From the NCBI RefSeq assembly GCF_002898515.1, contig NZ_PPFX01000035.1:12974-36973 (forward strand): a stretch of 24,000 bases of DNA, in the 5' to 3' direction. The stretch comes from Geothermobacter hydrogeniphilus. Lineage in GTDB: Bacteria > Desulfobacterota > Desulfuromonadia > Desulfuromonadales > Geothermobacteraceae. The notes beneath the pieces are model-generated. The model worked only from the letters and a program-made list of their open reading frames with translations, was not told the origin of the DNA and made no database searches. Made by a program: the position numbers and the translations under genes. Below are positions 1 to 24,000 of the stretch, piece by piece. How positions within the stretch are numbered: position 1 is the first letter of the stretch; every line of letters begins with the position of its first letter.

Positions 1-396
1 GAGGTTGGAACCGGCTCCGGCTACCAGGCGGCAATCCTGTCCACCCTGGTAAAGAGCGTGTTCAGCATTGAAATCATCTCCCAGCTTGCGACCCAAGCGG
101 CCAACCGTCTGGACCGGCTGGGCTACCACAACATTAAAGTTATCCAGGGAGACGGCTACCAGGGCCTGCCGGAGCAGGCCCCCTTCGACGGGATAATCGT
201 CACCGCGGCTGCCAGCCATGTGCCAATCCCCCTCAAGGAACAGCTCAAACCGGGCGGCAAACTGATCATTCCCGTCGGGCTGCCCTTTGCACACCAGGAA
301 CTGTTACTGATCAGTAAAAACCGGAAGGGACAGCTCAGAACCCGCTCGGCACTCGATGTCGCCTTTGTCCCGCTGACCGGACAACAAGAACAATAA
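1..396 (+). CDS. pcm: Protein-L-isoaspartate O-methyltransferase, C-terminal part (5' end lies outside the window)
   Basis: Frame 1 is open from base 1 (EVGTGSGYQAAILS = SAM-binding motif I) and runs into the listed ORF 58..396. It contains the typical Pcm motifs DGIIVTAAA and LKPGGKLIIPVG. Stop TAA at 394-396. Confidence 0.85.
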   Translation, partial: EVGTGSGYQAAILSTLVKSVFSIEIISQLATQAANRLDRLGYHNIKVIQGDGYQGLPEQAPFDGIIVTAAASHVPIPLKEQLKPGGKLIIPVGLPFAHQELLLISKNRKGQLRTRSALDVAFVPLTGQQEQ

Positions 397-678
397 TGAT
401 GCGGGCAACAGACAGAGCTGAAGTTCCCGAGGGGAGATAAACCATTTTCACTTCCCGCAAACAGGGACGGAAAAATCGGCAACGGAGGAAAGATGCCATG
501 TCCGTTCGCAAGGTCTGTACCCGGGAAGTAGTCATAACTGACCGGAAAACATCATGAGCTTCGAACTGCTGGTGGTCAGGGAGGATGCCAACCGTCAAGA
601 TGCATGCAAACAGATGCAGGTCAGTGGAGTGCGGCGGGTTCCAGCGGCGAACGACAGCGCCTGCGGGGTTAAAGAATC

Positions 679-924
679 GTGAATGCAGCAACCGTAGAAG
701 TCCGGGTCGATTGTTACGCCGGCTACCGGGGCGAAGAGACTCCCCGACGTTTTTTTCTGGGGGAACGCCGCATCGAGGTGGTGGAGATCCTCGACCGCTG
801 GCTTGCCCCTGATCACCGCTATTTCAAGGTCCGCGGCGACGATGGCGACCTGTACATACTGCGCCACGCCAGCGATTCAGGGCACTGGGATCTGATACTC
901 TACAGCGCTCGGGGGCTGTCGTAA
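679..924 (+). CDS. Small conserved hypothetical protein (81 aa)
   Basis: GTG start at 679 overlaps the TGA (680-682) of an upstream 42-codon ORF. I recognise the motif EILDRWLAPDHRYFKVRGDDGDLYILRH as recurring in small uncharacterised bacterial proteins. No function assigned. Confidence 0.5.
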   Translation: MNAATVEVRVDCYAGYRGEETPRRFFLGERRIEVVEILDRWLAPDHRYFKVRGDDGDLYILRHASDSGHWDLILYSARGLS

Positions 925-1088
925 CATGAACCGGCGGCCCCGTATCTCAGTTTCTTTTCGGCCCATAGTTACGACGCTATCAGATAGCAAAGGGGCCAGA
1001 GTTCCACCCTGGCCAGCCTTTTCTGGCAACCTCTCCCAGGCTGGGCCGCAACGGACATTTGGCAATGCGGCCCAGGCAGATGCAAATC

Positions 1089-1271
1089 TCACTTCTGCAC
1101 TTGTCCCTTGACAAAATTCAACGTACCACCAGCCAGTAGATGCTGCCGCTGACGATCCGAAACCTCCAGCAGGGTATGGTCGATCCTGATCGCGATCTCC
1201 GTGCCGGGAATCATCTCTCCAGCGACCAGATGGGCGGCGATGATTTTTCGGGTCAGATTTTCGGCCTTCAT
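1089..1271 (-). pseudogene. Aconitate hydratase N-terminal remnant (only about 35 aa recognisable)
   Basis: An ATG at 1271 with AAGGAG upstream encodes MKAENLTRKIIAAHLVAGEMIPGTEIAIRIDHTLL. This matches the N-terminus of the aconitase family (..EKI..HLV.GE..PG.EI...ID.TL.QDATGT). Similarity is lost after about residue 35 (around nt 1167), and the ORF ends at 60 aa versus more than 600 aa for aconitases. Confidence 0.5.
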
Positions 1272-1289
1272 GATGCTCCTTTTCCGTAC

Positions 1290-2279
1290 TCAGGCAGATG
1301 CCCGGGCAAACCTGCCCCGATCATGCGACCGGGCATAGTCGAGCAACGGCCCCTTCGGGACAATTCCGGTCGGATTGATGGCGGGATGGCTGGCGTAATA
1401 GTGGGTCTTGATCTGGTCGAAATCGACGGTTTCGGCAACCCCGGGCACCTGGTAGAGATCGCGCAGGTAACCCGAGAGGTTCGGGTAATCCTCGATCCGC
1501 CGCAGGTTGGCCTTGAAATGCCCGACATAGACCGCGTCGAAACGAATCAGGGTGGTGAACAGCCGCCAGTCGGCCTCGGTGATCCGGTTGCCGAGCAGAT
1601 AGCGCTGTCCGGAGAGCCGTTCCTCCAGCCAGTCGAGGGCCGCGAACAGCCGGTCGAAGGCCTCTTCGTAGGCCTGCTGGCTGGTGGCGAAGCCGACCTG
1701 GTAGACGCCATTGTTGATATCCCGGTAGATCCGCGCGTTGATCTCGTCGATCCGACCTCTGAGCGCGGCGGGATAATAGTCGGCCTGATTATCCGTAAGA
1801 GCATTGAAGGCACTGTTGAACATGCGGATGATCTCCGCCGATTCATTGCTGACGATGGTCCGCCGCTGCCGGTCCCAGAGAACCGGGACCGTGACCCGGC
1901 CGCTGTAGCCGGGTTCGGCCCGCAGGTAGAGCTGGTACAGGTAACGAATCCCCTCGACCGGCCCTGAAGCACTCGCCTCCGTACCGAGTTCCCAACCGTT
2001 GGCCCCCATCAGCGGGTCAACCACGGAAAGACCGACCAGTTCCTGAAGGCCTTTGAGCCGGCGGAAAATCAGCGTCCGATGAGCCCAGGGACAGGCCAGT
2101 GAAACGTAGAGGTGATAGCGCCCGGCCTCGGCCCGAAACCCGCCCGTGCCGCTCGGCCCGACCCGGCCATCCGCGGTCACCCAGTTGCGGAACTGCGCCT
2201 CCGTGCGGACGAAAGCTCCCTTGTTCGATTTGGTGTCGTACCATTGGTCCCGCCAGACTCCGTCAACCAGCAATCCCAT
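1290..2279 (-). CDS. yqjG: Glutathionyl-hydroquinone reductase (Xi-class GST, YqjG/ECM4 family)
   Basis: Near-collinear similarity to E. coli YqjG from MGLLVDGVWRDQWYDTKS through RYHLYVSLACPWAHRTLI, SGRVTVPVLWD, IVSNESAEIIRMFN and NGVYQVGFATSQ. I chose the internal ATG at 2277-2279 (homologous N-terminus, AAGGGA upstream). The 41-aa extension in the track ORF has no homology. Confidence 0.9.
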   Translation of the reverse strand: MGLLVDGVWRDQWYDTKSNKGAFVRTEAQFRNWVTADGRVGPSGTGGFRAEAGRYHLYVSLACPWAHRTLIFRRLKGLQELVGLSVVDPLMGANGWELGTEASASGPVEGIRYLYQLYLRAEPGYSGRVTVPVLWDRQRRTIVSNESAEIIRMFNSAFNALTDNQADYYPAALRGRIDEINARIYRDINNGVYQVGFATSQQAYEEAFDRLFAALDWLEERLSGQRYLLGNRITEADWRLFTTLIRFDAVYVGHFKANLRRIEDYPNLSGYLRDLYQVPGVAETVDFDQIKTHYYASHPAINPTGIVPKGPLLDYARSHDRGRFARASA

Positions 2280-2440
2280 GACCCGTCCCTTTCTGCCATA
2301 GCCTTTTCTTTTTACAATACCCTGAATCAGTGAATCCCCGAAACAGCGGGTTGCCGTTTTACGGAAACCTGAAGCAGTGAGTTTCTGTTGGATGGATAGC
2401 ACAAGGAACTCTCTGATTCAGGAGGAAAGAAACCGGGGCC

Positions 2441-2478
2441 GCCGAAAAGACTGTGGCGGACCGTTGCCGATCCGCCAC
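2441..2478 (-). terminator. Rho-independent terminator candidate downstream of rbr
   Basis: Perfect 8-bp stem GTGGCGGA (2453-2460) / TCCGCCAC (2471-2478) with a 10-nt loop. On the minus strand it is followed by AGTCTTTTCGG. It lies 64 nt after the rbr stop. Confidence 0.55.
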
Positions 2479-2541
2479 CGCTTTCCCGTTCTGGCTCAGA
2501 CCTGAATCGATGATGAATTCACTGATTCAGGCCAAGGACAG

Positions 2542-3117
2542 CTAGTAATTTTCCCCCAGCAGTTCGAAATGCGCCCGGGCATGGGCACAGGCCGGGCAGA
2601 CATCGGGGGCCCCGGAACCCTCGTGCAGGTAACCGCAGTTGCGGCAACGCCAGACGGTCGTCTCTTCACGCTTGAAGACCCGGTCGTTTTCAACATTCGC
2701 CAGCAGAGCCAGGTAACGTTTCTCGTGCTGTTTTTCGGCGACCGCAATCGCCTGGAAAATATCGGCGATCTCAGCGAACCCTTCTTCCCGGGCGATCTCG
2801 GCGAATTCTGGATACATGACGGTATGCTCGTGGTTCTCGCCACCGGCGGCTTCTTTCAGGTTGTCGGTGGTGGAACCGATGACCCCCGCCGGAAAAGCGG
2901 CGGTTATCTCGACCTCGCCGCCTTCCAGCAGCTTGAACAACCGTTTGGCATGTTCCTTTTCCTGATCAGCCGTTTCAATAAAAATGTCGGCAATCTGCAC
3001 GAAGCCTTCCCGCCTGGCCTGCGCGGCGAAATAAGTATAACGGTTGCGGGCCTGGCTTTCGCCGGCAAATGCGGTCAGAATGTTCTTTTCAGTACGGGTT
3101 CCCTTGAGTGATGCCAT
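2542..3117 (-). CDS. rbr: Rubrerythrin (diiron ferritin-like domain plus C-terminal rubredoxin-like domain)
   Basis: [62 protein letters not shown], and the C-terminal motif CRNCGY...CPAC. ATG at 3115-3117 is preceded by AAGGAGAA. The track ORF's 37-aa extension is a read-through of a poly-G tract. Confidence 0.92.
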
Positions 3118-3243
3118 CTGTTCTTCTCCTTGCTGGTTGTGGGTAAGACGCGATAAAATTCTTTTCACGCTGGGTGTCGACTGCGGCTTCCGGGGTCGCC
3201 TGGGTTTCTCTTCGCCCCCCCCCCGCAAAACCGTTGCCTCTTT

Positions 3244-3271
3244 CTTATATCACCCATTAAGCACACGTCAA
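3244..3271 (-). promoter_or_regulatory. Candidate sigma70 promoter of rbr
   Basis: Minus strand reads TTGACG (3271-3266), a 16-nt spacer, then TGaTATAAG (extended -10, hexamer 3249-3244). This lies about 125 nt upstream of the rbr ATG. Confidence 0.45.
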
Positions 3272-3283
3272 TATCTATAGATA
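3272..3283. promoter_or_regulatory. Perfect 12-bp AT-rich palindrome TATCTATAGATA abutting the -35 box; candidate PerR/Fur-family operator
   Basis: The sequence is self-complementary. It sits directly upstream of TTGACG in the perR-rbr intergenic region and is the only AT-rich palindrome there. Confidence 0.4.
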
Positions 3284-3404
3284 ACCATTTTCCATGGCAG
3301 CCCCAAAAACATCTCCAAGAGACTGTCGGACTATTCAGGCTGATGCAATAATTTGGAGCGTTGAGACCCGTTTTTCGCTTCAGTCCGGCAAGCCAGACCG
3401 GCTG

Positions 3405-3842
3405 CTAGCTCCGCTGACAGGCGGGACAAACACCGAAAAACTGCAGCTGGTGCGACTCGATCCGATAGCCCGAGACCCGCTCGACTTCGGCAGCCATTTC
3501 ACCCAGGAGGCTGGGATCGGAATCGACAATGGCCTTGCACCGGGTACAGATCAGGTGGGGATGGGGATGAGGCCTGTTGCCATCGTAACGGTTGCGGCCG
3601 TCGGCGAAACCTATCTCCAGAATTTCGCCGATCTCCTTGAGCAGAGTGACCGTTTTGTAGACCGTGGCCAGGCTGGTGGTCGGGAAATGAACCTTGACCT
3701 GTTCATGAACCTGCTCGATGCTCGGATGTTCTTCACTGTGCAGAAAGGTCTTGAGAATCGCAATCCTTTGCGGCGTGATACGACATTCACGTAGACGAAG
3801 CTTGGCGATGATGTCATCAAGACGTTCCTGCATGTTGGCCAT
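3405..3842 (-). CDS. perR: Fur-family metalloregulator, probably peroxide-sensing PerR
   Basis: Contains RITPQRIAILKTF, HPSIEQVHEQV, SLATVYKTV, HPHPHLICTRCKAIVD and the C-terminal CPAC (two CxxC pairs). ATG at 3840-3842. The PerR call, rather than Fur or Zur, rests on its position directly upstream of rubrerythrin. Confidence 0.75.
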   Translation of the reverse strand: MANMQERLDDIIAKLRLRECRITPQRIAILKTFLHSEEHPSIEQVHEQVKVHFPTTSLATVYKTVTLLKEIGEILEIGFADGRNRYDGNRPHPHPHLICTRCKAIVDSDPSLLGEMAAEVERVSGYRIESHQLQFFGVCPACQRS

Positions 3843-3897
3843 GGTCGGGCTGTCTCCGGGGCAGGCAAAGGAAAATAAATCTCTATAAAGAATTGCA

Positions 3898-3915
3898 GAC
3901 TCCCGAAAGGGAGTC
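3898..3915 (-). terminator. Rho-independent terminator downstream of the acyl-CoA synthetase gene
   Basis: GACTCCC-GAAA-GGGAGTC is a perfect 7-bp stem. On the minus strand it is followed by TGCAATTCTTTATAGAGATTTATTTTCC. It begins 30 nt after the stop codon, whose last transcribed base is 3945. Confidence 0.65.
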
Positions 3916-3944
3916 AAGCCGCTCCCGGAAAACAGCCCCTGTCC

Positions 3945-5606
<1,662 letters not shown>

Positions 5607-5624
5607 GGGTTCAACCTCCAGGGG

Positions 5625-6200
5625 TCAGAAGGGCGCGTAGACGACGGCCAGAATCCGGGCCGGTCCCGACAGGGCGTGGACGTCATGGGGAACGATGGAA
5701 TCGTAATAGATGCTCTCCCCGGCTTCCAGCTTATAACGGGTCTGGCCGTAGCTGATCTCGATACAGCCGTCGAGGACATAAAGAAACTCCTCCCCCTCGT
5801 GGGACGAGAGGGGAGCGGCAGCACCCTCGCGCGGCTGGACATCAATCACAAACGGTTCCATGTGGCGGTCTTTTTTACCCGCCCCGAGAGCGTAGAAGTC
5901 GAGCGCGCTCTGTCGTGCCGACGGGTCCTTGCCCGAGAAGCGGATGACGTTGGCCGACTCCCCGTTCTTCACCAGTGCCGGACCATCGTGCGGCTCATCG
6001 TCGAGCAGGGTGCCGAGCCGGACTCCGAGGGCCCGGGCGATCGTCATCAACGGCGTCAGGGACGGAACCAGCTCTCCCGCCTCGATGCGGTTGAGAAGGT
6101 CGACATGACACTGGCTCTGTTCGGCCAGCTGTTCGATGGACAGCTCCCGCGTTTCACGCAAGCGGCGGAGCCGGTCACCAAGTTTATTGGCGGCATACAT
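5625..6200 (-). CDS. XRE-family HTH transcriptional regulator with C-terminal cupin domain (copy 1)
   Basis: N-terminal HTH_3 pattern ([37 protein letters not shown]) and a cupin core ([19 protein letters not shown]...[12 protein letters not shown]). AAGGAGG RBS. Stops 18 nt before the acyl-CoA synthetase start. Confidence 0.85.
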
Positions 6201-6386
6201 GGGTTAATCCTCCTTTAACATCAACGCCTTACAGGGTTGGAGACGATTGGAACGAGCCGCAGGTTAGCACATCTGCAGGGCGGGGCAAAGGGGACAGGGG
6301 ATTGTGTCAAACAAGAAAAGCCCCCGGGCTCTGAACAAGCACCGGAGGCAGAGGATGAGGGAGTGCGATTTCTCCGGAGAGCAGTC

Positions 6387-7292
6387 TCAGTCCCCTGTCG
6401 GGGCGGAGCGCAGGGTTTCCCAATGCCGTCGGATGGCATCCCGTAACACCATCGCGGTCACGCCCGATTTGCGGAAACGACCCTGCATCGCCAGGTATTC
6501 CGCCAGTGCCAGGTCGGAGAAGTCAGGCTCGACATTGATCGTCATCTGCCGCCCGTCCCGGATCTCCAGAACCGGGAAAAGCCCGGAACGAACCGCCAGG
6601 CGGATCAGCTGGATCCCGTGAGAAGGTTCCGATTTCCAACCGGTGGGACAGGGGGAAAGGATGTGCAGGAAACGGAAGCCGCGCATCTCAAGCGCCAGCC
6701 GCAGCTTGCACAGGGTATCCTCGGGGTGAGCCAGGGAAACGCTCGCCGCGTAAGGAATGCGGTGCGCCGCCATGATCGCCAGGATCTCTTTCTTCACCTC
6801 CGGCTTGCCGGTCGGGGTACTGGTGGTCGCCGCCCCCAGCGGAGTGGCCGAGGAGCGCTGACCGCCGGTGTTGCCGTAGATTTCATTGTCGTAACAGATG
6901 TAGAGGATATCCTCGTTGCGCTCGGCGGCGGCCGAGAGCGCGCCCATGCCGATATCGTAGGTACCGCCGTCTCCGGCCCAGCAGATCACCCGGGTCTCTT
7001 CGCCGTTGAGGGCGGCGACCCGCGCCAGCCCGCCGGCGACTGCCGCGCTGCAGGCGAAGGTCGACATCACCACCGGAGCGCCGAAGGACGAAAAAGGATA
7101 ATTGCCGACCGCGACCGCGCCGCAGCAGGCCGGGACCACCAGCTGCACCGGTTGTCCGGCAATGGCACGACTGAGCATCTGCAGCGCGATCGACATGCCG
7201 CAACCGCCGCAGTTGGTGTTACCGGGACGCAGCAGCGGCTTTTTCCGGTCATGTTCGGTTTGTGCCATACCGTTCAGCGCCGGTTCGTTCAT
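6387..7292 (-). CDS. 2-oxoacid:ferredoxin oxidoreductase, beta (TPP-binding) subunit, Por/Vor type
   Basis: Contains GNTNCGGCGMSIA, GDGGTYDIGMGALSAAAERNEDILYICYDNEIYGNTGGQRSSATP and FLHILSPCPTGW. The ATG at 7290-7292 overlaps the alpha-subunit stop (ATGA). Confidence 0.88.
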   Translation of the reverse strand: MNEPALNGMAQTEHDRKKPLLRPGNTNCGGCGMSIALQMLSRAIAGQPVQLVVPACCGAVAVGNYPFSSFGAPVVMSTFACSAAVAGGLARVAALNGEETRVICWAGDGGTYDIGMGALSAAAERNEDILYICYDNEIYGNTGGQRSSATPLGAATTSTPTGKPEVKKEILAIMAAHRIPYAASVSLAHPEDTLCKLRLALEMRGFRFLHILSPCPTGWKSEPSHGIQLIRLAVRSGLFPVLEIRDGRQMTINVEPDFSDLALAEYLAMQGRFRKSGVTAMVLRDAIRRHWETLRSAPTGD

Positions 7293-8452
7293 ACCCCAAC
7301 CTCCATGATCATCGGTTCGCCGGCCGACTCCCGGCCGCGCAGGTCGTCGACCAGCTGCTCGATATGTTCGGGACGGACATCGCCGCCACCGAGGCCGAGC
7401 ATATAGTTCTGTACCAGGGTTTCGGCACCGGCGCAGGTCCGGCATTCCCCCCAGAGTACGCCGCCGAATCCGGGGCTGATATCCCGGTCGAGAACCGCCA
7501 CCCGGCGGGCACGCGCCAGCTTTTCCCGCAGCAGCCGCGCCGGAAACGGACGCAGCAGGCGGATGCGCAGGGAGCCGACCTTCACGCCCCGCTCCCGCAG
7601 GCGGTCAACACTCCGTTCAACGGTGCCGGCAAGGGTGCCCATCGACAGGATCAGCAGCTCGGCATCCTCATCGCGATACCCGACCAGCGGCCCTGGCAGC
7701 TCGCGCCCGAAGATTTCGGCGAACTCCCGCTGCAGTTCGGGATAGATGTTCAGGGCCTCGCCCATCGCCTGGTGATGCCGGCGACGCAGAACCTCGGTCT
7801 GCTGCGGCAGGATCACCGAGCCGAGGGCGTGCGGCTGGTCGGCAAGACGATGCGACACGGACAGGGGGGGGAGAAAGCGGTCGACCTGCTCCTGGGCGGG
7901 AATCAGCGTCTGCGCCATGGTATGGGAAAGGACGAAACCGTCCTGGCAGACCATCACCGGCAGCATCACTCGCGCATCTTCGCCAAGACGATAGGCAAAG
8001 AGAATGGTGTCGAGGACTTCCTGGTTGTCAGCACAGTAGAACTGCAGCCAGCCGGAATCGCGCAGCAGCAGGCTGTCGCCATGATCGGCCCAGATATTCC
8101 AGGGCGGCCCCAGGGTACGGTTGGCCACCATCATCACCATCGGCAGCCGCAACAGAGCGGCGGCCACGACATTCTCGGCCATGTAGGCGAGGCCGTTGGA
8201 GGAGGTGGCGGTGAAGGAACGGGCCCCGCCGGCGACACTGCCGATACAGACCGCCATGGCACTGTGCTCCCCTTCGACCCGCACCACCTGCCCCTTTTCG
8301 ATCTCCTGAGCACAGAGCAGTTCCATACATTCAGTCGACGGAGTAATCGGGTAGACACCGCTGCAGAAACCGCGGCCTTTTCGATTGGCGCGCGCCGCCA
8401 GGGTCGCGGCATGGGCGGCGGCATGGTTGGCGCTGATCAGTTCGCTGCGCAT
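7289..8452 (-). CDS. 2-oxoacid:ferredoxin oxidoreductase, alpha subunit
   Basis: Contains ISANHAAAHAA, YPITPSTE, EGEHSAMAVCIGSVAGGARSFTATSSNGLAYM and MVMMVANR. ATG at 8450-8452 overlaps the upstream fusion gene by 16 nt. The track ORF's 53-aa extension lies inside that gene. Confidence 0.88.
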   Translation of the reverse strand: MRSELISANHAAAHAATLAARANRKGRGFCSGVYPITPSTECMELLCAQEIEKGQVVRVEGEHSAMAVCIGSVAGGARSFTATSSNGLAYMAENVVAAALLRLPMVMMVANRTLGPPWNIWADHGDSLLLRDSGWLQFYCADNQEVLDTILFAYRLGEDARVMLPVMVCQDGFVLSHTMAQTLIPAQEQVDRFLPPLSVSHRLADQPHALGSVILPQQTEVLRRRHHQAMGEALNIYPELQREFAEIFGRELPGPLVGYRDEDAELLILSMGTLAGTVERSVDRLRERGVKVGSLRIRLLRPFPARLLREKLARARRVAVLDRDISPGFGGVLWGECRTCAGAETLVQNYMLGLGGGDVRPEHIEQLVDDLRGRESAGEPMIMEVGV

Positions 8453-10797
8453 GACTCCCCCTTCCCGTCCAGGGCGGCGGCACGCAGGGCATGCCGCGGA
8501 CATTCGGCGGCACAGATACCGCACCCCTTGCACTGTTCCTCGTCGATGGCATACCGGGCACCATCCCGGCAGATAATCCCTTCCGGGCAATAAATCAGGC
8601 AGGTATCGCAACCGGTGCAGTGACCGCAGGAAAGACAGCGTTCAGCTTCGGAGGCATCAGGCAGACCCTGGTTGACCTCGCGACACTCCTGAAGCCGTCG
8701 TTCGACGGCCAGATGACGGTCAGCCGTCGGCGGGCGCGAAGCAAAATAGTCGAAACGGATCTCTTCGGCGGAAACGGCGGGAGACGAGGGCGGATCGATT
8801 TCCGACAGGGCTGCCGCCGGCCCTCCGGCCAACATGCGCAGCGCCGTGCGCCGGCCGTCACCGATGGCATGGGTCACGGTACCGGCGCCGGTCGAGAGGT
8901 CTCCGCAGGCATAGACCGGCAGCGGATCACCGGCCCGCTCAAAGCGGCCGTCACGAATCTGCCAATGGTCGGGCACCAGTTTCAAATCCGCCGATTGCCC
9001 GAGGCAGAGCAGCACATGGTCACAACGGATACGACTGCTGCGGTCGCTGACGATCGGACGGCAACGGCCATCGGCCTCGACCGGACCGAGATCAACCTCG
9101 GCCAATTCAACAGCTTCGACCCGGCCATCGCCGAGATAGGCGCGCGGCTGGCAGAAAAGCTGCAGTTCGACACCTTCTTCCAGTGCCTCCTCGACTTCAC
9201 CGGCGATGGCCGGCATCTCTTCCCGCCCGCGACGGTAAACAAGAGAGACCCGCCGGGCACCGTTGCGCAGCGCGGTACGGGCGGCATCAATGGCCGAGTT
9301 GCCGCCACCGATCACCAGCACATGACCTTCGAGGCGGACATTCCCTCCCTGCTTCGCCCGCCGCAGGTAATCGAGCCCCTGCTCGACACCTTCAAGATCC
9401 TCACCGGGACAGGCGGCGGATCGCCGGCAGTCCAACCCGGTCGCCAGCAGCAGACCGTCATGATTTTCCAGCAGGCGTTCAAGAGCGAAGGTATCCAACG
9501 TGTAGCCCGGTTGCACCTCAACACCGAGCAAAAGAATGCGAACGATATCCCGATCGAGATCCTCCGGCGGCAACCGGTAGCCGGGGATACCGCTGCGCAG
9601 CAGTCCGCCCAGTTCTCGGTCGCGTTCGTAGATGGTCACCCAGTGACCTTCGAGAGCGAGAGTGTAAGCCGCGCTCAAACCCGCCGGACCGCTGCCGACC
9701 ACGGCGAAGGATTTTCTCTGCCCCTGCTGTTTCGGCTGCAGCAGCAGATCCTGCTGGTGATCACCGATCCAACGTTCGAGACCACGGATATTGACCGCGC
9801 CGTCATAACCATCACGGTTGCAACGGCTCATACAGGGAGCGGGACAGACCCGGCCGCAGACCGACGGCAGCGGCTGGGTCTGCTGCAGGATGCGGGCGGC
9901 AGCTTCAACCCCGTCGTTTTTCAGCGCCTGGATGAAGCCGACCACGTCGTTGCCGGCCGGGCAACCGACATTGCAGGGCGCCGGGCGTTCCTCGTAAATG
10001 ACTTTCTGGGTCCGCCAGGAACCGGTCTTGAGCGGCATCGGCAGATCGACAAACTGTTCGGTCAGCGGCGTGACGCGACCGCTCTGCCGCATGACAACCG
10101 GCTCGGCATGCTCCTTCCGGCAAAAGGTTTCGCGGATTTCAACCGTGCGGAAGGCTTCCTGCGCCGCGTCCAGGTCAGCCTCGAGCCCGAGGTCCCGGTA
10201 GGCCTGCTCCACGTCAACCATTTTCAGCCCGATGAAACGGGCATAGGCGCCGATCATGGTGGTATTGACGATGACCACCGAGCGGGTGCCGATCTTGTGC
10301 CTGCGAGCAATCGCCGTGGCATCGACGACTGCCACCCGGTACTCGGCAAAGAGGGGGTCAAGCCCCGTCAGTCCGCAACCACTGTTGAGCAGCACCAATC
10401 CGCCCGGGTCCAGGCCGTCGAGCAGCTCAGCATTGACCAGCCCGTCATCGAGAATCAGCAGTTGGTCCGGTCGGTAGACCTTGTTGCGGTTGCGCACCGG
10501 TTTCGCACTGACCCGGGTGTAGGCCCGCACCGGGGCACCGGAACGCTCGGAGGCATAATCACCGAAAGTCTGGACATAACGATTCTGTCCGGCGAACAGA
10601 GCGGCGATCAACTTGGCGCAGGTCACACCCCCCTGCCCGCCGCGACCGTGGACACGGATTTCAAGTTCTGCCGGAACGGCGGCAGCGGCCTGGCGGTCGG
10701 CAGGCCCTTCCCCGACAGCGGCCGGGGAGATATGGGACGGCGGAGAGATGTCGCGGGCAATGCGACTGATTGGCGATTGCGGACTGGATTGACCCAT
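8437..10797 (-). CDS. Fusion protein: OFOR gamma domain + GltD-like Fe-S/FAD/NAD(P) oxidoreductase + OFOR delta-type 2x[4Fe-4S] ferredoxin
   Basis: N-terminus: IRVHGRGGQGGVTCAKLIA...GDYASERSGAP (POR gamma). Middle: CNVGCPAGNDV...PLPSVCGRVCPAPC (GltD Fe-S region), VVGSGPAGLSAA (FAD GxGxxG) and VIGGGNSAIDAA (NAD(P) GxGxxA). C-terminus: CTGCDTCLIYCP and CKGCGICAAECP. I prefer the start at ATG 10795-10797 (AAGGA 8 nt upstream), because the sigma54 promoter lies inside the longer 10893 version. Confidence 0.85.
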   Translation of the reverse strand: MGQSSPQSPISRIARDISPPSHISPAAVGEGPADRQAAAAVPAELEIRVHGRGGQGGVTCAKLIAALFAGQNRYVQTFGDYASERSGAPVRAYTRVSAKPVRNRNKVYRPDQLLILDDGLVNAELLDGLDPGGLVLLNSGCGLTGLDPLFAEYRVAVVDATAIARRHKIGTRSVVIVNTTMIGAYARFIGLKMVDVEQAYRDLGLEADLDAAQEAFRTVEIRETFCRKEHAEPVVMRQSGRVTPLTEQFVDLPMPLKTGSWRTQKVIYEERPAPCNVGCPAGNDVVGFIQALKNDGVEAAARILQQTQPLPSVCGRVCPAPCMSRCNRDGYDGAVNIRGLERWIGDHQQDLLLQPKQQGQRKSFAVVGSGPAGLSAAYTLALEGHWVTIYERDRELGGLLRSGIPGYRLPPEDLDRDIVRILLLGVEVQPGYTLDTFALERLLENHDGLLLATGLDCRRSAACPGEDLEGVEQGLDYLRRAKQGGNVRLEGHVLVIGGGNSAIDAARTALRNGARRVSLVYRRGREEMPAIAGEVEEALEEGVELQLFCQPRAYLGDGRVEAVELAEVDLGPVEADGRCRPIVSDRSSRIRCDHVLLCLGQSADLKLVPDHWQIRDGRFERAGDPLPVYACGDLSTGAGTVTHAIGDGRRTALRMLAGGPAAALSEIDPPSSPAVSAEEIRFDYFASRPPTADRHLAVERRLQECREVNQGLPDASEAERCLSCGHCTGCDTCLIYCPEGIICRDGARYAIDEEQCKGCGICAAECPRHALRAAALDGKGESCAAN

Positions 10798-10855
10798 GGC
10801 TCTGATCCTTGGTGGTGGAATATGGCCGACACCGGGGCGGCCAATCCCTGTCAAG

Positions 10856-10871
10856 AGCAAGCGGCCTGCCA
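10856..10871 (-). promoter_or_regulatory. Sigma54 (-24/-12) promoter of the oxidoreductase operon
   Basis: Minus strand reads cTGGCAGgccgcTTGCTc. It has the exact GG-N10-GC spacing of the TGGCAC-N5-TTGCW consensus. It lies about 60 nt upstream of ATG 10797. Confidence 0.65.
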
Positions 10872-11032
10872 GAACCGGATGAATCTCCCGCAATTTTATA
10901 ATTTTGTTCTATTTTCCTCCTGAATGAATGCAACCAATTGAATTCACGTAGATATATCTGGAGGAAAAACCCATTGAACCGGGCTTGAAGGCTGCCGGGG
11001 GAGGACGGAACCACACATCTTGATCGGCCCTG

Positions 11033-11050
11033 TGGAAACCGGGGATTCCA
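11033..11050. promoter_or_regulatory. Candidate enhancer (UAS) box 1: TGGAA-N8-TTCCA
   Basis: TGGAAACCGGGGATTCCA, about 165 bp upstream of the -24/-12 element. Confidence 0.5.
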
Positions 11051-11102
11051 AAATTTGAGACGGAGAGAGTCAAACGGCTGAAAGCAGGGGCTGAAGAGAG
11101 AT

Positions 11103-11120
11103 TGGAACCGATCGCTTCCG
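11103..11120. promoter_or_regulatory. Candidate enhancer (UAS) box 2: TGGAA-N8-TTCCg
   Basis: TGGAACCGATCGCTTCCG. Its centre is 19 bp from that of box 3. Confidence 0.45.
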
Positions 11121-11121
11121 C

Positions 11122-11139
11122 TGGAAACTTTTAATTCCA
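11122..11139. promoter_or_regulatory. Candidate enhancer (UAS) box 3: TGGAA-N8-TTCCA
   Basis: TGGAAACTTTTAATTCCA. Confidence 0.5.
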
Positions 11140-11178
11140 GAAAAGCATGGGAATCGCGGGAGAATGCCCGAGGATTCC
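11139..11178 (-). terminator. Possible intrinsic terminator after the sigma54 activator gene
   Basis: Interrupted stem GGAATC-g-CGGG (11150-11160) / CCCG-ag-GATTCC (11167-11178). On the minus strand it is followed by CATGCTTTTCTGG. Confidence 0.3.
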
Positions 11179-11232
11179 ATAATCCCTATGGCTCTATGTC
11201 TCCTCCATGGCATCCTGCCGCCTTGTCGGGCG

Positions 11233-12798
11233 TCATCCCATCCCGTACTTTTTCAGCTTTTTCAGCAGCCCGGTATGTGACAGCCCCAGCATTTTCGCCG
11301 CCTGGCGTTTGCTCGGTGCCAGTTGCAACGCCTCGGCGATCACCCGTCGTTCCAGTTGTTCGACCTGCCCGGCCAGAGATGTGCCGCCGGCTGCTGCCGC
11401 GACACCATCCGGTCGGCTGATCTCAAAACTGAAACGAATACTCTCGGCATCGATCTCCTCGCGACCGCTGAGTATCGCCGCCCGTTCGATGACGTTACGC
11501 AATTCGCGCACGTTGCCCGGCCAGTGATGACTCCTGAGCTTGGCCAGCGCCCCCGCGGTCAACTGCCGGGCACGCAGACCGAGACGAGCATTGACCTGGA
11601 AGAGAAAATGCCCGGCGAGCAGCGGGATGTCCTCAAGACGTTCGCGCAGAGGCGGGATATGCAGTGGAAAAAGGTTGACCCGGTAGTAGAGGTCTTCACG
11701 AAAACGGCCTTGCCTGACCAGCTGTTCGAGGTCACGGTTGGTGGCGGTGACCACCCGGGCGTTGACGGTAATCTCCTCGTTGCTGCCGATGCGTCGCAGC
11801 TTGCCGTCCTGGATCACCCTCAGCATTTTCGCCTGCAGGGCCGCCGGCATTTCGGCGATCTCATCGAGAAAGATGGTACCACTTTTCGCCGTCTCGAACA
11901 GTCCCGCGCGACCCTCCTTTTTTGCCCCCGAGAAAGCTCCGCCGACATAACCGAACAGTTCACTCTCCAGCAGGTTCTCCGGCAGGGCGGCGCAGTTGAC
12001 CGGGACAAACGGACCACGGCAGCCGCTGGCCACATGAATGGCGCTGGCAAACAGCTCCTTGCCGGTGCCGCTCTCACCGCGAATCGAGACGATGCCGTCA
12101 GTCGGCGCGACCTTCTCGGCGAAGGCGATCGCCTGCCGCAACGCTGGACTCTGGCCGACCATGTCATCAAAGGTCACCTGCGGTTCACCGGCCACCGCGC
12201 TGGCGACCTCGTGCAGACCCTTGATATCCCGCAGGACTTCGACCGCTCCGACGATGCGTCCTTTCGAGTCGCGAATCACCTGGCTGCTGGCCAAAAACCG
12301 GGCGCGGCGATTGCCGTGGGAAATGCTGCGCTTGACGTTGTGATAGGTCCGGCCGTCAAGACAGGAGAGCAGACTGGTGTCGGGAAAATCGAGATCCCGC
12401 AAGTTGCGGCCGACCAGCTCCCGGTCGGTGAGCCCGAGCATGCCGCGGGCCACCCGGTTGATGGTGGTCAGCTCTCCTTCCTCGTTGATCGACAGGATAC
12501 CGTCGCTGACACTGTCGAGGACCACCTTGAAACGTTTTTCCCGTCGTTCCTGCGGCATGGTACGGATCGAAACGACACTGAGAATATTGGGAATGGCCTC
12601 AAGGGAGGAGAGAATCGCCTCCTGGAGAGGCGATTGCGGACCGGTTTCGAGATCAAGATAGACGAAAGTCGCGCCGTCACGCTTCTCGACTTCCATGGCG
12701 AGAATGTTCAGGTCCTTGTCGGCCAGGACAACCGCGATCTGCGCCATCGCCCCGACCCGGTCGATGACCTGGAATTTCAGTTTTATATTGGCCGCCAT
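11233..12798 (-). CDS. Sigma54-dependent transcriptional activator, TyrR/PhhR-like architecture (ACT-PAS-AAA+-HTH)
   Basis: The N-terminus (VIDRVGAMAQIAVVLADKDLNILAMEVE...FVYLDLE...SIRTMPQERREK) parallels the E. coli TyrR ACT domain and its linker. PAS region: VLDSVSDGILSINEEG. AAA+ domain: GESGTGKE, ESELFGYVGGAFSGA (GAFTGA loop retained) and REDLYYRLN. C-terminal HTH: AAKMLGLSHTGLLKKLKKYG. Confidence 0.88.
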   Translation of the reverse strand: MAANIKLKFQVIDRVGAMAQIAVVLADKDLNILAMEVEKRDGATFVYLDLETGPQSPLQEAILSSLEAIPNILSVVSIRTMPQERREKRFKVVLDSVSDGILSINEEGELTTINRVARGMLGLTDRELVGRNLRDLDFPDTSLLSCLDGRTYHNVKRSISHGNRRARFLASSQVIRDSKGRIVGAVEVLRDIKGLHEVASAVAGEPQVTFDDMVGQSPALRQAIAFAEKVAPTDGIVSIRGESGTGKELFASAIHVASGCRGPFVPVNCAALPENLLESELFGYVGGAFSGAKKEGRAGLFETAKSGTIFLDEIAEMPAALQAKMLRVIQDGKLRRIGSNEEITVNARVVTATNRDLEQLVRQGRFREDLYYRVNLFPLHIPPLRERLEDIPLLAGHFLFQVNARLGLRARQLTAGALAKLRSHHWPGNVRELRNVIERAAILSGREEIDAESIRFSFEISRPDGVAAAAGGTSLAGQVEQLERRVIAEALQLAPSKRQAAKMLGLSHTGLLKKLKKYGMG

Positions 12799-12799
12799 G

Positions 12800-13390
12800 C
12801 TAGAAAATCAGCATCTCCTCGCGCGCATAGATCACCGCGAACAGGGTCGCCGGCCGGTCGCCATGGCAGGAAACGACATGCGGCAAGGTGGAATCATAGT
12901 AGATCGAATCGCCGGGATTGAGAATATCGGTGTGGCCGGAGAGGTTGACCTCGACCTGTCCTTCGAGAACGAACAGAATCTCCTCGCCAACATGCCGGTT
13001 CGGTTCCGGCTTGAAGCTCTCGTCGGGGGTGAGGGTTACCAGAAACGGTTCCATGTGACGGTTCTGTTTCTTGTAGCCGAGGGACTGGTAACTGTATCCG
13101 GCACTGGACCCGCCGCTGGAATCGAAACGGGTCACCATTTTACGGTCGTCACTACGGACAATGCAGAAGGGGGAATCGCCACTGTCACCGAACAGATCCC
13201 CGACGGAGACCTTGAGGACATTGGCCAGGCTGACGATATGCCCCAGGGGAGGTGTGACAGAACCCTCTTCAATCGCGTTCAGGGTGGTTTCCGGAAGATC
13301 GGTTTTCGCGGCGACATCGGCCATCGACATCCCCTGCCTGGTTCGCAGTTTCCTGATTTTCTCACCGATAGCGCCTTGTTGCTCAGACAT
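12800..13390 (-). CDS. XRE-family HTH transcriptional regulator with C-terminal cupin domain (copy 2)
   Basis: HTH (IGEKIRKLRTRQGMSMADVAAKTDLPETTLNAIEEG) and cupin (HVGEEILFVLEGQVEV...GDSIYYDSTLPH). Shares RHMEPF, GEE.L.VL.G and SIYYDS..PH with 5625..6200. The stop is 1 nt from the activator ATG. AAGGAGG RBS. Confidence 0.85.
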   Translation of the reverse strand: MSEQQGAIGEKIRKLRTRQGMSMADVAAKTDLPETTLNAIEEGSVTPPLGHIVSLANVLKVSVGDLFGDSGDSPFCIVRSDDRKMVTRFDSSGGSSAGYSYQSLGYKKQNRHMEPFLVTLTPDESFKPEPNRHVGEEILFVLEGQVEVNLSGHTDILNPGDSIYYDSTLPHVVSCHGDRPATLFAVIYAREEMLIF

Positions 13391-13453
13391 CGTTTGCCTC
13401 CTTGTGCAATGTTCCTGAGACCGTGAAGCACGGCCAGGGTTCAGGATTCCGGT

Positions 13454-14326
13454 TCAGGATGATACCGCCGTCTTGTCCATATCCAGATGAAGCACTTCCC
13501 GCAGGCGCCGGGCGATGGGACCGACCCGACCCTGGTTGATCATGAAGTCATCGACCTTGACCACCGGCATCACCTCCAGCGAGGTGGAGGTGATGAAGAC
13601 CTCGTCGGAAAATTTCAGGTCCTGCAGCCGGTATTCGCCGCGGATCACCCGCAGGTCAAGCTCTTCCTCGCACAGCCGGATGATGGTCGAGCGGGTCACT
13701 CCGGCGAGCAGCCCGGTCGCGACCGAGGGGGTAAAAACCCAGCGGTCCCGGGTCCAGAAAATGTTCGACGCCGCACCTTCGCAGATCTGCTCCCGGTTGT
13801 TGAGCATGACCACTTCAAAAGCGCCGGCGGCCCGGGCCTCCAGCTTGCCGAGCAGGCTGTTGAGATTGCTGATCGACTTGATCTTCGGATTGATCGCCTC
13901 CGGAGCGTTGCGACGGGTTTCGGCGACCCGCAGGACAATCCCGTCCCGGTAATGCGCTTCGTCGAACCCCTTGAACTCACGGGCGATGATCAGGCAGGTC
14001 AGATCCCCCGTCAATGCCCGCTGGAAACCGACCTGCCCCGGCCCGCGGGTGATGGTGATCCGGTAGTAGGCGTCGGTCAGCCGGTTGCGTCGGCGCAGTT
14101 CAAGCAGAATCTCTTCAAGCTGCGGGCGGCTGTAGGGGAGCTCATAACCCAGGGCTTCCGCGGACTGCTTGAGCCGCTGGTAATAGAGGGGGAACTGGTA
14201 GAGATGCGCCCCGATGGAACGGAAACTCTCGTAGATGCCGTCGCCGTAGAGAAATCCCTGGTCAAAAACCGAGATTTTCGCTCTGTCGCTGTCGACAAAC
14301 TGTCCGTTCAGGAATACCTGGCCCAT
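13454..14326 (-). CDS. Class IV (fold type IV) aminotransferase, branched-chain/D-amino-acid aminotransferase family
   Basis: Contains VFDQGFLYGDGIYESFR, ITITRGPG, AFEVVMLN, ICEGAASNIFW and LLAGVTRSTII. I chose ATG 14324-14326 (GAGGGG RBS). The track ORF begins at a TTG with a non-homologous 32-aa extension. Confidence 0.85.
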   Translation of the reverse strand: MGQVFLNGQFVDSDRAKISVFDQGFLYGDGIYESFRSIGAHLYQFPLYYQRLKQSAEALGYELPYSRPQLEEILLELRRRNRLTDAYYRITITRGPGQVGFQRALTGDLTCLIIAREFKGFDEAHYRDGIVLRVAETRRNAPEAINPKIKSISNLNSLLGKLEARAAGAFEVVMLNNREQICEGAASNIFWTRDRWVFTPSVATGLLAGVTRSTIIRLCEEELDLRVIRGEYRLQDLKFSDEVFITSTSLEVMPVVKVDDFMINQGRVGPIARRLREVLHLDMDKTAVSS

Positions 14327-14418
14327 GAGCCCCTCGCGAAAACGATAACTGGCGTGGATATCAAGTTCATTCCCGGGCGGGTCCGGAAAAATTCGTCGAA
14401 AATCATGGACAACCCGCC

Positions 14419-15234
14419 TCAATGCCCGCCGAACTCAGGCGGACGCTTTTCCAGAAAGGCATTGACCGCCTCGATGTGATCATCGGTCTGATGAGCCATG
14501 GCCTGGAACGTCGCGCAGAGATCGAGAAATTCCGGCAGAGCCATCGTCTGGCCGAGTTTCAGCAGCCGCTTGCTCAGCCGCAGCGCCTGCGGCGGCTGGG
14601 CGGCTATGCGGGCCGCCACCTCCCTGGCTCGCGGCAGCAGTTCCTGCTCATCGACCAGCTCAAGCAGCAGCCCCAGTTCCCGGGCCTCCTCCGCCTTGAT
14701 CAGCCGGCCGCTGAAAATCAGCTCGGCGGCCCGCTGGGCACCGACGATCCGCGGCAGGAACCAGGCGCCGCCGTCGCCGGGGACGATGCCGAGATTGAGA
14801 AAGGTCTCGCCGAGCAGGGATTTCGGCGTGCCGATACGCAGGTCGCACATGCAGGCGAGATCCATACCGGCCCCGATGGCCGGCCCGTTGACCGCGGCGA
14901 TGAGGGGAATCTCCGCTTTCTGCATCGCCAGCGGCAGCTGCTGAATACCACGCCGGTATTGATCCTGGATCTGCAGGGCCGAGCCGGAAAAGATCCCCTC
15001 GCGGTCGCGCATCTGCTTGATGTTGCCGCCGGCGGAGAAGGCCGACCCGGCACCGGTCAGAATCAGGACCGAAACCTCGGGGGTACGGTTGGCCCAGTCA
15101 AGGGTGGTCACGATATCCGTCACCAGGTCGGTGCCGGTCAGGGCATTGCGGACATCGTCGCGGGTGAAAGTCAATTCGGCGACGCGATCCCGCAGGGTCA
15201 GTCGCGCATCACTCAATTGCGGCAGTTCAATCAT
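14419..15234 (-). CDS. Enoyl-CoA hydratase/isomerase (crotonase) family protein
   Basis: Contains ILTGAGSAFSAGGNIK, IAAVNGPAIGAGMDLACMCDLRI and GIVPGDGGAWFLPRIVG. ATG at 15232-15234 with a GGAGAA RBS. Confidence 0.88.
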   Translation of the reverse strand: MIELPQLSDARLTLRDRVAELTFTRDDVRNALTGTDLVTDIVTTLDWANRTPEVSVLILTGAGSAFSAGGNIKQMRDREGIFSGSALQIQDQYRRGIQQLPLAMQKAEIPLIAAVNGPAIGAGMDLACMCDLRIGTPKSLLGETFLNLGIVPGDGGAWFLPRIVGAQRAAELIFSGRLIKAEEARELGLLLELVDEQELLPRAREVAARIAAQPPQALRLSKRLLKLGQTMALPEFLDLCATFQAMAHQTDDHIEAVNAFLEKRPPEFGGH

Positions 15235-15349
15235 CGGTCCATTCTCCGGGTCGAAAATTCGACGAATCCCAGCTTAGCAGAGTTGTTGCCCGGAGCCAAA
15301 TGGGCTATGGTAATTGTGGAGTTTACCCGTAGCCCATGGAGAATGAACA

Positions 15350-16054
15350 ATGCTGAATCAGAAACCGACCACCATCACCGCAACCCCGGCCGTCAGCTCC
15401 ACCACCAGCTTTCTGCCCTCGGTCTACGCCTGGATGACCGCCGGTCTGGCCCTGACCGCCCTGGCGGCCATGGTGACCCTGTCCAGCCAGGAACTGCTGA
15501 AGCTGATTTTCGGCAACAGAATGGTTTTTTATACCCTGATCTTCGGTGAACTGGGCCTGGTCATCGCCCTCTCCGCCGCCATCAACCGGATCAGTTCAAC
15601 AACGGCCACCCTGATGTTCCTGTTCTACTCGGCCCTCAGCGGGGTGACCTTCGCCTCGATTTTTCTGGTCTACACCAGCAGTTCCATCGCCAGCACCTTC
15701 TTCATCGCCTCCGGCACCTTCGCCGCCATGAGCATCTATGGCTACACCACTCGCCGCGACCTGACCGGCTGGGGGAGTTTCTTCTTCATGGGGCTGATCG
15801 GAGTTCTCATCGCCTCGGTGGTCAACATCTTCCTGCAGAGCACGATGATCTACTGGCTGGTCAGCTACATCGGCGTCTTCGTCTTCGTCGGCCTCACCGC
15901 CTACGACACCCAGAAGATCAAGCAGATCGGCGAGGCCGGTTTCGCCAACGAAGAGGGGCGCAAAAAGGCCGCCATCATCGGCGCGTTGCGGCTCTATCTC
16001 GACTTCATCAACCTGTTTTTGATGTTGCTGCGCATTCTCGGCAACCGCCGGTAA
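15350..16054 (+). CDS. BAX inhibitor-1/YccA family integral membrane protein
   Basis: Seven hydrophobic segments. Family motifs: FLPSVYAWMTAGL, FASIFLVYT, YGYTTRRDL, TAYDTQKIK and ALRLYLDFINLFLMLLRI. GGAGAA RBS. Confidence 0.85.
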   Translation: MLNQKPTTITATPAVSSTTSFLPSVYAWMTAGLALTALAAMVTLSSQELLKLIFGNRMVFYTLIFGELGLVIALSAAINRISSTTATLMFLFYSALSGVTFASIFLVYTSSSIASTFFIASGTFAAMSIYGYTTRRDLTGWGSFFFMGLIGVLIASVVNIFLQSTMIYWLVSYIGVFVFVGLTAYDTQKIKQIGEAGFANEEGRKKAAIIGALRLYLDFINLFLMLLRILGNRR

Positions 16055-16076
16055 ACAATCTCTTCCGCACCCCCCC

Positions 16077-17192
16077 TCATTCCTTCCACATCGCCAGCGC
16101 CTCGGCCGCCGTCACCTTGCTTAAGGGCTGGCGCGGTTGCGGTGGCCGGCCGTCGACCCAGGCGGGAAAGAGGGCCTCGGTGCGCCGCTCCCGCGGATAG
16201 ATCTGCACCAGGCCCCGCTGCCGGACATGGGGATGGTCGGGGACCTCGTGCTGTTCCAGAACCGGCTCGAAGCAGCAATCGACCTTGACGAACAGCGACC
16301 GCCAATGCGCCAGCGTCTCGCCGGCGAACAGGGCGGCGACCTCGCCGATCAGCTCGGTCTGCGGCAACGGCTGCCGCTGACGCCCAATCCAGTCCGGTCG
16401 CTCGACCGTCTCGCAGAAACGACGCCAGAACTTTTCCTCGATCGCCCCCAGGGCGACAAACCTGTCATCCGCAGTACGGTAGATCTGGTAGCAGGCCGCC
16501 CCGCCGGTCAGCAGATCCCGACCGCGTCCGAAGGTCTCGCCGGGACGGCCGGCGGCGGTCAGACCGAAGGACTGCCAGGAGAGAGCCATCTCGAACAGGC
16601 TGACATCGATGAACGCCCCACGACCGGTCCGACCGCGACGCAGCAGAGCGGCGAGAATGGTGGTGGCCGCCTGCTTGCCGGCGGCGTAATCACAGATCGG
16701 CGGAAAGGGAATGACTGGCGTCTGCGCGGTGCCGGTCAGGCTGAGCATGCCGCTCATGGCGAGATAGGTCAGGTCGTGCCCGGCGCGCTCGCGACAGGGG
16801 CCGCTCTGACCGAAGCCTGAAAGGGCGCAATGGACCAGGGAGGAGTTGAGCTGCTCAAGGCGCTCACGCCCGAAGCCGAGGCGCTCCAGCACGCCCGGCC
16901 GGTAGGATTCCAGCAGCACGTCGGCCACCCGCACCAGTTCGGCCAGGGACTCCCGCCCCACCGGCGTCTTGAGATCAAGCTCGGCCACCGCCTTACCGGC
17001 ATTGACCTGCTTGTAGAAGGGAGAAACCCCGTCACCGTCGGCCAGGATAAAAGACCGCATCGGGTCACCGGCCGGCGGCTCGACCTTCAGCACCTCGGCG
17101 CCGAGATCTCCGAGCAACTGGGTGGCGAAAGGACCGGGCAGGTACTGGCTGAGGTCGAGAACCCGGATCCCGGTGAGACAATCAGAAAGCAT
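16077..17192 (-). CDS. Family III CoA-transferase (CaiB/BaiF/Frc/racemase family)
   Basis: Contains GIRVLDLSQYLPGPFATQLLGDLGAEVLKVEPPAGDPMR, ESYRPGVLERLGFG and GHDLTYLAMSG. 371 aa. Confidence 0.88.
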   Translation of the reverse strand: MLSDCLTGIRVLDLSQYLPGPFATQLLGDLGAEVLKVEPPAGDPMRSFILADGDGVSPFYKQVNAGKAVAELDLKTPVGRESLAELVRVADVLLESYRPGVLERLGFGRERLEQLNSSLVHCALSGFGQSGPCRERAGHDLTYLAMSGMLSLTGTAQTPVIPFPPICDYAAGKQAATTILAALLRRGRTGRGAFIDVSLFEMALSWQSFGLTAAGRPGETFGRGRDLLTGGAACYQIYRTADDRFVALGAIEEKFWRRFCETVERPDWIGRQRQPLPQTELIGEVAALFAGETLAHWRSLFVKVDCCFEPVLEQHEVPDHPHVRQRGLVQIYPRERRTEALFPAWVDGRPPQPRQPLSKVTAAEALAMWKE

Positions 17193-17207
17193 CAGGCCGC
17201 CGCGAGC

Positions 17208-17765
17208 TCAGTCTTCAAGAGAGAACTCCCAGGCGCACCAGAACTCTTCCGGGTGGGCATCGGGCGGACAGGAGAGGCAGCGGGTCTGGATCCGCGGATC
17301 GATGGTGCGGGCGAACTCGCTGTACTCGACGATTCCCACCGACTTGCAGGGGAAGTCATCCAGCCCCCGGCGCTTGCGCGCCGACTGCACCCGGCAGTCG
17401 ACCATGCGGAACACCGCGCGGCTGTCACTGACCTCGATCGCCTGCTGCAGGTTGAGCCGCGCGTAGAGACGATGTTTGAGGCATTCAAGCAGCGCCGGGA
17501 TGCCGCCGCCCGGCTCGATCCCGAGCCGCGCCATGATCCGTTTGGCCTCGATGACGGTGAACTTCTCCCAGGCGGCCCGGTCGGCCTCGATCGCCACCTC
17601 CATGCCGTGGGTTTTCTCGATCGCCTGGAACCAGAGCCCGTCATGGGCCAGCCAGTTCTTGGCGTCGTCGATAATGATGGCGATCAGTTCCTCTTTGCTG
17701 AGCCGCTTGAGCAACTGGATGCCCTCATCGAAAGGTTCAATGGCGGTTTCGGTCTGGATGGACAT
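17208..17765 (-). CDS. Conserved hypothetical protein with Cys-rich C-terminus (about 185 aa)
   Basis: ATG at 17763-17765 with AAGGAG 7 nt upstream. Contains AKNWLAHDGLWFQAIE and the C-terminal VDC...FPC...RCLSCPPDAHPEEFWCAWEF. It resembles uncharacterised proteins of about 190 aa (possibly DUF6125 or ATC-hydrolase-like; the family call is from memory and unverified). Confidence 0.6.
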   Translation of the reverse strand: MSIQTETAIEPFDEGIQLLKRLSKEELIAIIIDDAKNWLAHDGLWFQAIEKTHGMEVAIEADRAAWEKFTVIEAKRIMARLGIEPGGGIPALLECLKHRLYARLNLQQAIEVSDSRAVFRMVDCRVQSARKRRGLDDFPCKSVGIVEYSEFARTIDPRIQTRCLSCPPDAHPEEFWCAWEFSLED

Positions 17766-17799
17766 GGGATCTCCTTTGGCAGAAAAGAAAAGCATTGGG

Positions 17800-17976
17800 C
17801 CGCCAAGACGCCAAGGACTCCAAGAAGGTCAAAACCTGCTTTACTGCAGAGACGGAGAGGAGCAGAGATCGGAGAGAAACCTGTTGGGGTTTATAAAACT
17901 CAAGCCAGAATTGGCTGAACTTTGCGTTCGCTCCCGCTCCGCGGCTCTCCGTTGAAAAGGTTTTCTTGGTGTCCTG
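17800..17976. repeat. Palindromic intergenic repeat, copy 1 (diverged); core 17841..17956
   Basis: Layout: CCAAGR-rich flank; TTACTGCAGAGacggagaggagcagagatcggagagaaa; AT-rich centre (TTTATAAAACTCAAGCC); pyrimidine arm ending CTCTCCGTTGAA; cttggtgtcctg flank. About 80% identical over 78 nt to the reverse complement of 19375..19452. Confidence 0.7.
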
Positions 17977-17989
17977 TTCACAAACATTC

Positions 17990-19225
17990 CTATTCAATCT
18001 CCCGCTGATCGTCAATCACCTTGCCGTCGTTGGGCAGGCTGCCGGGGGCGACGAATTCGACCTCGCCGCGCAGCTTGGTCAGCTCGCGGATCGAGTCGCG
18101 CAGGGCGGACGCCAATCCATCCGCGGCAACGGCGGATTCAGCCCGTAGCAGCATGTGGTCCTGGTCGTCCTGTCGGGTCACCACCAGCCGCCCGCGGCCG
18201 AGTTCCGGGTGGCGCTTGAGGATGGCGTCGACCTGCTGCGGATGCACGAACATGCCACGCACCTTGGTGGTCTGGTCGGCCCGCCCCAGCCAGCCCTTGA
18301 TGCGCAGATTGGTGCGGCCGCAGGGGCTGGCTCCCGGCAGGATGGCGGAAAGATCGCCGGTGGCGAAACGGATCAGCGGATAATCGGGATTGAGGCTGGT
18401 CACCACCACCTCGCCGACCTCCCCTGCCGGTACCGGGTCACCGCTGCCGGGGCGGACGATCTCGAGAACAATTCCCTCGTCGACGATCATCCCTTCCAGC
18501 GCCTCAGACTCGTAGGCGATCAGGCCGAGATCGGCGGTGGCGTAGCACTGGCGGACGCTGATGCCGCGCTGCGCCATCCCCTCACGCAGGCTCGGCGGCA
18601 GGTACTCACCGGAAACCAGCGCCGTCTCCAGGCACGACAGGTCGCTGCCGAGATCTGCAGCCTTGTCGAGAATCAGCTTCAGAAAGGACGGCGTACCAAC
18701 ATAGCCGCGCGGCCGGATGTGGCCCATCACCTGCACCTGCAGCTCGGTCTGGCCGACCCCGGCCGGCACCGTAGCACAGCCGAGCGCCCGGGCGCCGGAT
18801 TCGAACATCATCCCGGCCGGAGTGAAGTGGTAGGAGAAACAGTTGTGAATGATGTCGCCGGAACGGAACCCGGCGGCATACAGGGCGCGGGCAAAGCGCC
18901 AGAAATCGGGACGGGTCGAGCCGGGCTCGAAGATCGGCCCCGGGGAAGCGAAGATCTGGCACAACTCCGGCGGCTTAACCCCGGTCAGCCCGCCGAAGAC
19001 CGGCTGTCCCTGCTGACGCTCGATCAGCTCCGTCTTGCGCAGCAACGGCAGCTTCGCCAGCGCCGCGCGGTCGGTCACCTGCTGGCCGTCGACGCCCCGC
19101 AGCGTCTCGGCGAAGGCCGGGGCACTGCTTTTGGCGTGGTCGATCTGATCGGCCAGGCAGGCGAACAGGTCGGCTTCGCGCTGTTCGGGGGTGCGGGTTT
19201 CGAGGTTGTCGTAGTAGTCGGACAT
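17990..19225 (-). CDS. Phenylacetate-CoA ligase (PaaK)-like ANL-family protein with non-canonical P-loop
   Basis: Collinear with the PaaK family: FSYHFTPAGMMFESGA, VPAGVGQTELQ, GTPSFLKLIL, YATADLG, IRFATGDL and C-terminal NDGKVID. ASPGPIFEPG replaces the SSGTTGKP motif. I prefer the start at ATG 19223-19225 (GGAGA RBS) over 19237. Confidence 0.8.
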   Translation of the reverse strand: MSDYYDNLETRTPEQREADLFACLADQIDHAKSSAPAFAETLRGVDGQQVTDRAALAKLPLLRKTELIERQQGQPVFGGLTGVKPPELCQIFASPGPIFEPGSTRPDFWRFARALYAAGFRSGDIIHNCFSYHFTPAGMMFESGARALGCATVPAGVGQTELQVQVMGHIRPRGYVGTPSFLKLILDKAADLGSDLSCLETALVSGEYLPPSLREGMAQRGISVRQCYATADLGLIAYESEALEGMIVDEGIVLEIVRPGSGDPVPAGEVGEVVVTSLNPDYPLIRFATGDLSAILPGASPCGRTNLRIKGWLGRADQTTKVRGMFVHPQQVDAILKRHPELGRGRLVVTRQDDQDHMLLRAESAVAADGLASALRDSIRELTKLRGEVEFVAPGSLPNDGKVIDDQREIE

Positions 19226-19276
19226 GAGGGTCTCCATTGAAAAAATTCTTCAGGCCGCCCGCTCGCTCTGCTCGCT

Positions 19277-19452
19277 CAAGACGCCAGAAAAATCTATTTT
19301 AACGCAGAGGCACCGAGATGAAGAGACGCTGAGAAAAGCAAACTCTATTTACAAAACCCTTAAAATGATTTGTTTTTTCTCCCACCTCTGCTCCTCTCCG
19401 TCTCTGCGTTAAGAAGCCTTTGCCCCTCTTGGCGCCCTTGGCGTCCTGGCGG
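19277..19452. repeat. Palindromic intergenic repeat, copy 2 (archetype); core 19299..19412
   Basis: Perfect 11-bp terminal inverted repeats: TTAACGCAGAG (19299-19309) and CTCTGCGTTAA (19402-19412). Imperfectly complementary purine and pyrimidine arms of about 30 nt flank an AT-rich centre. CAAGACGCCAG / CTTGGCG..CTGGCGG flanks. Confidence 0.75.
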
Positions 19453-19463
19453 CAATCCGGCTT

Positions 19464-20300
<837 letters not shown>

Positions 20301-20382
20301 GGGGTTCTCCTTGGCAAGACAGAATGCAGGAGTCAGGAGTCAGCAGGGAGAACCTTCTGACCCCTCACTTCCAAATTCTGCC

Positions 20383-20405
20383 CGGCGGGGGCAAAGCCCC
20401 CGCCG
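20383..20405 (-). other. Very stable stem-loop in the SBP-livF spacer (attenuator or mRNA-stability hairpin candidate)
   Basis: CGGCGGGGGC-AAA-GCCCCCGCCG is a perfect 10-bp GC stem. On the minus strand it is followed only by a weak U-tract (GGCAGAATTTGG). Confidence 0.45.
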
Positions 20406-20551
20406 AACATAACCTCTAGTAGAACGGTTTCAGAAACGAGCAATTTTGCGCAAGGTCAAGGAAGCCGAGCATCTGCGCGGAGGCGTAGCAGCGCTACGCC
20501 GCACAAGCAGACGCACAGGCTGACGCAGAGATTGCGTAAAAGAGCCGTTTC

Positions 20552-21796
20552 CTACCAGCCCAGCCATTCCGGCCGGCGCGGCACCTCAACGGTCGCCAGC
20601 TTGGTCATCTTGAAATCGCCACCGTTGTACTTGCTGGTGTAGACATTGACCAGGTTCATGCCGCGATGATCCTCGGCGGTCCAGGTCGAGGGGGAGCAGA
20701 CCCCTTCAAGACCGGCCGGTACGAAGTTCTTCATCGATTCGAAGCCCTTCTTGATGTTCTCGCCGGTGATGGCACCCATGGCATCGGCCTTGAGCATCGC
20801 TTCCTTCATCAGGAAGGTGCCGCAGACGCCGCGGATGTAGTGCAGCATGCGCGGTTTCTTGCCGCTCGGGTCGGACATCTTGGAGACTTCGCGGAGGGTC
20901 TTCATGCCAGGCGCGTCGTCTTCCCAGGTCGCGGCGCCGACCACCCAGGCGATGCCGTCGCCGGCGGCACCGGTAGCCTTGATGGAGTTCTCGTCCCAGC
21001 CCCAGATATTGGTCAGGAACTGGGTCTTGACACCGACGGTGCTGCAGGACTTGAGCAGCGAGATGTTGGAACTGGAGGTGTTGGCGAGATAGGCGTAATC
21101 GGCCCCGGAGTCCTTCAGCGACAGGCACTGGGCCTTGGCGTCGGCCGGCTTCAGAGAATAAACGATGGAGGGCTCGACCTCAAAACCGAGTTCTTTGGCG
21201 TAGGCAGCGCAGGCGGCCTTGGGGGCGTTCGGATAGGGATGATTGTCGCCCATGTGGATGAACTTCGGCTTGCCCGATTTGCCTTTCGCCTTCCAGTCAT
21301 CGGCCGCCCACTGCACCAGACCGCGGCAGGCGTCGGAGTAGGAGGGGCCGTAAAAGAAGTTGTAGGGGGCGGCCGATTTGCTCTTCGGACCCTTGCCGGT
21401 CGGGTCGGTCAGGTGACCGGAGTAGGAGGCGGAAATGTAGGTGACCTTGTCCTTGGCGATGAACTTGACCAGCGCCTCGGTGTCAGCGGTGCCCCAGCCC
21501 TGGATGGCGACCGGCTTCAGCGATGACATCCACTTCTTGTAAGTCGCCACCGCGCGCGGCGCGTTGTAGGAATAATCGACAGTTTTGTACTTGATCTGCT
21601 TGCCGTTGATGCCGCCATGCTTGTTGATATAGGCGAGGGCGTCGTCAATCCCGTTGCCGAAGGGGATGCCGACCCCCGACGTCGGCCCGGTGTAGGCCGC
21701 GAGATGGCCGACCGGAATGGTGTCGGCGGCCAGGGTGCTGCCGGCGAACGCCAGTGAAGCAACCAGTAAACTGCCCAGAATGATCGATTTGCGCAT
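20552..21796 (-). CDS. LIV-family (Peripla_BP_6) ABC transporter periplasmic substrate-binding protein
   Basis: Signal peptide MRKSIILGSLLVASLAFAGSTLA|AD, then IPVGHLAAYTGPTSGVGIPFGNG..DALAYIN and other family features. ATG at 21794-21796 with a GGGAGGAAG RBS. Confidence 0.85.
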   Translation of the reverse strand: MRKSIILGSLLVASLAFAGSTLAADTIPVGHLAAYTGPTSGVGIPFGNGIDDALAYINKHGGINGKQIKYKTVDYSYNAPRAVATYKKWMSSLKPVAIQGWGTADTEALVKFIAKDKVTYISASYSGHLTDPTGKGPKSKSAAPYNFFYGPSYSDACRGLVQWAADDWKAKGKSGKPKFIHMGDNHPYPNAPKAACAAYAKELGFEVEPSIVYSLKPADAKAQCLSLKDSGADYAYLANTSSSNISLLKSCSTVGVKTQFLTNIWGWDENSIKATGAAGDGIAWVVGAATWEDDAPGMKTLREVSKMSDPSGKKPRMLHYIRGVCGTFLMKEAMLKADAMGAITGENIKKGFESMKNFVPAGLEGVCSPSTWTAEDHRGMNLVNVYTSKYNGGDFKMTKLATVEVPRRPEWLGW

Positions 21797-21874
21797 TGTC
21801 TTCCTCCCTTGAAGTGAACAGCTGGCCCGCAATGCGGGACGGTTAGGTGGAACGGTCGTGCACAGGCTCCCGAT

Positions 21875-22942
21875 TCAATATGAGAAGGGATAGAGCTTCC
21901 AGTAGGCCTTGATCATTTTCCAGCGATGAGCCAGGCCGTCCGGTTCGAAAATCAGAAAAAGAATGATCGCCAGGCCGATCGACATCTCCTTGATGTAGGC
22001 CAGCGCCTGCATCAGTCCCGACGAACCGTGGCCGAACAGTCCGACGCCGCCTTCCATCAGTTCCGGCAGCAGCACCATGAAGGCGGTTCCCATCAGGGTG
22101 CCCTGCACCGAGCCCATGCCGCCGATGATGATCATGCCGAGGAACTGGATCGACAGCAGCAGGGTGAACCCCTCGGCCGAAACGAAACCGAGATAATGAC
22201 CGAACAGGGCGCCGCCGACCCCGGCGTAAAAGGAGGAGATGCCGAAGGAGAGGATGCGGTACTTGGTCAGGTTGATGCCCATGATCTCGGCGGAAAGGTA
22301 ATGATCGCGCACGGCAATAAAGGCCCGGCCGTCACGGGTGCGCAGCAGGTTGGTACCGAACAGGAACATCAGCACGACATAGAACAGCACCACGTACCAG
22401 TAACGCTGGTCATTGTTGAACTCGAAACCGAAAATCGTGAACGGGTTCGCCATCGCCCCGTAGGCGCCGCCGGTGAACCAGTCGGCGCGGGAGAAGAAAT
22501 CCTCCAGAATGTACTGCGAGGCCAGGGTCGCGATCGCCAGGTAGAGTCCCTTGATGCGACCGGCCGGGATGCCGACGATCAGGCCGACCGCCATGGTCAT
22601 CGCTCCGGCCAGCGGGATGCAGAAGAAGACCGGCAACCCGGTGGCGTTGTTCAACCAGGCCGAGGCGAAGGCGCCGAAACCAAAGAAGGCGGCGTGACCG
22701 AGGGAAATCTGACCGGTGAAACCGACGACAATATTGAGCCCCAGAGCGGCGATGCCGTAATAACCGATCTGGATGCCGAGATTGAGGAAATAGGAATTCA
22801 GAAAAGTCGGTGCCAGCAGCAGAAAAATGACCGCCGCGATCGCCGTGCGACGCGCCAGCGGCGTCGGAAAGATGGTCGTATCCTGAATATAGGTGGAGCG
22901 GAACTCTCCACAATTCATACGTGCGTGGGCAGATGAAGACAT
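21875..22942 (-). CDS. livM: Branched-chain-amino-acid-type ABC transporter permease (LivM-like)
   Basis: Multi-TM protein with GLNIVVGFTGQISLGHAAFFGFGAF and GINLTKYRILSF. The start lies 3 nt after the livH stop. Confidence 0.85.
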   Translation of the reverse strand: MSSSAHARMNCGEFRSTYIQDTTIFPTPLARRTAIAAVIFLLLAPTFLNSYFLNLGIQIGYYGIAALGLNIVVGFTGQISLGHAAFFGFGAFASAWLNNATGLPVFFCIPLAGAMTMAVGLIVGIPAGRIKGLYLAIATLASQYILEDFFSRADWFTGGAYGAMANPFTIFGFEFNNDQRYWYVVLFYVVLMFLFGTNLLRTRDGRAFIAVRDHYLSAEIMGINLTKYRILSFGISSFYAGVGGALFGHYLGFVSAEGFTLLLSIQFLGMIIIGGMGSVQGTLMGTAFMVLLPELMEGGVGLFGHGSSGLMQALAYIKEMSIGLAIILFLIFEPDGLAHRWKMIKAYWKLYPFSY

Positions 22943-22945
22943 GAA

Positions 22946-23839
22946 TCAGATCCTCTCGATATCCTTGGTGCCGAACAGGCCGTAGGGCTTGATCATCAGG
23001 ATCACCACCAGGGCGTAGAAGGGGGCGATGGTGTACATGTTGCCGAGATGCAGCCACTGGCTGTCGACGAATTCCGCCAGGTTTTCCAGCACACCGATAA
23101 TCAGGCCGCCGACGATCGCACCGACGATCGAGTCGAGCCCGCCGAGAATAACCACCGGAAAAACCTTGATGCCGAAGAAGGAGAGCGCCGAAGAGACGCC
23201 GTTAACCATGCCGACCACCACTCCCGCCATGGCCGAAACCAGTGCCGAAATCGCCCAGGCGGCGGCGAATACCTTCTTCACCGAGATGCCGAGGCTCTGG
23301 GCCACCTGCTGATCGAAGGCGGTGGCGCGCATCGCCAGGCCGAGCCGGGAATACTTGAAGAAATAGTAGAAGCCGATCATGATCACCACCGAAATGACCA
23401 GGCTCATGATGTAGGCGGTCTGAATCTGCAAACCGAGCAGGTTGATCGACTCGGTCTCGAAAACCCGCGGGAAGGGCTTGGCGTAGACGCCGAAAATCCA
23501 GCCCATCAGCGACTGGAAGAACATCGACAGGCCGATGGTGACCATGATCACCGAGATGATCGGCTCGCCGATCAACGGTCTTAAAACCACCATCTGCAGC
23601 ACAATGCCGAAGATCACCATGAAGGCGAGGGTGATCGGAAAACCGAGCCAGAAGGGAAGATGGAACTTGACCAGCAGCGCCCAGCAGGTCCAGGCGCCGA
23701 TCAGCAGGAACTCGCCCTGGGCGAAGTTGACCACCTGGGTCGACTTGTAGATCAGCACAAAACACATCGCCACCACCCCGTAAAGGGTGCCGACAATCAG
23801 GCCGTTGACGATCAGCTGGGTAAGCAGTTCAAAATTCAT
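22946..23839 (-). CDS. livH: Branched-chain-amino-acid-type ABC transporter permease (LivH-like)
   Basis: Contains LIVNGLIVGTLYGVVAMCFVLIYKSTQVVNFAQGEF and RLGLAMRATAFDQQVAQSLGI. AAGGAGA RBS. Confidence 0.88.
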   Translation of the reverse strand: MNFELLTQLIVNGLIVGTLYGVVAMCFVLIYKSTQVVNFAQGEFLLIGAWTCWALLVKFHLPFWLGFPITLAFMVIFGIVLQMVVLRPLIGEPIISVIMVTIGLSMFFQSLMGWIFGVYAKPFPRVFETESINLLGLQIQTAYIMSLVISVVIMIGFYYFFKYSRLGLAMRATAFDQQVAQSLGISVKKVFAAAWAISALVSAMAGVVVGMVNGVSSALSFFGIKVFPVVILGGLDSIVGAIVGGLIIGVLENLAEFVDSQWLHLGNMYTIAPFYALVVILMIKPYGLFGTKDIERI

Positions 23840-23877
23840 GCTGTCTCCTTTGACATCCTTACGCCCTTAAACCTTTC

Positions 23878-23992
23878 TTAACGCAGAGTCGCAGAGAGGG
23901 AGAGCTCGTAGAGAAAAGCCGGTTACACTTTTGACTTTTTCAAAATCAAGCAGTCCCTCTCCGCCTCTGCCTCTCTTGCGCCTCAGCGTTAA
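23878..23992. repeat. Palindromic intergenic repeat, copy 3 (core); any outer flank is cut by the window edge
   Basis: TTAACGCAGAGtcgcagagagggagagctcgtagagaaaagc ... CTCAGCGTTAA. It has the same 115-bp layout and a similar AT-rich centre (TTTTTCAAAATCAAGC). It starts 39 bp upstream of the livH ATG. Confidence 0.75.
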
Positions 23993-24000
23993 AAACTTAC

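Follow-up and report, generated by a model that had tools for sequence, protein, structure and literature searches.

A GltD/NfnB-like flavin module inserted within the delta part of a fused PorG-PorD protein: a predicted NADP+-reducing 2-oxoacid oxidoreductase in Geothermobacter hydrogeniphilus

The window (the whole 24,000-nucleotide stretch of DNA analysed) contains a three-gene operon of the gamma-delta-alpha-beta type, headed by a gene in which the gamma subunit (PorG) is fused to a delta subunit (PorD) carrying a flavin module between its N-terminal arm and its cluster core. The operon probably encodes a 2-oxoacid oxidoreductase whose delta subunit has become a built-in ferredoxin:NADP+ reductase, working without bifurcation and independently of ferredoxin. 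The features are given below; aa denotes residues of the fused protein, and all lie on the minus strand.

11233..12798 (-), ACT-PAS-AAA+ sigma-54 activator (TyrR/PrdR-like)
10856..10871 (-), putative sigma-54 (-24/-12)-type promoter, TGGCAGGCCGCTTGCT, some 60 nt before the ATG
8437..10797 (-), PorG-[PorD arm - GltD/NfnB-like flavoprotein - PorD core] fused gene, 786 aa plus stop
10666..10797 (-), aa 1-44, N-terminal extension, low complexity, predicted disorder
10132..10665 (-), aa 45-222, gamma (PorG/POR) domain, Pfam POR 2.7e-24
10036..10131 (-), aa 223-254, flexible gamma-delta linker, unconserved, pLDDT <50 for aa 227-254 (AF2)
9976..10035 (-), aa 255-274, N-terminal arm of delta (PorD), LKTGSWRTQKVIYEERPAP, a K-T-G-S-W-R arm
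9751..9975 (-), aa 275-349, main part of the Fer4_20 Fe-S domain (Pfam profile positions 30-109)
8854..9708 (-), aa 364-648, FAD/NADP(H) Rossmann domains, Pfam Pyr_redox_2 6.5e-22
8626..8742 (-), aa 686-724, N-terminal segment of Fer4_20 in its new place (profile positions 6-29), ending in EAERCLSC (C721, C724)
8482..8625 (-), aa 725-772, delta dicluster core, CTGCDTCLIYCP and CKGCGICAAECP, Pfam Fer4 and Fer4_7
7289..8452 (-), porA-type alpha subunit, 387 aa, POR_N 1.6e-54, PFOR_II 9.6e-27
6387..7292 (-), porB-type beta subunit, 301 aa, TPP_enzyme_C 1.2e-20
5625..6200 (-), XRE-HTH/cupin regulator downstream of beta

The open reading frame of the fused gene spans 8437..10893 (-). The ATG at 10797, which yields the 786-residue protein, is preceded by AAGGA at a distance of 8 nt, and no other in-frame start follows the putative promoter. 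At NCBI, C2E25_13390 of G. hydrogeniphilus matched the protein end to end with 100% identity, and the AF2 model of the protein showed a mean pLDDT of 84.8. An earlier note on this DNA had proposed a fusion of gamma, a complete GltD-like module with FAD and NAD(P)H motifs, and delta; the domain searches found POR, Fer4_20 (1.2e-17), Pyr_redox_2 and a C-terminal Fer4 dicluster, all intact, the FAD and NAD(P)H folds included, the PDB and Foldseek searches agreed, and every motif quoted in the note is present in the protein. In a 120-member family alignment every key residue was invariant or nearly so, and the ligand count given by the 16 cysteines conserved at 100% together with the invariant Glu341 corresponds to four [4Fe-4S] clusters.

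The gamma domain scored 116.5 bits against TIGR02175 PorC_KorC (cutoff 81.1). The extension that precedes it, with pLDDT <50 over aa 1-38 of the AF2 model, showed no conservation in the family alignment and is common to the closest relatives only, most homologues aligning from about aa 45.

The module had been placed by the earlier note between gamma and delta; its presence in the fusion stands, while its site lies inside delta. The arm that precedes it, in which T258, G259 and W261 are invariant in the 120-member alignment, aligns with the arms of the PFOR delta 9bt4_G and of the OOR delta 5c4i_B. The core that follows keeps, as had been claimed, both CxxCxxCxxxCP motifs (residues 727-738 and 756-767), all eight cysteines being conserved at 100%. 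Alone, the core gave a partial match to PorD_KorD of 46.9 bits, and the arm and core together gave 65.4 bits, above the cutoff of 60.05; once the flavin module had been cut out in silico, arm and core aligned end to end with the solved 9bt4_G and 5c4i_B. Since the PorD match passes the threshold when the module is removed, delta is interrupted and not replaced. Neither the window nor any of 84 related loci yielded a delta gene standing on its own; in one locus (L071) an additional delta-like match lies a long way upstream.

The Fer4_20 domain is circularly permuted, its "EAxRCxxC" segment standing after the flavin domain. Its main part holds C275 and C279 (the CNVGCP motif) and C314, C318, C322 and C326 (SVCGRVCPAPC...C), all conserved at 100%, and the invariant Glu341, which aligns with Glu117 of Thermotoga maritima NfnB, a ligand of the proximal cluster (PMC7596348). 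The relocated segment holds the invariant residues E707, G711, E717, R720, C721 and C724. When aa 686-724 were placed before aa 271-352, coverage of the profile grew from positions 30-109 to 6-109, and the score was 91.7 bits compared to 69.8 for the native order and 73.1 for a shuffled control. The RCLSC pair, which completes the outer GltD cluster, lies two residues from the first CxxCxxCxxxCP motif of delta, and it is at these cysteine motifs that GltD and delta are joined.

The landmarks of the flavin domain are GSGPAG (368-373), R408, GGGNSA (497-502), YRR (521-523) and I531. The module matched NfnB, GltD and DPD in the PDB at 1e-31 to 1e-77, and Foldseek returned a probability of 1.00 for the model of the fused protein against NfnA of NfnABC, StnC, NfnB, GltD and DPD. 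Both GGGNxA and YRR, the latter used as an NADP(H) marker (PMC7596348), are invariant in the family, and the position of Arg333 in PfNfnI-B is taken by the invariant Ile531; as borrowed from other subfamilies, the YRR and Arg333 markers are correlative. No nfnA-like gene was found in any neighbourhood examined, at fused or unfused loci. The Arg333 and nfnA-partner criteria for bifurcation come from PMC12221290, according to which stand-alone NfnB-like proteins are simple ferredoxin:NADP+ reductases.

In the operon itself, the ATG of alpha (8452) overlaps the fused gene by 16 nt and the ATG of beta (7292) overlaps the alpha stop as ATGA; both overlaps, recomputed here, were as noted earlier. 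The TPP motif of beta (GDGGTYD...YDNEIYGNTGGQ) and its cysteines in NCGGCG, PACC and SPCPTGW are kept in the alignment to 9bt4_C. The best profile matches were PorA models for alpha and a VorB-type model for beta, all below the curated cutoffs. Similar putative sigma-54 sites occur upstream of the fused gene in three related loci (L001, L007 and L033), and the ACT-PAS-AAA+ activator gene, likely the regulator of the operon, is adjacent in the syntenic L001 as well. An XRE-HTH/cupin-type gene follows beta in 41-42 of the 84 related loci, a linkage that hints at a possible role for this regulator. The window neighbours, namely a class IV aminotransferase, Liv-type transporter genes, acyl-CoA enzymes and the amino-acid-type activator, form a catabolic context, and the neighbourhoods of related loci vary between lineages.

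In the proposed mechanism, alpha and beta would bind TPP and CoA and decarboxylate a 2-oxoacid, for which the likeliest candidates are pyruvate and a branched-chain product of the neighbouring class IV aminotransferase. Two low-potential electrons would exit singly via the [4Fe-4S] cluster of beta and then the two delta clusters, from which they would reach not free ferredoxin but the pair of [4Fe-4S] clusters in the GltD/NfnB-type domain; FAD would then gather both electrons and hand them as a hydride to NADP+. With the 2-oxoacid/acyl-CoA couple near -500 mV and NADP+ at -320 mV, the overall reaction would be downhill, irreversible and non-bifurcating, with no part for ferredoxin. The invariant YRR, the Ile at the Arg333 position of NfnB and the absence of nfnA point to this non-bifurcating, ferredoxin-independent function. 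A wire to pyridine nucleotide had been suggested before, and it fits every sequence-level test run; external ferredoxin might have access to the delta clusters.

The flavin could instead bifurcate or confurcate as in Nfn, so that 2-oxoacid oxidation would reduce NADP+ together with external ferredoxin or another acceptor and conserve energy. The module is homologous to NfnB, its closest solved relatives (9n5u_A, 9bov_A and 8oh5_C) are subunits of bifurcating complexes, and the proximal-cluster ligand is Glu, the NfnB-like state and a feature of a bifurcating enzyme, not the Lys of StnC. We consider this unlikely, as a partner gene of the NfnA or HydBC type occurs in no locus examined, an invariant Ile replaces Arg333 (criterion of PMC12221290), and in StnC, the closest solved relative, the GltD domain is itself a non-bifurcating NADPH module (PMC10482914); the lack of nfnA and the Ile likewise disfavour the earlier alternative of ferredoxin and NAD(P) reduction as in NfnB/SudA. 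Moreover, both electrons of the TPP intermediate are already of low potential, so bifurcation is not needed.

An ordinary Por/Vor dependent on ferredoxin, in which the flavin module would serve another acceptor (O2, disulfide or polysulfide, SudA-like) or would only protect the clusters, seems quite improbable. Many hosts, which include Noviherbaspirillum, Acetobacteraceae and Planctomycetota, are facultative aerobes, and sulfide dehydrogenase activity was formerly assigned to NfnB homologues; however, conservation of the NADP(H) site is complete, with GGGNxA and YRR invariant, and the flavin domain has no redox-active CxxC pair, C592 being its sole conserved cysteine. A synthase running in reverse, in which NADPH would feed the OFOR through the flavin module for reductive carboxylation of acyl-CoA, is very unlikely: the family is present in some autotroph-rich groups, an OFOR can in principle run in both directions and GltD modules ordinarily draw electrons from NADPH, but the reaction would be uphill by about 180 mV with no coupling device encoded, and the context in the window is catabolic.

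The fused architecture is not peculiar to this organism. The survey that the earlier note had called for covered 84 related loci of several phyla, one of them on a complete Noviherbaspirillum chromosome, and found the fused gene followed by alpha and beta in 84 of 84, barring four cut by contig ends. The fusion is widespread in bacteria and common in databases. That it joins separate genes by an assembly or annotation error, as the frameshift error in one relative shows can occur in this family, is effectively refuted by the same open frame in 84 independent loci, complete genomes included, by the identical NCBI protein and by the conserved junction regions. In the relative in question (P0122), the apparent lack of fusion turned out to come from a frameshift artefact of an assembly with low coverage. 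Unfused four-gene operons do exist (porG, delta::GltD, porA, porB in P0128, P0136 and P0142; the first two pass the PRK12771 cutoff and the third falls 1.4 bits short), and the fusion of gamma to delta::GltD is secondary. The searchable literature yielded no characterised member of the family, and the earlier note likewise knew of no biochemically characterised example; such genes were noticed in passing and set aside in PMC7596348.

Among known systems, PorGDAB/VorGDAB (solved as 9bt4) shares the gamma, delta, alpha, beta order and the TPP and Cys motifs, with homology in every subunit (alpha to 9bt4_B at 4.1e-75, beta to 9bt4_C at 9.5e-51, gamma to 9bt4_E at 1.2e-23, reconstituted delta at 2e-11); here, however, delta is joined to gamma and has an internal module of ~450 aa, and the predicted acceptor is NADP+ instead of free ferredoxin. 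The best NCBIfam match was PRK12771 "NAD(P)-binding protein", an uncharacterised stand-alone delta::GltD (aa 251-772, 445.8 bits); unlike its members, the window protein has porG fused N-terminally, and it falls under the 516-bit cutoff. The NfnB-like ferredoxin:NADP+ oxidoreductases of the Cac_0764 type (PMC12221290, PMC9365771) share the Fer4_20 and FAD/NADP fold, the lack of an NfnA partner, the non-conserved Arg333 and the same predicted chemistry, in which reduced Fe-S clusters pass electrons through FAD to NADP+; they are free-standing, use diffusible ferredoxin and have the normal domain order, whereas here the delta "ferredoxin" is covalent and Fer4_20 is permuted. The closest solved structures, NfnB (NfnSL), StnC and NfnA of NfnABC (4ylf, 5jca, 8oh5, 9bov, 9n5u; 1e-77 to 1e-58), sit in bifurcating transhydrogenases with NfnA or HydBC-type partners, which are not encoded here, and two of them (9bov_A, 9n5u_A) have, as the fused protein does, an "EAxRCxxCG" motif after the flavin domain. 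The same overall layout (Fe-S domain, FAD with embedded NAD(P) domain, linker, C-terminal two-cluster ferredoxin domain) is found in DsrL, which serves dissimilatory sulfur metabolism as an NAD(P)H:acceptor oxidoreductase (PMC7596348); DsrL-2 has the YRR marker in common with the fused protein, but DsrL partners DsrAB.

A four-subunit-type OFOR is likewise combined with a pyridine-nucleotide-reducing flavoprotein in PadEFGHI, the phenylglyoxylate:NAD+ oxidoreductase of Azoarcus/Aromatoleum. Gamma, delta, alpha and beta here are matched by the models for PadE, PadF, PadG and PadI, respectively, all with scores far below the cutoffs; the Pad flavoprotein belongs to another lineage and forms a subunit of its own, and the PadH model was absent among the best 25 matches to the flavin domain (down to E = 4e-7). 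An OFOR hard-wired to an NADP+-reducing flavin module is known from PNO of Euglena and Cryptosporidium and from the NADP+-reducing 2-oxoglutarate oxidoreductase of Azoarcus evansii; PNO is a single-chain PFOR with a C-terminal FMN/FAD module of the cytochrome-P450-reductase type, a flavoprotein unrelated to the present module and attached elsewhere. The "delta" chain of oxalate oxidoreductase (5c4i_B), which unlike the fused protein has no flavin module and uses ferredoxin as acceptor, is a precedent for a single polypeptide that combines gamma and delta, and it matches the fused protein at aa 71-275 and aa 725-772.

The minus-strand open reading frame at 8437..10893 gives, from the ATG at 10797, a product of 786 aa that is 100% identical, end to end, with the NCBI entry 'hypothetical protein C2E25_13390' of Geothermobacter hydrogeniphilus (Desulfuromonadales). 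Pfam, PDB searches and an AlphaFold2 model analyzed with Foldseek confirmed what the earlier note had read in the sequence, a porG-GltD-porD fusion heading an operon with alpha and beta, and the overlaps of 16 nt (fused gene and alpha) and ATGA (alpha and beta) were found as it had described them. The operon consists of the following genes.

8437-10797, minus strand: fused gene, gamma, flavoprotein and delta parts, 786 aa
7289-8452, minus strand: alpha, PorA-type (POR_N and PFOR_II); closest solved relative the alpha chain of the four-subunit PFOR 9bt4, 4e-75
6387-7292, minus strand: beta, PorB-type; closest solved relative the beta chain of the four-subunit PFOR 9bt4, 1e-50

The alignment to 9bt4 showed that beta retains the TPP-binding GDG...N motif and the cluster Cys. 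The domain search proposed in the same note gave the boundaries below, with the FAD and NADPH folds intact; they are numbered on the 818-aa open reading frame, and 32 is to be subtracted for the 786-aa protein.

85-234: POR (gamma), PF01558, 2.7e-24
305-381: Fer4_20, PF14691, 1.2e-17
396-680: Pyr_redox_2, Pfam
758-803: Fer4 dicluster, Pfam

In the PDB sequence search aa 45-216 matched PorG (gamma) chains, aa 270-655 NfnB, GltD and DPD, and aa 725-772 the Por/oxalate-oxidoreductase delta. The gamma domain reached 116.5 bits with TIGR02175 (cutoff 81.1), as expected of a Por/Vor-clade gamma, and the FAD (GxGxxG) and NADPH (GGGNxA...YRR) Rossmann domains of a GltD/NfnB-type flavoprotein are present. 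The AlphaFold2 model, built from 120 homologues, had a mean pLDDT of 84.8 and a pTM of 0.72, disorder being confined to the first 38 residues, a short loop, the linker between gamma and delta (227-254) and the final 8 residues; Foldseek related it to the NfnABC large subunit, StnC, NfnB, GltD and DPD with a probability of 1.00. All the motifs originally quoted for the fused protein are present, with key residues that vary little or not at all across the family. Two more Cys, C60 of the gamma domain and C592 of the flavin domain, are 98-99% conserved and fall outside the Fe-S motifs. The very long antisense frames at 8491-10923 (+, 810 aa), 7262-8593 (+, 443 aa) and 4350-6218 (+, 622 aa) face real genes, which explain these stretches; such frames are usual in GC-rich DNA.

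The GltD-like module had been placed between gamma and delta. Its presence in the fusion stands, but the profile comparisons indicate that it is inserted inside delta and that its Fe-S domain is rearranged. Against TIGR02179 (PorD_KorD, cutoff 60.05) the protein as encoded scored 41.3 bits, below the cutoff, and the C-terminal delta part alone 46.9 bits, with a profile coverage of 25-73. When the flavin insert was deleted in silico, aa 240-271 being joined directly to aa 724-786, the resulting arm and core gave 65.4 bits and covered positions 10-73 of 78. The alignment of this construct with the delta chain of PFOR 9bt4 (KTGGWRNFRPVY) and with that of oxalate oxidoreductase 5c4i (VTGNWRIQRPII) runs through the arm. 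The N-terminal arm and the two CxxCxxCxxxCP motifs that mark a Por/Vor-clade delta are both present, split by the insert, and in the family alignment an invariant L-K-T-G-S-W-R (aa 255-261) precedes Fer4_20. No separate delta gene was found in the window or in 84 loci, the sole extra delta-like match lying far upstream in L071, one of the related loci; the C-terminal dicluster domain must therefore be the delta of the complex.

In native order Fer4_20 covers profile positions 30-109 only, with 69.8 bits. With aa 686-724 ('...REVNQGL...EAERCLSC') placed ahead of aa 271-352 the coverage became 6-109 and the score 91.7 bits, against 73.1 bits for a shuffled control segment. The GltD Fe-S domain is circularly permuted. 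C721 and C724, in the relocated segment, are the counterparts of the first two cluster cysteines in NfnB/GltD, Cys42 and Cys45 of PfNfnI-B (PMC12221290). Exactly 16 Fe-S-type Cys are fully conserved in the family (275, 279, 314, 318, 322, 326; 721, 724; 727, 730, 733, 737; 756, 759, 762, 766), and the invariant Glu341 aligns with T. maritima NfnB Glu117, the fourth ligand of the flavin-proximal cluster (PMC7596348). The 16 Cys together with Glu341 are the right count for four [4Fe-4S] clusters with the predicted ligation; the putative ligands of the two Fer4_20 clusters are C275, 279, 314, 318, 322, 326, 721 and 724 plus Glu341. Only two residues lie between C724 and C727, with which the first delta motif opens, so that the outer GltD cluster would be expected to adjoin a delta cluster. 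The permuted layout is not unique to the fused family, since alignments show 'EAxRCxxCG' after the flavin domain also in 9n5u_A and 9bov_A, the two closest solved relatives.

The best 120 database homologues all share the domain set of the fused protein, at lengths of 722-882 aa and identities of 50-78%. The survey of the architecture that had been suggested, carried out on one genome per species with two strict peptide patterns, found 286 loci encoding a relative, of which 80 were kept. Desulfuromonadales, Desulfobulbaceae, Desulfomonilaceae, Myxococcota (Anaeromyxobacter, Polyangiaceae, Archangiaceae), Planctomycetota, Eisenbacteria, Krumholzibacteria, Chloroflexi, Alphaproteobacteria including Acetobacteraceae, and Betaproteobacteria (Noviherbaspirillum, Propionivibrio dicarboxylicus DSM 5885, Accumulibacter) are represented among the kept loci. 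The order fused gene, alpha, beta holds across 84 loci, the only exceptions being 4 cut by contig ends, and a complete chromosome (Noviherbaspirillum) is among the genomes represented. The fusion is neither rare nor the assembly artefact considered by the earlier note.

The part comprising PorD with the inserted flavin module (delta::GltD) was also searched against 1.84 billion cluster representatives. The best 150 matches were mainly proteins of 540-610 aa, which begin about 25 residues before the arm, with about 17 gamma-fused forms of 700-800 aa interspersed among them. Each of three stand-alone delta::GltD proteins examined belongs to a porG / delta::GltD / porA / porB operon, and in one operon of the unfused type alpha and beta are joined (L088 6684-8759, a 691-aa protein with POR_N, PFOR_II and TPP_enzyme_C). 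Fusion points vary across the family. Against NCBIfam PRK12771 'NAD(P)-binding protein' (cutoff 516) the unfused relatives scored 555.7, 533.1 and 514.6 bits, the third being 1.4 short, and the same model is the best NCBIfam match of the fused protein (445.8 bits over aa 251-772, below the cutoff). The unfused operons and the shared PRK12771 match suggest as the likely history a classical gamma-delta-alpha-beta operon that received a permuted GltD module in delta, gamma being fused later in some lineages. The homologous protein P0122 (555 aa; L085 4091-6668) was rejected as a close unfused relative: a gamma domain occurs in another frame just upstream, and P0122 stems from a fused gene with a frameshift in a long-read assembly of low coverage.

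The region 6219-12799 of the window was compared with a second G. hydrogeniphilus assembly (L001; GCA_002093115.1, NAAD01000020.1). The flanks are 94-95% identical in DNA and 93-98.6% in protein, whereas the block of beta, alpha, fused gene and sigma-54 activator shows only 66-76% DNA identity, with protein identities of 72, 64, 54 and 77.5%, respectively, and sharp boundaries at 6218/6455 and 12799/12800. The whole block has been replaced in place between the two assemblies. The GC content of the window is 0.635-0.666 across 7001-10000 and about 0.60 in the flanks. L001 has a second XRE-HTH/cupin gene directly after beta (12716-13270), where about half of the family carries one; at 6201-6386 the window has none, the flank-type copy at 5625-6200 being the only one it retains. 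Between Fur and rubrerythrin L001 also encodes a catalase (16413-17894), which is absent from the window (about 3229-3404).

An ACT-PAS sigma-54 activator is encoded directly upstream of the operon. No exact TGGCAC-N5-TTGC site was found; at one mismatch a sigma-54-type promoter candidate, TGGCAGGCCGCTTGCT, occurs at 10856-10871, about 60 nt ahead of the ATG, and three further loci of Desulfuromonadales have similar sites. In about half of the loci the gene after beta encodes an XRE-HTH/cupin regulator. The surroundings in the window comprise a class IV (branched-chain type) aminotransferase, an enoyl-CoA hydratase, a family III CoA-transferase, a PaaK-like ligase, an acyl-CoA synthetase and Liv-type ABC transporter components. 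Upstream of the aminotransferase cluster, at 16077-19237 (minus strand), lies a conserved trio of the family III CoA-transferase, a 150-aa frame, whose L001 counterpart is called DUF6125, and the PaaK-like AMP-ligase. Neighbourhoods vary by lineage, and flanks elsewhere include a TRAP transporter with an alcohol dehydrogenase, an MFS transporter and a 2-oxoacid dehydrogenase E1. The highest scores came from PorA models for alpha and from a VorB-type model for beta, each under its curated cutoff (PorA_Arch 359.6 vs 550; PRK11864 309.3 vs 405), and no PorA/PorB, VorA/VorB, oxalate or phenylglyoxylate equivalog reached its cutoff. Amino-acid-derived 2-oxoacids or pyruvate are the best guess for the substrate, and no more than that.

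The reading favoured here is that of a CoA-acylating 2-oxoacid:NADP+ oxidoreductase, which would be independent of ferredoxin and non-energy-conserving; the NADPH site with its YRR, two of the bifurcation markers and the StnC precedent speak for it. By textbook values the reaction would run downhill, from about -500 mV to -320 mV. The FAD site and the NADPH site (GGGNSA) are intact, and YRR (521-523), which serves to mark NADP(H) use in the related DsrL proteins (PMC7596348), is invariant in the family. The closest solved relative, StnC, has a GltD flavin that does not bifurcate but takes in electrons from NADPH for a [4Fe-4S] chain (PMC10482914). A contrary feature is that the proximal cluster keeps the NfnB-type Glu ligand and not the Lys of StnC. 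The wire to NAD(P) proposed in the earlier note is retained as a predicted mechanism with NADP+ as acceptor, for which the sequence gives good support; its dual-acceptor option of the NfnB/SudA type, in which NAD(P) and ferredoxin would both be reduced, is disfavoured.

Three published markers part bifurcating NfnB from simple NfnB-like ferredoxin:NADP+ reductases (PMC12221290). An nfnA-type gene, which bifurcating NfnB has immediately upstream, was found neither in the window nor in the seven neighbourhoods read, and the position of PfNfnI-B Arg333, next to the FAD, is occupied by I531, invariant in 120 family members; on these two grounds membership in bifurcating NfnB was rejected. A counterpart of the extended N-terminus of NfnB, which packs on the cluster helices, exists and has been moved behind the flavin domain. 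It is very improbable that the NfnB-like flavin, next to a low-potential proximal cluster with a Glu ligand, forms a true bifurcating or confurcating centre inside the 2-oxoacid oxidoreductase (OFOR), obligatorily coupling 2-oxoacid oxidation to the reduction of NADP+ and of a second acceptor, such as an external ferredoxin docking on the delta clusters or the partner protomer; if true, this would make the enzyme the first of a new, energy-coupling class of OFOR.

It is customary to regard OFORs as ferredoxin enzymes of anaerobes. If the favoured NADP+-reducing activity is true, a common ferredoxin-independent OFOR would alter models of pyruvate and amino-acid oxidation and of NADPH supply in many genomes, and the compact three-gene cassette could give NADPH straight from 2-oxoacids in engineered pathways. 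Among the hosts are facultative organisms, wastewater groups (Accumulibacter, Propionivibrio) and soil groups (Anaeromyxobacter, Noviherbaspirillum, Planctomycetota), and such genes are currently annotated just as 'FAD-dependent oxidoreductase' or 'gamma subunit'. The Accumulibacter/Propionivibrio loci L011, L035, L038, L051 and L061, which encode the fused enzyme, belong to polyphosphate- and glycogen-accumulating wastewater lineages; it is tempting to speculate that a pyruvate oxidoreductase yielding NADPH would be relevant to how these lineages obtain reducing power under anaerobic conditions. The enzyme would also be a clean natural case of domain insertion and circular permutation joined at Fe-S ligand motifs.

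A full-text search of the open-access literature, which could miss a report in a subscription journal, found no characterised member, in agreement with the earlier note. The only direct mention found was that of Loffler et al., as an exclusion criterion for por/vor-linked genes (PMC7596348). A paper on Pelobacter carbinolicus describes a three-gene OFOR, Pcar_1238-1240, with substrate unknown. As far as found, the fused enzyme is widespread, generically annotated and apparently uncharacterised.

Among known systems, the phenylglyoxylate:NAD+ oxidoreductase PadEFGHI is alike in function, being an OFOR wired to pyridine nucleotide, but its flavoprotein is of another lineage than the GltD-type module. 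The Pad models match weakly (PadE 96 vs 300, PadG 244 vs 700, PadI 163 vs 700, PadF 54 vs 150), and with scores below the cutoffs and no PadH (epsilon flavoprotein) match among the best 25 for the flavin domain, membership was rejected. Eukaryotic pyruvate:NADP+ oxidoreductase is likewise an OFOR wired to pyridine nucleotide, through a P450-reductase-type module. Membership in DsrL, which is defined by dsrAB in the genome and a gene unlinked to por/vor genes (PMC7596348), was rejected, the gene here being part of a fusion and por-linked. The fused operon has the gamma, delta, alpha and beta modules of the four-subunit Por/Vor OFOR, and is by descent the union of a Por/Vor-type OFOR and an iron-sulfur flavoprotein of the NfnB/DsrL kind.

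Follow-up and report, generated by a model that had tools for sequence, protein, structure and literature searches.

Paired tandem-repeat sites similar to the elements analysed here are listed for Geobacter metallireducens, which belongs to the same order, Desulfuromonadales, as the Geothermobacter host. These sites fall into classes 1 to 3 and include the "class 2 predicted global-regulator binding sites" of Aklujkar (2009), inverted pairs of TCTCCGTS repeats for which combinations of IHF and HU were proposed as a prediction without experiments; class 1 sites are targeted by an IS110-family element, which inserts a constant distance away (BMC Microbiol 9:109, PMC2700814). As described there, class 2 sites resemble our elements in being intergenic, opposite-strand pairs at a variable distance, each with three to five tandem 7- to 9-nt repeats (PMC2700814). 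Reverse-complemented, the GGAGAG/GCAGAG unit reported below gives the class 2 consensus, TCTCCGTS[Y], which occurs literally in the right arm of copy 2 (TCTCCGTC, as CTCCTCTCCGTCTCTGCG) and as its reverse complement, ACGGAGAGGAGCAGAG, in the left arm of copy 1, an identity that rests on the published consensus (PMC2700814). The class 2 account differs in covering one genome, through supplementary alignments only, and its description of the sites reports no TTAAC terminus, hairpin statistics, turnover, or range beyond Geobacter (PMC2700814). Class 3 units as published (TTCTGAATTCTGACTCC) match the window module at 20314-20388 and the gap C module of L122. Our literature searches found no described repeat family beyond this work; they turned up a survey of GTAG/CGTC REPs and papers on eukaryotic foldback elements, and searches with literal element sequences returned only unrelated eukaryotic primer matches. 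Whether the family is already catalogued, as the first-pass annotation asked, therefore has a divided answer: similar sites are listed for one relative, but neither a described repeat family nor an Rfam entry was found.

REP, BIME, and REPIN sequences of Enterobacteria, Pseudomonas, and others share with these elements their abundance as intergenic palindromic repeats, often co-transcribed and arranged in inverted pairs and mosaic clusters, with a short conserved tag at one terminus and a body that varies by species. They are likewise targeted by IS110-type elements, and they have known secondary effects on mRNA stability. However, a REP is a single 20- to 40-nt palindrome with a GTAG or CGTC tag (PMC3733652), whereas the elements here are octamer arrays with (T)TTAAC and GTTAA(A) ends; REP sequences are species-specific, whereas the GCAGAG unit is near-identical across phyla, and no gene for a RAYT (Y1 HUH transposase) was found linked to TTAAC elements in the 24-kb window or at 118 loci. 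Correia elements of Neisseria and enterobacterial ERIC (IRU) sequences are also ∼100 to 150 bp, non-coding, and dispersed, with terminal inverted repeats in transcribed intergenic DNA. RNase III cleaves the hairpins formed by their inverted repeats, or the hairpins alter the stability of transcripts. Their copies are conserved over the whole length (∼127 bp for ERIC, including its core), unlike the centres of TTAAC elements, their repeats are not internally repetitive, and their host range is a genus or family rather than many phyla; Correia elements have a proven TA duplication, whereas TTAA or TA is only a candidate duplication in TTAAC elements. Closest in how the element works are the eukaryotic Foldback transposons (Drosophila FB, Galileo, and Tetris), with long terminal inverted repeats of short tandem repeats around a variable centre and arrays that expand and contract (PMC3573991, PMC4079207). 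These are kilobase-sized and linked to P-superfamily or other transposases, and the comparison implies neither homology nor a shared enzyme.

The window, by which we mean the whole stretch of 24,000 nucleotides, was read directly and contains all three of the ∼115-bp palindromic cores that the first-pass annotation had described (Table 1). They occupy intercistronic gaps of a putative minus-strand liv/PaaK operon, in agreement with their earlier placement between co-directional genes: all genes at 11233-23839 are on the minus strand, except for one plus-strand Bax1-I gene (15350-16054). The ORF bordering copy 1, previously labelled Cys-rich, codes for a DUF6125 protein. Each core folds as predicted into a single long imperfect hairpin, on either strand, with energies of −39 to −51 kcal/mol and z-scores of −2.8 to −6.7 relative to dinucleotide shuffles.

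Table 1. Foldback elements and associated arrays in the 24,000-nucleotide window.
Feature	Coordinates	Strand	Details
Outer CGCCAAGR octamer array, left of copy 1	17799..17826	.	Remnant CTTGGTGTCCTG on right, ∼17965-17976
Copy 1 core	17841..17956	.	PaaK-like/DUF6125 gap; degenerate foldback element
Copy 1 arms, GCAGAG/GGAGAG octamer arrays	17846-17876 and 17920-17950
Copy 1 termini			TTACTGCAGAG / CTCTCCGTTGA
Copy 2 core	19299..19412	.	ABC ATPase (livF-like)/PaaK-like gap; both termini exact TTAACGCAGAG
Outer CCTTGGCG octamer array, right of copy 2	19422..19453	.	CCAAGG type; degenerate partner ∼19254-19292
Fourth foldback module, heptamers CAGGAGT/CAGAAT	20314..20388	.	Binding-protein gene/ATPase gene gap
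CCTTNNNN (TAAGG-type) array	23840..23877	.	Between copy 3 and livH start; read directly
Copy 3 core	23878..23992	.	Upstream of livH; termini TTAACGCAGAG / CTCAGCGTTAA

The arms are 30- to 40-nt octamer arrays rather than single short palindromes, with about four 8-nt units each (a GCAGAG or GGAGAG core plus two spacer bases), and the inverted arrays lie 35 to 50 nt apart in all three copies, all within intergenic gaps. Arrays of at least three units account for five of the six core arms, with a single other match of our loose detector in the window, a degenerate array in the gap at 6275-6297 (GCAGGGCGGGGCAAAGGGGACAG); mononucleotide shuffles of the window give 0.8 arrays. The terminus TTAACGCAGAG is matched exactly at 19299(+), 19402(−), and 23878(+), and with one mismatch at 23982(−) in copy 3. 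Copy 1 is a degenerate member because each of its ends has two mismatches (TTACTGCAGAG at 17841 and, on the minus strand, TCAACGGAGAG at 17945). The centres are AT-rich, as first noted, but poorly conserved. The left arm of copy 1 and the right arm of copy 2 match at 87% (I2), and the arms of the window copies pair worse with their own partners than with foreign arms.

The core of copy 1 is nested inside an older CCAAGG-type module, of which its outer array is a part. A 175-bp dyad extended by inverted CGCCAAGR flanks was also proposed, and this is only partly borne out, because the outer arrays are strong on a single side per copy, the opposite side keeping ∼1.5 units, and the top outer match links the left flank of copy 1 to the right flank of copy 2 (I1, 46 nt, 80%). 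Copy 3, for which no outer flanks had been noted, is flanked by a different array that includes the livH ribosome-binding region and is probably half of a further outer module with its partner beyond the window end. The fourth, heptamer-based module is kept in all three relatives compared.

Beyond the window, the arm pattern TTAAC(GCAGAGNC)n is present in at least 118 genome stretches from about 15 phyla among the matches listed, where about one is expected by chance; the search pattern TTAACGCAGAGNNNNNGAGNNGNAGAG has 20 fixed bases and should therefore, by our arithmetic, match about once per 1.2e12 bases. By our tally of record titles, the matches listed include Chloroflexota, Verrucomicrobiota, Kiritimatiellia, Lentisphaerota, Chlamydiota, Planctomycetota, Acidobacteriota, Bacteroidota, Ignavibacteria, Gemmatimonadota, Desulfuromonadales, and others, with host G+C contents of 34 to 69%. 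The suggestion of a dispersed repeat family is thereby upheld, and the concern that without further copies the three might be local duplicates falls away because the family occurs in so many genome stretches. Duplication at the locus, or a chance likeness of low-complexity DNA, would account for three copies within 6 kb with similar arms, but the matches in other genomes refute it, in close relatives these sites lack the elements or carry replacements, and chance is further opposed by the array count in shuffled windows; we give this explanation almost no credence.

Each element is a pair of inverted arrays of two to six tandem 8- to 9-nt units (here with a CGCAGAG or GGAGAG core and free spacers), with (T)TTAAC...GTTAA(A) as outer caps and an AT-rich, unconserved centre of variable length between the arrays. 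The 52 paired elements have a median length of 128 nt and loops of 5 to 282 nt. TTAAC faces outward about four times more commonly than the reverse (85 versus 21; 61/124 versus 13/∼110 in a second set), and partner-arm termini that the search did not force are mostly CTCTGCGTT(A/G)A. The base before TTAAC is T in 82% of copies, giving a conserved terminus of TTTAAC, and TTAA therefore looks like part of the element terminus. The flanks are the reverse of an intrinsic terminator, T-rich on the 5′ side (position −1, as above) and A-rich on the 3′ side in copies read by eye. Centres are poorly conserved both among the three window copies and elsewhere, and two elements in one genome, L021 and L024, have near-identical arms around unrelated centres. 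At free positions, arms from the same genome agree more closely (0.597) than arms from different genomes (0.500; permutation P < 0.0005), a likeness that we read as propagation within genomes.

The GCAGAG family, which lies in intergenic DNA across many phyla, sits within a wider superfamily that has the same architecture and other units. A search for TTAACC followed by three units of the degenerate form CRCRRAK matched at least 120 metagenome stretches, and 13 or more unit types are present among the matches listed. Arrays are internally homogeneous in 56 of 124 cases, versus 1.5 expected, and the two arms of an element share a unit type more often than expected (0.81 versus 0.49; P < 0.0002); some arrays mix types, and many types coexist in one genome. 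Conservation of the partner termini is only loose in this 9-nt superfamily (25% exact). It is conceivable, though on balance we doubt it, that the TTAAC-capped hairpins together make up a pan-bacterial superfamily, spanning at least 15 phyla with 13 or more unit types, many of them in one genome, and that dedicated, unrecognised machinery makes, moves, or reads them. Candidates for such machinery are an enzyme that would read a short terminal tag and a folded array rather than the unit sequence, by analogy with RAYT and REPs or IntI and attC, and a conserved nucleic-acid-binding protein with an 8- to 9-nt register. Were this so, the Geothermobacter copies would be one local outcrop.

Comparison with relatives shows that the elements turn over rapidly. 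In G. hydrogeniphilus, G. ehrlichii, and one metagenomic relative, the same four operon gaps all contain tandem-unit hairpins, but with different units, while gene order around the elements is kept across the four genomes compared. A 97%-identical relative retains the outer CCAAGG arrays in gaps B and C around entirely different inner content, and the inner GCAGAG core that gap B has in the window (copy 2) is missing from the compared G. hydrogeniphilus genome, where the outer arrays persist. No clean pair of filled and empty sites was found against the 97%-identical relative; whole segments are replaced there, and consequently there are no clean insertion boundaries. The elements mark hot spots of rapid intergenic turnover within otherwise conserved operons.

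Among the options put forward by the first-pass annotation, MITE- or BIME-like DNA fits best, and we give about even credence to the elements being foldback repeats of this kind, with internally repetitive terminal inverted repeats and mRNA hairpins as a by-product. The MITE hallmarks seen are terminal inverted repeats, small size, a lack of coding capacity, and dispersed copies (at least 118 stretches) with presence/absence differences between related genomes. The elements would spread as selfish, non-autonomous DNA, with some enzyme recognising the internally repetitive terminal inverted repeats. They would land in intergenic gaps, often inside earlier elements, yielding the nested mosaics that are observed, and slippage or gene conversion may then homogenise, expand, and contract the arrays, whose homogeneity is observed; the elements are replaced quickly. 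Lying between co-directional genes, they should therefore be co-transcribed in the putative operon, and in the liv/PaaK mRNA each can form an imperfect hairpin of ∼35 to 45 bp by folding. Judging from REP, ERIC, and Correia sequences, it would there impede 3′ exonucleases or undergo RNase III cleavage, altering the relative stability of the cistrons. In our view, this is a side effect and not the reason the elements exist.

Whether the hairpin is instead a selected RNA-level element, which like REP or ERIC stabilises upstream cistrons, provides an RNase III or RNase E site, or uncouples neighbouring cistrons, was put to several tests. The folds are strong and significant, and all four liv/PaaK gaps hold a hairpin in all four genomes although the sequences differ, which looks like conservation of structure; documented effects of this sort in REP, ERIC, and Correia sequences also favour it, as does the sharing of unit types between superfamily arms, although matched arms are equally expected of the inverted repeats of a mobile element. 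However, the transcribed strand has no folding advantage (sense versus antisense, 19:19; P = 0.87), solo half-elements are many and without strand preference (12 arrays sense, 13 antisense), and paired elements lie between convergent (8) and divergent (5) as well as co-directional genes (23), counts close to our own rough estimate for general intergenic DNA. Nor is there a compensatory pattern in GCAGAG-family arms: identity at variable positions is 0.432 within an element and 0.429 between unrelated arms (P = 0.47), with a median rank of 0.48 for the true partner. Folding, strand, gene context, and arm fit are all flat and argue against selected RNA structure, so that the mRNA-stability or attenuation hairpin of the first-pass annotation did not hold up as a selected function, and we consider it unlikely.

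An alternative is binding of a host protein, either nucleoid-associated or a global regulator, for which each arm would be a row of sites; the inverted pairs would organise the DNA or regulate neighbouring genes, and the hairpin would be incidental. This has already been proposed for such sites in the account of the G. metallireducens genome (PMC2700814), and it would explain why the unit combines a conserved core with free spacer bases, why GCAGAG-family arms do not covary, why transcription direction is immaterial, and why the core sequence is kept across phyla in hosts of 34 to 69% G+C. But the many unit types per genome, and the mixed arrays, would demand either a large set of paralogous proteins or very relaxed specificity; the unit spacing of 8, 9, or 10 nt is out of phase with the DNA helix; sites lie in every intergenic context, including convergent gaps; and orthologous gaps of close relatives contain unrelated units, unlike a conserved regulon. 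With no known candidate protein and none recurring nearby, we think protein binding is probably not the explanation. Far less probable still is that the elements are attC-like sites, folded single-strand substrates recognised by structure by an integron-type tyrosine recombinase, although many sequence types share one architecture and the size range overlaps that of attC. The attC R-box consensus is RYYYAAC...GTTRRRY, and the termini TTTAAC...GTTAAA fit its pyrimidine/purine pattern except at the first R, with partner termini degenerate (only 25% exact in the 9-nt superfamily). Against this, the elements are singly scattered among housekeeping genes, an L-box or extrahelical-base pattern was not identified, no integrase is present in the window or recurrent near the 118 loci, and the flanked genes are not cassettes because gene order is kept in four genomes while the hairpins differ.

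Some observations sit less easily with MITE- or BIME-like spread. No transposase or integrase domain was found in the window, and neither a transposase nor any other gene is recurrent in the neighbourhood of the elements; when 770 predicted proteins of the 118 loci were compared all against all, no gene family was linked to them, although this is a weak test for a trans-acting gene. There is no clean filled/empty pair and no demonstrable target-site duplication, and the centres fail to match even inside a single genome, an unusual pattern for a MITE, whose copies would derive from one master. The unit core is near-identical over very distant phyla and in a host of 34% G+C, which is hard to obtain by neutral selfish spread alone and could instead reflect a conserved binding partner. 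The occupation of four of four operon gaps in four of four genomes could likewise reflect a need for a hairpin at those sites. A vehicle for transfer between phyla is not evident, because viral contigs gave only three matches to the elements (very rare) and BLAST of one element against a plasmid collection gave three short partial matches and none of full length.

REP, BIME, ERIC, and MITE sequences shape operon expression, genome rearrangement, and insertion-sequence targeting, and each known family of small repeats is narrow in its bacterial host group. The GCAGAG family spans many phyla: Chloroflexota, the PVC group, Acidobacteriota, Bacteroidota, Desulfuromonadales, and others share its terminus and, almost unchanged, its 7-base core. 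No functional study of the GCAGAG/TTAAC family was found in the literature. As a little-noticed, non-coding foldback family it behaves like small selfish DNA and not like a tuned RNA switch, and a common machinery, if it exists, would be new, whether as a mobile element or as a recognition system, with a very broad range of hosts.

Two further roles were considered and set aside. A discrete small structured RNA gene, another of the earlier suggestions, was abandoned: Rfam at the gathering score gave no matches in the window or in 15 canonical loci, a permissive scan of 17750-19500 gave only chance-level miRNA-like hairpins, and a promoter and terminator scan detected no promoter-like sites and, at the element ends, nothing shaped like a terminator, its only in-element match being a small internal stem in copy 1. 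Mimicry of Shine-Dalgarno or anti-Shine-Dalgarno sequences was dropped because many types of unit, CACGGAT, CACGAAT, and CGCAGAT among them, do not resemble an SD sequence. That the purine arm comes first through avoidance of Rho sites remains speculation, because outward-facing inverted-repeat termini explain the polarity equally well. There are also resemblances to 16S helix 45, boxA, CIRCE, and the XerD half-site, over only 6 to 8 bases. Ten paired elements and 18 solo arrays lie inside ORFs by our calls, which we sorted by GC3 minus GC1, a measure that split true genes from shadow ORFs; neither G at codon position 1 nor amino-acid composition could separate them. Read from the unit sequence, the arrays have no stop codon on either strand, so that gene callers can read through them, and in metagenome assemblies the arrays may appear as small repetitive "hypothetical proteins".

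The foldback elements of this window are best supported as MITE/BIME-like repeats with internally repetitive terminal inverted repeats. The three cores named in the first-pass annotation are all present, and each is predicted to form a long imperfect hairpin on both strands (-39 to -51 kcal/mol; z-scores of -2.8 to -6.7 against dinucleotide shuffles). Both ends of copy 2 and the left end of copy 3 carry an exact TTAACGCAGAG terminus; the right end of copy 3 departs from it by one mismatch, and copy 1 by two at either end. The arms are purine-rich as described but are more than that: they are arrays of roughly four octamers that have GCAGAG or GGAGAG at their core. Arrays of at least three units are found by a loose detector in five of the six arms, its sole further match in the window being degenerate, and 0.8 arrays are expected per window by chance (mononucleotide shuffles). 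The outer CGCCAAGR arrays are real but strong on just one side of each copy, and the proposed 175-bp dyad is thus partial.

Coordinates of the repeat elements, genes, and associated features (window positions unless another locus is named)
Feature	Position	Strand
Copy 1 core	17841-17956	
Copy 2 core	19299-19412	
Copy 3 core	23878-23992	
Degenerate array match	6275-6297	
livH ribosome-binding region with array remnant	23840-23877	
livH-like permease	22946-23839	minus
livM-like permease	21875-22942	minus
livM/binding-protein gap	21833-21874; L119 7485-7562; L120 7406-7491; L122 7367-7448	
Periplasmic binding protein	20552-21832	minus
Central-palindrome hairpin element (~119 nt)	20433-20551	
G+C-rich stem-loop	20376-20412	
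Fourth, class-3-like module	20314-20388	
ABC ATPase	19464-20300	minus
PaaK-like ribosome-binding region with array remnant	19237-19300	
PaaK-like adenylating enzyme	17990-19237	minus
DUF6125	17208-17795	minus
Family III CoA-transferase, then more genes	downstream of DUF6125	minus
CoA-transferase/Bax1-I gap (22 nt)	16055-16076	
Same gap with ~165-nt insert	L119 13238-13423	
Two central-palindrome copies	L119 16666-16901	
Central-palindrome copy or copies	L122 16421-17023	
Kiritimatiellia elements	L021 2128-2310; L024 6540-6739	
Heptamer array	L066 ~6400-6500 (minus-strand positions 1518-1630)	

From 11 to 24 kb, the metabolic and transport genes are all on the minus strand except for one plus-strand Bax1-I gene, and run from livH-like through livM-like, binding protein, ATPase, PaaK-like, and DUF6125 to CoA-transferase. 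We compared three syntenic loci, from a Geothermobacter hydrogeniphilus record (L119, with 97% identity to the window in the PaaK-like protein), G. ehrlichii (L120), and an 82% metagenomic relative (L122). Operon gene order is identical in all four, and each of the four larger intercistronic gaps (upstream of livH, binding protein/ATPase, ATPase/PaaK, and PaaK/DUF6125) holds a hairpin with arms of tandem 7- to 9-nt units in every genome. The units vary by genome and by gap, and include GCAGAG, CCAAGG, GTGCCGGG, GGCTAAAG, CAGAAT/CAGGAGT, and CACTGAGG. Between the window and the 97% relative, the outer CCAAGG arrays are kept in two gaps while all sequence between them differs, and the livH-upstream gap is replaced entirely, ribosome-binding region included. 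The elements therefore form nested mosaics, replaced far more quickly than the genes on either side and in whole segments. In the comparison of filled and empty sites proposed in the first-pass annotation, the inner GCAGAG core is absent from the ATPase/PaaK gap of the 97% relative, and no clean empty site is definable between these two genomes. The ribosome-binding regions of livH and the PaaK-like gene lie within or adjoin unit-array remnants, and that of livH is an entirely different sequence in the 97% relative; element turnover thus rewrites translation-initiation regions of a conserved operon.

The family extends well beyond Geothermobacter. The pattern TTAACGCAGAGNNNNNGAGNNGNAGAG, with 20 fixed bases and, by our arithmetic, about one chance match expected in 1.2 × 10^12 bases, was scanned against one representative genome per species and matched at least 118 stretches. 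By record title, the 118 matches listed comprise Chloroflexota (28), Verrucomicrobiota (19), Desulfuromonadales and other "delta" lineages (18), Kiritimatiellia (13), Acidobacteriota (6), Lentisphaerota (5), beta/gamma-type proteobacteria (4), Chlamydiota, Planctomycetota, Bacteroidota, and Ignavibacteria (3 each), Gemmatimonadota and Poribacteria (2 each), Calditrichota, Hydrogenedentota, and Armatimonadota (1 each), a doubtful Lachnospira record (1), and unclassified sequences (5). The isolates among them include Trichlorobacter thiogenes, Herpetosiphon sp., and Ca. Chloroploca asiatica. The Lachnospira hominis contig (L091), the only Firmicutes-labeled match among those listed, also has a TTAACCACGGAT-type array, and its label may reflect misbinning or contamination instead of true Firmicutes presence. 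A separate scan of viral contigs gave three matches, and BLAST of one element against a plasmid collection gave three short partial matches and none at full length.

Canonical elements read (T)TTAAC(GCAGAGRC)2-6, a variable center, and (GYCTCTGC)2-6GTTAA(A); base -1 is T in 82% of copies, making TTTAAC the conserved terminus. Among the matches listed, a strict detector resolves 52 paired elements and leaves 63 anchors for which it recognizes no partner, although visual inspection shows degenerate or different-unit partners for several of these. Paired elements have a median length of 128 nt, with 5 to 282 nt between arrays. Two elements of one Kiritimatiellia MAG (L021 and L024) share a near-identical 36-nt arm, TTAACGCAGAGTCGCAGAGACGCAGAGTACGCAGAG, around wholly unrelated ~120-nt centers that contain other small repeats, which suggests that arms propagate without the center or that loops are insertion hot spots. 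An Ignavibacteria contig (L066) carries a long pure (TTAACCA)n array resembling cyanobacterial STRR heptamer repeats.

GCAGAG is one unit type among many. When metagenomes were scanned for TTAACC with three degenerate CRCRRAK units behind it at 9-nt spacing, at least 120 stretches matched, with at least 13 of the 16 permitted unit types present (including CACGAAG, CGCAGAG, CACAGAG, CACAAAG, CACGGAT, CGCAAAG, and CGCAGAT), several of them side by side on single contigs (L145, L150, and L178). Arrays are much more homogeneous than chance predicts, 56 of 124 arrays in the metagenome matches listed being internally uniform against 1.5 expected. In this metagenome set, an inverted partner lies within 400 nt downstream for half of the anchors, versus ~12% upstream, and the TTAAC-outward polarity is therefore real. 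Both arms of an element share a unit type (core identity 0.81 within versus 0.49 between elements, p<0.0002), and their spacers are also more alike (0.41 versus 0.31, p=0.0006). Only 25% of partner termini in this set read exactly TTAACC; the TTAAC cap is a consensus and not a strict tag.

Our tests speak against selection for transcript structure. Where they depend on gene context, genes were called by a GC3-minus-GC1 rule, which perfectly separated true genes from shadow ORFs in the window. Across co-directional contexts, together with 16 Geothermobacter modules whose orientation is known, the sense RNA folds more stably than the antisense in 19 cases and less stably in 19 (Wilcoxon p=0.87). 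The purine strand of solo arrays is sense in 12 and antisense in 13, showing no strand preference. Paired elements lie in co-directional (23), convergent (8), and divergent (5) contexts, roughly as expected for intergenic DNA by our own estimate rather than a computed baseline. Within the GCAGAG family, complementarity of an element's own arms at variable positions (0.432) is no better than that of unrelated elements' arms (0.429; p=0.47), and in a gapped pairing test the true partner has a median rank of 0.48, with 3 of 55 below 0.05. The window's own copies pair worse with themselves than with foreign arms, and the left arm of copy 1 is 87% complementary to the right arm of copy 2. Arm identity at free positions is higher within a genome than between genomes (0.597 versus 0.500, p<0.0005). 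Together, five tests show that unit sequence and inverted-array layout are conserved and not transcript base pairing, and that arms are copied within genomes. The mRNA-stability or attenuation option of the first-pass annotation is not supported, nor is its small-RNA option; Rfam has no family matching the foldback elements in the window and family loci.

The repeat-family and MITE/BIME options of that annotation are instead favored by cross-phylum dispersal, fixed polarity, nesting, rapid replacement, within-genome arm similarity, array homogenization, and the absence of an RNA-strand signal. The nearest analogue in architecture is the eukaryotic Foldback/Galileo type, and in genomic behavior the REP/BIME and Correia/ERIC elements. 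A putative enzyme would mobilize the elements. REP, ERIC, and Correia elements form hairpins in mRNA that affect processing or stability, and by analogy those in the liv/PaaK mRNA may do likewise.

A purely selfish model sits uncomfortably with the near-identical core across hosts of 34 to 69% G+C, with the unconserved centers, and with the four larger operon gaps being occupied in each of the four genomes, and these observations keep two other models alive. They would fit arrays serving as sites for a binding partner, which we consider improbable. They would equally fit hairpins acting through RNA, a reading of about the same probability, against which stand the lack of a strand signal and the lack of arm complementarity beyond that of unrelated GCAGAG-family arms. 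The termini also fit attC-like sites but the context does not, and we regard that identity as very unlikely.

Paired tandem-repeat sites of this kind are already listed for Geobacter metallireducens as "predicted global regulator binding sites" on opposite strands, in class 1 (GTTGCTYN)x4 with 24 pairs, class 2 (TCTCCGTS[Y])x3 with 21 pairs, and class 3 (MTYCTGA)x5 with 8 pairs; IHF/HU binding was proposed without experiments, and IS110-family insertions were noted to keep a constant distance to class 1 sites (Aklujkar et al. 2009, PMC2700814). By published consensus, the class 2 unit is the reverse complement of the window unit, and the class 3 alignment matches the fourth module of the window and a module in intercistronic gap C of L122. 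According to its genome paper, 12% of intergenic regions in Geobacter bemidjiensis contain multicopy sequences. The window elements are therefore new members of a kind noted in Geobacter, and the question of whether they were catalogued is answered in part: we found no paper describing a cross-phylum family or the TTAAC cap, and as far as found, the cross-phylum extent, terminal cap, unit superfamily, and negative RNA tests are new.

The ~119-nt element between the binding-protein and ATPase genes, with central palindrome GGCGTAGCAGCGCTACGCC at ~20482-20500, belongs to a different, GRCGTAGCGCTGCTACGCC-type family listed for G. metallireducens, G. sulfurreducens, and Desulfotalea (Aklujkar 2009, Fig. 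S1; PMC2700814). Further copies occur in L119 (two, missing from the corresponding window gap at 12799), in the ATPase/PaaK gap of L120, and in L122. The window, L119, and L122 share a conserved G+C-rich stem-loop (GGCGGGGGC / GCCCCCGCC) immediately upstream of the class-3-like module; it has a terminator-like shape, yet lacks a following U-run on the sense strand. The livM/binding-protein gap, the only operon gap free of a tandem-unit hairpin in all four genomes, keeps a short conserved motif, GTCCCGC...GCGGGCC then AAGGGAGGAA, ahead of the start codon, which may be a genuine conserved regulatory or translational signal. The ~165-nt L119 insert in the gap where CoA-transferase and Bax1-I converge has inverted ends, GGGCTCAGATTTTCCATT ... 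AATGGAAAATCTGACCC, and is an insertion/absence difference for another small repeat.
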